Source: an uncultured Candidatus Saccharibacteria bacterium
Lineage (GTDB): Bacteria > Patescibacteriota > Saccharimonadia > Saccharimonadales > JAGQNJ01
Reading direction: 5' to 3'
DNA length: 60,420 nt
NCBI GenBank assembly: GCA_964583075.1
Contig: CAZOUW010000004.1
Coordinates: forward strand, 1-60,420
In this document: piece after piece, positions 1 to 60,420 of the stretch
Numbering within the stretch: position 1 is the stretch's first letter
Layout of the letters: each line of letters opens with the position of its first letter
Notes under the pieces: model-generated
What the model saw: only the letters and a program-made list of their open reading frames with translations
Told to the model about the DNA's origin: nothing
Databases searched by the model: none
Made by a program: the position numbers and the translations under genes

Positions 1-177
<177 letters not shown>

Positions 178-312
178 GAATAAGACCTGATACTGTTTTT
201 TAAAAGAAAAACATTCAGTCAAATGAACTGACGTTGATAAATTGCACTACTCAACTTTTAAAGTTCAGTTTTTTGAGACACCTAAATATAAGATCCACAA
301 AAAGCTCGTTAC

Positions 313-341
313 ATCTTATCTGTTCTTAATATGTATGTCAA
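313..341 (-). promoter_or_regulatory. Candidate sigma70-type promoter for the rRNA operon
   Basis: On the minus strand: TTGACA (341-336), a 17-nt spacer, then TAAGAT (318-313). It sits about 135 nt upstream of the mature 16S 5' end and directly after the gyrA stop. Confidence 0.5.
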
Positions 342-343
342 TA

Positions 344-2869
344 CTAATTGGCAGATTCTGTTGTATTTTCGTCTTCATCGTCTTTTGGTTCAATAGTCGT
401 ATCCACCAAGGCTAATGATGCTACTGTATCGCCATCGTTCAAGCGCATGATTCTCACGCCTTGTGTTGCACGACCTAGCTGTGGAATATCTTTGAGCCCT
501 AATCGAATCGTCTGACCTTGCGTAGAAATAATAATTACCTCCGTCTCACCGTTTGTTAGTGCCTTCACGCCCATCAGATCGCTCGTCTTCTTGTTGACAA
601 CCGCGGAACGGATTCCAACGCCACCACGAGCATGCGCCGTGAACTGATCTACCTTAGTCCGCTTACCGTAACCCAGCTTACTTATAACAAAGATGTAGGC
701 ACCTTCTTCAACTAAGTCCATACCAATAACTTGATCACCACTACGAAGTCTTATGCCACGAACACCGCGTGCTGCACGGCCCATAGGCCTCACATCCTTT
801 TCGTGGAAGCGAATCGCCTGACCCTGGGAGGTAGAAATAAGTACCTCGTTATCACTGTTAGTCATCTTGACCCACTTCAGCTCATCACCATCATCAAGGT
901 TGATTGCAATCAATCCTGTGCTCCGAACATTTTGGTATTGTTCAAACGGCGTTTTCTTAACGACGCCTTTGACCGTACACATAAATAGGTTGCCGGTTTT
1001 CTCTTGCTTAGAAATATTAATGACTGAACTAACCTTTTCTTCTGGCTGGAGTTGTAATAGGTTAACAATTGCTACACCTTTGGCTGTTAAGCTAGCTGCT
1101 GGTACTTCATATGTCTTGATCCTAAAGACGCGCCCCTTGTTCGTGAAGAATAGCAAGAAGTCATGTGTTGAAGCATTTACAACGTGTTCAATGACATCTT
1201 CTTCGCGTGTTGTCATGCCCCGACGACCCTTGCCACCACGTCCCTGCTTCTTATATTCACCTACTTGGCTTCGTTTAATATAGTTAGCTGATGTAAGCGT
1301 GACAACAACCTGTTCATCAGGAACAAGGTCTTCATCGCTCATTTTTCCAAGTTCTTGGGGTACAATTTTTGTACGACGCTCATCAGCAAATTGCTTCTTA
1401 ATCTCCTTAAGTTCATCTTTGATGATCTTAAGTATCTTCTTTTCGTCAGCTAAGATTGCCTCGAGCTCGCTAATCAGTTTAAGAAGTTCGGCAAGTTCAT
1501 CCTCTATCTTCTTACGTTCTAGCCCGGCCAGAGTACGGAGCTGCATTGCGAGGATTGCCTTTGCCTGAATTTCACTTAAATTGAACTTCTCCATCAGGTT
1601 TTCTTGGGCTTCGTCAGTCGTTTGGCTCGCACGAATGGTGGCAATCACTTCATCAATGTGGTCAAGAGCAATTTTCAGCCCCTCTAAGACGTGTGCACGC
1701 TCTTTAGCCTTACGTAGTTCATATTCAGTCCTACGACGCACCACAGACTGCCTATGCTTAATGTACTCCTGCAAGATATCTTGCAAGCCAAGCACGCGTG
1801 GTTGAATACCGTCAACCAATGCCAGCATATTGAAATGGAAGCTACTTTGGAGCGGTGTTAGCTTATAAAGCTGATTCAATATCTTCTTAGGGTACGCATC
1901 CTTTTTGAGGTCAATAACAATCCGCACTGTCCCCCGTGCACTTTCATCACGCAGATCTGAAATACCATTAATCTTCTTATCTTTTACAAGATCAGCAATC
2001 TTCTCAATCAGACTCGCCTTATTGAGTGCATATGGTATCTCGGTTATAACAATAGAGTGGCGCCCCTTCTTGTTCTCTTGAATATCAGCCACGGCACGCA
2101 TAACAATACCGCCACGGCCAGAGGCATAGGCTGTTCGGAGCGACTCTTTACCGTATACAATGCCACCTGTTGGAAAATCTGGGCCCTTAACATACTCTAA
2201 TAAATCATCCGTATTTGCATCAGGGTGCTCGATTAAGTGGATTGTCGCATCAACTAATTCACCGAGATTATGTGGTGGGATATTAGTAGCCATACCGACC
2301 GCAATACCCATCTGACCATTCAAGAGGAGATTCGGTAATTTTGCAGGCAGTACCGTTGGCTCTTTGCGTGTACCGTCGTAGTTGTCCCTAAAATCAACTG
2401 TTTCTTTCTCGATATCATCAAGTAGTGCCTCGGCAGGCTTGGCCATCTTTGCCTCTGTATATCGGTAAGCAGCTGGTGGGTCACCGTCCATTGAGCCAAA
2501 GTTACCCTGCCCCTGTACTAACTCGTAGCGCATTGACCAATCTTGGGCCATACGAACCATAGAATCATAAATAGCGCCATCACCATGCGGGTGATATTTA
2601 CCCATAACTTCACCAACAATTTGTGCACTCTTAACCGTCTTACCACCAGGACGAATACCCATTCTATCCATCACATACAAGATACGTCGATGAACTGGCT
2701 TAAGACCATCCCGCACATCAGGTAATGCACGTGCGATAATCACACTCATTGAGTAACGGAGGTAGCTGTCTTCCATGACATTCTCGACTGTTCGGTTTTC
2801 GAGCATGCGAGAGTGGTTTTGTTCCTGCACTACTGTTCCTTCAACTGGTGTTATGTTTTCTTCATCCAT
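344..2869 (-). CDS. gyrA: DNA gyrase subunit A
   Basis: The 841-aa ORF has the [14 protein letters not shown] and AAYRYTEA (catalytic Tyr) motifs plus C-terminal beta-pinwheel repeats. Confidence 0.97.
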
Positions 2870-2871
2870 AC

Positions 2872-4866
<1,995 letters not shown>

Positions 4867-5009
4867 TTACTTTTTCAGTTCCCTCGTTTTTACCTAAACC
4901 CATTGTAGCGAAGAATGCTTGTATAGACAACAGAAAAACCTTGTTTGAACACATAGTTTTATGGTTCAATAAGCTTAAGTAATTTAACAACAATAGGACG
5001 GGCCCAGAG

Positions 5010-6647
5010 ATGTTCAAAAAGCTTTTGTCGAATTTGCCGTTTAATCCCAGCCTCATAACAGAGGTTTCTTTCTATACCAAAAGACTAAAACAAGAATCCA
5101 GTCTAAGGAGAATTGGTTTTGTATTTGTCGCCCTGACACTAGTTGTTCAGGTGTTTGCGGTTATTTCTCCCGCTGAAGCAAGCAATCAGTGTAGTAATAA
5201 TGATATTATCCTTTGTGGCTTTAGGTCAAAAAGCGAGGCAGTACAGAAATGTAACGCAAATTCGCAAGGATTTAGAACAATAATTGAGTACTACGGCGTA
5301 AGCTGCACAACCTTAAACTCTGCGAGTACAAAAACCATAAAATCAAGTGATTATAACGGTCAACTTTACTCCATGGGGCGAAACCCCTATCAAAAACCTG
5401 GAGAATACGCAAAAGATATCCCTGGAGCAGGCAGATTTTATCTGCGCCCACTTTCAAGCTGGGGTAACAATTCTTACACAATGCTAGCTACTAAAACACC
5501 GGATGGTATGCCTTTTATGGTCATGTATGACTGTGGCAATATTGTGATCCAGAACGGTTACACCCCTCCTGCTAAACCTGAACCACCAGCAGTGCTAAAA
5601 GTAGCCAAAGTTAATGAACCTACCGGTGCCGTAAAACCAGGGGACACAATTAAATACACGATTGCCTTTACTAATACGGGAGGCACGGCTGCGCTTTTCT
5701 CTGTTAATGATACGCTCGGACCTGAGCTTGAATATGTCAGCTCCAACACAAATGGGTGGCCACAAGAACAGAATGGTCAACAATTCAAGTGGTACAACAA
5801 TACGCCTCCATTCTACACCTTTGGTAATACTGATGCCTTTGGTACGCCAGGGTTCATAACCTTGACCGCTCGGGTAAAGGCTGGGACAAAGTCAGGCACT
5901 TCTGTCTGTAATACCGCGTGGCTTGGTCATTATGTAAATAGTACGCCTAAGACCACTGATAAGGTTACTGTTTGCAACAAGGTGCTGGTGGAGTGCCCCC
6001 CTGGCACAATCGCAAAACCAGATGGTACCTGTGAAACACCCCCTCCCCCTGAAGAAAAAAATCCTATTCTTGCAATTGAGAAGAAGGCAAAAAACCTAAC
6101 ACAAAATATCGACGACGCCAACAACACCACTGCCGCTGCAGGCGATACTATTGAGTACACTCTCGTAACCAAAAACTACGGTAATGGTGATGCCAAGGAT
6201 ACTATTCTAAAGCCTGAGGAATTAGCGGATGTACTTGAGTATGCTGATCTTGACTTTAACTCTTTGGATGGCGCCATTTTTGACCAGGATACCAAAACTA
6301 TAGCTTGGACTAAGCCTATTACCATAAAGCCCAACGAGTCAGTAAAGAGAACTTTTAGAGTAAAGGTTAAGAACCCTCTACCTCAAACACCGACTCCTTC
6401 TGGTAACCCTGGATCGTTTGATCTTGTGATGACCAATGTTTACGGCAACACAATCCAAATAAAGTTACCGGGTGGAGTCGCAAAAACAACCGAACAAATA
6501 AATCAAACCTTGCCTAACACTGGTCCGGGTGAAGCTCTTCTAGCCGGTAGCGTACTCACGACTATTGTTGGCTATTTCTTCGCTAGATCAAGACTCATGG
6601 CAAAGGAACTCGAACTTGTTAAGCAGGAATATTCATCAGGGAGTTAG
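5010..6647 (+). CDS. Cell-surface protein with DUF11-type repeats and a C-terminal LPXTG sorting signal
   Basis: There is an N-terminal TM/signal segment ending in AEA. Two repeats resemble DUF11 (GDTIKYTIAFTNTGGTAA and GDTIEYTLVTKNYGNGDA). The C-terminus has LPNTG, a hydrophobic stretch and a basic tail (ARSR). Confidence 0.75.
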   Translation: MFKKLLSNLPFNPSLITEVSFYTKRLKQESSLRRIGFVFVALTLVVQVFAVISPAEASNQCSNNDIILCGFRSKSEAVQKCNANSQGFRTIIEYYGVSCTTLNSASTKTIKSSDYNGQLYSMGRNPYQKPGEYAKDIPGAGRFYLRPLSSWGNNSYTMLATKTPDGMPFMVMYDCGNIVIQNGYTPPAKPEPPAVLKVAKVNEPTGAVKPGDTIKYTIAFTNTGGTAALFSVNDTLGPELEYVSSNTNGWPQEQNGQQFKWYNNTPPFYTFGNTDAFGTPGFITLTARVKAGTKSGTSVCNTAWLGHYVNSTPKTTDKVTVCNKVLVECPPGTIAKPDGTCETPPPPEEKNPILAIEKKAKNLTQNIDDANNTTAAAGDTIEYTLVTKNYGNGDAKDTILKPEELADVLEYADLDFNSLDGAIFDQDTKTIAWTKPITIKPNESVKRTFRVKVKNPLPQTPTPSGNPGSFDLVMTNVYGNTIQIKLPGGVAKTTEQINQTLPNTGPGEALLAGSVLTTIVGYFFARSRLMAKELELVKQEYSSGS

Positions 6648-6649
6648 AC

Positions 6650-7210
6650 ATGACAGAAAAACTACATCATACATCACCCGAACATCACCGTTCCGCCGAA
6701 CACAGTGAGCAGACAGAACAGAAGCACCTCAAAGAGTTGCAAGAAAAAGCCAAGGATAGCCAAGAAGTATCGAAAGACACCATAGAGAACATCAAACGAA
6801 GCATCGAATCAACTGCTGTCAGCGGCAAAGAATATAGTGTTGGCGAAAAAGAAGCCAAACAATCCCATACCTATGGTGTAACTAAACACATTAAAAAAGA
6901 CGCCTATAAACGAGTCCTCAAGAAAACACAAAGCCAGTTAAGTACACCCGAAAAAAGCTTCAGCAAAACTATTCACAACCCCGCTGTCGAAAAAGTTAGC
7001 GATATCACCGCCAAGACTGTTGCACGACCAAGTGGGATACTATTTGGTGGCATAGGTGCGTTTGTCGGCAGCTTAGTTATATTGCTAATCAGTAAGCGTA
7101 GTGGTTTTACATATAATTACCTGATATTTGTATTGATCTTTATATTTGGATACTTTGTTGGTCTGATCGCTGAACTGCTTTACAGAGCTGTAAAGCCTCG
7201 CAAGAGTTAG
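6650..7210 (+). CDS. Hypothetical membrane protein with a charged N-terminal half and two C-terminal TM helices
   Basis: The 186-aa ORF starts 3 nt after the upstream stop, which suggests translational coupling. I recognise no family. Confidence 0.5.
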   Translation: MTEKLHHTSPEHHRSAEHSEQTEQKHLKELQEKAKDSQEVSKDTIENIKRSIESTAVSGKEYSVGEKEAKQSHTYGVTKHIKKDAYKRVLKKTQSQLSTPEKSFSKTIHNPAVEKVSDITAKTVARPSGILFGGIGAFVGSLVILLISKRSGFTYNYLIFVLIFIFGYFVGLIAELLYRAVKPRKS

Positions 7211-10095
7211 CCCTTTTTGCCTGACTGCATCAAGTTACCGTCACTATCAATAGCGATTTCGTCATTACCGAGCTTACTAAGATCAATCTCAACGTGGTCC
7301 TGTTTTGCAGATTGATCATCCTGAACATTAGATTGCACCTCAGGAGGTGCAGTAGTTAGACGCGAAGGGTCACGAACGTTAATCTCATCTTGTCGCGGCT
7401 GAATCGGCTTAAATGTTTGCCCTGCTCCAGCCACTGGAGCGGCTGGTTTAGGCGCAGATGGACGCTGGGGTACAGGTGCTGGAACGGGTGCAACGGCTTG
7501 TACCTTTTTCTTTGCTAGCCATTCATCAAGAAAAGAGCCCTGTCCCGGACGCTTTGGCGGTATAGCCGCGCTACTACTAGCTCCTTGTGCTATAGAGCCA
7601 GCAGGACGGCTAAGCGGAGAACCCTGGGCAGGCCTTGTCGGCTCTTTGGTGGCCAACCGAGTGAAGATCTCTGACTCCACCTTAGCCTTAGGGCGGCCAT
7701 ACTTGGCCGCTGAGAGCTGTTTTAGTGCCAATGCTAGCTTTTCATTAGGTTGACCCAAAGTAGGCAGCGTAGACATGCTAAATGGCTGTGTAGGCACCCC
7801 CCCTATTAACGTCCTGACAATTGTATTGAAGTTGGGTACCCTTAATAAGTCATCGCCGTCAAACAAAGGCTGAAAATAGCGTGAAAGTGCCTCAACATCG
7901 TTTTGACCAATACGAAACGAGACAATCGTACCCATATTACCAAAGACGGCTTCCCTAATCTCATCTGTTAGCTGAGTAGTAAACTGGTTGGCAACTATCA
8001 GGTTAAGGTGGTACTTCCTAGCTTCTGACATGATGGTAGCAAATGAATCCGTTGAGAAGTTCTGAAACTCATCAACATACAAGCAAAAATCGGTACGCTG
8101 ATCTTCGGGGATGGTTGCCCGACTCATAGCAGCCGCCTGGAACTTCATCACAAAAATCATACCAAGCAGTTTCGAGTTAAGCTCCCCTGTTCTACCCTTA
8201 CTGAGATTCACAATTAGGATCTTTTTGTTATCCATAATATCGCGCAAATCAAACGAGCTCTTGGTTTGACCAATGATGTTGCGCATCATTTCGTTAGACA
8301 TAAAGGCACCAAACTTACTCACAAACCAGCCCAAAACCTCCGATTTATGGTAATCACTGGTTTGAGCCATTTCTTTGTTCCAGAAGTCCAACACTGTTTG
8401 GTCAGTAACATACTGTTTGAGTTCACGCTCATAGTTCTTATCAGTAAACACCTTCGGAATATCAATGAATGTTCCACCAGCCGGGTTGGCCATAACCGTC
8501 AATGCAGCATTCCTAAACCAGTGTTCATAACGAGGACCAATAATACCCTGTCGTTGCGGATCATACAGTTTATAAAGCATGTTAATTGCCTCTTGGATCA
8601 AAAAGTCTTTTTGCTCCGGGAGATTAAACTCAAACATGTTAAGGCCCATTGGGTATGTCATCTCTGATGGACAGAAGTAAATAACGTCTTCTGTGCGTTC
8701 CTTGGGTACCATCGATAGCAATCTCTCTGCAACATCGCCGTGTGGATCAATAAATGCAAATCCCTCGCCGTTAAGCATATCTTGCAGAGCCAAGTTTTCC
8801 ATATAGGTAGACTTACCTGTACCTGTTTGCCCCACGACATACATGTGACGCTGGCGATCACTAAGACTCAAGCGAATCGGCTTCTTGGAACCCCTAAACA
8901 CATTGTAGCCGAGCAGTAAACCATCTGTTGGAATATTCCGCGGCGCATCAACCTGCTTGGACGCCTGACGCTCCAGTTGTGAGGTTGGAATGTTCTTTTG
9001 GTCAGGAAAGTGAAAAATACCAGCCAGCTCAACTGAATTCAGGATATTTTTATTACTTGCCGGTGGGAAAAACCGCAAAATATAAGCCGTAACAAAGCTG
9101 TCTATATCCTTTGCTGGCGTATACTTAAAGCCATTCTTGCCCGGGGCATCATAGAGCGAAAATGATGCGACAACATGATTGAGAATTGTCTGTGCCTTTT
9201 GGGATACATTAGACGATGCAACTACACGAATCATGGTCTCATAACCAGGGTGACGAGTTTTATCATCTATAGCATCCAACACTGCTTGTTCCATATTTGA
9301 TAATTCTGGCTTGTCTGATCCTCCACCATCTTTACCGCTCTTATCTTCAGGGGGTTTCCAGAGAGAAACAAATATCTGCTTTATCCACCAAAAAGCCTCA
9401 TCTTTTGGCTTCTTCGATCCATTGCCCTTGCGTTTTTTGCTTGCTTCTTCTGACGCACGCTTTCGCCATCCCGGATCAGCTGGCCTTAGTAAAATCTGAA
9501 TACCAACCCCGTCCTCTTTATCAAGCTCTGATAGAGCATTCAAAAGTGACTGAATCGGGTCACGCTTGATATCCTGGTAAGTAGCGATTGGATACGCAAA
9601 TGACTCTTTAAGTGTTAGTTCACCTCCAGTAGTTGCTGCAATTTTACCAACGGGGCTAAATATATTGTGCTCTGGCACTTCCTCTAGTCTTGCGGATGGG
9701 TAGGAGCTAATGACAGCCTGTTTAACAACGTCTACCATAGCAACTGGTACAGCCGCGTAAAACTTCACGAATCCCTTGGTACCGATGATTTCAAATGCAA
9801 AATGGCGTTGACCATAAAACTTCGACTTAAAACCCTTCTGCAGGGTGCTGGCAATAATACCGTACATGATTTGTGCTTTAGAGATATTTTCATCAATAAC
9901 CTCACGATCATCTCTCGCTCCGACGTCCTTATCATCACTGGGCGGAGGCAGATGAATCAATAGTGGTACCATCTTGAGGCCGCGCTCATAGTTCTTTTGC
10001 TCGCGCAGCAAATTACGAGAATGAACAAATATGATTGGCCCCGCAATGAATGCGGCCAGTATAAAAATTGCCAGTATAAATAGTAGAACTGTCAT
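7207..10095 (-). CDS. VirD4/TraG/TraD-like coupling-type P-loop ATPase with a large uncharacterised N-terminal region
   Basis: The 962-aa ORF has an N-terminal TM helix, Walker A VVGQTGTGKS and Walker B-like LYVDEFQNF. KYHLNLIVANQ resembles the TraG-D_C / TraM-recognition region. The C-terminal tail is Pro/Ala-rich. Confidence 0.7.
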   Translation of the reverse strand: MTVLLFILAIFILAAFIAGPIIFVHSRNLLREQKNYERGLKMVPLLIHLPPPSDDKDVGARDDREVIDENISKAQIMYGIIASTLQKGFKSKFYGQRHFAFEIIGTKGFVKFYAAVPVAMVDVVKQAVISSYPSARLEEVPEHNIFSPVGKIAATTGGELTLKESFAYPIATYQDIKRDPIQSLLNALSELDKEDGVGIQILLRPADPGWRKRASEEASKKRKGNGSKKPKDEAFWWIKQIFVSLWKPPEDKSGKDGGGSDKPELSNMEQAVLDAIDDKTRHPGYETMIRVVASSNVSQKAQTILNHVVASFSLYDAPGKNGFKYTPAKDIDSFVTAYILRFFPPASNKNILNSVELAGIFHFPDQKNIPTSQLERQASKQVDAPRNIPTDGLLLGYNVFRGSKKPIRLSLSDRQRHMYVVGQTGTGKSTYMENLALQDMLNGEGFAFIDPHGDVAERLLSMVPKERTEDVIYFCPSEMTYPMGLNMFEFNLPEQKDFLIQEAINMLYKLYDPQRQGIIGPRYEHWFRNAALTVMANPAGGTFIDIPKVFTDKNYERELKQYVTDQTVLDFWNKEMAQTSDYHKSEVLGWFVSKFGAFMSNEMMRNIIGQTKSSFDLRDIMDNKKILIVNLSKGRTGELNSKLLGMIFVMKFQAAAMSRATIPEDQRTDFCLYVDEFQNFSTDSFATIMSEARKYHLNLIVANQFTTQLTDEIREAVFGNMGTIVSFRIGQNDVEALSRYFQPLFDGDDLLRVPNFNTIVRTLIGGVPTQPFSMSTLPTLGQPNEKLALALKQLSAAKYGRPKAKVESEIFTRLATKEPTRPAQGSPLSRPAGSIAQGASSSAAIPPKRPGQGSFLDEWLAKKKVQAVAPVPAPVPQRPSAPKPAAPVAGAGQTFKPIQPRQDEINVRDPSRLTTAPPEVQSNVQDDQSAKQDHVEIDLSKLGNDEIAIDSDGNLMQSGKKG

Positions 10096-10523
10096 TCTTT
10101 ACTCTTGGATACGTCTTTGTTATAACGTTTTTTTATGTAGTCCGATTTGATTTCGCTGATTGCTTTATTTTGCAAATATGGATTATCCCGCGTCTTTTCA
10201 ACAATCTCTTTCGCCTTCTCCACCCATTCCTTTTCTATAAGATCAGCATCATCAGCTATCGAGGGAGAGCTGCTTGACAAGCTAGTCTGCTGTGATGCCT
10301 GTGTTGTAGGTGGTTCAGCGCTCCTCTGAAGTTGCTGTGTGGCAGCAGATTGTTGCTGCACACCTCCAGGAGAGTTATTTTGAGATACCTGAACGGGCGG
10401 CAGATATTCAGGATTACGTTCAGAACCCTGCTGTCTTGTATCTTGGGACGCGGCCATATCATGCCCCTGTTCAACAGCAGGCAGCTCCATCGGATTGGGT
10501 AGTTGCGCCTCATCGTAGCTCAT
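10092..10523 (-). CDS. Hypothetical Gln/Ser-rich protein, translationally coupled to the ATPase
   Basis: The 143-aa ORF overlaps the downstream gene by 4 nt (ATGA). The N-terminus is low-complexity and the C-terminus is a charged helical region. Confidence 0.45.
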   Translation of the reverse strand: MSYDEAQLPNPMELPAVEQGHDMAASQDTRQQGSERNPEYLPPVQVSQNNSPGGVQQQSAATQQLQRSAEPPTTQASQQTSLSSSSPSIADDADLIEKEWVEKAKEIVEKTRDNPYLQNKAISEIKSDYIKKRYNKDVSKSKE

Positions 10524-10588
10524 TCTGTTGTTAATTATATCAAATATCCGCCAATTTTACCCTCGTTAAGGCAAGTTTAATACATCTC

Positions 10589-10942
10589 CTACTGTACGGC
10601 ACGCGACTTAGCGCTGTACCAAATAACAATGAGGGTAATAGCCAGACACAGTACAACATCTCTAATTGTTAGTTGAGTTATAGACTGTATCACCAACAGG
10701 AGTACTGGCATTATGCTTAATACCAATGAAACTATTCTTTTTTGGTAAATTGATATATCAAAAAATGTATCCAAAACTATGTTTAACGTGGCGTATATAA
10801 GGCCAAAAATAATAAGGAACGGCAGAAGAATAAAAATTAACGATAACTTCTCTGGGTTAACAGATACAAAAAAAACTGCCGCTGCTATGTAGCTAAAGCC
10901 CAATAGTAAAGTGTTTTTTTGAAGTCTTGTCATCAGTATCAT
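10589..10942 (-). CDS. Hypothetical integral membrane protein (about 4 TM helices)
   Basis: The 117-aa ORF is hydrophobic throughout. Confidence 0.5.
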   Translation of the reverse strand: MILMTRLQKNTLLLGFSYIAAAVFFVSVNPEKLSLIFILLPFLIIFGLIYATLNIVLDTFFDISIYQKRIVSLVLSIMPVLLLVIQSITQLTIRDVVLCLAITLIVIWYSAKSRAVQ

Positions 10943-11949
10943 TATACTATTTTTTGAAATAAAAGCCGGACGGTAAATGCGCCCTTTTATTTATGACTTA
11001 ATTAGCGCTTACCGTCCTTGGCTATGACTGACCGCTCATATTTGCTGGTAGCAAATAATGAGCGCCGACACACATTTTTGTTTTAACTCCACTGGTACTG
11101 AGTGTACTTTATTTATTCGTTTTAGTCAAGAATAATTGTTGTGTTTTTTATTATTTATAGATATAGTCTATCAATTAATCGATTATTTCGTTGTTTTATT
11201 ACTGTTGTATATATATCAATGAATTAACTAATCTTGCTTTGTCTTGGTGTTTTTTTCAGCGCTTGTTGTCATCATCAAATCGCAAGCAATCATTGACGAC
11301 GAAAAATATCAGCCGTGTGCATCCTGGCTTGATGCTCACATTAATATCCGGTTCATTCTCTAGACGCTACGACCCTTCATGCGCCTGGAATTAAATTGTA
11401 TAAAAATCTGAGCTTTTATTTTTTGTGCCGTAATGGAAGTACTAGTATGATAGCTTTGCTACTGTATTATAAATATCGTAAGAAATGTAAGCACGTGCAA
11501 AAATCAACCCGTATACAAATAGTGACAAAAATCCACCGCACTCGTCCGCACAAGGGCACAAAATAACCCAAATACTAAATGGTACTATGCGGCTAGTTAA
11601 TCAATCTAATGCTTGTGTTGCCTATACCCAAAGTAGTGCCTTTCTAGACAATCAAACACAAAGCTTGGAGGCCTTGAGGCGTCAATCCTTCGACCCTTCA
11701 GGCTAACAAAAATACTAAAATGTGTACTCAAAATTTTGCAACCGTTAGTATATTTTGCCATCATCAATAGCCATGATGATGGTCCATGACTTAGGCAATT
11801 TAGTACGTATTTGATCAGGCTTGATTTGGTAAATACTGCTATCTTTACGATTAAATTTTGTTTTGTTAATTAAAAGTTATACACAGGTTTGTAAAAAAAT
11901 ATGCATAATCATGTTGACATGTATTTTAGTAATTTATAAGATGTATTCA

Positions 11950-12135
11950 GCACTTGAATAAAAAAAGTGCTCAAAAACAAAAACGACTTAGAAACAACGG
12001 CTTCTCGCAAGCCGTTGTTCCAATAAAAGAAGAGACAAACACTTTAAAATCAAAGCTCTCTAACAAAAACCCACCCAACAATAACTACACTCGCAAGAAC
12101 CCATCACAATACGTGATGGGTTCTGCTTTTGTTTA
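11950..12135 (+). ncRNA. Candidate small RNA or leader, bounded by a promoter and an intrinsic terminator
   Basis: Promoter: TTGACA (11914-11919), 17 nt, TAAGAT (11937-11942). There is an 11-bp hairpin at 11993-12019, then a long C/A-rich, G-poor stretch. The terminator is a 12-bp stem (12096-12124) followed by GCTTTTGTTT. The 60-aa ORF called here runs through the terminator stem. Confidence 0.35.
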
Positions 12136-12170
12136 ACCCATAACCATCCTGTTAAAATTCGAAGTACGTT

Positions 12171-13685
12171 ATGGAAGCCGTTACTCATGGAGTTTTAGAA
12201 GCAGGCTTTAGTGGCATTATTGCGGACGTAGAATGTCACCTTTCTAATGGACTGCCCAACATCATTATCGTAGGCTTCGTGAGTAAAGCAGTAGACGAAT
12301 CAAAGGAACGTATCCGCAGTGCATTTGCAAGCAGCTCAATCAACCTACCCAAAAAGCGCATAACAATAAACATAGCCCCCGCGGACGTTCCAAAGGACAG
12401 TACCAGTCTTGATCTTGCAATTGCCTCATCAATATTAGTTGCTGGCAAAATGGCTCAGCCGGTACCGGAAGATACGATCCTAATTGGAGAACTAGGCCTG
12501 GATGGTTCTATACGCGGTGTTCGTGGCATCATTGGTAAGTTACTCGCGGGTAAGCAATGTGGGAAAACTAATTTTATTGTTCCTTCAAGAAACTTAAGCC
12601 AGGCTAGACTTGTACCCGATATCCATCTCTACCCTGTTAGTAACCTATCTGAACTCTACTTACATTTAACTGGAACTTCTCTCATTAACCCTGCTAAGCC
12701 TATCCAGAACCACACCTTGCAGACACAAATAAACCATGGGGATGACTTTAGTCACGTTGTAGGCCAGGCAGTTGCTAAGCGTGGCCTGGAAATAGCTGCA
12801 TCAGGTGGGCATAATATCCTACTTAACGGTCCGCCAGGTACAGGCAAAAGTATGCTTGCAAAAGCAACTATCAGTATTCTGCCACCCCTAGAAACCAGTG
12901 AGGTAATAGAGGTAACTCATTTGCATAGCCTTACCAGCCACAGTTACGAAGATATAATACGCGTGCGACCATTCCGAGCACCACATCATACTGCTAGTAA
13001 CACGGCTATTGTCGGCGGCGGGAAAAACCCGCGACCAGGAGAGATTAGCCTTAGCCATAGAGGCGTTCTGTTCTTTGATGAGTTTCCGGAATTTGACCGC
13101 CCAACTCTTGAAGCACTCAGGCAACCACTCGAGGATAATATTGTTACTGTCTCTCGCGCTAAAGATACAGTGATGTTCCCAGCAGACTTCATGCTAATTG
13201 CGACTGCCAATCCCTGCCCCTGTGGCTACTACGACACACACCGTGACTGTACATGTACGCCACAGCAGCTTGCGCGTTACCAGCGTAAGCTATCTGGCCC
13301 AATTATTGACAGAATCGATATTTTTACGGATGTCGAAAATGTAGCACATAGTAAACTACTCTCTCGAGATAAAGGTGCAGAGACTAGCGCAACCATCGCA
13401 AAACGTGTTCAGAAGGCACGTCAAAGACAGCGCAAACGCTTTAGTGGCATTAAAACCAACAGCAGTATGACCAGCCAAGACATCAATAAGCATGCCCTAC
13501 TTACCCCTGAAGCTACCGATCTACTCAATGCCGCCGCAGGCAAGCTTGAGCTATCCCCAAGGAGCTATATGCGTACTATCAAAGTAGCTCGTACTATTGC
13601 CGATCTTGATGAATCAGATGAAATTACCGTGAAGCACATAACTGAAGCCATCCAATACAGACCAAGAAAACCACAACTCGTTTAA
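12171..13685 (+). CDS. comM: Mg-chelatase-like AAA+ protein, ComM/YifB family
   Basis: The 504-aa ORF has an N-terminal Lon-protease-like domain, Walker A GPPGTGKSM, Walker B VLFFDEF and a C-terminal Mg-chelatase subunit ChlI-like tail. Confidence 0.9.
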   Translation: MEAVTHGVLEAGFSGIIADVECHLSNGLPNIIIVGFVSKAVDESKERIRSAFASSSINLPKKRITINIAPADVPKDSTSLDLAIASSILVAGKMAQPVPEDTILIGELGLDGSIRGVRGIIGKLLAGKQCGKTNFIVPSRNLSQARLVPDIHLYPVSNLSELYLHLTGTSLINPAKPIQNHTLQTQINHGDDFSHVVGQAVAKRGLEIAASGGHNILLNGPPGTGKSMLAKATISILPPLETSEVIEVTHLHSLTSHSYEDIIRVRPFRAPHHTASNTAIVGGGKNPRPGEISLSHRGVLFFDEFPEFDRPTLEALRQPLEDNIVTVSRAKDTVMFPADFMLIATANPCPCGYYDTHRDCTCTPQQLARYQRKLSGPIIDRIDIFTDVENVAHSKLLSRDKGAETSATIAKRVQKARQRQRKRFSGIKTNSSMTSQDINKHALLTPEATDLLNAAAGKLELSPRSYMRTIKVARTIADLDESDEITVKHITEAIQYRPRKPQLV

Positions 13686-13845
13686 ACAAAAACTTGACCA
13701 CATAGTAAGTTTTTCATTAGCATTTCGTAAAAATGCTAATACTTTGCCAGGGGTAAAGTATAAAAAATCTACTACATAGTTGACCCCTGTTGCTTTATCT
13801 GTTAAACTTTACGGAAGTCATTAACAGCGTAAAAGGAGTTTGAAT

Positions 13846-14373
13846 ATTAGCAAAGATGCTCGCCTGAATGAGTCGATTCGGGCACCGCAGCTTCGTGTCA
13901 TAACCGAAGACGGTAGGCAACTTGGCGTCATGAGCCGTATAGAGGCTTTGAGTGCCGCCAGAAGTGAAGGGCTTGACCTTGTAGAGGTCTCCCCTAGTGC
14001 CAATCCGCCTGTTGCGAAAATTATTGACTGGGGTAAATACAATTACCAACGAACTAAGCAGCTTCAAAAGAACAAAAGAAGCGCAAAGGCAGTCGATGTT
14101 AAGCAAATAAGGCTAGGTTTAAAAATTGGTGAGCACGATCTAGATGTAAAACTTAAGAAAGTTTATGGCTTTTTAGAAAACGGTCACAAGGTGAAATTTG
14201 CAATCTTTTATAGGGGTCGCGAATTGGCACACAAGGATATCGGCTTCAAATTAGCGGACAAAATCATCGAGGAGCTTGGAGATAAAGCAATTGTCGACCA
14301 AAACCCACAATTTAGCGGAAAACAGTTAATATTCACAGTAAGGAGCAACAATGCCAAAGCTAAAGACGCATAG
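13846..14373 (+). CDS. infC: Translation initiation factor IF-3, probably starting at AUU
   Basis: The ORF contains [18 protein letters not shown] and the C-terminal IF3 domain. GGAG (13835-13838) is only 1 nt from the TTG at 13840 but 7 nt from the in-frame ATT at 13846. Confidence 0.9.
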
Positions 14374-14545
14374 CGGTACAAAAGACCGGTTTAAGGTAAC
14401 TAAGAACGGTAAAGTAGTCCATGGTCACTCTTTTAAGAGTCATAACCTCTCAAAGAAAGGCGCTGCGCGCAAGCGCAATTTTGCGGTTCCACAAGTTGCA
14501 ACTGGTAAAGCTGTTAAATCAATCAAACGGAATCTAGGAGTCTAA
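14351..14545 (+). CDS. rpmI: 50S ribosomal protein L35
   Basis: The 64-aa ORF starts [17 protein letters not shown]. It has the expected infC-rpmI-rplT synteny. Confidence 0.95.
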
Positions 14546-14548
14546 TAG

Positions 14549-14893
14549 ATGAGAGTTAAGCGAGGCGTTACAACACGCCAAAAGCACAATAAGATTAGAA
14601 AAGCTACCAAGGGCATGTCCCATGGTAATAGGGTGAGTATTAAGCGTGGTAAGCAAGCTGTTGTCAGATCTTTACAGAATGCGACTCGCGACCGTAAAAA
14701 CCGCAAGCGAACCTTCCGACAACTGTGGAATACGCGCATTAACGCTGCTGCACGCTTAAATGACACCACCTACAGCAAGCTAATCGCCGGCCTTAAAAAG
14801 GCAAACATTAGTCTTGACCGTAAAGTATTGGCCGAACTAGCCGTAAATGAACCAGCAGCCTTTACTGCTATAGTCGACGCTACAAAAAAGTAA
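14549..14893 (+). CDS. rplT: 50S ribosomal protein L20
   Basis: The 114-aa ORF starts [16 protein letters not shown] and contains INAAARLN. Confidence 0.95.
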
Positions 14894-14912
14894 GGTAAGA
14901 TTCGAAATCAAG

Positions 14913-14945
14913 AAAAACCACTCACGTCAGCGAGTGGTTTTTTTC
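14913..14945. terminator. Intrinsic terminator shared by the rplT operon and the convergent rnpB
   Basis: AAAACCACTC-ACGTCAGC-GAGTGGTTTT forms a hairpin with A-tracts and T-tracts on both sides. Confidence 0.75.
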
Positions 14946-14948
14946 ATG

Positions 14949-15296
14949 TGCCAGCCTATCTATAAGCCGGGTTCTGTTATTGCTAGCCATCTATCTAGCC
15001 TGTTAATTGCTTAACAGATCGAGCGGATTATCGCACATATCTAGCGGGACACCAATGTATTAAACATACAAAAAGATATGCTACCTTGCAGCAGACAGGG
15101 TTTACCACCGCCGTATGTCACCACACAGCGCTGTGAGCTCTTACCTCACTCTTTTCACCTTAGCTCCAAAAGGGGCTGTCTTGTTTCTGTGGCACTTTCC
15201 CTAGAGTTACCCCTGGTTGCCGTTAGCAACTGTCATGCCCTATGCTGCCCGGACTTTCCTCTCGCCCATGGCGAGTAGCTAGCCGATAACCTGGCA
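14949..15296 (-). ncRNA. rnpB: RNase P RNA (bacterial type)
   Basis: The minus strand contains GAGAGGAAAGTCCGGGC (CR-I) near the 5' end and ACAGAACCCGGCTTAT (CR-V) near the 3' end. The termini TGCCAGGTTATC and GATAGGCTGGCA can pair as P1. Confidence 0.9.
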
Positions 15297-15303
15297 AAGT
15301 ATA

Positions 15304-16107
15304 TTATACCATGTTTTTATTGCTATCGAGTATACGGTTTACTTCCCCGTCTGCTAGCTTGTTAAGCTCTCGCGGCACGTGGGTAAAATCAACAAGATCA
15401 AAATCTTTCAACATGTCTTTGACGATATTGTGCACTGCTAGAAGCTCCGGGTTCTTAACCTTGAAAGTACCTTTCATTTGATTTGTGACCAACAAGCTAT
15501 CCATAAACACGTGGACCGTGCGCACTCCAAGCTGTCGTGCGCGCTCCAAACCAAGCCTCAAAGAATGGTACTCAGCCTGATTGTTGGTTGTGATGTTCAA
15601 ATATTCGCCGTTGGTTTCAAGTACGTTATCTTGCATGTCTAACAACACGTAGCCACTCGCCGATGGACCCGGATTACCTCTGGAGCCACCATCCCCATAC
15701 AGCTTGATTTCGCTTATGTTTGTTGATATATTTACATCGCTATTTTCAAGCTTTTCGGACGTTTCATACGGCCGAAAATCGAACTCAATGACTTTCACGG
15801 GCGTTTCTGAATCAATGACATCACCATAAAATAACGCCATCTGCTCATACAATTCTGCCGTCGAACCAAATCGCTCAAAGTCACCACCAGCAAGATCAAG
15901 ATCGCCAATTCTCTGCTCGGTCACACGGTTCACTCTCGCTACACCAACCACTGCCCACGTTTTTGGGTCATCCTCGTGAACCTTATCAACCACAGCAATT
16001 TCATCATCAACCGAAATTCCCTTTTCGTCATTAATACGCAAGGTTGATGATTGAATTCCCTTCTTAATGTTTTCTATTTCTATATGATTAAACTTTAGGC
16101 TTTTCAT
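15304..16107 (-). CDS. ASCH-like (PUA-fold) domain fused to RNase HI
   Basis: The C-terminal half has the RNase H motifs YGDGGSRGNPGPSA, NNQAEYHSL and ELNKLAD. The N-terminal 130 aa (LKFNHIEIENIKKGIQSSTLR) resembles an ASCH domain. I prefer the start at Met13 (16107), which avoids an overlap with queA. Confidence 0.7.
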   Translation of the reverse strand: MKSLKFNHIEIENIKKGIQSSTLRINDEKGISVDDEIAVVDKVHEDDPKTWAVVGVARVNRVTEQRIGDLDLAGGDFERFGSTAELYEQMALFYGDVIDSETPVKVIEFDFRPYETSEKLENSDVNISTNISEIKLYGDGGSRGNPGPSASGYVLLDMQDNVLETNGEYLNITTNNQAEYHSLRLGLERARQLGVRTVHVFMDSLLVTNQMKGTFKVKNPELLAVHNIVKDMLKDFDLVDFTHVPRELNKLADGEVNRILDSNKNMV

Positions 16108-16137
16108 TCCTACCCATTCTACCCTAGAATAACCTCT

Positions 16138-17163
16138 ATGCATATTAGTGACTTCAGTTACGACCTTCCAGAATCAAAGATTGCCACTCATCCACCAAAA
16201 GTACGTGGTAGTAGTAAGCTATTAGTTTTGAGCAGAAAAACGGGGCAGATTGAACATGATTTGTACAAAAACTTTGTAAACTACGTCCAGCCGGGCGATG
16301 TTGTTGTACTCAATGACACCAAGGTTATAAAAGCGCGTCTGATTGCTCGTAGGGGTGAAAAACAGAGAGAGTTTCTGCTTCTTGAGCGTCATTCTCGTCA
16401 GCTCGACACCCACCATTGGAAGGTCCTTTATAGAGGTAAGATTAAGGTAGGTGAAACCTATATAGTCGGCCAGACAGAAATACTGGTTGAAGAAGTTCTT
16501 GAAGGTGGCCTTGCCTGCATTAGCTCCACCTCTGACTTATTAGAGCTCAGTGACACCTCTGGGAACGTCCCGCTACCACCGTACATAAAGCGTTCTGCAA
16601 CACAAGAAGATATCGAACGTTACCAAACGGAGTTCGCACGCGTGGCCGGCTCAGTAGCCGCCCCTACCGCTTCTCTCAACTTCACGGAAGAACTGATAGA
16701 CAAACTTACGGCTAAAGGTGTAGAAATCACCTATTTAACACTGCATGTTGGCCTAGGAACCTTCCTTCCGATCAGAACAGATGACGTTGAAGATCATGAA
16801 ATGCATAGCGAATACTTCGAAATACCCGCTTCTACCACCGCTATAATCAAACAAGCAAAAAATAATAACAAGCGAGTTTTTGCTGTTGGCACTACTGTTA
16901 CCCGCACTTTGGAGTACGCTCAAGAGCAAATTCTTAAATCTTCTACCTCAGACTTAACTGGTGAAGCAGATATTTTCATCTACCCTGGCTACTCATTCAA
17001 GATTGTAGACGGGCTTCTAACCAACTTTCACGCGCCAAAAACTACTGTTCTAATGCTTGCTGCTGCATTTGCAGGATGGGATAACCTTAAGGAGGCATAC
17101 GATTCTGCCCTAAAGTCAGGTTATAAACTTCTCTCCTACGGTGATTCTATGCTAATAACCTGA
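16138..17163 (+). CDS. queA: S-adenosylmethionine:tRNA ribosyltransferase-isomerase
   Basis: The 341-aa ORF has FSYDLPESKIATHP, VAAPTASLNFT and TNFHAPKTTVLML. Confidence 0.93.
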   Translation: MHISDFSYDLPESKIATHPPKVRGSSKLLVLSRKTGQIEHDLYKNFVNYVQPGDVVVLNDTKVIKARLIARRGEKQREFLLLERHSRQLDTHHWKVLYRGKIKVGETYIVGQTEILVEEVLEGGLACISSTSDLLELSDTSGNVPLPPYIKRSATQEDIERYQTEFARVAGSVAAPTASLNFTEELIDKLTAKGVEITYLTLHVGLGTFLPIRTDDVEDHEMHSEYFEIPASTTAIIKQAKNNNKRVFAVGTTVTRTLEYAQEQILKSSTSDLTGEADIFIYPGYSFKIVDGLLTNFHAPKTTVLMLAAAFAGWDNLKEAYDSALKSGYKLLSYGDSMLIT

Positions 17164-17189
17164 GTTGCTGCTACAATTACATCTGTCAA

Positions 17190-17265
17190 CGGGGTGTAGC
17201 GCAGTTGGTAGCGCGTACGGCTGGGGGCCGTGAGGTCGCAGGTTCAAGTCCTGTCACCCCGACCA
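17190..17265 (+). tRNA. tRNA-Pro (anticodon GGG), CCA encoded
   Basis: It folds as a cloverleaf by hand: acceptor CGGGGTG/CACCCCG, anticodon loop CTGGGGG, T-loop TTCAAGT. Confidence 0.9.
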
Positions 17266-17375
17266 GTATATTTCACTCCTTTATAGCATAGGTACTTCCT
17301 TTTCGCTAAATCAGCATCCTGTGAGATATATCCCTTGTGCTTGCTTAATATAACTGCGTAATCGATACTAAAGTT

Positions 17376-17882
17376 ATGGAAAGACCAATACAATTCAGAG
17401 ACCCACAGCTTGAGACTTCAGGTGAGGTTATTGGGTTCTATCCGAGAGAATTTTATACGTTTGATAATTTTGCTGCATTTCAAGTAGATTACATGGATTT
17501 TCGATGGCCTACTTCTGAGCACGCTTATCATGCTGCAAAATTTGTTGATACTGCTCCCGAAGTTGTCGAGATGTTAAAAGTCGCACGATCCCCTCACGAT
17601 GCATTAGTTATAGCAACCGAACATAAACCTAGACGTGCCGAAGATTGGGATGAACGCAAAGTCGCAGTAATGTATGAGATATGTCGTCTGAAGCTGGTTC
17701 AAAATGCGTATGTACTTCAGAAGCTGCAACTAAGTGGCGACCTTGATATAGTTGAGGACTCGCCTAAAGACGATTTTTGGGGTTGGGGACCTAATCGTGA
17801 TGGAAGAAATGAGCTGGGCAAAATCTGGATGCGACTCCGAGATGAACTAAGGTCGGGCTTAATAGAGACGGAGCCTGAATAA
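17376..17882 (+). CDS. NADAR (YbiA/DUF1768) family protein
   Basis: The 168-aa ORF has FRWPTSEHAYHAAKF and DDFWGWG, which are typical of NADAR domains. Confidence 0.7.
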   Translation: MERPIQFRDPQLETSGEVIGFYPREFYTFDNFAAFQVDYMDFRWPTSEHAYHAAKFVDTAPEVVEMLKVARSPHDALVIATEHKPRRAEDWDERKVAVMYEICRLKLVQNAYVLQKLQLSGDLDIVEDSPKDDFWGWGPNRDGRNELGKIWMRLRDELRSGLIETEPE

Positions 17883-18042
17883 TCTACAAGTAAAACTGGG
17901 TCATCACCCTTGATTAATCTGATGTTCTCAGGTGGGTTCCCGCACGTACAGGCCACAGCCGGTACAGATGTAAAGATCCCTATCAGAAAGTGTTAGATAA
18001 TCATTGATGGGCGATGACCCAGCAATTTCATTATAGCAGCTA

Positions 18043-18672
18043 CTAGCCCAATAAAACCTGAAAGAAAAAATTATTGAGATAGTTTACCACTGGTACAAGC
18101 AGCGGAAATAACAGGAACATAAATATAAAGATTCCCGCCACACCGAAGGACTCTATTTGCTCCATCACTCTCCTGAGTGGTTCCGGCGCAAACGCGTAGA
18201 GCACACGAGAGCCATCTAACGGTGGAAACGGTATCATATTAAACACAAAAACTGCTATGTTTAATTCTACAAAAAGACTAGAGATTTCATATGCTGTTGT
18301 TCCAATAGCAACACCCGCAAGCTTCATAATTGATACCCCAACGAGCGCCAAAAGCAGATTACTGAGCGGCCCGGCAAGCCCAACCAAAGCCGCCCCAAAC
18401 TCGCCAAATCGTACTCTATAAGGGTTAAATGGTACTGGTTTTGCTATTAAAAACGGTGGCATGCCCAATAAAAGCAAAACTAGCGGTAACAGCACTGTTG
18501 TAAAAGGGTCTACGTGTTTTAATGGATTTAATGTTAATCTACCTAGGTCTTTTGCCGTTGGATCACCCAACCAATGCGACATAAAAGCGTGCATTGCCTC
18601 ATGAAAACTAAGCGAAATAATCAAAATGAGTAAAAAAATAAATATTCCGAGTAAACCAAGGTCTGTTAGCAT
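18043..18672 (-). CDS. Site-2 protease family (peptidase M50) membrane metalloprotease
   Basis: An HEAMH zinc motif sits in TM1 and the protein is polytopic. I prefer the start at the internal Met (18672), because the longer ORF would overlap the divergent rpmB start. Confidence 0.75.
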   Translation of the reverse strand: MLTDLGLLGIFIFLLILIISLSFHEAMHAFMSHWLGDPTAKDLGRLTLNPLKHVDPFTTVLLPLVLLLLGMPPFLIAKPVPFNPYRVRFGEFGAALVGLAGPLSNLLLALVGVSIMKLAGVAIGTTAYEISSLFVELNIAVFVFNMIPFPPLDGSRVLYAFAPEPLRRVMEQIESFGVAGIFIFMFLLFPLLVPVVNYLNNFFFQVLLG

Positions 18673-18750
18673 CGTATGTAAGTATAACAAGAATTGCTGT
18701 GGCTTGATAGTTGACTTATTAGAGGTAACTGTGTACAATATACCCCTGTT

Positions 18751-18969
18751 ATGCAAAAATGTGAATTAACCGGTAAAGGCAAGCAATTTGGCCACAATGT
18801 GAGCTTCTCTCAGCGTCACACAAAAAAGGTCTGGAAGCCAAACTTACAAACTAAAACTCTGATTATCGACGGCAAAAAAGTCCGCATGAAACTTAGTACG
18901 CAAGCCATAAGAACCCTTAAGAAAAAGGGTGTTATCTCTAACATAAAGCAAGAAAAAGTGGCCTCATAA
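18751..18969 (+). CDS. rpmB: 50S ribosomal protein L28
   Basis: The 72-aa ORF starts MQKCELTGKGKQFGHNVSFSQRHTKKVWKPNLQ. Confidence 0.93.
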   Translation: MQKCELTGKGKQFGHNVSFSQRHTKKVWKPNLQTKTLIIDGKKVRMKLSTQAIRTLKKKGVISNIKQEKVAS

Positions 18970-19008
18970 ACGGCCACTTTTCATTTGAAACACGTCAATT
19001 AACTTCTA

Positions 19009-19632
19009 TTATCGTTCAAGAACAATAAGCTGCGTTCCCTCAGGCAGGTCACCACTCTTTAGTTTAAGTTTGGCGACTGTCTCTTTTGCTTCCATTCCAA
19101 GTGTGTGCAAGACTTCACCCAATTCCTGTTGCGGCACCGGGTAAGAAGTCTCCTTATCAGCGTAGTGAACGGGAATAATAAGCTTCGGCTCCACCTTCTT
19201 TATAATTTTTAGCGCACCCACACCGTCCAACGTATAACCATTACCGCCAACTGGTATTACCATTACATCAATCAAGCCAATTGTCTCCAGCTGCTGATCG
19301 GATAGGTCAGGATAGATGTGCCCGGTTACAAGAACCTTTATATCCTCCGCTACGAGTTTATACATCGTGGCTGTTTTAGAACCATCTTCGTCTATATGTG
19401 CACGAGCTGGAAGACCCACAACAGAGACCCCAGAAACTTCAAATTCGCCTGGTTGATCTATGATGATCTTTGTGTCAACGTCTGGTTCGCCATGCGCGCC
19501 AGTGAATAACGCAATGTCACCCACCTTCGTTTGGCTCTTTAGACCAAGTTCGCCAAGATTATCATCAACAATAATACTCGCCTGTTTGGTTATAATACGC
19601 ATACAATTCGCACCATAATACTGAAATTCCAT
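19009..19632 (-). CDS. MBL-fold (metallo-beta-lactamase superfamily) hydrolase-like protein
   Basis: The 207-aa ORF resembles UPF0173/Lactamase_B_3 proteins overall. The canonical HxHxDH motif is not evident. Confidence 0.5.
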   Translation of the reverse strand: MEFQYYGANCMRIITKQASIIVDDNLGELGLKSQTKVGDIALFTGAHGEPDVDTKIIIDQPGEFEVSGVSVVGLPARAHIDEDGSKTATMYKLVAEDIKVLVTGHIYPDLSDQQLETIGLIDVMVIPVGGNGYTLDGVGALKIIKKVEPKLIIPVHYADKETSYPVPQQELGEVLHTLGMEAKETVAKLKLKSGDLPEGTQLIVLER

Positions 19633-19648
19633 CGTTAAGCCTTCCTTA

Positions 19649-20242
19649 TTACCTAAAACGTTTGTTTTTATCTATTAAAATCTGTTTCTTAGCCGTGCTG
19701 AGCTTACTCAAAAACCGGTCTTTCACCTGTTGTCGATAATCAAAATCGCTAGGAGTCATTACAACAAAACGAATCTCCTTACCCTCTTTAGCCTCGAGCT
19801 GACTAACAAAATTATTGAGTTTTGTCTGATTAACATCTCCGATAACAAGAAAGTCTATACCCGCTGACTCATCTCGAGTAAATTGACCCGTTAAAATGGC
19901 CCCTTCTACGTTACCTACCTTCTTGAGCTCAGATATGTCATCACCCTCTTTTTCAACAACATCGTTACCAACAGTCGCAGTTGTTACCCCCTTGCCAAAA
20001 ATACTTGATAACGCACGGTAATGTTCATACTTCTGATTCACTTCATAGTACAATTTGTTGTTATTGTTATCTGAAGAAATAATACCGATGCTTAACAGAT
20101 TAGCAAGCTCGCGACGCACAGAATTTATCTGCTCATCAATTTTGCGAGTAATTTCGCGAACATAGAAAGAACGGTTTGGGTTAGAAAAAAACAGCTGCAA
20201 TAGCTTTACCCTAGTTTTTGACCCAAACAATTGCTCAACCAT
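19649..20242 (-). CDS. Winged-helix (ArsR/MarR-like) transcriptional regulator with a C-terminal extension
   Basis: The N-terminus FGSKTRVKLLQLFFSNPNRSFYVREITRKIDEQINSVRRELANL is a typical wHTH. Confidence 0.6.
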   Translation of the reverse strand: MVEQLFGSKTRVKLLQLFFSNPNRSFYVREITRKIDEQINSVRRELANLLSIGIISSDNNNNKLYYEVNQKYEHYRALSSIFGKGVTTATVGNDVVEKEGDDISELKKVGNVEGAILTGQFTRDESAGIDFLVIGDVNQTKLNNFVSQLEAKEGKEIRFVVMTPSDFDYRQQVKDRFLSKLSTAKKQILIDKNKRFR

Positions 20243-20337
20243 GAATTTATTGTAACAGAATTATGCTCAATTTCGCGTTAATAGTGTTGTTACAAGCTCA
20301 ACAATACTACTCTATTCAACCCCTCAAAATACACAAT

Positions 20338-21108
20338 TTACGAAAGAAAACTGCTTACGAGCTCGTTTACTTGCTCACGACGCACCCAATGAATACTTTT
20401 ATTGCGTTTGAACCAAGTGCGCTGACGCTTGGCGAGCGATTTATCGCCGCGGATAAATTCTACTTTAGCCTCATCAAGCGATAACTCGCCACGAATATAC
20501 TTCACAAAAGTGCGATATCCAATCCCAGACATAGCCTCATTATCTGCACCATATGCATCAAGCAAACCCTCAACTTCATTGATAAAACCGTCCTCAAGCA
20601 TCTGTTCAGCCCGCTTCTCTATCCGCGCATTTAGCTCATCCTTATCACGCCGCAAACCTATAACAAGTGTCTTCGGTCGTAACTCTCTGTCAGGTCTGGG
20701 TGTGTCCTGACTAAGATGCCGTGGATTGTCTGGATCACGCAATGAGCTACCCTCACTAAAGTGATAATCAAAGATGACTGAATCGACATACAAGCCTGTT
20801 CCACCCACCATTATAGGCAATTTACCCCTGCTTGAAATATCTGCTATAGCTTTAAGCGCATCTTCCTTGAACTGAGCTACCGAATATCGTTGCCCAGGCT
20901 CAATAATATCAAGTAGGTGATGTCTTACCTCTAATTGATCCTGCCTACTTGGTTTTGCGGTCCCAATGTCCATGCCTTTATAGATTGTGCGAGAATCAGC
21001 ACAAATAATCTCACCGTTAAATCGCTTTGCAAGATCCATGCCAAGCGCACTCTTGCCACTGGCCGTTTCGCCAACAATTATCACTAGCGGAGCTACTTCG
21101 GCCACCAC
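20338..21108 (-). CDS. miaA: tRNA dimethylallyltransferase
   Basis: The ORF has the P-loop GETASGKS, DSRTIYKGMDIGTAKP and GGTGLY. Confidence 0.9.
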   Translation of the reverse strand: MVAEVAPLVIIVGETASGKSALGMDLAKRFNGEIICADSRTIYKGMDIGTAKPSRQDQLEVRHHLLDIIEPGQRYSVAQFKEDALKAIADISSRGKLPIMVGGTGLYVDSVIFDYHFSEGSSLRDPDNPRHLSQDTPRPDRELRPKTLVIGLRRDKDELNARIEKRAEQMLEDGFINEVEGLLDAYGADNEAMSGIGYRTFVKYIRGELSLDEAKVEFIRGDKSLAKRQRTWFKRNKSIHWVRREQVNELVSSFLS

Positions 21109-21404
21109 AACAGCCCTTCTACGTCTACGGCATAGTCATTTACATGGTAACCTTCTTGCTCTAACACTTGTTGATGACCAGATTTACCGCCTGGATAACC
21201 ACTTGCTAGACCCCCCTGTTTATTGACAACCCTCTGCCAAGGTAAGTTTGGGTCGCCAAAGTGAGCAATACCGCCTACGATTCGTGCCGCTCGCGGATTA
21301 CCACACAATGCTGCTAGCTGCCCATAGGTCATCACCTTGCCTTTTGGAATCTGCGCCACAACCAGTTCTACTCTTTGTTTAAAGTCATTCTGCTGTTTCA
21401 CCAT
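21093..21404 (-). CDS. MGMT-family DNA-binding domain protein lacking the acceptor Cys (alkyltransferase-like, ATL)
   Basis: IPKGKVMTYGQLAALCGNPRAARIVGGI forms the HTH. LPWQRVV occupies the position of the PCHRV active site. The start is taken at Met 21404. Confidence 0.7.
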   Translation of the reverse strand: MVKQQNDFKQRVELVVAQIPKGKVMTYGQLAALCGNPRAARIVGGIAHFGDPNLPWQRVVNKQGGLASGYPGGKSGHQQVLEQEGYHVNDYAVDVEGLLWWPK

Positions 21405-22008
21405 GAAGATACTCCGCAACTTCATTCCAATCCTTGCAATGTATAAAATTGTCTGCTTTCTGACCATGATCATGCCATCCGTAATCACCAAAAAGAATTG
21501 GGACTACGCCAAATTCATAGGCACTATTACAGTGCTCGATATTATCGTCTATGAGATAGGTGGCTCCTGCCCTTTTACACGTTTCCCCTTTTGACATTTT
21601 TGCGTATTTACCATGGCCTATGCATAGTACTTTATCAATTTGCCCATAGAAGATCTTCGATATCCATTTTTCAGTAGCCTTCTGCATATCAGCAGATCGA
21701 GATGATATGGCAATAAATTTAAATTTACCGTGTAGACTCTTTAGTACATCTACTGCACCGTCGATACTTGGTACATGAGACTGATCCTCCATATACGTAG
21801 CATGAAACTCATCTATTATGCCGTCACCATCAACATCATGACTTTCCCAAATCTTCTCATAGTGTCCCCAATACACACCTGTCTTCGCTTGGTAATGATG
21901 TCTCTGCAGTTCTAGACCATGCTTATCATTAACAAAAATGCGCAAAACATCAGTTGAGTCTGCTAAAACATCATCGATATCAATAGCTATGATAGGAATC
22001 TTAGTCAT
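21385..22008 (-). CDS. HAD-superfamily 5'(3')-deoxyribonucleotidase-like phosphatase
   Basis: The N-terminal motif IAIDIDDVLAD is the DxD nucleophile motif. The size is 207 aa. Confidence 0.6.
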   Translation of the reverse strand: MTKIPIIAIDIDDVLADSTDVLRIFVNDKHGLELQRHHYQAKTGVYWGHYEKIWESHDVDGDGIIDEFHATYMEDQSHVPSIDGAVDVLKSLHGKFKFIAISSRSADMQKATEKWISKIFYGQIDKVLCIGHGKYAKMSKGETCKRAGATYLIDDNIEHCNSAYEFGVVPILFGDYGWHDHGQKADNFIHCKDWNEVAEYLHGETAE

Positions 22009-22031
22009 AGAGTCATACTTTATAACGGTAT

Positions 22032-23852
22032 TTACCGCCGTACAGACACTTCTTTGGCAATAGTTTGTAAGAAGTCTTCTATTGTTTGTTCGGTGGGTTC
22101 ATTGCCGTCAGCAAGGTCTTTGCGTACACGTGGTGTTAATTTACCGGTTTCAATCTCTTTTTGGCCGATGACAACCGATACGGGCACCTTCATCACCTCT
22201 GCGGCACGGATTTTTTTGCCAACAGATTCGTTGCTATTATCTACTGCTATCCTCAGGCCCAATTCTCGAGCCTTGTCCTCGAGCTCTTCTGCAAACTTTA
22301 CAGTAGGATCTTCCTGGTTTACGGTAATCACCCTGATCTGTTCTGGCGCCAACCAAACCGGGAATTTACCGGCCGTATGCTCAATCAAGATCCCTATAAA
22401 CCTTTCAAGTGATCCATAGATAACTCTATGGATCGCAATTGGAGTCTTTTCGGACCCATCTGCATCAGTGTACTTTAGGCCAAATCTCAAAGGCTGCTGA
22501 AAATCTAACTGGATAGTTCCCATCTGCCAAGGTCTCCCAAGCACGTCCTTCATGAGAATATCAATCTTAGGCCCATAAAACGCTCCGTCGCCCTCTTCAA
22601 TAAAGTACTCTTTACCGCTCTCTTCTAGTATTTGCTTGAGCGCCTCTTCTGCCTTATCCCATAATTTTGGGTCTCCCATGGACTTATCAGGTCTAGTACC
22701 TAACCTAAAAGAATAATCCATCCCAAAAATCGAATAGAATTTCTCAGTAATTTCAAAAATCCTTTTGTACTCATCTTTTATCTGATTTTCGCTCACAAAA
22801 ATATGAGCGTCGTCCTGCCTAAACTCTCTTACCCTTAAAAGGCCATTGAGAGTGCCTGAGCGCTCAAATCTATGCAACGTGTCTGTATCGCTTAATCTGA
22901 GTGGTAATTCTCTATAAGAATGCTGCTTTCTCCCGAAAACAACCATTGCATTAGGGCAATTCATAGCCTTGAGGCCATACAGTTCGCCTTCTTCAGTTTC
23001 TTCGGTAGTAAACATCTCTTCCCAGTAGTGATCAAAGTGCCCAGAAGTCTGGTAAAGCTCCTTTTTATTGATCAAAGGAGAAACTATCTCTTTATAACCT
23101 CGTTTGGAATGCTCGGCTCTCCAAAAGCTTACCAGTTCGTTATACAGTGCTACGCCGTTTGGCAGCCAGTATGGCATACCGGGTGCAGTGTGATGAAAAT
23201 AAAACAGGTCAAGTTCTTGGCCAAGTTTGCGGTGATCACGCTTTTTAGCCTCTTCAAGCATATTCAGATACGTACGAAGTTCCTTGTCTGTCTCAAATGC
23301 CACACCGTAAATACGCTGCATCTGCGGGTTGCCCTCTTTACCGCGCCAATATGCACCACTCACACGCATCAACTTAAACGCCCCCACCTTGCCCGTACTC
23401 TCTACGTGAGGGCCACGGCAAAGGTCAGTAAACGGCCCATCTTTATAGAAGGATACGTCTGATACCGCACTGTCACTACCGGCCTCCAGCCCAAGCTCTT
23501 CAGTATCGATATCTTTAGCTGCAGTTGTACCAGCTCGTTTTAAATCGTTCAGAAGCTCCTGCTTATATGGCTGGTTGTTGGTTTTGGCCCACTTGATAGC
23601 TTCGTCTATTGGAAGCTCAGATTTCTCAAATGGATAGTCGGCCTCAATGACTGCCTTCATTTCAGATTCTAGCGTCGCAAAATCTTCGTCCGACACCTTT
23701 ACGTCACCCAAATCGACATCGTAATAAAACCCATTCTCTACGACCGGCCCAACACCAAACTTGGCCTCCGGCCATTTCTTTTGAATAGCCGTTGCCATAA
23801 TATGGGCCAAACTGTGCCGCATCGCATGAAGTTTATCTGATTGGTCTGACAT
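22032..23852 (-). CDS. thrS: Threonine--tRNA ligase (no N-terminal TGS domain)
   Basis: The 606-aa ORF has the editing-domain motif HSLAHIM, class II core motifs (FRQDDAHIF, GAFYGPKID) and a C-terminal anticodon-binding domain. Confidence 0.93.
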   Translation of the reverse strand: MSDQSDKLHAMRHSLAHIMATAIQKKWPEAKFGVGPVVENGFYYDVDLGDVKVSDEDFATLESEMKAVIEADYPFEKSELPIDEAIKWAKTNNQPYKQELLNDLKRAGTTAAKDIDTEELGLEAGSDSAVSDVSFYKDGPFTDLCRGPHVESTGKVGAFKLMRVSGAYWRGKEGNPQMQRIYGVAFETDKELRTYLNMLEEAKKRDHRKLGQELDLFYFHHTAPGMPYWLPNGVALYNELVSFWRAEHSKRGYKEIVSPLINKKELYQTSGHFDHYWEEMFTTEETEEGELYGLKAMNCPNAMVVFGRKQHSYRELPLRLSDTDTLHRFERSGTLNGLLRVREFRQDDAHIFVSENQIKDEYKRIFEITEKFYSIFGMDYSFRLGTRPDKSMGDPKLWDKAEEALKQILEESGKEYFIEEGDGAFYGPKIDILMKDVLGRPWQMGTIQLDFQQPLRFGLKYTDADGSEKTPIAIHRVIYGSLERFIGILIEHTAGKFPVWLAPEQIRVITVNQEDPTVKFAEELEDKARELGLRIAVDNSNESVGKKIRAAEVMKVPVSVVIGQKEIETGKLTPRVRKDLADGNEPTEQTIEDFLQTIAKEVSVRR

Positions 23853-24034
23853 TTATCTCTCCTTGCCCCCTATAATACACCAAAATTACAGAGGTGAAAA
23901 TAATAGCCAAATAAAAATACCGCTTCAATGTTCTCGCAAATACATTTAAGCGGTATTTCTGTGTGTCAGTATAACACACCTCGGCAAAAAGCCACCTTAC
24001 AAATTGTTAGTATACACAAGCTGGTATTAAAATG

Positions 24035-24349
24035 CTAGTACTTTTTGGATTTTCTTTTGGTTTTATTTTTACTAGTGTAACCGCGCTTCTTTTTGTAACG
24101 ATAACGCGTGACTAGCAATAGATAGATCGCAACATTCACAGCCAATATGGATTGCCCAACAAACAACGCCCACTCATCAAGTATCTGGAACTTCATTGCC
24201 AACACGGCTACGGCGAATAGCCGCATGAGCACCCCTGTCAGCGAAATATCTACCGAATCCCTCATCGCCAGGACACGATAGTTCTGCAGCAGTACGTCAA
24301 GATTTAACGCGATGTAAGAAATTATAACCAGTGTATTTACGGTATCCAC
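24035..24349 (-). CDS. Small membrane protein (3 TM helices) with a basic tail
   Basis: The 104-aa ORF is hydrophobic and ends in a Lys/Arg-rich C-terminus. Confidence 0.45.
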   Translation of the reverse strand: MDTVNTLVIISYIALNLDVLLQNYRVLAMRDSVDISLTGVLMRLFAVAVLAMKFQILDEWALFVGQSILAVNVAIYLLLVTRYRYKKKRGYTSKNKTKRKSKKY

Positions 24350-24377
24350 CCTTTGTTTCCCTTATAGAACAGTTTAC

Positions 24378-24410
24378 CAAAATAAAACAACTTCTGCACT
24401 CTGCAGAAGC
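24378..24410 (-). terminator. Intrinsic terminator after the tRNA-Val-linked segment
   Basis: The minus strand reads CTTCTGCA-GAG-TGCAGAAG followed by TTGTTTTATTTT. Confidence 0.7.
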
Positions 24411-24426
24411 CCAATCGATTCTAAGC

Positions 24427-24444
24427 TGGTGGGCGGTACAGGAT
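24427..24444 (-). repeat. Exact 18-nt direct repeat of the tRNA-Val 3' end (T-loop end, acceptor strand and CCA)
   Basis: TGGTGGGCGGTACAGGAT occurs at 24427-24444 and again at 24589-24606, inside the tRNA gene. Confidence 0.95.
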
Positions 24445-24588
24445 ATCGCGTGACTGTGTCACACTCTTCCCTGCGGTACTCGCCTCAAATTAATGCAAGC
24501 ATTATTTGATGCTCCGTTCCTCGTTCACCGAACCTAGAGGATCGAATCTGTGCACCAATACCTAATCGACCTTTGGTCGAACAGGTAT
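24445..24588 (-). other. 144-nt structured insert between tRNA-Val and its duplicated 3' end
   Basis: It has several hairpins: CACCAATACCT...AGGTATTGGTG (which includes the tRNA CCA end), AGCAT-CAAATAA-ATGCT and GTGAC-ACA-GTCAC. There is no ORF. Confidence 0.5.
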
Positions 24589-24665
24589 TGGTGGGCGGTA
24601 CAGGATTCGAACCTGTCACCTCAACAACGTCAATGTTGCGCTCTAGCCAAATGAGCTAACCGCCC
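24589..24665 (-). tRNA. tRNA-Val (anticodon GAC), CCA encoded
   Basis: The reverse complement is GGGCGGTTAGCTCATTTGGCTAGAGCGCAACATTGACGTTGTTGAGGTGACAGGTTCGAATCCTGTACCGCCCACCA, which folds as a cloverleaf. Confidence 0.92.
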
Positions 24666-24824
24666 GCGTCAGAACCGACGGTCGCCTTTCACCTTGCTAC
24701 GCAAGGATTGCACGCTTTAGTCGCTTCTTCCTATCAGTTTTTCAAACAGTCGAATCGGCAAAGCCGCTCCTTGGTTTAAAAAACTGGTTTTGTAAATCAA
24801 TCTTATCAAAAACAGAGGTAAACC

Positions 24825-25499
24825 TCAATGTTTTTCAAGTTCTATACGCAAATAAGTCATTAAGGCTGAGCCGTATGTTCTTGAGTAAGCCCTTAGCGCA
24901 CTGGCAAGAGTATCTTCCTTATCTCTCTTGCCAACATGTCCTAAACCGTCAAGCTCAACTCTGGTAACTTCTGTATGCATACCTTCTTTACGTATACGTG
25001 CATTTAGGGCCGCCTCTACGTTAAAGCCATGTTTATCAGTGAAGGACAATAGATCCCATACATCCTCACGGATAGCCCGTTGTCCGCTCAGTGCTCCCCA
25101 CTGATTCAATATGGCCTTTTTTACAATTGCTTTTCGTAAGCCAAGATAGCCTATCGTCATGGGAACAGCCTCATCTTCCAGGGGCGCGAGCAATGTCTCG
25201 ATGTGGCTAGAATTAATTCCTTGTAGATCAGCATCCAGAAAAACCAGGTTCTGGTGACCATTACGTCGTGCATGATTGACGCCCGTATCCAGAGCCTCTC
25301 CCTTGCCCCTGTTAGCACCATGAGTTAAAACCGTAATGCCATCTATTTCACTAAGAATGTCCTCCGTTTGATCGGTTGACCCATCATTCACTACGATAAC
25401 TTCATCTATCCTGGACGAGCCGAGTGCTGCTTCCGCTACGGGCAATACACGCTCACCTTCGTTGTAAGCAGGAATAATAACCCCTCCCCTAGTGGTCAT
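24825..25499 (-). CDS. Family 2 glycosyltransferase (small, soluble type)
   Basis: The ORF has IIPAYNEGERV, VVNDGSTDQT and FLDADL (DxD). Confidence 0.75.
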   Translation of the reverse strand: MTTRGGVIIPAYNEGERVLPVAEAALGSSRIDEVIVVNDGSTDQTEDILSEIDGITVLTHGANRGKGEALDTGVNHARRNGHQNLVFLDADLQGINSSHIETLLAPLEDEAVPMTIGYLGLRKAIVKKAILNQWGALSGQRAIREDVWDLLSFTDKHGFNVEAALNARIRKEGMHTEVTRVELDGLGHVGKRDKEDTLASALRAYSRTYGSALMTYLRIELEKH

Positions 25500-26784
25500 T
25501 TCTATACTCTTCGCAGATGCGTTGGAGGTAACGGATATTGTGGATGCTTACCAGTGTGCCGGCCAGCGGTTCGCCCACCTTAAACTGGTGGCGCAGAAAG
25601 CCCCTGCTGAAGCCTTCCACGCAGGTATAGCAATCACATTCAGGGTCAATCACTTCTGTATCTCGTTCAAATTTAGCGTTCGTAAGATGCACCCTCTGAT
25701 CATATGGTTGCCCGCAACGTTTGCAATGTTCACCGGTAGAAGGTTTGTGCTGAGAGCTTATTTTGAATTTCTTCTGCGAAGTTTCAAGGAGCTGTACATC
25801 TGGTACAGTGACTGAGCCTCGCAAAGAAGAAATATCAGAAGAAGCCTCAGATGCAGCCGGAAGGCTAGCTTTGCTGGCATTCGGGCTGCAGTCACAACCC
25901 TTCTGCCAAGCGGTACCGTGGCGAGCGTTGCGTGTTGGTAATACACAGTCCAGCATATCTATACCGTGTTCAATAGCAAAGCGAAGATCAATTGGATCCC
26001 CTACCCCAAGCAAAAAGCGTGGTCGAGCCGAGTCATCATACAAATCAGCCAGATAGGCAAGCATATCATGCATCTCTTCTCTACTTTCACCAACAGAGAG
26101 GCCACCGATGGCAATACCATCAACTGGCATACTTTGAACAATTTCTAGGCTCTTACGGCGCAATTCTTTATCTAAACCGCCTTGGACCACCCCAAATAAT
26201 AGTGGTCGTTCAGAGGGCTTCATATCGGCCGTCAGGCGCTGGAATTCGGTGATAGAGCGCTCTAACCAGCGATGTGTACGGTCAAAGGCTTCTTTTGTAC
26301 GCTTGCGCCCCTGTTCGTCTAGTGCGGTTACATCATCAAAAGCGACCATCATATCAGCACCCAGTTTCATTTGTATCTGAATAGACTTCTCTGGTGAAAG
26401 AAAGATTGTATCGCCAGTTTTTGGATCTTTAAAGGTTACGCCGTCTTCGGTAATTTTATTGATATGAGCGAGTGAAAACACCTGAAAACCGCCAGAATCA
26501 GTTAACATTGGCAAAGCTTGCTTTGAAAAGCCATGGATTCCACCTAACGCAGCGACCACCTCCTCGCCCGGTTGCAGATGCAAATGGTACGTATTGGCCA
26601 AAACCACACCCACACCAGTACTTTTAACCATTTCAGGCGTCAGCGATTTTACCGCACCACGTGTGCCGTCTGGCATAAAGGTCGGGGTTAGTACGTTTCC
26701 GGCCCGAGTTTTAAGAATTCCTGTACGTATACCGTTTATGGTATTTTTATACTTAAAAACAGGGGTAGTTTTTGTGGGTCGCAT
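25489..26784 (-). CDS. tgt: Queuine tRNA-ribosyltransferase carrying an internal insertion of about 70 aa
   Basis: The ORF has TPTFMPDGT, LTDSGGFQV, GLSVGE and the zinc site CDCYTC...H. An extra segment lies between ARHGTAW and VHLTNAKF. Confidence 0.9.
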   Translation of the reverse strand: MRPTKTTPVFKYKNTINGIRTGILKTRAGNVLTPTFMPDGTRGAVKSLTPEMVKSTGVGVVLANTYHLHLQPGEEVVAALGGIHGFSKQALPMLTDSGGFQVFSLAHINKITEDGVTFKDPKTGDTIFLSPEKSIQIQMKLGADMMVAFDDVTALDEQGRKRTKEAFDRTHRWLERSITEFQRLTADMKPSERPLLFGVVQGGLDKELRRKSLEIVQSMPVDGIAIGGLSVGESREEMHDMLAYLADLYDDSARPRFLLGVGDPIDLRFAIEHGIDMLDCVLPTRNARHGTAWQKGCDCSPNASKASLPAASEASSDISSLRGSVTVPDVQLLETSQKKFKISSQHKPSTGEHCKRCGQPYDQRVHLTNAKFERDTEVIDPECDCYTCVEGFSRGFLRHQFKVGEPLAGTLVSIHNIRYLQRICEEYRNDH

Positions 26785-26817
26785 TGTTGTGATTATAGCA
26801 TATTTGACCCACTAATG

Positions 26818-26846
26818 TTGACACTTTGTGGGTAGATTGATACTAT
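26818..26846 (+). promoter_or_regulatory. Near-consensus sigma70 promoter with an extended -10
   Basis: TTGACA (26818-26823), a 17-nt spacer, then TGaTACTAT (-10 at 26841-26846). Confidence 0.6.
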
Positions 26847-26872
26847 TAATCGGTTAAACGAGGCGACTCATA

Positions 26873-27004
26873 TTGAGTAGCAATAAGCGAAAGTCCCCGT
26901 TAGAGGACTTTAAGCTGTTCTACGAGGAGCTCGTATTCATTACTGGACGTAAGTCTGTAAACCGAATACAGCGACCACGTTTAACGGCGGCTGACTCGAA
27001 GTAA
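26873..27004 (+). CDS. Candidate 43-aa basic micro-protein; the unit could instead be a small RNA
   Basis: It starts at TTG, 9 nt after GAGG (26861-26864), and translates to MSSNKRKSPLEDFKLFYEELVFITGRKSVNRIQRPRLTAADSK. It is below the ORF-track cutoff. It lies between the strong promoter and a 13-bp-stem terminator. Confidence 0.35.
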   Translation: MSSNKRKSPLEDFKLFYEELVFITGRKSVNRIQRPRLTAADSK

Positions 27005-27030
27005 CACACTTTTTGTTAGCTTATCAATCA

Positions 27031-27075
27031 ACCCTTTTGTGATTTTTGAGAGACATCACAAAAGGGTTTTTTGTT
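27031..27075 (+). terminator. Intrinsic terminator
   Basis: ACCCTTTTGTGAT, an 11-nt loop and ATCACAAAAGGGT, followed by TTTTTGTT. Confidence 0.8.
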
Positions 27076-27095
27076 TCTCACCTCTGTTTAGCATA

Positions 27096-27124
27096 TTGAC
27101 TTTACTCATGTTTTATGCTAATAT
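27096..27124 (+). promoter_or_regulatory. Consensus-like promoter driving the GC-rich cassette
   Basis: TTGACT (27096-27101), 17 nt, then TGcTAATAT (-10 at 27119-27124). Confidence 0.55.
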
Positions 27125-27264
27125 AGCGTGTGCTTTAGTTGAGTTTTACTCCTAGGGTGTTATTTGACAAGTTGACATAGTTACCGTTAACGGCGAAGTT
27201 GAGGTATTTACAGATCCTTGAACCTCGCTGTTAACGCAGTTTGAGACACAGAAGAGAGCAAAAA

Positions 27265-27753
27265 ATGTCCGCAAACGTTCTGACCTATGACATGTGCAGT
27301 ATCGCCTGGTGCTGCATCGAACCCGCCATCAACGAGATGTTCAGCTGCAGAGTGACCAACAAGTTCGCCGGCACGATCGTGGTTCTCGATCCAACAGATA
27401 CCAACAGGTTCCTGTTCACCGCAAGCATCGAGTCCGACTACACGCGCAACAACCCTGATGACGCCAAGAAGTACGCACGGTTCGCCGCGCACAAGGCCGA
27501 GTTGACCGCACGCACGGGCATGCCCAGCCGTGTGGTCCAGCAGACCGCTCCTCATCTCCTGACCAACGGAGACATCAAGTGGGGCGGCAGCGTCATACGT
27601 GACGGGCTGATCGTCGGCTTCAGCGGTGTTCAGGCTGTGTACGACGAGATGTTCGCCGGGATGATGGCCGAGGTCCTCATCGCCATGTGCAGGGATGCCA
27701 TGACCAAGCCGGGTGGCATCATGGCCAGCGACTACTCCCACATCGGGGGGTGA
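27265..27753 (+). CDS. GC-rich orphan gene, possibly GlcG/HbpS (DUF336)-like
   Basis: The 162-aa ORF from the ATG has G/C at most third codon positions, unlike its neighbours. GTIVVLDP...WGGSVIRDGLIVGFSGVQAVYDEMFA resembles the GlcG GG..P...G..IGAIGVSG...D pattern. The ORF track starts it at TTG 27241. Confidence 0.55.
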   Translation: MSANVLTYDMCSIAWCCIEPAINEMFSCRVTNKFAGTIVVLDPTDTNRFLFTASIESDYTRNNPDDAKKYARFAAHKAELTARTGMPSRVVQQTAPHLLTNGDIKWGGSVIRDGLIVGFSGVQAVYDEMFAGMMAEVLIAMCRDAMTKPGGIMASDYSHIGG

Positions 27754-27986
27754 CAGCTAGCCATGAACAGTGGTGACAAGTAGAGAGTAGTTTGGGATTA
27801 CCTGAACGGACACGGCTACTTGCCCTCCCTTCTCGTCCTCTTAAACTATTGTCTTCTTGTCATCGCTCCATAAGTGTGTACTTATGCTGATGAGTCCAAA
27901 AGGACGAAAGCGAAGAGTATGTTTTCCCACAGAAAATCACAAGTTATCCACTAGCATTTTTATAAGCGTTATGACAACATATAGCC

Positions 27987-28388
27987 ATGGTTTGTATATA
28001 TTGTGGCGATGATACACAGGTTATAAATAGCCGTTTACAAAAGCGTTCTAACGCAATATGGAGGCGCAGAAGGTGCCTGAAATGTGAGAATGTGTTCTCT
28101 ACCATAGAACGCGTAGATTTGGCCCAGGCACTGCGTATGGAGCTCACAAAGGGCAATCTAGCCCCCTTTGACCGTGATATTTTATTCACAAGTATATATG
28201 ATAGTCTTAAGCATCGCCCTCACCCTATCCAGGATGCTACAGAAATTACCAATACTGTTATCACCAACCTCGTAAAATCACATAGGGCCGTTTTTGGCCG
28301 CCAAGAAATAATCCAGGCTACTCACAAGGTGTTGCAACGGTTTGATACCGCTGCGGACGTGCAGTACGTAGCATTCCATAAACCATAG
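27987..28388 (+). CDS. nrdR: Transcriptional repressor NrdR
   Basis: It has an N-terminal zinc ribbon (CIYCG...CLKCENVFSTIE) followed by an ATP-cone-like region. Confidence 0.88.
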   Translation: MVCIYCGDDTQVINSRLQKRSNAIWRRRRCLKCENVFSTIERVDLAQALRMELTKGNLAPFDRDILFTSIYDSLKHRPHPIQDATEITNTVITNLVKSHRAVFGRQEIIQATHKVLQRFDTAADVQYVAFHKP

Positions 28389-28391
28389 AGC

Positions 28392-30038
28392 TTAGCCAAG
28401 GATTTTGGGCTTGTCATTTGTAGCATGCCCAGTAACGGTCTCGCCGGAGTCGGTTTTGACTGCCTTCTCTGTTACGTCAAATTTTTCCATATACTTACCA
28501 AACAATAGCCGTGTTTGTGAATAAATTGCCGCAAAAGAACTGTAAACAATGCTCGTAATCGGTAGGTAGAGCCATTGTACAACCATCCAGATCGTACGGT
28601 GACGTTTGTAGCGTTTTGGGCGTGGCGGCAATGCCTTCATCCCAAGGAAGAACGTGATTAAAATACCACCCATGGCAATAGTTTGAATCCGGCTCGCCAA
28701 CAGTGGTAGCTGATTGGATGCAAAGTCATTGGGATTAAACCAGGCTGGGATAAAGGCTGCAAAGGCCAAAATCAGAGGTGCAGTAGCCCAACTAATGTGC
28801 CCCTCAACCAGTCGACCGAGCTTCATATATTTATCGGCTTTTGGAATTTTGTTAGGAGTAAACCAGCCCTTCTCTACTACATAGGCAATATCGGAGGCAC
28901 CATAGGCCCAGCGCCGCATCTGGATAAACTGCATCTTGAGCGTTTTACGATAGCTTTTATCCAGCACTGCATCCTGATAAATTGGCAAAAATATCGGATA
29001 TACCTCGTGATTACCATCGTACCGAAAGTAAGTGCGCCAGAACTGGTGACCGTCCTCAACAATGGTGCGAACGCTCCAAAAATCAGTATCAATCAGCGCT
29101 GCCATACTCTGGGCATGTGACGAAAAGTTACGCAGCGCATGTGGCCGCAGCGCTAAGATAATATTCCAGAATGAGTTACCAGTAGCAACCACACGCATTG
29201 GTGCTGGCACATCCCAGATATTGTTAGTGAATACTGGCACTGGCTGATACGACACGTGGAGTGGATCTGGAGAAACGGCGTATGTATATGTCAATGCCGC
29301 TAGGTAGTTTACATGAGGGCGATTATCAGAATCCAAGGTTGTAACAATGACATTGATTGGATTTATTTTTTCCTTTTCAAGATACTTTTGGAGTTCACGT
29401 GCAGCATAAGTAATATTACCGCCCTTGCCTACAACTTCATGGGGTAAGCCGTCAGGGTGTTTTACGGCAATCGCATGTGCAAACTGACCCTTATACTCTT
29501 TAACGAGCTCTTTTGCCTGCTTATCTACCGCATCACCCCCTCGCTCCTCATAAGCCAGCACAAAAATGACTTTGTCCATGTCATAATGTGATGCCAGAAC
29601 AGATTTAATAGTTGGCTCTAGGACATCACGACTCTCATTGTAAGTAGCAATTATAATTGCGTGGTAGATATCTTTGGGGTTAACAACAGCACCGCCTTTA
29701 AGACGTTCTAGATTGTTAAAGTGCCATTTTGGCAAATCTTTAGTGCGTTGGTGTGCCCTACTCGGATCTTCAAGCTGAGCAAGCATTTTTGGCCAGTTAA
29801 GCTTTTCGTGCACCTTCATGGTACGCCAGCCTTGTATTACCCGTATATTAAGGCCAATGGCGCGTACAAACCAGATCAAAAAGAAGGCTATTATCAGGAT
29901 TGCCACGACTTGTGCCATAAAAATACTGAGAACAAACGGCAGAATTATAATTGACCAGGTTACAATACCCGGTAGTTTTTCAAAAAATATATAACGTGGT
30001 TTTTTCTCTGACTGAAGTGGAATTTCAATACTTTTCAT
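28392..30038 (-). CDS. Processive membrane-embedded family 2 glycosyltransferase (cellulose/chitin/hyaluronan-synthase-like)
   Basis: The 548-aa ORF has N- and C-terminal TM helices and the motifs IIATYNE, TLDSDN and QMRRW (QxxRW). Confidence 0.75.
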   Translation of the reverse strand: MKSIEIPLQSEKKPRYIFFEKLPGIVTWSIIILPFVLSIFMAQVVAILIIAFFLIWFVRAIGLNIRVIQGWRTMKVHEKLNWPKMLAQLEDPSRAHQRTKDLPKWHFNNLERLKGGAVVNPKDIYHAIIIATYNESRDVLEPTIKSVLASHYDMDKVIFVLAYEERGGDAVDKQAKELVKEYKGQFAHAIAVKHPDGLPHEVVGKGGNITYAARELQKYLEKEKINPINVIVTTLDSDNRPHVNYLAALTYTYAVSPDPLHVSYQPVPVFTNNIWDVPAPMRVVATGNSFWNIILALRPHALRNFSSHAQSMAALIDTDFWSVRTIVEDGHQFWRTYFRYDGNHEVYPIFLPIYQDAVLDKSYRKTLKMQFIQMRRWAYGASDIAYVVEKGWFTPNKIPKADKYMKLGRLVEGHISWATAPLILAFAAFIPAWFNPNDFASNQLPLLASRIQTIAMGGILITFFLGMKALPPRPKRYKRHRTIWMVVQWLYLPITSIVYSSFAAIYSQTRLLFGKYMEKFDVTEKAVKTDSGETVTGHATNDKPKILG

Positions 30039-30391
30039 CGTAACGCTAGCAGTGAATTACTGACGATTAAGGTAAGTACTAGGAGTAACAGACATAGTGC
30101 AGAGATAACAACTGCGTACTGGCGATGAATTTTATACGCTCGCATACTCAGCACCACCTGAAATGTGAATATCATCAACCCAAAGATTACAAAGGCAAAA
30201 AAAGTTGAACTATCACCCGCTTTATAAGCACTTAAACCTAAGTTACCCCTGTACTGAACAATGTAACTACCCCTACTACTGTCTAGCCTTAAAAGTGTTA
30301 AAAGTGTAGTTAAGACAGTAACGAATAAACTCGAGCTTAGAAGCAGCAAAATCAAACGGTCATGAAAGTAGTTTTTTGGTATGGGGCTCAT
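30035..30391 (-). CDS. Small membrane protein upstream of, and coupled to, the GT2 synthase
   Basis: The 118-aa ORF has 3-4 TM helices and overlaps the synthase gene by 4 nt. Confidence 0.5.
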   Translation of the reverse strand: MSPIPKNYFHDRLILLLLSSSLFVTVLTTLLTLLRLDSSRGSYIVQYRGNLGLSAYKAGDSSTFFAFVIFGLMIFTFQVVLSMRAYKIHRQYAVVISALCLLLLVLTLIVSNSLLALR

Positions 30392-30459
30392 GTTTAGCTT
30401 GATTATAAAGGGTTATCTGGAGTAATTCTAGCCTGGAATGCCCTATTTAGAACTTAGAT

Positions 30460-30536
30460 TGGCGGGCCCGACCGGATTCGAACCGGCGATCTCCTCCGTG
30501 ACAGGGAGGCATGTTAGGCCTCTACACCACGAGCCC
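30460..30536 (-). tRNA. tRNA-Asp (anticodon GTC), CCA encoded
   Basis: The reverse complement is GGGCTCGTGGTGTAGAGGCCTAACATGCCTCCCTGTCACGGAGGAGATCGCCGGTTCGAATCCGGTCGGGCCCGCCA. Confidence 0.9.
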
Positions 30537-30619
30537 AACAATCTAAATGCTAAAAAGCGACCATAGGATTTTAACAAAAATTACACCTGTTTGCAATCTG
30601 TTACAATATACAAGTTAAT

Positions 30620-30695
30620 GCCGATGTAGCTCAGTTGGTAGAGCAACACATTCGTAACGTGTAGGTCAGCGGTTCGACCCCGCTCATCGGCTCCA
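30620..30695 (+). tRNA. tRNA-Thr (anticodon CGT), CCA encoded
   Basis: The sequence is GCCGATGTAGCTCAGTTGGTAGAGCA...TTCGTAA...GGTTCGACCCCGCTCATCGGCTCCA. Confidence 0.88.
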
Positions 30696-30770
30696 GCGGG
30701 TGTCGTATAACGGCTATTATGTATCCTTCCCAAGGATGAGACGAGGGTTCGACTCCCTCCACCCGCACCA
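30696..30770 (+). tRNA. tRNA-Gly (anticodon CCC), CCA encoded, directly abutting tRNA-Thr
   Basis: The sequence is GCGGGTG...TATCC-TTCCCAA-GGATG...GGTTCGACTCCCTCCACCCGCACCA. Confidence 0.88.
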
Positions 30771-30807
30771 CTAGACAAATATCAATTTTTATGTTATTAT
30801 CTATTCA

Positions 30808-31572
30808 ATGAGAAGTGCTGGTCGCGTACTAGAATTAAGCCTGGCTGCAAACGGCCCATGGGCAAATCCTGAGATAAGTGCCAAAAGGACAAGCTCTCTA
30901 CAAAGATTAAGTTCACCGACGGAACGAACCATCGCCCTCGGTTTAGATTATTTAGCGCGTCAGCATACTTCCCTTGCAAAAGTAGCGCTGCAAGGAATTA
31001 GCCGCGCAAGTGCTGGTATGACATACCTAGGAAATGGTGCAATGGCGTCAGTTTACCGAAGCGGAGACGAAGTAACAAAAGTGTATAGACAAACTGCGCT
31101 AATGACTCCCGAAGGACGTGGTGAATATAGAGACAGACAGGATACCTTGAGCAAAACTCTCAGTCTGTGTCTTGGTAGTCTGGTTACAGATCAGACTTTT
31201 GAGATTGGAACGCATCCACTCGGTGACTACGAGGTAGTTTTAGGCAAACAACCCTTTGTTCGTGGACGCAATCTTAACCTATTTGTTACCAACACCACCG
31301 ACTTACACGAAGACGCCATTGCTTCATACTGCCAACGCAGACACTCTGGCCAAGCACAGCTAGAAAAACTTATTGACGCTACTTTTGATGCGAGCGATTC
31401 ATCGGGAATCGTACCCGATTTAAATGGCACGGATAATTTTAGGTTGCAAGGTGATGCGGAAGTTCTATCGTTAATTGATGCCCAACCTATTAGTCAACAC
31501 GAACATCCAGGAGTTCACGACCTTATACTGAGCCAAGCTGAGAGCCTGGCAAGATTTCTAGACGCTGCCTAA
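30808..31572 (+). CDS. Orphan protein, possibly with a protein-kinase-like fold
   Basis: The 254-aa ORF has LGNGAMASVYRSGDEVTKVYR, which resembles a Gly-loop plus VxK, followed by VPDLNGTDNF and LIDAQP. A promoter (TAGACA, 17 nt, TGtTATTAT at 30772-30800) places the transcription start at about the ATG, so the mRNA may be leaderless. Confidence 0.4.
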   Translation: MRSAGRVLELSLAANGPWANPEISAKRTSSLQRLSSPTERTIALGLDYLARQHTSLAKVALQGISRASAGMTYLGNGAMASVYRSGDEVTKVYRQTALMTPEGRGEYRDRQDTLSKTLSLCLGSLVTDQTFEIGTHPLGDYEVVLGKQPFVRGRNLNLFVTNTTDLHEDAIASYCQRRHSGQAQLEKLIDATFDASDSSGIVPDLNGTDNFRLQGDAEVLSLIDAQPISQHEHPGVHDLILSQAESLARFLDAA

Positions 31573-31641
31573 GATCAGCCGACTGGGCAGGTAATCATTG
31601 TCCGGGCGTATAGCATTTTGTACATAACAGAGGTAGACTAC

Positions 31642-31670
31642 TTGACTTTTCATAATACTTATGTTAATAT
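31642..31670 (+). promoter_or_regulatory. Consensus-like promoter for the second GC-rich mini-gene
   Basis: TTGACT (31642-31647), 17 nt, then TGtTAATAT (-10 at 31665-31670). Confidence 0.55.
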
Positions 31671-31756
31671 CTATTCAGCCTCCTGAGACGAATGTCCTTG
31701 AAGCACATTGAAAGCAAGTGCAAGTCCATCCCCATCCAGCCGGAGGAATAATCACA

Positions 31757-31996
31757 ATGGCCAAAGATAGCAAGCCCGACCGCAAGAAGGCCCAAGGCCT
31801 GCTCGCTGTAGCAGAAGCGGAAGCAATCGTTGGCATCCCCAATGATGACACCCTTCACGACATCGCTGATGCTCTGGGTGACGACCTCAGCCGCAATGCG
31901 AACCCGATCGTGCCCTGGTCTGATCCCATGATCCCCTTCGAGTGCGGCTGTGGCGCGATCATCTACGCCGATTCGGTCCACGACTGCGACGGCTGA
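31757..31996 (+). CDS. GC-rich orphan 79-aa acidic protein with a C-terminal Cys/His cluster
   Basis: GGAGGA (31742-31747) lies 9 nt before the ATG. The translation is MAKDSKPDRKKAQGLLAVAEAEAIVGIPNDD...FECGCGAIIYADSVHDCDG. Codon usage is GC3-rich. Confidence 0.5.
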   Translation: MAKDSKPDRKKAQGLLAVAEAEAIVGIPNDDTLHDIADALGDDLSRNANPIVPWSDPMIPFECGCGAIIYADSVHDCDG

Positions 31997-32215
31997 AGGT
32001 ACGGATCCGTGTTTGAGGAAGGTAGTCCTGGTGACGCACAAGCCGATTCATTTCGGAATTGTTCGCCACCAGGCTACCAACCTCTCACAGCCGACTTTGC
32101 ACTTGCTTTCTTAACACTATGAAGAGCCCAGAAGTCCCTCAACTTAAGGCTACAAGAAAAGATGCAGGCGCACTCAGATATTGACAATTTATTATGTTTA
32201 TGTTAACATGTAATT

Positions 32216-32758
32216 ATGCCTGAACAACATCAAAACCACCCTAATCAGAACAAACCAGATCGCCCCGCCCCGTCACCAGAACAACTCAGCGCCTTTCGGA
32301 CAGCTTATACAATGCTAACCCAGAAAGCCAATGAAGGCGAACGAGTTATGGCATCCGTCAGTGGTGATATTGAAGATATCATAACGAGACGAATGCATAG
32401 CGCTGATGGCCACAATCCTGACGAATTCATAGATAATGCCGTGGGCGCTCCGGCACTACTTACCATTGAGGCCGATTCGACCGACGCACGGTCGTGGGCA
32501 TGGGTATACTCATACGACGAAGCCTATGTACATGATACCAGTAAGCTCGGCAGCTTTAGCGTTGCTACCTCTGAACACGGTACAGAACAAGATCTATACG
32601 AGTTTTATACCGATGGAAATATAGAGAAACTGGCGTTTAGCTTAGGGAGTGATGGAGTAGAAGACACCATCACCCACGTAGGCTGGCTAACACCGGAAGA
32701 AACTAGTGCCTTGGGCTTGTTGCTGGAGGAAGTGTCAGTCATACAACCAAATGAATGA
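32216..32758 (+). CDS. Orphan 180-aa acidic protein
   Basis: The promoter is TTGACA (32181-32186), 17 nt, TAACAT (32204-32209). The ATG lies 7 nt after the -10, so the mRNA may be leaderless. A terminator hairpin at 32747-32774 overlaps the stop codon. Confidence 0.45.
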   Translation: MPEQHQNHPNQNKPDRPAPSPEQLSAFRTAYTMLTQKANEGERVMASVSGDIEDIITRRMHSADGHNPDEFIDNAVGAPALLTIEADSTDARSWAWVYSYDEAYVHDTSKLGSFSVATSEHGTEQDLYEFYTDGNIEKLAFSLGSDGVEDTITHVGWLTPEETSALGLLLEEVSVIQPNE

Positions 32759-32818
32759 CCATTTGGGTTTTTATAACAATTTTTCAATGCCTATAACGAA
32801 GCACAATATTAGTGGTTT

Positions 32819-32995
32819 CTATATTTTTGGTTGAGAGCTTAGATGCCAGCCAGCACAGACCGGACATTTATAGACACGCCGTGGCTTCCCTAACCTCTTG
32901 TTGCTATTTATTTTTTTAATAGCATTCTGGGCTGCAGCGTCATTATTGTAGCGTACTTTCTTTTTGCAATTTGCCTTTTCTTTTTCACTTGCCAT
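32819..32995 (-). CDS. 58-aa basic protein with a C-terminal CxxC...WH zinc-ribbon-like motif (below the ORF-track cutoff)
   Basis: My manual translation is MASEKEKANCKKKVRYNNDAAAQNAIKKINSNKRLGKPRRVYKCPVCAGWHLSSQPKI, followed by TAG. Confidence 0.4.
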   Translation of the reverse strand: MASEKEKANCKKKVRYNNDAAAQNAIKKINSNKRLGKPRRVYKCPVCAGWHLSSQPKI

Positions 32996-33026
32996 ATCTT
33001 TAGTGTACGGCTTATCGAAGCAAATT

Positions 33027-33055
33027 AAAAACCTCCCCTTTCAGGGAGGTTTTTA
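33027..33055 (-). terminator. Intrinsic terminator of the RRM-protein gene
   Basis: ACCTCCC-CTTTCA-GGGAGGT with flanking A/T runs. Confidence 0.75.
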
Positions 33056-33070
33056 TATATTCCGCTAAAT

Positions 33071-33373
33071 TTAACCTTGGCGGAATGAAGAACCGCGGTC
33101 GTAACCGCCTGTTCGTGGCTTGTCTTCACGAGGACGAGCCTCGTTAACAACAATTTTGCGTCCGCCTAGGTCGCTGCCATCAAGTGCCTTGATTGCTGCC
33201 TGGGCGTCATCTGCTGATTCAAACTCGACAAAACCGAAGCCTTTTGAGCGGCCGGTTTCGCGGTCTGTAATAACGTTAGCAGACGTTACTGTACCATGAG
33301 TTGCAAACAAATCTTGCAGCTCTTGATCTGTAGTTGCGTAGGGTAGGCCCCCTACGTATAACTTACTTGCCAT
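33071..33373 (-). CDS. RRM-type RNA-binding protein
   Basis: It has RNP-2 (KLYVGGL), RNP-1 (KGFGFVEF) and a Gly/Arg tail. Confidence 0.9.
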   Translation of the reverse strand: MASKLYVGGLPYATTDQELQDLFATHGTVTSANVITDRETGRSKGFGFVEFESADDAQAAIKALDGSDLGGRKIVVNEARPREDKPRTGGYDRGSSFRQG

Positions 33374-33484
33374 TTAAATAGTTCCTTCTTTTAGTTTCCG
33401 GTCGACCTCTCTTAACGCACACACTTCAAACAATGGCTCGTAAGAATCCCGTGACATAACCATACACTACTTCTGTTAATAATG

Positions 33485-34579
33485 CTAGTTATTTGGTGCG
33501 GGAGCCGCATCAAAGTTAGGCTCAGCTAGCTTTATATAGGTCCTAGTGGGAGTCTTTTCCTTGCTATCATTCAAGAAATCGTTGATGTCCTTAAAGTTAA
33601 ATACTATATGTGCAGCTTTTGCCTTTGTACCATCTTGTAACTCGAGTAACTTATATATTTCTAGAGCACTTCCTGTGTTAACAATCTCTGATGTTTGGCC
33701 AGGCTGAAGCTTAAAGATAGCGTCTAGCGTTTGCGGCGAAATATCACGATTAGATTTATCAATCACAAATGCATACGCCCCACCGTTATCACGCGTTGTA
33801 ACATCGTCAGAGTAGCGCTTAGCAACATCCGCAAAGTCAGCACCACCCTTTATTTCCGCAAGTGCGGCATCAGCCCGCCCTTTTGTGTCAGTATCTATAG
33901 CCGCCAAAACCTTTTGCTGAAGAAGATTATCGTGGGCATAGCGCTTAAAATCTGCCCTTGACCAGCCAAAATATTCACGTAAGACATCTTCAAGCACGTC
34001 ATCGCTACTCCCCAGCCGTTCTTGATTGCGTAGTAGTGTAATCTGATCTTCTACTTCTGAATCTTTAACTGCTATGCTCTTTTCTTTGGCAATCTTTTTA
34101 ATATAAGCATCGTTGACTACTTTTTCCAGAGCACGACGCTTGTATTCTACAAGCTGTTGCTGACCAAACTCAGTGTTAAAATCTAGTTTCTGCTGATTTT
34201 CATAGTAATGTTGGTAACGCCGTACTTCGAATAGATAGTTTTCATAGGCTATAAATCTACCACCTTGACGCGCGATTGGAAACGGTATAACCTGCGTTGC
34301 TTTATATAGAAATGTAGACGTCGACTGAAAACGATACAGTGCCAACGTACAATACGTAAAGAAGCCCACCATTGTAGCCAGCACAATACTAACCGTCAAG
34401 ATTACTATCTTATGCTTGGAATGCTGTAGTGGATATATATACTTACGCGCGCTTGAGAGCACCTCTTCACGGTGTTCAGCCACTGTTTCATTGGTAATAC
34501 GCGGCATTGCCGAAGATGGTATTGCCTCTTCCTTTTTCTTGAGTCTTGGTCGCTTAAATTTCTTCGAGAACTTCTTCAT
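33485..34579 (-). CDS. Membrane-anchored parvulin-type peptidyl-prolyl isomerase (PrsA/SurA-like)
   Basis: It has an N-terminal TM helix, a SurA-N-like helical region and a PpiC-like segment (FADVAKRYSDD...GGAYAF). Confidence 0.65.
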   Translation of the reverse strand: MKKFSKKFKRPRLKKKEEAIPSSAMPRITNETVAEHREEVLSSARKYIYPLQHSKHKIVILTVSIVLATMVGFFTYCTLALYRFQSTSTFLYKATQVIPFPIARQGGRFIAYENYLFEVRRYQHYYENQQKLDFNTEFGQQQLVEYKRRALEKVVNDAYIKKIAKEKSIAVKDSEVEDQITLLRNQERLGSSDDVLEDVLREYFGWSRADFKRYAHDNLLQQKVLAAIDTDTKGRADAALAEIKGGADFADVAKRYSDDVTTRDNGGAYAFVIDKSNRDISPQTLDAIFKLQPGQTSEIVNTGSALEIYKLLELQDGTKAKAAHIVFNFKDINDFLNDSKEKTPTRTYIKLAEPNFDAAPAPNN

Positions 34580-35129
34580 TATCGCCCTTCTGTTGCTCCA
34601 TTTCTTCGGGATCCATCTCTTCTGCTTCTATTCCTTCTGACCGCAAAATCTCTGATATCTTGCGAATTACTTCAGCCGGATGATGAACCTCGTGAACAAC
34701 TAAATCCCCCATATATGTTTGTATCATTATTGTACCAAATCCAAGCAGAGTTGCCTGTATACCTTTTATTTCGTAATTTGTTGACTGGATCTTACTGAGC
34801 CCAATATCTACGACTGATTTATTAAAAAACCCTTTTTGTGTAATCTGAATCAAGCGCTGATTGGTCACAATAAACACGCTGTACCAGTAGATAATCCATG
34901 ATGGAACAAACAAAATTATCGCCAAAACAAAACCAAACGCCAAGCCACCATAAAAATATGATAACTCTGGCTTAACAAGCGCTGGCAACGTACCAGCCAA
35001 GAGCGCCAGCATAGAAATAATCAGGCCTTTCCTCATCACAATTGGGTGTTTCCGGAATAGAAATAAGACTTCCTCATCTTCAAACTGGTCTTTGAAGTCT
35101 CTTTTCGGAGCTTTTTCTTTTTTAGCCAT
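34554..35129 (-). CDS. Bacterial PH-domain (bPH_2/YdbS-YdbT-like) membrane protein
   Basis: Two TM helices are followed by IVTNQRLIQITQKGFFNKSVVDIGLSKI. Confidence 0.6.
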   Translation of the reverse strand: MAKKEKAPKRDFKDQFEDEEVLFLFRKHPIVMRKGLIISMLALLAGTLPALVKPELSYFYGGLAFGFVLAIILFVPSWIIYWYSVFIVTNQRLIQITQKGFFNKSVVDIGLSKIQSTNYEIKGIQATLLGFGTIMIQTYMGDLVVHEVHHPAEVIRKISEILRSEGIEAEEMDPEEMEQQKGDNEEVLEEI

Positions 35130-35174
35130 AAACCTATTCTACCTCATTTGACCCAAGTTGAGGACGCCAGGAAT

Positions 35175-37229
35175 CTACTTGTATAGCACACCGTAGTGCG
35201 TAGTATCGCCACTCGGCATATACTGCTTGATATTATCGATTGTTGCAGTCGGAAACTTGCCACTCAATGCACTCGGTATCGATGTGGCTTGATTATGTGC
35301 CGCCGACAACGCTGATGTTGGTGTCCCGTTGTTATTTACCCAAGACGTGCCTGATTTACTACCTGCCTCAAGGTTACTTATACTTACTGGTGAACCGGCC
35401 AAGAAACTTGACCACGCTGACGCGCTGGTATAATTACCGTTCTTCTGAGTGGCAACTATAATATTACTGCCATAATTGACGTATACATTATCATCTAAGA
35501 ATGTTTGCGGTAACAACGAAGTTGCTCCGTGAATTTCTGTATTTATTGCTGATACGGCCGTACCACTGGCCTGTGTAAAGCATAGAGGTGCAGGGGTACA
35601 ACCATATGCCCTGGTTGCTGTACCAGTTTTAACAACTACGTTGTTTACCATTAGGTCCACCTTAACTACCCAGTCGAGGGTCGCCGGTATTGGAGACCGT
35701 ACATCCCAGTCACTCGGTCCGTATATTAACGTACAGCCACCATTGGGGGTTGAGCAGCCAGGAGTACCCCGTTTATCAACATAGAAGGCTAGCGGATCAC
35801 TGTCACCAACCAGAGTATTATTAACTAACTTTACTCCAGATGAGCCAGCAATCTCTACTGCGTTTACGCCGCTTGTAGAGTCAATAAAGTTATTTACCAT
35901 AAGTAAATCATCGGATATTTCAAAAAATATACTTGCACCAGTTGCACCCGTAATGGTGTTGTTGGCAACATCAACGTCAAAGTTACTTTGGTCAAACCAT
36001 AGAGCAACGCTATTTATATTTGAGAACTCGCTATTGAGTACTTTAGTGTACCGAGTACGGCTTGTCTTAAGTGCGCCGGATTGAGGGCTAGATTTATACT
36101 CGCCGTCAAGATTAAGGTTAGTAATCTTAACTGAATCCATAGTGAAGTTATCAGTCTGGTTAGTATTCACGCCCATCCAACCAGAGCCACTAATGGTCAC
36201 GTTTTTAAGTGTGACGCCAGTATTTAGGTTCGAGCCGCCATTACCTGTCGCCTTTAGGGCCATCTCTGCTGAATCAAGGATTTCTACGTTACTAATTGTT
36301 GAGTTGTCGGAAGTTGCTTCCATCCGAATAACACCGAAACGAGCGGATGGGTCTGAGTAACGCTGAATACTTAAGCCCTCAATTCTGACATTAGCTGCAG
36401 AAATCTGAAAGAGCTGATCATAGTTTGAAACCTCAACATTACCCTTATTAACGTCGTTGGCTGTCATGTAGAGTTTATTACCGGAAGCATCAACCCAAAA
36501 CTTTCCGTCAACCACTTCAGCTTGTGAGCTAACCTGTTTAAGTCGCTTACTGCCTACCCACGCTTGATCAGCATTTTTACCAATTGGGTCAGCCGTAGCG
36601 TAATCTCCACTGGTATCAGGTGTCATTTCTGTGTAGTCGGTATATTTCAGCGACCCAGATGTTGTCCAGCTAGTAGCCACACGAGACCCAATAAAGACAG
36701 GTGTTTCACCAGAAGCGGCATAAATATTAAGCTTCTTGGTTACCTTTGCAAGGTTACCGCCACCACTTAAGCCACCCTGTCTGTACGTTCCACCCTTGAC
36801 TACAATTGAGTCACCGGCTGCAGATGCACTGATTGCCTTAGCCAAAGTCGCGAACGGAGCACTGGCAGTACCGGCAGCTGAATCAGAACCAGTATCATCA
36901 ACATAGCGAATAGTACCCGTTAAGTCACTAATATTATACTGGATCGGCAAATGCGCACCAGGCGAACCAGAACCACCTGTAGCTGCTGTACAAAACTGAA
37001 TAGCATTGCCACCAGATGCATTGCTATCACTGATATTTTGGACGCAATCACCGCCCGATTGCGGTTTGACCCCTATTGAAAAAGTCGCTGCATTCGACAC
37101 AAATAACAGGCTTACTCCAATAAGTGCAACAACAGCTACACTGTATACTCGAATGTTCTTTGTATTTGACAGTTTTACCGCAACAACACCTGCATATTTA
37201 CCGATAGCAGACTTTATCGATTGCCCCAT
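35175..37229 (-). CDS. Secreted right-handed parallel beta-helix (pectate-lyase-fold) protein
   Basis: The 684-aa ORF has an N-terminal signal anchor and repeated N/G/S-rich beta-helix turns (NVTISGSGWMGVN, NNTITGATGASIF and similar). Confidence 0.65.
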   Translation of the reverse strand: MGQSIKSAIGKYAGVVAVKLSNTKNIRVYSVAVVALIGVSLLFVSNAATFSIGVKPQSGGDCVQNISDSNASGGNAIQFCTAATGGSGSPGAHLPIQYNISDLTGTIRYVDDTGSDSAAGTASAPFATLAKAISASAAGDSIVVKGGTYRQGGLSGGGNLAKVTKKLNIYAASGETPVFIGSRVATSWTTSGSLKYTDYTEMTPDTSGDYATADPIGKNADQAWVGSKRLKQVSSQAEVVDGKFWVDASGNKLYMTANDVNKGNVEVSNYDQLFQISAANVRIEGLSIQRYSDPSARFGVIRMEATSDNSTISNVEILDSAEMALKATGNGGSNLNTGVTLKNVTISGSGWMGVNTNQTDNFTMDSVKITNLNLDGEYKSSPQSGALKTSRTRYTKVLNSEFSNINSVALWFDQSNFDVDVANNTITGATGASIFFEISDDLLMVNNFIDSTSGVNAVEIAGSSGVKLVNNTLVGDSDPLAFYVDKRGTPGCSTPNGGCTLIYGPSDWDVRSPIPATLDWVVKVDLMVNNVVVKTGTATRAYGCTPAPLCFTQASGTAVSAINTEIHGATSLLPQTFLDDNVYVNYGSNIIVATQKNGNYTSASAWSSFLAGSPVSISNLEAGSKSGTSWVNNNGTPTSALSAAHNQATSIPSALSGKFPTATIDNIKQYMPSGDTTHYGVLYK

Positions 37230-37302
37230 TTATACTCCCAAACGTTCGCATTACTTTATAGGGTCATTATACATTAGCGTTTCAGTATCGTTAATAGATT
37301 TT

Positions 37303-37324
37303 TGGTACCCTGGGAGGGAGTCGA
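37303..37324 (-). repeat. Exact 22-nt direct repeat of the tRNA-Arg 3' end
   Basis: TGGTACCCTGGGAGGGAGTCGA occurs at 37303-37324 and at 37490-37511. It covers the T-loop, the acceptor 3' strand and CCA. Confidence 0.95.
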
Positions 37325-37451
37325 GTCACCACTGGCGACCCCAGAACTTCGCGGCTGCAAACATAGTTTGCACCGGAAGATTCTCTTGCGAACTGCCACT
37401 GGCAGTTCTCACCCCGACCTTAAAGGTTGCGTGTTCGCACCACACGTAACC
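37325..37451 (-). other. Highly structured segment of about 125 nt between the tRNA-Arg terminator and the duplicated 3' end
   Basis: There are four consecutive hairpins on the minus strand. Two have the same GCCAGTGG apex (GAACTGCC-AGT-GGCAGTTC and GTCGCC-AGT-GGTGAC). There is no credible ORF. Confidence 0.5.
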
Positions 37452-37480
37452 CCAAACCAAAAGCCGGTCCCAAGGACCGG
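37452..37480 (-). terminator. Intrinsic terminator immediately after tRNA-Arg
   Basis: The minus strand reads CCGGTCC-TTG-GGACCGG followed by CTTTTGGTTT. Confidence 0.7.
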
Positions 37481-37489
37481 ATCTTGATT

Positions 37490-37565
37490 TGGTACCCTGG
37501 GAGGGAGTCGAACCCCCAACCTTTTCCTTAGGACGGAATTGCTCTATCCATTGAGCTACCAGGGC
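37490..37565 (-). tRNA. tRNA-Arg (anticodon CCT), CCA encoded
   Basis: The reverse complement is GCCCTGGTAGCTCAATGGATAGAGCAATTCCGTCCTAAGGAAAAGGTTGGGGGTTCGACTCCCTCCCAGGGTACCA. Confidence 0.85.
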
Positions 37566-37589
37566 TTGGGCTACATAAGAATAGCCAAG

Positions 37590-38096
37590 TTAACGCTTTT
37601 TGGCTTGGGTATATGCTTCGTGAACGGTCGAATATTCAAACAGCTCATTTTCACTAAACCAATGAGCAATCTCTTCTTTTGCCTCTTTTGGATCACCGGA
37701 AGCATGTATAACATTTGGCACGCCAATACCACGCTCATTTGCATGTCCAAAACCCATATGCGCATAATCACCGCGGATGGTACCTGGTAAAGCTTTTTGT
37801 GGTTCGGTCTCACCAACCATCTTACGAACCAATGATACGGCGCTTAGGCCTTCAAGGACCATCGCTATCACTGGCCCTTCTTGCATCATAGCAAGAGTAA
37901 CCTCAAACGCTTCCTTGCCGCGTCTTGAAACCATTTTACTAATGCTTTCATAGTGATGGTAAAACTGGTCATAATCTGGCTTGAGCATTTTTGTGCCAAC
38001 AATCTTAAGACCGGCCTTTTCAAAACGCGTCACAATCTCACCCACTATTCCGCGCTTCACAGCATCAGGCTTCAAAATAATTAACGTTCGTTCCAT
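37590..38096 (-). CDS. ndk: Nucleoside diphosphate kinase
   Basis: The start is taken at MERTLIILKPDAVKRGIVGEI. The catalytic His lies in NVIHASG. The longer ORF-track start is probably spurious. Confidence 0.85.
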   Translation of the reverse strand: MERTLIILKPDAVKRGIVGEIVTRFEKAGLKIVGTKMLKPDYDQFYHHYESISKMVSRRGKEAFEVTLAMMQEGPVIAMVLEGLSAVSLVRKMVGETEPQKALPGTIRGDYAHMGFGHANERGIGVPNVIHASGDPKEAKEEIAHWFSENELFEYSTVHEAYTQAKKR

Positions 38097-38172
38097 TAAC
38101 TTCCTTTCGTGTTTTATTTTGAATATTGTAACAAATATAGCCCCTGATAACCATCGCATTGTGTCGTACAAT

Positions 38173-39093
38173 ATGTTTATGAAGTTTGCACGCGCTAAGG
38201 TCGAGTTTTTGGAATACTTAGAGATTGAGCAAGGCCGTTCTCAAAAAACCATCAACAACTATGACCATTACCTCACCAGACTGGAAGATTACGGGGGCGA
38301 TATAGCCGTTGTTGATATTGACCAAGAGTTTGTACGTAAGTGGCGTTTATGGCTCAACCGCCTGGGCACCAATGTTAGCGACGAGCTGCAAAAAAACACT
38401 CTTAACTATCACCTCATTGCCCTGCGTAGCTTTTTGAAATGGTGTGCCAAGCGTGATATCACGGCCTTGCCAGCTGATAAAATTGAGCTAGCAAAAACTA
38501 GCCGTAAACAAGTCACATTCCTCTCAAACGAGGAATTGAATAATTTATTTGCTCAACCGAATACTAGTATATTACAGGGGTTGCGAGACCGAGCCATTCT
38601 TGAATTACTTTTTAGTAGCGGGTTGCGTGTCTCAGAGCTTACCGGCCTAAACAAAGAACACATAAATCTTAAAAAACGAGAATTCACCGTTCGCGGCAAG
38701 GGCCAGAAGGACCGACCAATCTTTATTAGTGAGCCGTCCGCCGAGTGGCTCCAAAAATACATCGATGAACGTAATGATACAGTACCTGCCCTATTTATTC
38801 GGCATAGTAAGAAAAAACAAGCAGAAGATAGATCTGGTAATTTTCAGCGCTTAACACCAAGGAGTGTCCAGCGCATGGTAGCCCGCTATGCCCTGCTTGC
38901 TGGCATCACTAAACATGTATCTCCACACACACTCAGACATAGTTTTGCTACAGACCTGCTTATGAATGGTGCCGATCTAAGGAGTGTACAGGTACTGCTT
39001 GGACACAGCAACATTGCAACAACACAAATTTATACTCACGTCACCGACCCTCACCTTAAAAAGGTTCATGAGCAATTTCATAGCAACAAGTGA
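38173..39093 (+). CDS. Tyrosine recombinase, XerC/XerD-like
   Basis: The start is taken at MFMKFARAK. It has an N-terminal SAM-like domain and the catalytic residues in GLRVSEL, HTLRHSFAT and LLGHSNIATTQIYTH. Confidence 0.85.
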   Translation: MFMKFARAKVEFLEYLEIEQGRSQKTINNYDHYLTRLEDYGGDIAVVDIDQEFVRKWRLWLNRLGTNVSDELQKNTLNYHLIALRSFLKWCAKRDITALPADKIELAKTSRKQVTFLSNEELNNLFAQPNTSILQGLRDRAILELLFSSGLRVSELTGLNKEHINLKKREFTVRGKGQKDRPIFISEPSAEWLQKYIDERNDTVPALFIRHSKKKQAEDRSGNFQRLTPRSVQRMVARYALLAGITKHVSPHTLRHSFATDLLMNGADLRSVQVLLGHSNIATTQIYTHVTDPHLKKVHEQFHSNK

Positions 39094-39099
39094 TCTAGT

Positions 39100-39549
39100 T
39101 TAGTGCCACTGGCCAGTACAAAGGGCATTACCTTCTGTACCATAAGGTATATTTGCAACGTAGTGGTTAGAGACTTCGTCAGGGTATCCATTATTGAAGT
39201 GAATCGTCAGATATACCAAGTATCGGCGACACTCAGCCGGCGCATCTATTGGTGTTGGGTAAGTTGGGAACGTGTGGACAATATACTCACCTGGCAAACA
39301 TGCTTGGTTCTGGACTACCTGGCCATCTCCGAAATCCCAAGTACAGCCATCAACAATACTCGGATCATTTGTGGACCTGTTATACATCCTACGCCCCCAC
39401 TCGTATGGACGATAGGTAGGCGTTGTACTGCCGTTGTTGCCACTACCAGAACCACTGCCGGAGGTCGTATTGCCACCGATTGCCGAATTTCCTGACCCAT
39501 TAGGACCGCTGGTTCCAGGACCACTCGGATTTGGTGTCGTGGTAGGTGA
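39100..39549 (-). CDS. Gly/Ser/Thr/Asn-rich linker plus PKD-like domain, in frame with the upstream PilX-like ORF across a UGA
   Basis: The 162 nt after the TGA (39550-39552) contain no stop and no ATG/GTG/TTG. The first Met is at 39387 and has no RBS. The WDFGDG motif is in DGCTWDFGDGQVV. Confidence 0.55.
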   Translation of the reverse strand, partial: SPTTTPNPSGPGTSGPNGSGNSAIGGNTTSGSGSGSGNNGSTTPTYRPYEWGRRMYNRSTNDPSIVDGCTWDFGDGQVVQNQACLPGEYIVHTFPTYPTPIDAPAECRRYLVYLTIHFNNGYPDEVSNHYVANIPYGTEGNALCTGQWH

Positions 39550-40638
39550 TCAAGTTGGGGTCATATCAGTTGGAGTTATAAGATTGCCTGCAGTACACAA
39601 GTCCTCATATTGTGCATCTGTCACCTTGAACTGCTTGCATATGGTATTTGTAGCCTCGATACCAGTAAGCGGTAACATTTCACCTAGTTTAGACGGAACT
39701 ATATCACTTTCATAAGGTACGCGTACTTGAACACGGCGCAGGACATCTTCTGCTTTACCGGTGACATCAACGATTGCCTGTGCGCCTTCTATGTGAAGAT
39801 TATTGGCAACACTATCATAGGCATTAATCTGGAATGCTATCGGTTTATACAAAGCTTTTATAGCCACAAAATACGTATTGCTTGTACCGTCTGTAGTTAC
39901 CTCTACATTACAGTTGTAAGGGTCATCTGGATGGCTCGTACTGCAGTTACCGGATACGATGCCACCAGATGAGTCACTGAGGCTAGCCGTGCCAGAACCA
40001 CCTTCGCTCGGATACATAAAGAAGGTCCTCGTTTGGTCTGCGATCGAGTCCTGATTAAAGCTGCCTGGCATTACAGTTACGCGTGGCAAGCCAGTTTTCA
40101 AAGTGCCGGGATCTTTAGGGAAAGTTGTTGAACCAGGAGCCTCAAACTGGTCTGTTCCACCTACCGCATCAACAGTGTTCTGCCACGAAAATCGCAGACT
40201 ACTGATATTTCCTGTATTTGAGTGAATCGCCATGATGTATGTGCCTGTGTTTGGGTTAAGAACATCGTATTTGAGTTCACCAGGGTCCACGTCTATTAAA
40301 ACGCAGCTATAAGAGACATTCTGAATGCCAGAAGATGAAGATACTGAATTATTGTAATCAATACTTGGACTTGCATTCCCGAGTGCTGTCTGATAGCCAT
40401 CACAATCAGTAATATCACTATTGATTGCTCCTTGCTTAATGGCATTTATGGCATCTTGTATGCCAGTCTCAGCTGCGTAGAAGGCTTGTGTGCTCAGTTG
40501 CCTGTCTAGGCTTTGACGTTGCTCACGACGCACCACTAAAGTAAAGCTAGTAATAACCAGCGTGATAATAATCATGATTACTAGCGTGGTAGTAATGGCA
40601 ACTAGGCCGTCCTGGTTCCCTCTTAGTGTAGTTCTCAT
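39550..40638 (-). CDS. PilX-like type IV pilus minor component (hydrophobic N-terminal helix, no cleavable prepilin motif)
   Basis: The 362-aa ORF starts MRTTLRGNQDGLVAITTTLVIMIIITLVITSF...AFYAAETGIQDA, which is typical of PilX_N. Confidence 0.7.
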   Translation of the reverse strand: MRTTLRGNQDGLVAITTTLVIMIIITLVITSFTLVVRREQRQSLDRQLSTQAFYAAETGIQDAINAIKQGAINSDITDCDGYQTALGNASPSIDYNNSVSSSSGIQNVSYSCVLIDVDPGELKYDVLNPNTGTYIMAIHSNTGNISSLRFSWQNTVDAVGGTDQFEAPGSTTFPKDPGTLKTGLPRVTVMPGSFNQDSIADQTRTFFMYPSEGGSGTASLSDSSGGIVSGNCSTSHPDDPYNCNVEVTTDGTSNTYFVAIKALYKPIAFQINAYDSVANNLHIEGAQAIVDVTGKAEDVLRRVQVRVPYESDIVPSKLGEMLPLTGIEATNTICKQFKVTDAQYEDLCTAGNLITPTDMTPT

Positions 40639-40670
40639 GCTTATCTCACATTATACCCTAGATGTTTAAA

Positions 40671-41285
40671 TTACCTAATCCTAGCACTAACAGACGTTTT
40701 ATAACTGGTATATGCACAGAACTGACCGCCAGCAAGCTGACTCAAGCAACCGTCCTGCGTACCATTAAAGGAAGTTATTTCCCCGTAACCAGCACGGACA
40801 GTAACTTCATAGACCCCTGGTGCAGCACCCGGGCCAACATTAAGCTCAAAAAGCCGCATTCCATCAGACAACATGCTCTCTCCACCTGGCGGCACGGAAC
40901 CTGTTAACGGAGGAACATTTGTGCCACACGCCGCAGGATCACTAAGCGTATCACGTATCAGCGCATGGTTATAACCCGCGACTCCCACTTGCTGAACTGT
41001 TTGATAAGTGAACCGCTGTAGCCCTATACATATATAGCTTTGGCTAGCCGGACCAGATGGCCCAATTAGGTTACCCCCCTGGAGCTGGATTGGACGAGAG
41101 ATAGAATCTACAATATTTCTTGTTGCCTGCTGTGTTTTGGCGGTAATATTACCTTTGTAGTAAAGTCGCCCAACCTGTACGAGTACAAAGCTAGCAGATA
41201 CTAAAACCGTAGTTAATATAGTAGTTGCTATCAGTAACTCAACTATAGTGAAGCCTTTGTTTGAAGTTCGTATTTTCATATTCAT
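40671..41285 (-). CDS. Minor pilin (prepilin-type N-terminal cleavage/methylation domain)
   Basis: The N-terminus is NKG|FTIVELLIATTIL. Confidence 0.8.
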   Translation of the reverse strand: MNMKIRTSNKGFTIVELLIATTILTTVLVSASFVLVQVGRLYYKGNITAKTQQATRNIVDSISRPIQLQGGNLIGPSGPASQSYICIGLQRFTYQTVQQVGVAGYNHALIRDTLSDPAACGTNVPPLTGSVPPGGESMLSDGMRLFELNVGPGAAPGVYEVTVRAGYGEITSFNGTQDGCLSQLAGGQFCAYTSYKTSVSARIR

Positions 41286-41845
41286 AGATCCGGTACCGTT
41301 ACCTTATATGCCAGGCTCAATACCTGCCTTTCACCACCACCAGCTCTATCCCAGCCTACATCAACCTGATAGCTAACAGATCTAATGATTACACCTGAGT
41401 GAGTTACGGCCACATATTCTGGCCTAATAATTGCAGTGTACCTATCGCTAGTGCAATCACCCGCAGGAGAAGCAGCATTAGTTTTTACGACCAAACCTGC
41501 AGAGTTAAAACAAAAAGCATCAGCAGCTTCTTGGGGGGAAAACGTCTTTTTATTATCTAGGCCTGTGTCCAAACCATTATTCTGAACAATAATGCCTCTG
41601 TTTTCGAGTGCCTCAAATGACTCGGCCCTGGCAGATAAGGCATGGAGCATTTCAACTTGAGATTCTGCAATTTTTAGGGCCTCACCCCTCTCCTGGGATA
41701 CTCGTATACCGTTAAGGCTGCGGGTTGAAATACTATAGCCCGTCACCAAAACAAGCGAAAGAACGCTCATGGCTATCAAAACCTCTATTATTGTGTCGCC
41801 ACGTTGTGATCGCTTTTTAGTTACGCGCATGGACTGCCGTCCCAT
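41282..41845 (-). CDS. Minor pilin-like protein with an atypical +1 residue
   Basis: The N-terminus is QRG|DTIIEVLIAMSVLSL. It has Asp where Phe or Met is usual, and Glu5 is conserved. Confidence 0.65.
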   Translation of the reverse strand: MGRQSMRVTKKRSQRGDTIIEVLIAMSVLSLVLVTGYSISTRSLNGIRVSQERGEALKIAESQVEMLHALSARAESFEALENRGIIVQNNGLDTGLDNKKTFSPQEAADAFCFNSAGLVVKTNAASPAGDCTSDRYTAIIRPEYVAVTHSGVIIRSVSYQVDVGWDRAGGGERQVLSLAYKVTVPDL

Positions 41846-42672
41846 TCTGTCTTGCTCATAATCTTAACCGTGTTACTCAGTGGTTTTGCGCCGTCGCCAA
41901 TAATAATAGTGGCGTATTGCTCCGACACTGCACTCCGTAAACATAAGGTAACTCCAGTGGATGGGTTTGGTGTCGATAAAACAGTAAATATGTCGTCGTA
42001 TGTTCCGCCCGCAGATCTAGTAAATACATCATCTGCCTCACTCAGGTTACCACTAATCGTACGCATTTCTACTTGTGATGCCCCCGATGGCAGACCACTG
42101 GCAACAGCAGACGTAGGTGTACCAAATGTTTGCAAAAACGCTACACCGCCAGCAGTCGGATTAACGACTTTCGTTATATATAGACCAAAAGCTGTATCGT
42201 AAGTTTCAGCTGGTAATACTGTTATGTCTGCAAAACGAGGCCCTGAATCATCCAGACTATTTGCTGGTTCACCTGATAGATCTTTGGTGCTCCCCCAAAT
42301 TGTATGAATGGCTAGATTATCGCAAGCCTCTCCTCCAATAGTATTACAGCCGGCGCTAGAAGGCCCGAATTGAATTGCCCTACCCAGAAATACACAGTCA
42401 GAGTTAGTACCTTGTACATTTGACCCGGTGGTTAGCGTTGTGCCATTACAAGTAATATTCTGAGTATTTGGATAATAGCCGCTTGCTACCTGATTAGAAA
42501 CGTCTCTGATTTTTAAGTCTAGTTCAGTAACAGCTTGGCTGAACTGTGCTTTGGGGATACGTGTACTAAACAAGGCCACAGCCCCTCCAACAATAGCCAC
42601 GCTTATGGTCAAGAATATTATGACTTCTATTATAGTAAACCCGCCCGCATGACGGCGAAGGCCGCGAATCAT
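41821..42672 (-). CDS. Minor pilin (prepilin-type N-terminus)
   Basis: The N-terminus is RHAG|GFTIIEVIIFLTISVAIV. I prefer the start at MIRGL (42672). Confidence 0.75.
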   Translation of the reverse strand: MIRGLRRHAGGFTIIEVIIFLTISVAIVGGAVALFSTRIPKAQFSQAVTELDLKIRDVSNQVASGYYPNTQNITCNGTTLTTGSNVQGTNSDCVFLGRAIQFGPSSAGCNTIGGEACDNLAIHTIWGSTKDLSGEPANSLDDSGPRFADITVLPAETYDTAFGLYITKVVNPTAGGVAFLQTFGTPTSAVASGLPSGASQVEMRTISGNLSEADDVFTRSAGGTYDDIFTVLSTPNPSTGVTLCLRSAVSEQYATIIIGDGAKPLSNTVKIMSKTEWDGSPCA

Positions 42673-42699
42673 AGGCAAATTATAGCACAAGCGTATTAG

Positions 42700-43494
42700 C
42701 TAAAGGTAGAGAAAACTATGCAAATACCAATTAATAACAGGTCCACCAAACAAAACAACCACTACCGTTGCAATAATTAAGAGCGGTCCGAACGGCAATT
42801 TGGTTTTTACTTTCACTTTACCCCTAACCAAACTAGGCAGTACATACAAGGTACCAATAAGTGAGGCTAGAAATATTATTAAAAATACCTCCGCTATGCC
42901 TCCGGCTAACAACCCTAGTGGCAATGCAAGTTTCACGTCACCACCGCCTATCCATTTACCCTTAGATACCGTGAACAAAGTCCAGAATATAGCAAAGAAT
43001 GTGATACCGCTAACAAACGATTGAACCAAACCAACTACTCCATCGCTACTTGCTGCTCTCAAGATAGTAAAAACTACGGCAAACACTGTAAGTACAGCCA
43101 CCAAACTATTTGGCAACAACATCCACTTAAGATCATACACAAGTAAAGCAACGAGTATTATCAAACACAGTAGCCACACAACAAGCGCAGCCACTCCAGC
43201 AACCGTCATAAGCGTATATGGCCAAAATAGATATGAACATACGAATAATACCGTTGTCAGCAACTCTATGGCGGGGTATTGGGCAGATATTGGCTTTTTG
43301 CAGTAGCGGCATTTACCGCCCAGTGTTAGCCAACTGACGACCGGAATAAGGTCTTTAGCTGCTAAAACATGCTTACAGTGAGGGCAAACGGAGCGTTCAC
43401 TAACCCAATTACGTTTGGTTTTAAGCCGCCATACCAAGGCATTTATAAAACTACCGAGGGCAAGCCCAAATATTACAAGAATAAGCACAATCAT
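42700..43494 (-). CDS. pilD: Prepilin peptidase (A24 family)
   Basis: It has the zinc-finger motif CPHCKH...CRYCKK, a polytopic membrane body and GGGDVKL. Confidence 0.9.
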   Translation of the reverse strand: MIVLILVIFGLALGSFINALVWRLKTKRNWVSERSVCPHCKHVLAAKDLIPVVSWLTLGGKCRYCKKPISAQYPAIELLTTVLFVCSYLFWPYTLMTVAGVAALVVWLLCLIILVALLVYDLKWMLLPNSLVAVLTVFAVVFTILRAASSDGVVGLVQSFVSGITFFAIFWTLFTVSKGKWIGGGDVKLALPLGLLAGGIAEVFLIIFLASLIGTLYVLPSLVRGKVKVKTKLPFGPLLIIATVVVVLFGGPVINWYLHSFLYL

Positions 43495-43521
43495 TTATTT
43501 AATAATACTTGTTTGGCCTCA

Positions 43522-43555
43522 AATAAAAAAGAGCGGATAAATTCCGCTCTTTTTA
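43522..43555 (-). terminator. Intrinsic terminator or attenuator after pilA
   Basis: AGAGCGGA-ATTTA-TCCGCTCT followed by TTTTTTATTT on the minus strand. Confidence 0.75.
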
Positions 43556-43570
43556 CAGAGTTACTGTTTA

Positions 43571-44014
43571 TTAGCTACCTATACATCGTGGTGCATCTGC
43601 ACCTGTTGTTTCTACCTGATAAGAGACAGTGAAAGCTCGGCCACCTCCACCCGCTACAGGTGAAGCACCATTTGCATCACACCTAGTACCAGTTTGGATA
43701 TCATAATTACTGATAGAAGCTGTTCCCTCAGCAGTTAGTTGCTGTAATTTGCTTGAATCAAGATATGTATTCAACGATGCCGCTGCTGGATCTTGACAAG
43801 ATGCCATCTGACCATTGTTATTATTTAGACACTCATTAATTGCCGCAGAAACGAGTGACGCGTCATTTGTTCGCTGCGTGTTACGTGAATTACGTTGTAG
43901 TGCCGGAACTGCCAAGAACACAATCAAGATGATCAAACCTGCAATTGCAAGCACAATCAAGACTTCGATTATAGTGAAGCCTTCTTGTCTTTTAGTTTTA
44001 TATTTTTGTAACAT
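43571..44014 (-). CDS. pilA: Major type IV pilin
   Basis: The N-terminus is RQEG|FTIIEVLIVLAIAGLIILIVFLAVPALQRNSRN. The gene has its own promoter, a strong RBS (GGGGGA) and its own terminator. Confidence 0.85.
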   Translation of the reverse strand: MLQKYKTKRQEGFTIIEVLIVLAIAGLIILIVFLAVPALQRNSRNTQRTNDASLVSAAINECLNNNNGQMASCQDPAAASLNTYLDSSKLQQLTAEGTASISNYDIQTGTRCDANGASPVAGGGGRAFTVSYQVETTGADAPRCIGS

Positions 44015-44070
44015 ACCTTGTTTCCCCCTTTAAGGTGTTTTATTAAAAGCAGTATGTGCTTATGGTTAAA

Positions 44071-44099
44071 ATACTATGCCTGTTGAAGATAAAATGCAA
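44071..44099 (-). promoter_or_regulatory. Candidate pilA promoter
   Basis: On the minus strand: TTGCAT (44099-44094), 17 nt, then TAGTAT (44076-44071). Confidence 0.45.
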
Positions 44100-44116
44100 G
44101 TACTTTTACACAGGTA

Positions 44117-45340
44117 TTAGATAATGCTGTTTGTCTGATTTACAAGACCGTAAATAGGCAGTAGTACTGCGGCAACAATTGTAAAAGCCACTATGCCCAA
44201 TAAGACCATCAGCACAGGCTCAATAATGGTTGAGATAGTTTTGACCTGGTTGTCTACCTCTTTTTCATAATAGTCAGCTGTTTTCTCTAGCATATCTTCA
44301 AGCGAACCTGATTCTTCACCAATGTGAATCATATCCGGGACTAGTTGCGTAAAGTTTGGGTCACCTTTTAGTGATTCTGATAGCGATTTACCCCCTTTAA
44401 CTTTCTCTATAGCCTTTCTTATTGAACGCTCAATGTGCACGTTATTGACTGCTCTGGCCAGGATTTCTAATACTTGTATTAAAGGTACGCCACTGGCTAC
44501 CAATGTTGCGCCCGTACGGGCAAAGCGTGCCATATACACTTTTGTGAACAGCGGACCAAACAGCGGTGCTTTCATTTTTGCTTTATCAATCGCCTCTTTG
44601 CCACCAATAGACTTAACCCACCTATTTCCAAAAAATATGCTAAGACCCAGTAATATCAAAGCAACCCACCAATAATCTATTACAAAGTGTGAAACTGCCA
44701 ATAAAATTTTAGTAATAATGGGCAGGTTAGCCCCAGGGAGATCTTTATATATCTGCTCTACTTGGGGCAGGACAGTAACGATCATGAAACCAACCACGGC
44801 AATCATCACGACAATCACAACCGCCGGGTATACCATAGCACCGCGGATTTTGCTCATAATCTCTGCGTCTTTTTCTTGCTGATTTGCTAACCGCTCTAAA
44901 GCTTTATCGAGTGTACCTGATGCCTCACCGGCCGCAACTAGGTTGACGAAAACTTCATTAAATACCTTAGGGTGCTTGGCTAAAGCCTGAGAAAACGAGT
45001 TTCCGGCCTCTACATCTGTAATAATATTGCTTATAATTACCTGTAGCGCTTTATTTTGAGTTTGGCCTTGAACATTGCGCAAAGACTGAACAATGGGCAA
45101 ACCAGCATTGATCAGAGTTGAGAGCTGGCGAGAGAACAGAACTTTATCTTTTGTGGTGATACGGTTTGTGAATCTACTGATTAAACCACTGTTGTCACCA
45201 TCAACCGGAGTAACATCAACCACTATAAGCCCTTGTTGCTTAACGACGTTTACAACAGATTGTATGTTGGTGCCTTGAATTTGTGCAGTTATCTTTTTGC
45301 CGGTTGCAGGGTCACGTGCCTCATACTTAAATGATTGCAT
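44117..45340 (-). CDS. pilC: Type IV pilus platform protein (GspF/PilC family)
   Basis: The 407-aa ORF has a duplicated T2SS-F domain and 3 TM segments. Confidence 0.9.
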   Translation of the reverse strand: MQSFKYEARDPATGKKITAQIQGTNIQSVVNVVKQQGLIVVDVTPVDGDNSGLISRFTNRITTKDKVLFSRQLSTLINAGLPIVQSLRNVQGQTQNKALQVIISNIITDVEAGNSFSQALAKHPKVFNEVFVNLVAAGEASGTLDKALERLANQQEKDAEIMSKIRGAMVYPAVVIVVMIAVVGFMIVTVLPQVEQIYKDLPGANLPIITKILLAVSHFVIDYWWVALILLGLSIFFGNRWVKSIGGKEAIDKAKMKAPLFGPLFTKVYMARFARTGATLVASGVPLIQVLEILARAVNNVHIERSIRKAIEKVKGGKSLSESLKGDPNFTQLVPDMIHIGEESGSLEDMLEKTADYYEKEVDNQVKTISTIIEPVLMVLLGIVAFTIVAAVLLPIYGLVNQTNSII

Positions 45341-45342
45341 GT

Positions 45343-46410
45343 TTAGTTCCTCATGAGCCTATCTAGCTCTTCAAGATCTACTGCGTAGTTGCGAGCTTCG
45401 TCATATGTGATAGTCCCTGCATGAATCAGGCCAACAAGGGTTTTATCCATAGATTGCATGCCAAATTCTGCGCCAGTTTGAATCACTGCCTCCAGCTGAT
45501 GAGTCTTGCCTTCTCTAATAATGTTGCGGACTGCCGGTGTGGCTGTGAGTATCTCTGCTGCAGCAACACGACCGCCGCCGATTGACGGTATAAGGCGCTG
45601 GCAACAGATTGCCATCAAAATATTTGAAAGTTGGGCCCTAATTTGTGGTTGCTGGTGTGGCGGAAACACGTCAATCATACGGTCTACACTTTGCGAAGCT
45701 GAGTTAGTGTGCAACGTTGCAAAAACCAAGTGGCCAGTTTCTGCAATAGTAATTGCTGAGGCAATGGTTTCTAGGTCACGCATTTCACCGATTAGTACCA
45801 CGTCAGGATCCTCACGCAGCGTACTACGGAGTGCTGCAGAGAATGAGTACGTATCGTAGTGGACTTCACGCTGCACAACCAAAGACTTCTTTGATTTATG
45901 AGTAAACTCTATCGGATCTTCAATAGTAATTATGTGGTCTGCTCGTTCTGTGTTTATCTTATCTACTAACGCAGCTAATGATGTTGACTTACCAGAACCA
46001 GTCGGGCCAGTTACGAGCACCAAGCCACGTGGATACTGAGCAAACTTATTCATGACTGCCGGTAGGCCCAATTGCTCTACAGTCAAAATCTCATTAGGAA
46101 TCAGACGCAGTGCTGCCGCTAAATTGCCCCTCTCATGGAAGGCGTTAACACGAAACCTTCCAAGGTCACCAAATGCAAAGCTAAAGTCAAACTCTTTGTC
46201 TTTAAGCAGTATTTGCTTTTGATCTTCGTCCAGCATCGCAAACACAAGACCCTCTACCACTTCTTCACTCATGGGCTGAGCACCAGTAACTGGCATAAGG
46301 TGACCATCCACGCGTAGCATAGGCGCCATTCCAACCTGCAAATGAAGGTCTGATGCCTTCTTCTTAACGACTTCTTCTAGTAGTATTTCTATTCTTGGTT
46401 GTGATTCCAT
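45343..46410 (-). CDS. pilT: Twitching-motility retraction ATPase PilT
   Basis: It has Walker A GPTGSGKST, Asp-box and His-box motifs (HLVFATLHT), and is about 355 aa from Met 46410, which is preceded by AAAGGTGGG. Confidence 0.88.
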   Translation of the reverse strand: MESQPRIEILLEEVVKKKASDLHLQVGMAPMLRVDGHLMPVTGAQPMSEEVVEGLVFAMLDEDQKQILLKDKEFDFSFAFGDLGRFRVNAFHERGNLAAALRLIPNEILTVEQLGLPAVMNKFAQYPRGLVLVTGPTGSGKSTSLAALVDKINTERADHIITIEDPIEFTHKSKKSLVVQREVHYDTYSFSAALRSTLREDPDVVLIGEMRDLETIASAITIAETGHLVFATLHTNSASQSVDRMIDVFPPHQQPQIRAQLSNILMAICCQRLIPSIGGGRVAAAEILTATPAVRNIIREGKTHQLEAVIQTGAEFGMQSMDKTLVGLIHAGTITYDEARNYAVDLEELDRLMRN

Positions 46411-46435
46411 GTATGTATACCCACCTTTTACTTGT

Positions 46436-48262
46436 TTAGGCACTATCCTCTGCTGCAACGCGATTCACCTCATCTAGGGTTGTTAAGCCATCTAAAGCCT
46501 TCAAATAACCGTCTTGGCGCATGCTAACCATCCCTTGCTGCAATGCAACTTTTTGAATCTCGCTACTGGTTGCCCGCTTGAGAATAAGCTGCTGGATTTC
46601 TGGTGTAACATCAAAAACCTCGTACAGACCTATTCGCCCTTTATAACCGCCAGGTGCAGAGGCAGTTTCCTTGCCTTTGTATAAAGTATAAGCGGTTTCA
46701 GTAACTGTAGGCAAGGCTTTATAACCAAGATCTTCGGCTAACTTCTTAGCTTCGGCTTCAGTTTTTGGCAAAAGACCAGGTAACGTTTGATGAATTGCTT
46801 CAGTTTCAGCGGCGTTAGATTTATGAGCTTCTGCCCCATCTGCTAATCTTCTGACAAGCCGCTGGCCAATCACAGTACGCACCGTAGAAGCAATCAAGAA
46901 GGGTTCTATGCCCATATCAAGCAAACGTGGCAAAATACCCGCAGCAGAGTTTGTATGCAGCGTAGAGAACACCAGGTGACCTGTGAGCGCAGCTTGTACG
47001 GCTAGAGTAGCCGTTTCTTTATCGCGAATCTCACCAACCATCACAACGTCAGGGTCTTGACGCAAGATTGACCTAAGACCTGATGCAAATGTTAAGCCGA
47101 CATCTGCGTTCACTTGAATTTGGTTAATACCCTGCATCTTGTACTCAACTGGATCCTCAAGTGTCACAATATTAATATTGTCGCTCTTTATTTCTTGTAA
47201 CAAAGCGTACATAGACGTTGACTTACCAGAACCAGTCGGGCCAGATGTCAAAACCATACCGTTTGGATGCTCTAAAGCTTTACGGATTGTACGCAGTGCC
47301 CTGCCTTTATAACCCATATCTTCAAGCTTAAGACTGGTGCCGGTTTTATCAAGTAACCGAATAACAACCTGCTCTCCCCACACAACCGGTGATATTGCAA
47401 TACGTAGGTCAATATCGCGACCAGCGGCATTGACTGTGAACTGGCCATCTTGAGGCAAGCGGTGTTCATCTATCTTTAGGTTTGAGAGGATTTTTACACG
47501 AGACACCAGTGGTGGTTCCGTTGCTTTTGGCAACTTCATGACTTCACGCAATACCCCATCGATCCGGCAGCGAATTTTAAGTTCAGTCTCTAGTGGCTCA
47601 ACATGTATGTCGCTTGCGCCATTATTTGCAGCGTACTCTAGTATTGCTGTTAAAACCTTACTAATTGGAGAATCCTGAGCAATTGTTTTTATAGCTTTAT
47701 TGGGCTTTGCTATCTCAGAACTTTCTTCTTCTCCTTTGAAGTTTCTAAGTTCAGTCGGTATATCTATGCCACCACCTGGCGCCATATTGGGGTATGCGCC
47801 CGTGATCTCTGCATCAGATGCGGTCCTATATTGTTTTAATATGTGTTGAATACCTTGCTCACTTGCAGCAAACACTTTGACTGGCCGACCGATTTTATTG
47901 GATAGATAATCAATGGCCTGCACGTTATCTGGGTCAAGCATACCCACAACCAGCCGGTGCTTCATCTCTCCAAGAGGGACGGCCATATAACGCTCAGCCG
48001 TCTCTTTAGGTAAAAGCTCTAAGATAGTTTTATTGATTGTCGCTGCCGATAAATTAACGTATGGCACATTGCTAGCATGCGCAATGGTCTTTGTTAGTAA
48101 TTCATCAGAAACCTTCCCATCACTAATCAATAGGGCAAATAATGGCACGTTTTCGCGCTTAGACCTCTGTTTAAGCTCGTCAACTTTTGCACGCGTTATT
48201 AACTTTTGGCTGATTAATGAATCTTCAACCTTTTTCTGAGTTTCTGCCGATAGGACACTCAT
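46436..48262 (-). CDS. pilB: Type IV pilus assembly ATPase PilB (GspE family)
   Basis: The 608-aa ORF has an N-terminal T2SSE_N domain, GPTGSGKST and GHLVFSTLHTN. Confidence 0.9.
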   Translation of the reverse strand: MSVLSAETQKKVEDSLISQKLITRAKVDELKQRSKRENVPLFALLISDGKVSDELLTKTIAHASNVPYVNLSAATINKTILELLPKETAERYMAVPLGEMKHRLVVGMLDPDNVQAIDYLSNKIGRPVKVFAASEQGIQHILKQYRTASDAEITGAYPNMAPGGGIDIPTELRNFKGEEESSEIAKPNKAIKTIAQDSPISKVLTAILEYAANNGASDIHVEPLETELKIRCRIDGVLREVMKLPKATEPPLVSRVKILSNLKIDEHRLPQDGQFTVNAAGRDIDLRIAISPVVWGEQVVIRLLDKTGTSLKLEDMGYKGRALRTIRKALEHPNGMVLTSGPTGSGKSTSMYALLQEIKSDNINIVTLEDPVEYKMQGINQIQVNADVGLTFASGLRSILRQDPDVVMVGEIRDKETATLAVQAALTGHLVFSTLHTNSAAGILPRLLDMGIEPFLIASTVRTVIGQRLVRRLADGAEAHKSNAAETEAIHQTLPGLLPKTEAEAKKLAEDLGYKALPTVTETAYTLYKGKETASAPGGYKGRIGLYEVFDVTPEIQQLILKRATSSEIQKVALQQGMVSMRQDGYLKALDGLTTLDEVNRVAAEDSA

Positions 48263-48289
48263 GGACTACCCGTAACTAGCACACTACCA

Positions 48290-48526
48290 CTAAAATGGCT
48301 GTGTATTATTTTGATTTCCGATCTGAATATTTTGAGTTGGATTAATCGAATTAGAGTTAAAGTAGCGAGTGTCGGCTTTTGGAAATTCTGAACTTATCGC
48401 TTCCACAACCTCAACCTTAGTTTGGCGGTTTTGGGGCTTAGATATAAAAGCAGACGAGACAAAATATGAAATTATACCTGCAATAAATACCACCACAATA
48501 ATAAGAGCTATATCTTTTTGTTTCAT
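48290..48526 (-). CDS. Small single-pass membrane protein in the PilP position
   Basis: The 78-aa ORF overlaps the pilO-like stop by 4 nt. I recognise no motif. Confidence 0.45.
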   Translation of the reverse strand: MKQKDIALIIVVVFIAGIISYFVSSAFISKPQNRQTKVEVVEAISSEFPKADTRYFNSNSINPTQNIQIGNQNNTQPF

Positions 48527-49185
48527 TTCACTACCTTCTCTTTGATTGTTAGACCTTTAGCTGCTTGGTAGTAGGACTCTGCTTCAACAGACAGACCAAT
48601 GCCTTTTGTGCCGCCTGCAAGTTTAACAGTCTTTACTTTTATTGGACGGATTGAAAGCTCGAGCGTAGACAGTAGATCCCTTACGCCGTCGTAGTTATTA
48701 ACTGTAGTTTCCATTTCAAATGGCATCGCAACTGGCTCATCCTTATCAGACTTTGATTGTGCAACCTCTTCGTCCTTGCCTCCAATACTATCCAGTCTAA
48801 AGTTTTTTGAATTCAGCAGCTTTTCAATACTTGTTATCAGCGCAGGGAAATCATATTTGCTCGGCAGAGAATCCAGGACAATCTTGGAGTTATTACCATC
48901 TCTATCACCAGTTCCGTTGGGGTTGCCACCTATTATATTATCTGGTGCGCTAACAAACTCTTTGTAGGAAACGGCAAGTTTCTCAACTTCTTGAATATTC
49001 GTATCTAACTGAGATACTGCCTTCTCCTTTTCTGCTATAACCCGGCCTTGATAATTTCGTTGGCTGTAAAGAGCTCTGCCCGCAATAATCGCAAACATAA
49101 CTAAAAATCCTGCCACCGCAAGCGCAGCAACCATCGAAGCATTTGCTTTGTCAATAAGTGCTTTTTTTGTATGAAGTATAGCCAT
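48523..49185 (-). CDS. pilO: PilO-like pilus alignment protein
   Basis: The 220-aa ORF has an N-terminal TM helix and a coiled coil, and sits after pilN. Confidence 0.65.
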   Translation of the reverse strand: MAILHTKKALIDKANASMVAALAVAGFLVMFAIIAGRALYSQRNYQGRVIAEKEKAVSQLDTNIQEVEKLAVSYKEFVSAPDNIIGGNPNGTGDRDGNNSKIVLDSLPSKYDFPALITSIEKLLNSKNFRLDSIGGKDEEVAQSKSDKDEPVAMPFEMETTVNNYDGVRDLLSTLELSIRPIKVKTVKLAGGTKGIGLSVEAESYYQAAKGLTIKEKVVK

Positions 49186-49186
49186 G

Positions 49187-49885
49187 TTAGTTACCCTGTT
49201 CCTCTAATGCCTTAGTGGGCTCAAACAAATCTGAAGGTGCTTCAACCGCTGAACGTGTAGAAATAATGTTAGGTACTACTAGCTCAACCGACTTTGTGTT
49301 ATCAAAGATAATTGGATCATACTTCAGCTCTATAGAGTAAGATGTGCGCCCCGTGTCTTTGGTGCCAGCCTTGTCCACGCCAAAATCACTCAAAACAACT
49401 TCTGAAAATGCCTTTGCAGTACTGTCACCGTTTTTGTAGTCAGTGAATTTAATGGTGTCGACAAATTGGTTAACAGTTTCTAGCTTACCTGCCGATCCCT
49501 CTAGGGTTATTTTATTTTCCTCAAAATCAATCTCTACATCAGATATCTTGGCATCTTGTGGAGTTAGCTGAATCAGGTAGGTATATAGCCTGCTGCCGGC
49601 GGGCTTTGCCTCGTGCAGTCCAGTAAGACTCCCTAGTTGATTTTGAACAGTCAGAACCTTGTCTAGGTCTGGTACTGTTTCAAGCTGCTTTGTTTTTGTG
49701 TCAATGTCATGATCCAAATGAGATATGTGCTGCTTCTGGAAAACGTTTACTATCATAAATAGCAGGACAATGACAAAAATCGACAGTGCTATTGCAGAGA
49801 AAGATGCAAGCATAACCGTACGCTTTGTACGTTTAGTTTTTGCGTACTCGAGTTTGACGTCTGGCAGTAAATTAAATTGAATCAT
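49187..49885 (-). CDS. pilN: PilN-like pilus alignment protein
   Basis: The N-terminus MIQFNLLPD is followed by a TM helix, and the gene sits after pilM. Confidence 0.7.
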   Translation of the reverse strand: MIQFNLLPDVKLEYAKTKRTKRTVMLASFSAIALSIFVIVLLFMIVNVFQKQHISHLDHDIDTKTKQLETVPDLDKVLTVQNQLGSLTGLHEAKPAGSRLYTYLIQLTPQDAKISDVEIDFEENKITLEGSAGKLETVNQFVDTIKFTDYKNGDSTAKAFSEVVLSDFGVDKAGTKDTGRTSYSIELKYDPIIFDNTKSVELVVPNIISTRSAVEAPSDLFEPTKALEEQGN

Positions 49886-50923
49886 TTACTCCTGCCTCTC
49901 CGCTAAACCAGCGGCAACACCAAAATATGGTGAAAGTGCCATCAGGTCTGCTTGCTGTGCCGAGCCGACATTAACGTTGCGCCAAGCGTTGCCGATCTCT
50001 ACATTCAAGCCAGTCTTATTTGCAATATATGCTGGCATTTCAGGTATAACAGCCGAGGCACCGGAAGCTATAACTCTTTCAACCCCAACTTGATAACGAT
50101 TCATGAAGAACTTGATAGACTTATCAATCTCTGCCATCAAAATATCAATAGTTGTAATAACGGCATTGTATATTTGGCCTTCGAGGCGATCCTTACTTAA
50201 TCCAAATTTGTACACAAACTGGTGTGCCTGTTGCTCGTCAATGCTTAGGTTTTGTACTGCTGCTTTTACAATGGCATTTGCACCGGTTGGTATTGATCGA
50301 GTCAAGCGTGGCGCTCCCTGCGCAACAATAACGATATCTGTACTATTTTGCCCCACATCAACTACCATCTGAGTACTGCCTGCGTCCGGAGCTATCAAAG
50401 CCCTGCTGAGAGAAATGTTATCTGGCTCAAAGGCTATTACATTGAGGCCAATAGATTCTAGCAAATCTAATCTACTTTCTATGTAGTCGTTTGGCACGCT
50501 CGTAAGCAAAACTTCTACCTTGCTTTGGTCTTTTGGCGAGTCACCAAGCATAGCCCAATCTATTTTTGATTCAGCAACAGGCGTCGGAATTATCGAGTCA
50601 GCTTGGAGCTTTATCGACTTTGCCAATTCTGACTGAGAAAGCCGATCAATATCAACCAACGTTGTAAATACACGCTGTGATGGTATACCAACAACCACAT
50701 TCTTACTAAGAACCTTAGCCTGTACAAGAAGATCCTTGATGATCTGTGCTACTTTTTGCTGATCAGGTGCAGAGTCACTCATTGACAGCTTTATGTCTAT
50801 TGGTACATAACCAAATCGAACAAGCTGTTTTACTGGCCCGCCCCCCCTTAGTTCTACTAATCTTACTGCCGAGGTGCCGATGTCCAGTCCGAAAAAATCA
50901 GAGACGCCGGTTAATAAACTCAT
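49886..50923 (-). CDS. pilM: Actin-like ATPase PilM
   Basis: FGLDIGTSAVRLVEL marks the start of an actin/Hsp70 fold. The ORF is 345 aa. Confidence 0.88.
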   Translation of the reverse strand: MSLLTGVSDFFGLDIGTSAVRLVELRGGGPVKQLVRFGYVPIDIKLSMSDSAPDQQKVAQIIKDLLVQAKVLSKNVVVGIPSQRVFTTLVDIDRLSQSELAKSIKLQADSIIPTPVAESKIDWAMLGDSPKDQSKVEVLLTSVPNDYIESRLDLLESIGLNVIAFEPDNISLSRALIAPDAGSTQMVVDVGQNSTDIVIVAQGAPRLTRSIPTGANAIVKAAVQNLSIDEQQAHQFVYKFGLSKDRLEGQIYNAVITTIDILMAEIDKSIKFFMNRYQVGVERVIASGASAVIPEMPAYIANKTGLNVEIGNAWRNVNVGSAQQADLMALSPYFGVAAGLAERQE

Positions 50924-50973
50924 TACCGTTGATTATAGCATAAGCGCTATTGCTTTGTGCAAGTAGATTTTGT

Positions 50974-53172
50974 CTACAAAACCGGCGGCAATCCTACAAT
51001 TGAGTCATATTCAGTTGGTCGAGTTGTTGGATCATGTGCTTCATCACCGGCTTTACTAAACATAAGATCTGGCCTAAAGATAAATACTTCTGCTATCTCT
51101 GACGCTCCTGGGCCCTCACCAGGGTTGGCATTGTTTATGTCTCCTTTGAGGCGGTTGAGCTTTAGGTCACTAGAAATGAACGAGCCTTGTACGACTAATT
51201 GGTTGTCTCTACATTCTTCCCAAGTATGTCCAGCTCCAGCACAGGTGTTAATAGTTCCTCCACCGCCTGGACCTGGTTGTGCAATATATACACCCTGTAG
51301 CTCAGTTACATTAGGTGCTATATAGATGTTGCCACGTACAATCAAGACAAATTTAGGTATCTGAGCCATATCGGCACCGGCCGCAGAACCATCAAAGTTG
51401 TAGTCATCCAAAATCACATTATCTGTAATCGTTAGATCGCCTTCATAGAAGTAGTAACCGCTCTTGGCCACATCAATAACCCCATTACTACTCCACTCAC
51501 CAGACCCCGAAGCATCCCCTACTTTACTCGCAGAGTTAGCAAGGTTGTGTTCGTCAATAGTTGCTTGGTCGGGGAACTTACCATCAATGTATTCACTGTA
51601 GTAGTCCGGAATACAGCCGGCGTACGCAGCGCTGTCATTTCCTGGTTTTATTGCCCCAAAGTTGGCAATCGGCGTACTACCAACTCCTGTACTGTTACCA
51701 AACGACAATCCAGCTGGAGCGGATGGTGAACCCGGTCTGGTTGATGCCGACAAGAATCCATCTATTGCACCGGTTGCACGAGCTGCAAGCTCTGTGCCAG
51801 AGCCACGCCAGCCACTACTTGGATGTTGAGCAAAGGACTTTATCTCTGCACTAGTAGAGCCGGTGCACGTACCACCGCTTGTGAAGTTACGGCCAACCAC
51901 AACATCTCCGCCGTAGACACGGAAGTAGGGCTTAGCCGAATGAGGCCCTGTAGTAGGGCACGCCCTTGAATCGTTGCCTGAATTACTTAAAGACCCGCTG
52001 CCACCAGGAGAAACTGATATACTGGCATCCATAGTTTGGCCAACAGCCGGGTTAGAGCTAACTTCTATTGAGCCTGTTGGCCAATTAGTATTGTTATATA
52101 CAGTTGTTTCATTACTAAGAATTACTTGGGTTGGGTCGTTAAGTCTCACGTTTCTGGTTACGGTAACATCACCGGCTATATTACCATTTCTCGAAAAGGT
52201 AAATATTGCTGTTCCGGAATCTATGTCACAAACAACATCTACCCCCACGTCCCACTCGGCTGGGCAAGTAAAGGTACCTGTGCCTATCGACGAAAAACCA
52301 AAGCCATTACCGGGTGTGCCTGTAGCATTAGCTGCCAATGCTATCCATTCATAGGTAGAACCGTCCTTTAGTTGGCTTGGGATAGGTGTAGTATAGCCAC
52401 GATCACCTCCCACGCCATACGCAGCCAGTGCTACTGTGTTAAATGGAGGGTTCGGGATTGGCTGATTACCCGTAGTATAGACTGTTAGACTTGGATCCCA
52501 TGTGGCCGCACCCGCATGCTTTATTGCGATTCCAATACCCAACTGTGCAAAAAGATTGTCCGCATCTAACGCCCAACCCTGAAAGCCGGCATTACAATCG
52601 GCAAGAGCTTGTCCGGCCGGATCGTGATTAGTTTGATTTATTTCAGAGCAAAACCATGACACATTAACCCCAAATGTAAAACCGAATGTACTAACCCCCC
52701 TGCTAGGCAATTCATTAAATGCAGTTTGAGCCCAACTCGTGGGGATTGCTGTAGCCCTACCATGGTCTACTGACGTACCTGGAGCGTAGTGCCCCGCAAA
52801 AGCTTCCCAGCTACTGGTAAAGTTATAGCCCATTATGTCTTGGTTGCCATCAGCAACGCCGTAAATCATAATACTGCCGGCATTAGCACTTTGACACGTG
52901 TCTTGTACGGCGCCCCAAGAAGCTCCGTTCCTAAAACCATCTGTTGGCCCTGGGCCATTTACATCGTAAACCATCCAGCTATGGCCATCACGAGTCTGAT
53001 GACCACCAGCACCACCACTACTGCTACCACCTCCACCAACCCCACCAGCTGCAAATGCCTTACTGGATAGTGCCAAACTACTACCGACAAACACCATCGC
53101 CAATACGATACCCATGAGTATTATATTCTTGCGAGAACTGAACACTTTGTTAAGTATTAAAGGATGGTTCAT
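50974..53172 (-). CDS. Large secreted protein of unknown function at the head of the pilus operon
   Basis: The 732-aa ORF has a signal anchor, then a Gly-rich tract (AAGGVGGGGSSSGGAGG), and is rich in G/S/T/N. I recognise no domain. Confidence 0.55.
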   Translation of the reverse strand: MNHPLILNKVFSSRKNIILMGIVLAMVFVGSSLALSSKAFAAGGVGGGGSSSGGAGGHQTRDGHSWMVYDVNGPGPTDGFRNGASWGAVQDTCQSANAGSIMIYGVADGNQDIMGYNFTSSWEAFAGHYAPGTSVDHGRATAIPTSWAQTAFNELPSRGVSTFGFTFGVNVSWFCSEINQTNHDPAGQALADCNAGFQGWALDADNLFAQLGIGIAIKHAGAATWDPSLTVYTTGNQPIPNPPFNTVALAAYGVGGDRGYTTPIPSQLKDGSTYEWIALAANATGTPGNGFGFSSIGTGTFTCPAEWDVGVDVVCDIDSGTAIFTFSRNGNIAGDVTVTRNVRLNDPTQVILSNETTVYNNTNWPTGSIEVSSNPAVGQTMDASISVSPGGSGSLSNSGNDSRACPTTGPHSAKPYFRVYGGDVVVGRNFTSGGTCTGSTSAEIKSFAQHPSSGWRGSGTELAARATGAIDGFLSASTRPGSPSAPAGLSFGNSTGVGSTPIANFGAIKPGNDSAAYAGCIPDYYSEYIDGKFPDQATIDEHNLANSASKVGDASGSGEWSSNGVIDVAKSGYYFYEGDLTITDNVILDDYNFDGSAAGADMAQIPKFVLIVRGNIYIAPNVTELQGVYIAQPGPGGGGTINTCAGAGHTWEECRDNQLVVQGSFISSDLKLNRLKGDINNANPGEGPGASEIAEVFIFRPDLMFSKAGDEAHDPTTRPTEYDSIVGLPPVL

Positions 53173-53534
53173 TACTGCGCTTGTCCCGTATTGCTTGAGT
53201 TACTGTCATCAATTTTAAAGTCTGGCTTAAATTCACCGGATGGAATTGAAGATGGATCTTGCTGATACTGTTGCAGCGCTTTATCTAATGCCGCTGGGTC
53301 TACTGTCTGACTCTCCATCGGCGTAATAGTGCCGTTATCAACAGTGGGGTTGTAATACCTATACACTACAGTCCCTAGGCTCATAACAATTACCACTACA
53401 CCTATAACAAGCAGAATCCTTTGCTTGAAGTTAAAAGCCTTGAATTTGGACTTGAGTTTACTCAACTTAGTTTTTTTAACAGTGACTTCGCCCACTTCAC
53501 CGCCACCAGTTAGCTTGGTTTGATTCACAGCCAT
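53172..53534 (-). CDS. Small membrane-anchored protein, first gene of the pilus operon
   Basis: The 120-aa ORF has one TM helix. Its stop overlaps the next start (TAATG). Confidence 0.5.
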   Translation of the reverse strand: MAVNQTKLTGGGEVGEVTVKKTKLSKLKSKFKAFNFKQRILLVIGVVVIVMSLGTVVYRYYNPTVDNGTITPMESQTVDPAALDKALQQYQQDPSSIPSGEFKPDFKIDDSNSSNTGQAQ

Positions 53535-53627
53535 GATTAAATATATGATACACCTAATGCTTATGTTTTAAAAATAGTTTTATGTATCACTAAGACAAAT
53601 CTATTCACCTCTGTTATAATACAATCA

Positions 53628-54707
53628 ATGAGTTTATCTATTGGAATAGTCGGACTGCCTAATGTCGGCAAGTCTACCCTGTTTAATGCTTTGACCGACA
53701 ATAATATATTGGCGGCCAATTATCCTTTTGCAACGATTGAGCCTAATACTGGGATCGTACCCATTCCGGATAATCGTTTAGAAGAACTTTCCAAGCTGTA
53801 TAACAGCCAGAAGATCGTACCCGCCACGGTAACATTTGTAGATATTGCCGGTCTTGTAGCAGGCGCAAGCCAAGGCGAGGGTTTGGGCAATCAGTTTTTG
53901 GCAAATATCCGTAGCACAAACGCCATTGCCCATGTAGTACGCGCTTTTGAAGATAGTGACGTAGTGCATGTCGATAACGCGCACAATCCAAAGCAAGATA
54001 TTGACATCATAAATACAGAGCTAGTACTCGCAGACTTACAAACGGTAGAAAAGCGACTACCTCGCCTCGCCAAAGAAGCACGAGCAAACCCAAAACTTAA
54101 GAGCCAAGCTGACAAACTTGAAAAAATTAAACAATGTCTTGACGGTGGCAAACCCGTCAACAGCATCTTTACTGAAGAAGAGCTTGAAGATTTTACAGAC
54201 TTACATCTGCTCACTATGAAGCCAGTCATCTATGTCTTTAATGTTGATGAGTCAACACTTGGCAATCAAGCCAAACAAGATGAGCTTTCTGGTCTTGCGG
54301 CACCAGCACAGTCAATTTTTGTTTGTGCCAAACTAGAAGACGAACTAAAAAGCCTCGACGAACCGGATAAGCAGGAATTGCTTAACAGCTACGGCGTTAA
54401 AAGTTCTGGGCTAGAACAACTTATTCACGCCGCATATGACACCCTTGGGCTACAAAGTTACCTCACCGCCGGTGAAAAAGAAGTTAGGGCCTGGACAATT
54501 AAAAAAGGTTCGACCGCCCCACAGGCAGCGGGTGTAATTCATGGCGATTTTGAGCGTGGTTTTATCGCAGCCCAGATCATTAGCTATCCAGATTTGTTAG
54601 CCGCAGGATCAGAAACAGCAGCAAAATCCGCCGGCAAAGTCCGCACCGAAGGCAAAACCTACGTGATGCAACCTGATGACGTCGTTGAGTTCCGCTTTAA
54701 CGTGTAG
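53628..54707 (+). CDS. ychF: Ribosome-binding ATPase YchF
   Basis: It has IGIVGLPNVGKSTLFNALT, a TGS-like C-terminus and is 359 aa. Confidence 0.95.
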   Translation: MSLSIGIVGLPNVGKSTLFNALTDNNILAANYPFATIEPNTGIVPIPDNRLEELSKLYNSQKIVPATVTFVDIAGLVAGASQGEGLGNQFLANIRSTNAIAHVVRAFEDSDVVHVDNAHNPKQDIDIINTELVLADLQTVEKRLPRLAKEARANPKLKSQADKLEKIKQCLDGGKPVNSIFTEEELEDFTDLHLLTMKPVIYVFNVDESTLGNQAKQDELSGLAAPAQSIFVCAKLEDELKSLDEPDKQELLNSYGVKSSGLEQLIHAAYDTLGLQSYLTAGEKEVRAWTIKKGSTAPQAAGVIHGDFERGFIAAQIISYPDLLAAGSETAAKSAGKVRTEGKTYVMQPDDVVEFRFNV

Positions 54708-55332
54708 CCAGGCCACCCTGTTTGTATCGAGAAACTAGCGACGGCCGTGGATACAATGGCTTAATGAGCGGTTTTGTACGAATGAAATCAACCGTTGCTA
54801 TCTTACCGGCAACGTGAGCTAACGAATGTCGTTTGATATGGGCCTGGTAACTACTTGCAAAGTCATTCTGAACCTGCACCGGCTGAGCAACTGGCTGAAC
54901 TATGCTAGGAGTTTCCTGATCACCCACCCACTGATCATCAATATGACGCAACTCCATAACCCGGTGCTGGATATAACGCACAAGATCTCTAAAGCGATCT
55001 TGTTTCCAGCAGGTAAAAGTCAGTGTTTTATTGATGGTTATGATAGAAACCGAAGCATCAAGCAACCTGGCGTAAAAATCAACCTCAGATACCATGTCAT
55101 AACGGATATCTTCCATCGTGAGGAACCAGGGTTTTTTGTCAATCAGCAATATACGCCTGTCAGTAGCAGCCATCAATGCAAAGCCACCTTCATATTGCCC
55201 TAAGACAGCGTGTTTGATCACCTCGTTTGGGGCCAAAATATGGCACAGCTCCCTTATCTCTGGCTTACCAAAGAACCGATTCTTTAAGCCTACTTTATGT
55301 AGTTGAGACTCTACTTTTTGTAGCTCTACCAT
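54697..55332 (-). CDS. PH-domain (YokE-like) protein
   Basis: The region VIKHAVLGQYEGGFALMAATDRRILLIDKKPW is typical of the bacterial PH fold. Confidence 0.55.
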   Translation of the reverse strand: MVELQKVESQLHKVGLKNRFFGKPEIRELCHILAPNEVIKHAVLGQYEGGFALMAATDRRILLIDKKPWFLTMEDIRYDMVSEVDFYARLLDASVSIITINKTLTFTCWKQDRFRDLVRYIQHRVMELRHIDDQWVGDQETPSIVQPVAQPVQVQNDFASSYQAHIKRHSLAHVAGKIATVDFIRTKPLIKPLYPRPSLVSRYKQGGLATR

Positions 55333-55473
55333 TCCTCGTCCCTCCTTACCACCTATATAATCCCACTACTACAGCAAAGATACAGTTAATTTGGACACAG
55401 ACTGAGTGAGACAATTATCACACTGGATTTTAAAAATTGTAGACAGTATTTATATTTGTGTCATAATAAGTCT

Positions 55474-56121
55474 ATGTTGGGCAATGAAAGCCAGTTAGAA
55501 GTTTTCTTAAGTCTCTTTAAGCGTGGAACGCATCTCACCTACAATAAAGGCGAATATATCATCCGGCCAGGTGAATCGCCTTCTCACATCTTTTACATAG
55601 ATGAAGGCCTCGTAAAGGCCTTTAATATTAGTAAGTATGGTGAAGAGAATCTACTGATTATTAGAAAACCTCATGAAATCTTTCCGCTAATTTGGACAAT
55701 TACCGGTCAAGGCAGAAGTATTATTTATCAGACACTTACGCCAACCAAGGTGTATCGCATTGACCATGAAGAGTTTAATAAATTCTTAAGAGAAAACACC
55801 GAGGCACTCTATCCATTTATCGATCTTGTAACTGAGCAATACCAAATGCACTCAGAAAGGATCTTAAATCTTGAATACCGTAGCGTGCGTGAACGTTTGG
55901 TGTCGTTTCTTTTGACAATGGCCCTACGCTTTGGCAAGAAAACATCGGCAGGTGTTGTTATTGATGTACCCCTAAAACAACAAGATATCGCTAGCTCAAT
56001 CAACGCCAGCCGTGAAACTACTAGCCGTGAAATTGGCATTTTAGAGCGTAAAGGTCTAGTTAAAAACTCGCAGTCGTTTATCACAATTCTTGATAAGAAA
56101 GCTTTAAAAAAGCTACTGTAA
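55474..56121 (+). CDS. Crp/Fnr-family transcriptional regulator
   Basis: It has a cNMP-binding-like beta-barrel and a C-terminal HTH (QQDIASSINASRETTSREIGILERKGLV). The start is taken at the ATG at 55474. Confidence 0.8.
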   Translation: MLGNESQLEVFLSLFKRGTHLTYNKGEYIIRPGESPSHIFYIDEGLVKAFNISKYGEENLLIIRKPHEIFPLIWTITGQGRSIIYQTLTPTKVYRIDHEEFNKFLRENTEALYPFIDLVTEQYQMHSERILNLEYRSVRERLVSFLLTMALRFGKKTSAGVVIDVPLKQQDIASSINASRETTSREIGILERKGLVKNSQSFITILDKKALKKLL

Positions 56122-56997
56122 AGCTTTTTCAAGTTCAGCACCAAGCGTCGCAACATTTTTATAGCCAGCGTTTTGAGTCATTGCAACCACCACTACTTTT
56201 TGGCCATTTTTAAGTTCTACGATTGCCACATCATGCCACTCCGAGACCCCACGCCAACCAACCTTGTTGTAAACGGTTGAGCTAGTAAACCCAGATGGTA
56301 AACCACGCCTGTAGAGCGCATCTTGGGTTTTCATAGAATCGAGATAAGATTTGCGAGATTCTGCAGAAAGATCTTTACCATTCTCAATATGTGCAATCAA
56401 TATTGCCATGTCATTTGGAGTAGTAGTTAGACCACCATAATTGGTATTTGTGAGTCCGTACTGTTTGGCCTTCTGGTTCAGTGTCGATCCGCCAATCTCA
56501 GCCATCATCTTCTCACCACATGGACTATTTGAGTCTCTAATCATAGCATCCAAGCACTCACCTCTTGTGTAACCATTTAAGTAAGGGTCACTTAAGTTAT
56601 ACGTACCGTCATCAATTTGCTGATACCCTATGTACGCAACGAGCAGTTTATATAAACTTGCCATGTCATCAGATTTATCACTATTTACTTCTGCGAGTGA
56701 TGTTCCGCTCAAATCAGTTATCTTGATTGCATAGTCCCCCGGATGGTTTGCAATAAATTCATCAACAACCGGCTGTAAATTTGGCAATTGTGGTTGAGTG
56801 TTTGTACCTGGTGCTACTTCGGTTTTTTGTTCTGAGACCGCTTGTTCTTGAGCCGCGGGTTTTTCATCGTCGCGCAAGAAAAACCACCCCGCCAACCCTG
56901 CAACCAACAGAATAGCAGCCACAATGACCACGACTTTTTTAGCGGAACGACGTCTTTTGGGCTTATATCTTCCACTGTTATAAACTGAATAACTCAC
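56113..56997 (-). CDS. Membrane-anchored class A beta-lactamase-like serine hydrolase
   Basis: It has an N-terminal TM helix, an SxxK motif (SLYK) and a KVG triad-like motif near the C-terminus. Confidence 0.55.
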   Translation of the reverse strand: MSYSVYNSGRYKPKRRRSAKKVVVIVAAILLVAGLAGWFFLRDDEKPAAQEQAVSEQKTEVAPGTNTQPQLPNLQPVVDEFIANHPGDYAIKITDLSGTSLAEVNSDKSDDMASLYKLLVAYIGYQQIDDGTYNLSDPYLNGYTRGECLDAMIRDSNSPCGEKMMAEIGGSTLNQKAKQYGLTNTNYGGLTTTPNDMAILIAHIENGKDLSAESRKSYLDSMKTQDALYRRGLPSGFTSSTVYNKVGWRGVSEWHDVAIVELKNGQKVVVVAMTQNAGYKNVATLGAELEKALQ

Positions 56998-57021
56998 GTC
57001 TTATAAGTATACGATACTCGG

Positions 57022-57741
57022 CTATTTTGTCGCCTTAAGTAAATAAAAACGTTCTTGATTACCTTTTGTGCCGGCTACTTTGCTATCAGCTTTATTCTGA
57101 ATCACAAAGTTACCCTTTACCCATACTTCGAAGTCTTTGAGTATATCTCGACGGATACGTTCATTCTTTATAACACCTTTATGTTTTGCGTCCATACCTA
57201 TTTCAAATTGAGGTTTTAGCATAGCAACAATCTGTGATTGCTTTGCAAGCCTCGCAACGTGTGGCAAAATCTCACGTAGTGATATAAAGGAAACATCGAT
57301 AACCACAATATCAGGCTGTGCACTCAGTTCAGTTATGTCACGAATATCAGTTTGCTCATGTAACTCAATCTTCTGGTCACCGTGTAGCTTTGGATGTAAT
57401 TGATCTGTACCGACATCAACTGCAATCACTTTTTGCGCACCATGTTGTAAAGCATAATCTGTAAAACCACCGGTTGATGAACCGACATCCAAAACGATCA
57501 CCCCTTGAAAGTCGAGTGCAAAATCTTGGGCAATCGACGCCAACTTTAGCCCTGCTCGTGAAACATAGCGTTCATTAGCCGTAACTTGTATATCTGCATC
57601 TTCACCAACAAAGTAACCAGATTTCTTTATAACTTGACCACCAACCTGGACTTCACCGAGCCGAATCAAATTTTCTGCCTGACTCCGCGTTTCCACCAGC
57701 TTGCGCATCACTAAAACTTGATCAAGTCGCTGTTTCTTCAT
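57022..57741 (-). CDS. tlyA: TlyA-family rRNA 2'-O-methyltransferase
   Basis: It has an N-terminal S4 domain and an FtsJ-like SAM motif (VLDVGSSTGGFTD). Confidence 0.88.
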   Translation of the reverse strand: MKKQRLDQVLVMRKLVETRSQAENLIRLGEVQVGGQVIKKSGYFVGEDADIQVTANERYVSRAGLKLASIAQDFALDFQGVIVLDVGSSTGGFTDYALQHGAQKVIAVDVGTDQLHPKLHGDQKIELHEQTDIRDITELSAQPDIVVIDVSFISLREILPHVARLAKQSQIVAMLKPQFEIGMDAKHKGVIKNERIRRDILKDFEVWVKGNFVIQNKADSKVAGTKGNQERFYLLKATK

Positions 57742-58415
57742 GATAAATCAAGAACCCTTTCGGGTGGCCAATCAATAATTTCGCCTATGGCATGGCCCTC
57801 AACGAGCCGCTTCTGCACTTCTGCAATACCCAAAACAACTCCTCGATCAATGTAGGGGGAATCCCAATCAAACCAATTATCAATAACTGAGTCATCGTTT
57901 CCGTAAGCCTCATAATCCATCACTAAAGCACGTTTTGCAGCTTGGTGATCAACAGCCATAGCATTAACGATTTCCATGTATAAATAATCCTCTACCATGC
58001 CAAGATCTTGCGTTACAAGATCCTCTGCAACATGAGCAATACCCTCACTTGCAATTTCCTCAAGCAGATCCCAGTTACCAAACCGTTCGTGACGCGCAGC
58101 GTGCGTCAACTCATGGGCAGAGGCAGTTGCATACGTTCCGAACCGCACCGCCGCTTTGTGGCGACGATAGTCATCATTGCGGATAAATAGTCTAAAACCC
58201 GTTTGATCCTGATTTTCTCCTACTGCCGGATAACTATTGCCGCATCGTCTTATGGATGCACGTTTTGGGTGACTGTATCTAATACCCAAAGACTGGACGG
58301 CTTCTGTGGCAAGATCAACCGCACCTTCAACATACGGCCTCATATAACGCCGATGTGAACGATGCCACCCCCCACCTCCCCAGATAACTTCAACTTCTGG
58401 GTTGGGGCCAGCCAT
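57738..58415 (-). CDS. Putative zinc metalloprotease (DUF2268-like, HExxH)
   Basis: It has a HELTH motif. The start is taken at MAGPNPEV (58415), just after the efp stop. Confidence 0.5.
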   Translation of the reverse strand: MAGPNPEVEVIWGGGGWHRSHRRYMRPYVEGAVDLATEAVQSLGIRYSHPKRASIRRCGNSYPAVGENQDQTGFRLFIRNDDYRRHKAAVRFGTYATASAHELTHAARHERFGNWDLLEEIASEGIAHVAEDLVTQDLGMVEDYLYMEIVNAMAVDHQAAKRALVMDYEAYGNDDSVIDNWFDWDSPYIDRGVVLGIAEVQKRLVEGHAIGEIIDWPPERVLDLS

Positions 58416-58416
58416 G

Positions 58417-58983
58417 TTAGTCTTTCTTCCTTTCACGGTAAGCGCCAGTTGACGTATCAACACTGATGATATCACCCACTTTTATGAAGGCTGGGACCCT
58501 GGCTCTTATGCCAGTCTCAAGTTCAGCATCTTTCAGTACACTTGAAGTTGTATCACCCTTAACTACATCTTCTGCATACGTAACTTTTAAGTAAACGTTC
58601 TTGGGTAATTCAACATTGATAATACGACCATCAAACAACTGTACAATAACTTTGTCACCCTCTTTCAGGTAGCCTGATTGGTCGCCTATTAAATCAGATG
58701 ACACTTCAAACTGCTCGTACGTCACGTCTTCCATAAAAAAGAATGTTGCGCCATCGTTATATAGATATTGTACGTTTTTATTTGTGACTTCGGCAGGTTC
58801 TAACTGTTCATTGCCCTTAAAGGTCTTCTCTAGTACTTTGCCGTCTAGCAAGCTTTTAATGCGTACATTCACAATAGAGCCACCGCGTCCCATAACTTTT
58901 TGTGAATATTCAACAACCCTGTACGGTTCGCCGTTAAATTGAAACAACGTGCCCTTTTTTAAATCTGTAATTCCAAACGCCAT
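58417..58983 (-). CDS. efp: Elongation factor P
   Basis: The 188-aa ORF has GEPYRVVEYSQKVMGRGGSIV and the KOW/OB domains. Confidence 0.93.
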   Translation of the reverse strand: MAFGITDLKKGTLFQFNGEPYRVVEYSQKVMGRGGSIVNVRIKSLLDGKVLEKTFKGNEQLEPAEVTNKNVQYLYNDGATFFFMEDVTYEQFEVSSDLIGDQSGYLKEGDKVIVQLFDGRIINVELPKNVYLKVTYAEDVVKGDTTSSVLKDAELETGIRARVPAFIKVGDIISVDTSTGAYRERKKD

Positions 58984-60233
58984 TACTTCTCCTTCTTAAA
59001 GTCTAGTGTAGCAAAATAATCATCTAGTGTTTCAGCTCGCCTAATTAATTCAGCTGTTTTATCTGTGCGCAGCAATAGTTCAGCCGAACGTAACTTACCG
59101 TTATACTGAAAGCCCATGGCATGTCCATGTGCCCCAGTTGTATGAATTATCAGATAGTCGCCCACTTTGGCCTTGGGTAACTTACGATTTATGGCAAACT
59201 TGTCGTTATTTTCACACAGCGAGCCCGTAACATCGACTACCTCTTCTGGGCGTCCCTGGGCATTCAAAATAGTTATGTGATGATAGGCACCGTACATGCC
59301 CGGGCGCATCAAGTTCGCCATGCTAGCATCAACACCAATATACGTTTTGTGTGTTTCTTTACGATTAATGACCCGTGTTACCAAATAACCCGAACTGGCG
59401 GTTATATATCGACCGTTTTCCATAACAACATTTGGTTTCTGATTGCTTGAAAAACGCTTGTCGTACGCTGCTTTCAGAGCTTTGGCATAGACATCTAGAT
59501 CGAACTCCTTATCACCAAGTTTATACGTAACGCCCAAACCACCGCCAAGATTAATAAAATCAAGGTTTATCGCCAATTCTTCTGAAATTTCACTAGCAAG
59601 ATCAAAGAGTGCTTCTGCAATCTTTATATGGCTTTGCCAACTTAAATCGTTGCTAAGAAGCATTGTGTGTAAGCCAAATGTCTTCGAACCGGCTTTTTTG
59701 AGCAATTTATATGCTTCTAAAATATGTTCTTTGGGCATGCCATATTTTGCCTCTTGAGGAGTCCCGATAATCCAATCTTCTCCACCTTTAAGCCTTAGGT
59801 TACCGGGGTTATACCTGCAACAAGCAACTTTTGGAGCACCAAACTTTTTTAGAAACCGTCTTACGTGAGTTATGTCATCAAAGTTAATGATCGCGCCATC
59901 CTGCAAGGCTGCTGAAAATTCTTCATCACTTGTATTATTTGAAGAAAACATAACGTCTTTAACGTTTGCCATTTTGCATAGCTCTAGTTCCGCGATACTG
60001 CTGGCATCCATGCCTTGGCCCTCTTCCGCGAGAACTGCCATTATGTAAGGATTGGGCAAGGCCTTGACAGCAAAATAGTTTTTAAAATTCTTAAAGCCAG
60101 CTTTTTGCATAGCCTCATATAAGTTTTTTGATGTAGCTCTCATGTGCGCTTCATCATAAATATGAAACGGGGTTGGATACTTCGCAGTTATTTGATCTAA
60201 AAACTTTTGATCAAAAGGAATTGAGCTATCCAT
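58983..60233 (-). CDS. Type III PLP-dependent decarboxylase (Orn/DAP/Arg family), probably diaminopimelate decarboxylase
   Basis: It has the PLP lysine in FAVKA, the motif GGGLGV and the active-site Cys in CENNDKF. The ORF is 416 aa. Confidence 0.7.
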   Translation of the reverse strand: MDSSIPFDQKFLDQITAKYPTPFHIYDEAHMRATSKNLYEAMQKAGFKNFKNYFAVKALPNPYIMAVLAEEGQGMDASSIAELELCKMANVKDVMFSSNNTSDEEFSAALQDGAIINFDDITHVRRFLKKFGAPKVACCRYNPGNLRLKGGEDWIIGTPQEAKYGMPKEHILEAYKLLKKAGSKTFGLHTMLLSNDLSWQSHIKIAEALFDLASEISEELAINLDFINLGGGLGVTYKLGDKEFDLDVYAKALKAAYDKRFSSNQKPNVVMENGRYITASSGYLVTRVINRKETHKTYIGVDASMANLMRPGMYGAYHHITILNAQGRPEEVVDVTGSLCENNDKFAINRKLPKAKVGDYLIIHTTGAHGHAMGFQYNGKLRSAELLLRTDKTAELIRRAETLDDYFATLDFKKEK

Positions 60234-60242
60234 GGATAAAGT

Positions 60243-60420
60243 CTAGTTATTTGCTACAAATGGTAGCATTGCTAGGTGTCTTGCACGCTTAATTGCGCGG
60301 GCCAAGTGCCGTTGCTGGCTCTCTGTTAGACCGGTTTTTTTGCGGCCCTCAATTTGACCATACACGTTTACGTAACGCTGTAATGTCTTAAAGTCTTTGT
60401 AGTCAAAAAACGCTACTTCG
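60243..60420 (-). CDS. rpsR: 30S ribosomal protein S18 (the N-terminus lies beyond the right edge)
   Basis: My manual translation is EVAFFDYKDFKTLQRYVNVYGQIEGRKKTGLTESQQRHLARAIKRARHLAMLPFVANN, followed by a stop. Confidence 0.85.
   Translation of the reverse strand, partial: EVAFFDYKDFKTLQRYVNVYGQIEGRKKTGLTESQQRHLARAIKRARHLAMLPFVANN

Follow-up and report, generated by a model that had tools for sequence, protein, structure and literature searches.

Does an in-frame UGA within a Saccharibacterial pilin gene reflect programmed readthrough, an ordinary nonsense mutation, or an error in the sequence? The question arises at the end of a type IV pilus operon in the 60,420-nucleotide stretch of DNA analysed here (the window). 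There, a minus-strand ORF encoding a PilX-like minor pilin of 362 amino acids stops at a TGA, and the same frame then runs on into a low-complexity linker and a PKD-like module. An earlier note on this DNA had made programmed readthrough its headline, and had kept as further options a very recent nonsense mutation or phase-variable OFF state, and a sequencing or consensus error.

Results

A single reading frame with one internal stop

The ORF list and translations placed both parts of the locus on the minus strand (Table 1). From the pilin start to the final TAA the interval measures 1539 nt, a multiple of three, and its translation contains one internal stop only, which bears out the earlier claim that the two ORFs share a frame. 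Read across that stop, the translation runs TPTDMTPT, stop, SPTTTPNPSGPG, continues through WDFGDG and ends in CTGQWH. Beyond the TGA the frame is open for 149 codons (447 nt), with no stop or frameshift among them. A frame scan found no in-frame ATG, GTG or TTG between the TGA and the ATG at 39385-39387, again as the earlier note had stated. The split gene is thereby confirmed as an observation. An example of a tryptic peptide from the distal part is YLVYLTIHFNNGYPDEVSNHYVANIPYGTEGNALCTGQWH.

Table 1. Coordinates of the features discussed, in window positions.
Feature	Position	Strand	Remark
xerC/xerD-like tyrosine recombinase, convergent	38182..39093	+	ends TGA-TC; Pfam Phage_integrase on orthologues
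TAA, ancestral stop of the fused gene	39100..39102	-	6 nt from the convergent xerC-like stop, as in orthologues
PKD-like beta-sandwich module, codons 409-512	39103..39414	-	four conserved Cys; C-x-W-x-[WF]-G-D-G motif
Recombinant block in the distal module	39130..39307	-	15 substitutions, window vs L001/L002/L003/L088
First in-frame ATG after the TGA (39385-39387) with SD-like GGGGG (39394-39398)	39385..39398	-	fortuitous start signal
Low-complexity Gly/Ser/Thr/Pro linker, codons 364-408	39415..39549	-	translation, long-homologue alignment, low pLDDT
Linker motif G-N-S-A-I-G	39475..39492	-	in the long-form family, G invariant, A and I nearly so
In-frame TGA, codon 363	39550..39552	-	G-to-T mutation of a GGA (Gly) codon
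PilX-like minor pilin, N-terminal module, 362 aa	39550..40638	-	closes the type IV pilus operon
Upstream part of the same operon	40671..45340	-	ORFs, N_methyl hits, L086/L087 synteny
Three minor pilins	40671-41285, 41282-41845, 41821-42690	-	ORFs; N_methyl hits within the operon
Prepilin peptidase	42700-43494	-	ORF; Pfam labels on syntenic L086/L087 loci
Major pilin	43571-44014	-	ORF; Pfam labels on syntenic L086/L087 loci
PilC platform	44117-45340	-	ORF; Pfam labels on syntenic L086/L087 loci

The stop is a derived allele shared by five assemblies

The polarity of the change was read from the alignment with a sister strain, L087, which has the same operon at 93% protein identity and encodes a single ORF of 512 aa. 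Where the window reads CCA ACT TGA TCA, L087 reads CCA ACT GGA TCA, and L085 and L086 carry GGT and GGC at the aligned linker position. The TGA is common to the window and to L001, L002, L003 and L088, that is, to five runs or assemblies with private variants in each. The 362-aa product is present on 4 contigs in the protein database; an exact-match look-up of the window's own proteins gave no match. We conclude that the TGA is a real, derived and probably lineage-fixed nonsense allele, and its presence in five samples shows that it has not been quickly purged. A sequencing, assembly or consensus error hiding a sense codon has in its favour only the prior that MAG consensus sequences contain single-base errors. 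However, the T at 39552 stands in five assemblies that come from different runs and otherwise differ, and the truncated product recurs in the database, so that this option is refuted and its probability is negligible.

The other option that the earlier note had kept divides in two. A very recent nonsense mutation fits the data, but a phase-variable OFF state does not: no simple-sequence repeat or invertible element was found at CCA ACT TGA TCA CCT, and since the site is a plain point mutation without a repeat tract, there is no phase-variation switch. The only repeat nearby is an imperfect 9-nt direct repeat with a spacing of 18 nt (39468-39494) that flanks the G-N-S-A-I-G motif, and it yields in-frame deletions rather than on/off switching.

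The fused gene is found in relatives

Alignment with orthologues, which the earlier note had proposed, recovered the fused ORF in related genomes: besides L087, the syntenic orthologue L086 has a single ORF of 535 aa between the third minor pilin and xerC. The gap between the fused-gene stop and the xerC-like stop is 5 nt in L086 and 6 nt in L087. In L085, L086 and L087 the pilin and the extra module form one polypeptide, whereas in the window the TGA splits them. About 30 proteins of 500-570 aa, all uninterrupted, have a C-terminal module homologous to the distal frame; the closest homologues, likewise uninterrupted and with this module, measure 505-570 aa. These homologies indicate that the distal open frame is not a chance ORF and that the fused architecture is ancestral.

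A homologue search with the PilX-like part returned 575 proteins, mostly from Saccharimonadales. In GTDB, the full-length alignment matched 80 loci, none above 39% identity, and 78 of the 80 were short forms without a remnant of the C-module; there is therefore no close relative among them. No relative came up when JGI metagenomes were scanned with the distal protein, and a homologue search that started from the C-module alignment gave the 95-aa cluster and nothing else. None of the homologues is a free-standing C-module, the short hits being contig-end fragments or a frameshifted assembly. One such hit, P0123 (162 aa), was considered as a second split case and rejected: on its contig, L084 (GCA_030153525.1), the PilX-like gene is broken up across the three frames, and the split is therefore an assembly artefact. 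We also rejected an abnormal divergence of the window's C-module from P0002. Identity between the two is 65% for the N-module and 31% for the C-module, but this incongruence is seen in other pairs as well, P0007 and P0011 among them at 65/32.

The truncated product ends where natural short forms end

Gene order in the window and the Pfam labels on the L086 and L087 loci gave a type IV pilus operon with ATPases, platform protein, prepilin peptidase and other pilins. In the 362-aa module a long hydrophobic helix at the N-terminus (residues 10-68) precedes a globular domain rich in beta structure (108-308). The module's match to Pfam PilX_N (PF14341) over residues 14-60 is marginal (25.6 bits, E=1.2e-5, with the cut-off at 25.5), and the same precomputed hit is found on most homologues. 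Where a class III signal peptide would have Gly-1 and Glu+5 for the prepilin peptidase, the sequence has G11 followed by LVAIT, without a Glu at +5. The AF2 model of the 362-aa protein (pLDDT 84.5) reaches a complete fold by about residue 346, after which the tail is modelled with low confidence; this model had no confident match in the PDB. The truncated product ends 27 residues past an invariant Cys-Lys, and 42 natural short forms end 14-49 residues past it (median 25), so that the nonsense allele ends its protein where the many natural short forms of the family end.

The distal part forms a PKD-like module

The AF2 model of the distal part has a pLDDT above 90 over the core, and the best PDB matches by Foldseek are PKD domains (4l9d, 6aem, 4xed and 1wgo), with a TM-score on the target of up to 0.81 (4l9d) and E-values of about 5e-3. 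The likeness holds at the level of the fold, then, but not of sequence: the Pfam PKD_4 match reaches 14.2 bits (E=0.046), short of the gathering score of 27, and covers the motif region only, and it is likewise through this region that the C-module profile matches multi-PKD proteins. The PKD likeness named in the earlier note is thus upheld as a structural resemblance and not as a family assignment. Compared with PKD domains proper (PF00801/PF18911; PrtV PKD1, PDB 4l9d), the module shares the beta-sandwich and a WxxGDG-type motif, and it differs in falling below the Pfam threshold, in its four conserved cysteines and in a family-specific conserved strand in the preceding linker. That strand is short in the AF2 prediction and corresponds to the linker motif, whose conserved columns are G383, A385 and I387. 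The module in the window keeps all 17 family-invariant residues, and PKD-like modules of this kind are appended to several kinds of Saccharibacterial pilins.

Selection, recombination and decay beyond the stop

We compared the distal frame with that of the intact L087 gene. There were 23 synonymous and 2 non-synonymous changes over the whole frame (omega 0.023), and 16 and 0 over the 103-codon PKD-like part (dS ~0.29), a divergence that may pre-date the TGA. If the distal part has been neutral since the TGA arose, then the mutation is estimated to date to about the last tenth of the window's branch, because some 34 non-synonymous changes would be expected over a full neutral branch and 0 are seen. 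The low distal dN/dS is equally explained by a recent mutation together with recombination. An intact distal frame is also what continued selection, hence translation, would produce.

Within the TGA group the differences are of two kinds. The 15 substitutions that distinguish the window from the other members fall in 13 synonymous codons and one Thr-to-Ile codon, and the 13:1 ratio against L001-L003 was considered as a sign of selection after the TGA arose. It was rejected. All of these differences lie in one 178-nt block, next to 885 identical bases on the xerC side and about 450 bases with one difference on the other (against L001-L003), and inside the block the window matches L087 against the other TGA contigs. 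Since the differences are confined to one block, they mark a recombination import and are silent on selection after the TGA. The private changes are of another kind: two different 18-nt deletions take out the conserved G-N-x-A-I-G motif in L002 and L003, L088 has a Gly-to-Cys change in the invariant GDG, and none of the private changes in the distal part of TGA-clade members is synonymous. Judged by family conservation, these changes hit invariant residues and appear damaging, with the caveat that they sit on contigs of ~1.7-1.9x coverage and are possibly errors or transient polymorphisms.

Weighing readthrough, recoding and gene fission

Under functional readthrough, near-cognate tRNA-Trp or some other tRNA would decode the UGA in a small fraction of ribosomes. 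The PKD-like module would then sit on a minority of the tip subunits, and selection would preserve both the stop and the frame beyond it. The preserved distal frame, with its low omega and its lack of non-synonymous changes in the PKD-like part, is consistent with this, as are the spread of the allele over five assemblies and the position of the stop exactly at the module boundary. UGA is also the leakiest stop in studied bacteria. The stop, however, is not conserved, being a Gly codon in L085, L086 and L087, and all of the ~30 long homologues are uninterrupted. UGA-U is a strong termination context in E. coli, and the context here, UGA-UCA, repeats the TGA-TC that ends the neighbouring xerC-like gene. 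We found no RNA structure after the stop, as the 171 nt around it fold more weakly than shuffles (z = +1.56), no Rfam element at the site, and no suppressor with a UCA anticodon among the 6 tRNAs in the window. Linker-motif deletions and the GDG change among TGA-clade members also speak against functional readthrough, and the low omega is accounted for by recent mutation, recombination imports and the bias of flagging only intact remnants. There is thus no positive support for programmed readthrough, and we consider functional readthrough unlikely. A known precedent is A1 of phage Qbeta, a C-terminally extended minor coat protein made by UGA readthrough. Both cases have an in-frame UGA between a structural protein and an extension useful in few copies; there the stop is conserved and the extension essential, whereas here the stop is derived in one strain group, a sense codon stands at the site in the sister strain L087, and no stimulatory context was found. 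Readthrough at a low rate under selection, by which the TGA allele would tune adhesin dosage through a short subunit and a rare PKD-tipped one, has a small chance of being correct, because the distal frame is perfectly kept, without a non-synonymous change in the 103 codons at that dS. If true, the Qbeta A1 strategy would have a counterpart on a bacterial chromosome.

Two further explanations were weighed. In one, UGA is read as sense (genetic code 25 or 4) or encodes selenocysteine. The ancestral residue at the site is indeed Gly, and UGA-to-Gly and UGA-to-Trp reassignments occur in other Patescibacteria classes; the reassigned lineages are JAEDAM01 and a Minisyncoccia family, Saccharibacteria/Saccharimonadia being unmentioned (PMC13092985). 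Against this, TGA terminates 6 other ORFs of at least 200 aa in the window at orthologous ends, including the xerC-like gene, whose C-terminus aligns with that of the L086 orthologue (FHSNK and FHNK, both proteins 303 aa), and no other gene in the 60 kb is split by a TGA. For selenocysteine, there was no SECIS-like structure and no Rfam hit, and the aligned residue is Gly rather than Cys. The genetic code is standard here, as the earlier note had argued from genuine TGA stops, and recoding within the window is effectively refuted, with only a marginal probability left to it. In the other explanation, gene fission has left a separate 95-aa protein that starts at the ATG after the TGA. The earlier note had seen no Shine-Dalgarno sequence, which was wrong: a GGGGG lies 6 nt before this ATG, its predicted anti-SD duplex of -8.4 kcal/mol places it in the top 1.6% of the window's ATGs, so that it is strong for this genome and well spaced, and it is similar to the AAGGGGGAA site of the major pilin. 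The 95-aa ORF is also what gene callers annotate on every contig with the TGA. The same GGGGG and ATG bases nevertheless exist in the intact L087 allele, which differs only synonymously at 39391 and 39403; the GGGGG is therefore merely coding sequence for W-G-R-R-M and no adaptation. A start there would fall inside the first beta strand (model residues 38-43), and the product would have neither signal peptide nor pilin helix, although it has four conserved cysteines typical of an extracellular domain. No homologue is built in this way. The distal part is thus no normal independent gene, as had been claimed before, and fission is very improbable.

Discussion

The locus is probably best explained by a nonsense allele, recent and lineage-fixed, in a minor pilin gene that was ancestrally bimodular: an ordinary truncation rather than programmed readthrough. 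This reading is preferred because the sister strain L087 keeps the uninterrupted gene. The ancestral protein joins a PilX-like module, with a membrane and pilus-core helix and a beta-rich head, through a flexible linker to a disulfide-bonded PKD-like sandwich. The analogy of modular pilins suggests that this sandwich would be displayed at the pilus tip as a putative binding module. A single G-to-T change at the start of the linker, seen in one strain group, then replaced the Gly codon GGA by TGA. Termination by release factor 2 is expected at this codon and would give a 362-aa protein with a complete N-module fold. Because this fold is complete and its end matches the natural short forms, the pilus should still assemble, minus the PKD-like module. 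We infer that termination is efficient and that the short product is functional. The 447 nt downstream would be a very young, still intact remnant, and any long isoform would come only from background misreading of the UGA; such incidental low-level leakage may occur.

The ancestral architecture resembles that of known modular pilins. In Streptococcus sanguinis, PilB and PilC also consist of a pilin helix and head followed by a C-terminal module displayed on the pilus, and their genes also lie among the minor pilins of a monoderm-type operon (PMC8179133). In contrast, the protein described here is of the PilX_N type without the canonical G/FxxxE motif, its module is PKD-like rather than vWA or lectin, and in the window that module is cut off by a nonsense codon. 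PilX1 and PilX2 of Nanosynbacter lyticus TM7x are likewise Saccharibacterial, each described as the largest minor pilin of its type IV pilus locus, with no predicted PilD signal peptide, extra C-terminal domains and a proposed role as tip adhesin, and deletion of pilX2 lowers host binding (PMC11623550). By their description, the TM7x domains are jelly-roll-like and beta-propeller rather than PKD-like, and no interrupted allele is described for them (PMC11623550). As a genetic event, the allele resembles the nonsense pseudogenes and domain-loss polymorphisms of bacterial surface proteins: a one-base change puts a stop into the gene of a surface adhesin, the allele varies within a species-level group, the remnant downstream is intact, and the site lies among mosaic recombination blocks. 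It departs from this class in that the stop lies exactly at the module boundary, and the product therefore mimics a natural short architecture rather than a broken protein.

As found, the event is a routine nonsense polymorphism in a surface-protein gene, and it would become relevant to translational recoding only if readthrough were shown experimentally. For annotation, the 362-aa and 95-aa calls represent one ancestral gene, and the 95-aa 'hypothetical protein' should be flagged as a remnant. For the biology of the family, the locus appears to show domain loss in progress, from a long, PKD-tipped PilX-like pilin to the short form that is dominant in Saccharimonadales. The PKD-like module recurs on pilins of several kinds in Saccharibacteria, which makes it a candidate determinant of host binding by these episymbionts.

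A two-module minor pilin interrupted by a stop codon

Re-translation bore out the earlier note's description of two open reading frames in one frame: the PilX-like gene closes at a TGA, and the same frame stays open beyond it. The gene is the last of a type IV pilus operon, whose genes carry matching Pfam labels on the syntenic loci L086 (an orthologue) and L087 (a sister strain). Its 362-aa product matched PilX_N marginally (25.6 bits; cut-off 25.5) and returned 575 homologues in a protein search, the named ones all from Saccharimonadales or Patescibacteria. Modelling with AlphaFold2 from 60 homologues (pLDDT 84.5) gave a helix (residues 10-68), a beta-rich domain (residues 108-308) and a low-confidence tail from about residue 320; the PDB held no confident match to this model, which resembles lectin and adhesin sandwiches no more than weakly. 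One segment of the gene is hypervariable against the otherwise 99%-identical L087 allele (dS 1.33, dN 0.14, three indels; remaining gene dS 0.29, omega 0.03) and resembles a surface patch, either recombined or diversifying, where the helix ends and the head domain starts.

Features of the interrupted pilin locus and its neighbourhood
Feature	Position	Strand	Details
PilX-like gene	39550-40638	-	ATG 40638 to TGA 39550-39552; 362 aa (window ORF scan)
Distal frame		-	149 open codons to TAA 39100-39102 (window translation)
Upstream operon genes		-	three minor pilins with N-methylation motifs, prepilin peptidase, major pilin, PilC
Hypervariable segment	40144-40452	-	codons ~63-165
Recombination block	39757-39823	-	second block
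Imperfect 9-nt direct repeat	39468-39494	-	GGAAATTCG / GGCAATACG; 18 nt spacing; flanks G-N-S-A-I-G motif
Linker motif G-N-x-A-I-G	39475-39492	-	conserved; lost in L002 and L003
Recombination block	39130-39307	-	178 nt
Internal ATG	39385-39387	-	candidate start
Antisense ORF	39103-39495	+	130 aa, Cys/Arg/Trp-rich; antisense to distal module, in frame with xerC-like gene past its TGA (133 open codons); probably no more than the low-stop frame opposite coding sequence
xerC-like mechanical ORF	37981-39093	+	starts TTG 37981, would overlap ndk; real start near 38182, because L086 and L087 orthologues have 303-304 aa
684-aa protein	35175-37229	-	right-handed beta-helix / pectate-lyase-like matches (Beta_helix E=1.3e-9, DUF1565); N-terminal hydrophobic segment; beyond ndk and tRNA-Arg; possible secreted enzyme acting on polysaccharides

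The nearest database homologues (P0002, 534 aa, 63% identity; P0003, 535 aa, 61%) and the proteins P0004-P0008 and P0010-P0011 (522-551 aa, 40-45%) carry about 170 extra residues that align with the distal frame, and all 17 invariant columns of this C-module are present in the window, including N, S, C, W, GDG, three further Cys and P-x-G. The earlier note had proposed checking orthologues for one fused ORF of about 510 aa, and such ORFs run uninterrupted in L087 (512 aa) and L086 (535 aa, P0003). Gene order in L086 is that of the window, with 5 nt between the end of its ORF and the convergent xerC-like gene; because the window's TAA sits 6 nt off the xerC stop, the ancestral gene end has been kept. 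By these alignments, the fused two-module architecture is the ancestral state. A free-standing 162-aa C-module protein, P0123, was rejected as an artefact of the frameshift-ridden assembly L084 (GCA_030153525.1, JASEKR010005077.1), where the PilX-like gene and the genes around it are scattered over all three frames.

The distal domain had been called PKD-like. Its AlphaFold2 model (core pLDDT >90) found solved PKD domains as best PDB matches, namely PrtV PKD1 (4l9d, TM 0.81 on target) and Epp PKD1, with weak Foldseek E-values of about 5e-3, but Pfam PKD_4 stayed below threshold on the distal frame. Because of this combination, the term PKD-like fold is warranted, but assignment to the Pfam family is not.

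Origin of the TGA

Clustering at 90% identity groups the distal 95-aa ORF with a 512-aa protein, P0260, encoded on L087 (Logan SRR12486993, 36.7 kb) within the same operon and beside the same xerC-like gene and ndk; this protein shares 93% identity with the window's two frames conceptually joined. At the stop site the window reads CCA ACT TGA TCA and L087 reads CCA ACT GGA TCA, and in the orthologues L085 and L086 the aligned linker has GGT/GGC. On this codon comparison, the TGA is derived, a nonsense mutation by a single G-to-T change in the glycine codon GGA. We conclude that it is probably a recent and real nonsense allele, fixed in one strain group, that truncates a bimodular PilX-like pilin at the module boundary, as one of the earlier proposals held. 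In kind the allele is ordinary.

Selection, recombination and decay in the distal frame

Of the differences between the distal region and its L087 counterpart, 23 are synonymous and 2 non-synonymous (dS 0.26, omega 0.023), with a 16:0 ratio in the 103-codon PKD-like part, and N-module codons 166-362 lie in the same regime (dS 0.29, omega 0.03). At face value, either the distal frame is still selected, which would favour readthrough, or the TGA dates from about the final tenth of the branch leading to the window; we estimate that neutrality along the whole branch would have brought the module roughly 34 non-synonymous changes, against 0 seen. The argument for selection is blunted because only intact remnants are flagged, which over-represents recent events, because the TGA clade is very young, and because the locus is a recombination mosaic. 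Outside one block, the window differs from L001 at a single site in about 1,330 nt; the 15 differences from the other TGA contigs are confined to the 178-nt block, where the window equals L087 at 12 of these 15 positions, whereas the other contigs carry a third haplotype. This block and the second one show 8-15% nucleotide divergence, nearly all at third codon positions, between strains otherwise identical, and both are homologous-recombination footprints from diverged donors inside the pilin gene. Reading the 13:1 ratio in the 178-nt block as post-TGA selection was wrong, the block being a piece of this mosaic.

Private distal changes within the TGA clade comprise two different 18-nt deletions (L002, L003), both of which take out the conserved linker motif and each retaining a different copy of the direct repeat, and, in L088 (P0259), replacement of a Gly of the invariant GDG by Cys; private synonymous changes were absent from the distal part in these members. 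The changes, few and from low-coverage contigs, are only suggestive of relaxed constraint.

Alternative explanations

A sequencing or consensus error, raised earlier, can be set aside with near certainty, as T at 39552 recurs in four further contigs, L001 (SRR34038741), L002 (ERZ17987536), L003 (ERZ3756521) and L088 (SRR25909819), each distinct from the window and from one another at other sites. UGA reassignment is reported for other classes of Patescibacteria (PMC13092985). Here a sense UGA is very improbable, in agreement with the earlier note: TGA terminates six other ORFs of at least 200 aa, the xerC-like stop falls at the same residue as in its L086 orthologue with the same TGA-TC context, and in-frame TGA codons interrupt no further gene across the 60 kb, the sole other TGA-joined pair being the xerC-like gene and the antisense ORF. 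The window has 44% G+C, and its stop-to-stop ORFs of at least 150 codons use TAA 26, TAG 16 and TGA 12 times.

Functional readthrough, also proposed earlier, draws on the low omega but is unlikely. The stop is unconserved, the surrounding 171 nt fold worse than shuffled sequence (z = +1.56), the site has no Rfam match, no terminator-like site lies downstream, and the window's six tRNAs include none that decodes UGA. In E. coli, UGA terminates strongly when the next base is U. The interrupted allele resembles Qbeta-type UGA readthrough in form only, differing in conservation and context. Separate translation of the remnant is less probable still. Re-scanning confirmed that no in-frame ATG, GTG or TTG lies between the TGA and the internal ATG; the claim that a Shine-Dalgarno sequence was lacking did not hold, since an SD-like GGGGG precedes that ATG (-8.4 kcal/mol, top 1.6% of ATGs). 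In the intact allele these bases are coding sequence for W-G-R-R-M. The start falls within the first strand of the modelled C-module, and the product would have no export signal. The remnant may be independently expressed but is unlikely to be functional.

Consequence for the pilin

In its intact form the gene encodes a modular pilin in the same sense as S. sanguinis PilB (PMC8179133), similar to two large minor pilins with accessory domains in TM7x, PilX1 and PilX2, for which a tip-adhesin role is proposed (PMC11623550). A C-module profile searched against 1.84 billion representative proteins found about 30 proteins (500-570 aa) that end in the module, and also picked up giant multi-repeat proteins via the C-x-W-x-W-G-D-G region. 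The module with its linker also occurs on other Saccharibacterial pilins with a canonical N-methyl motif (GDTIVEVLIA...; P0209, P0210, P0245; L060:3383-4297). Because of this, and because N- and C-module identities among long forms are incongruent (65/32 for P0007/P0011, 44/63 for P0002/P0005), the C-module is one that is repeatedly gained, lost and shuffled, like a cassette. The truncated product ends 27 residues past the invariant Cys-Lys pair, within the 14-49 residues (median 25) of 42 natural short-form homologues, and among the best 80 GTDB loci 78 are short forms with no C-module trace in any frame; on these grounds the TGA would give a long form the short architecture that is common.
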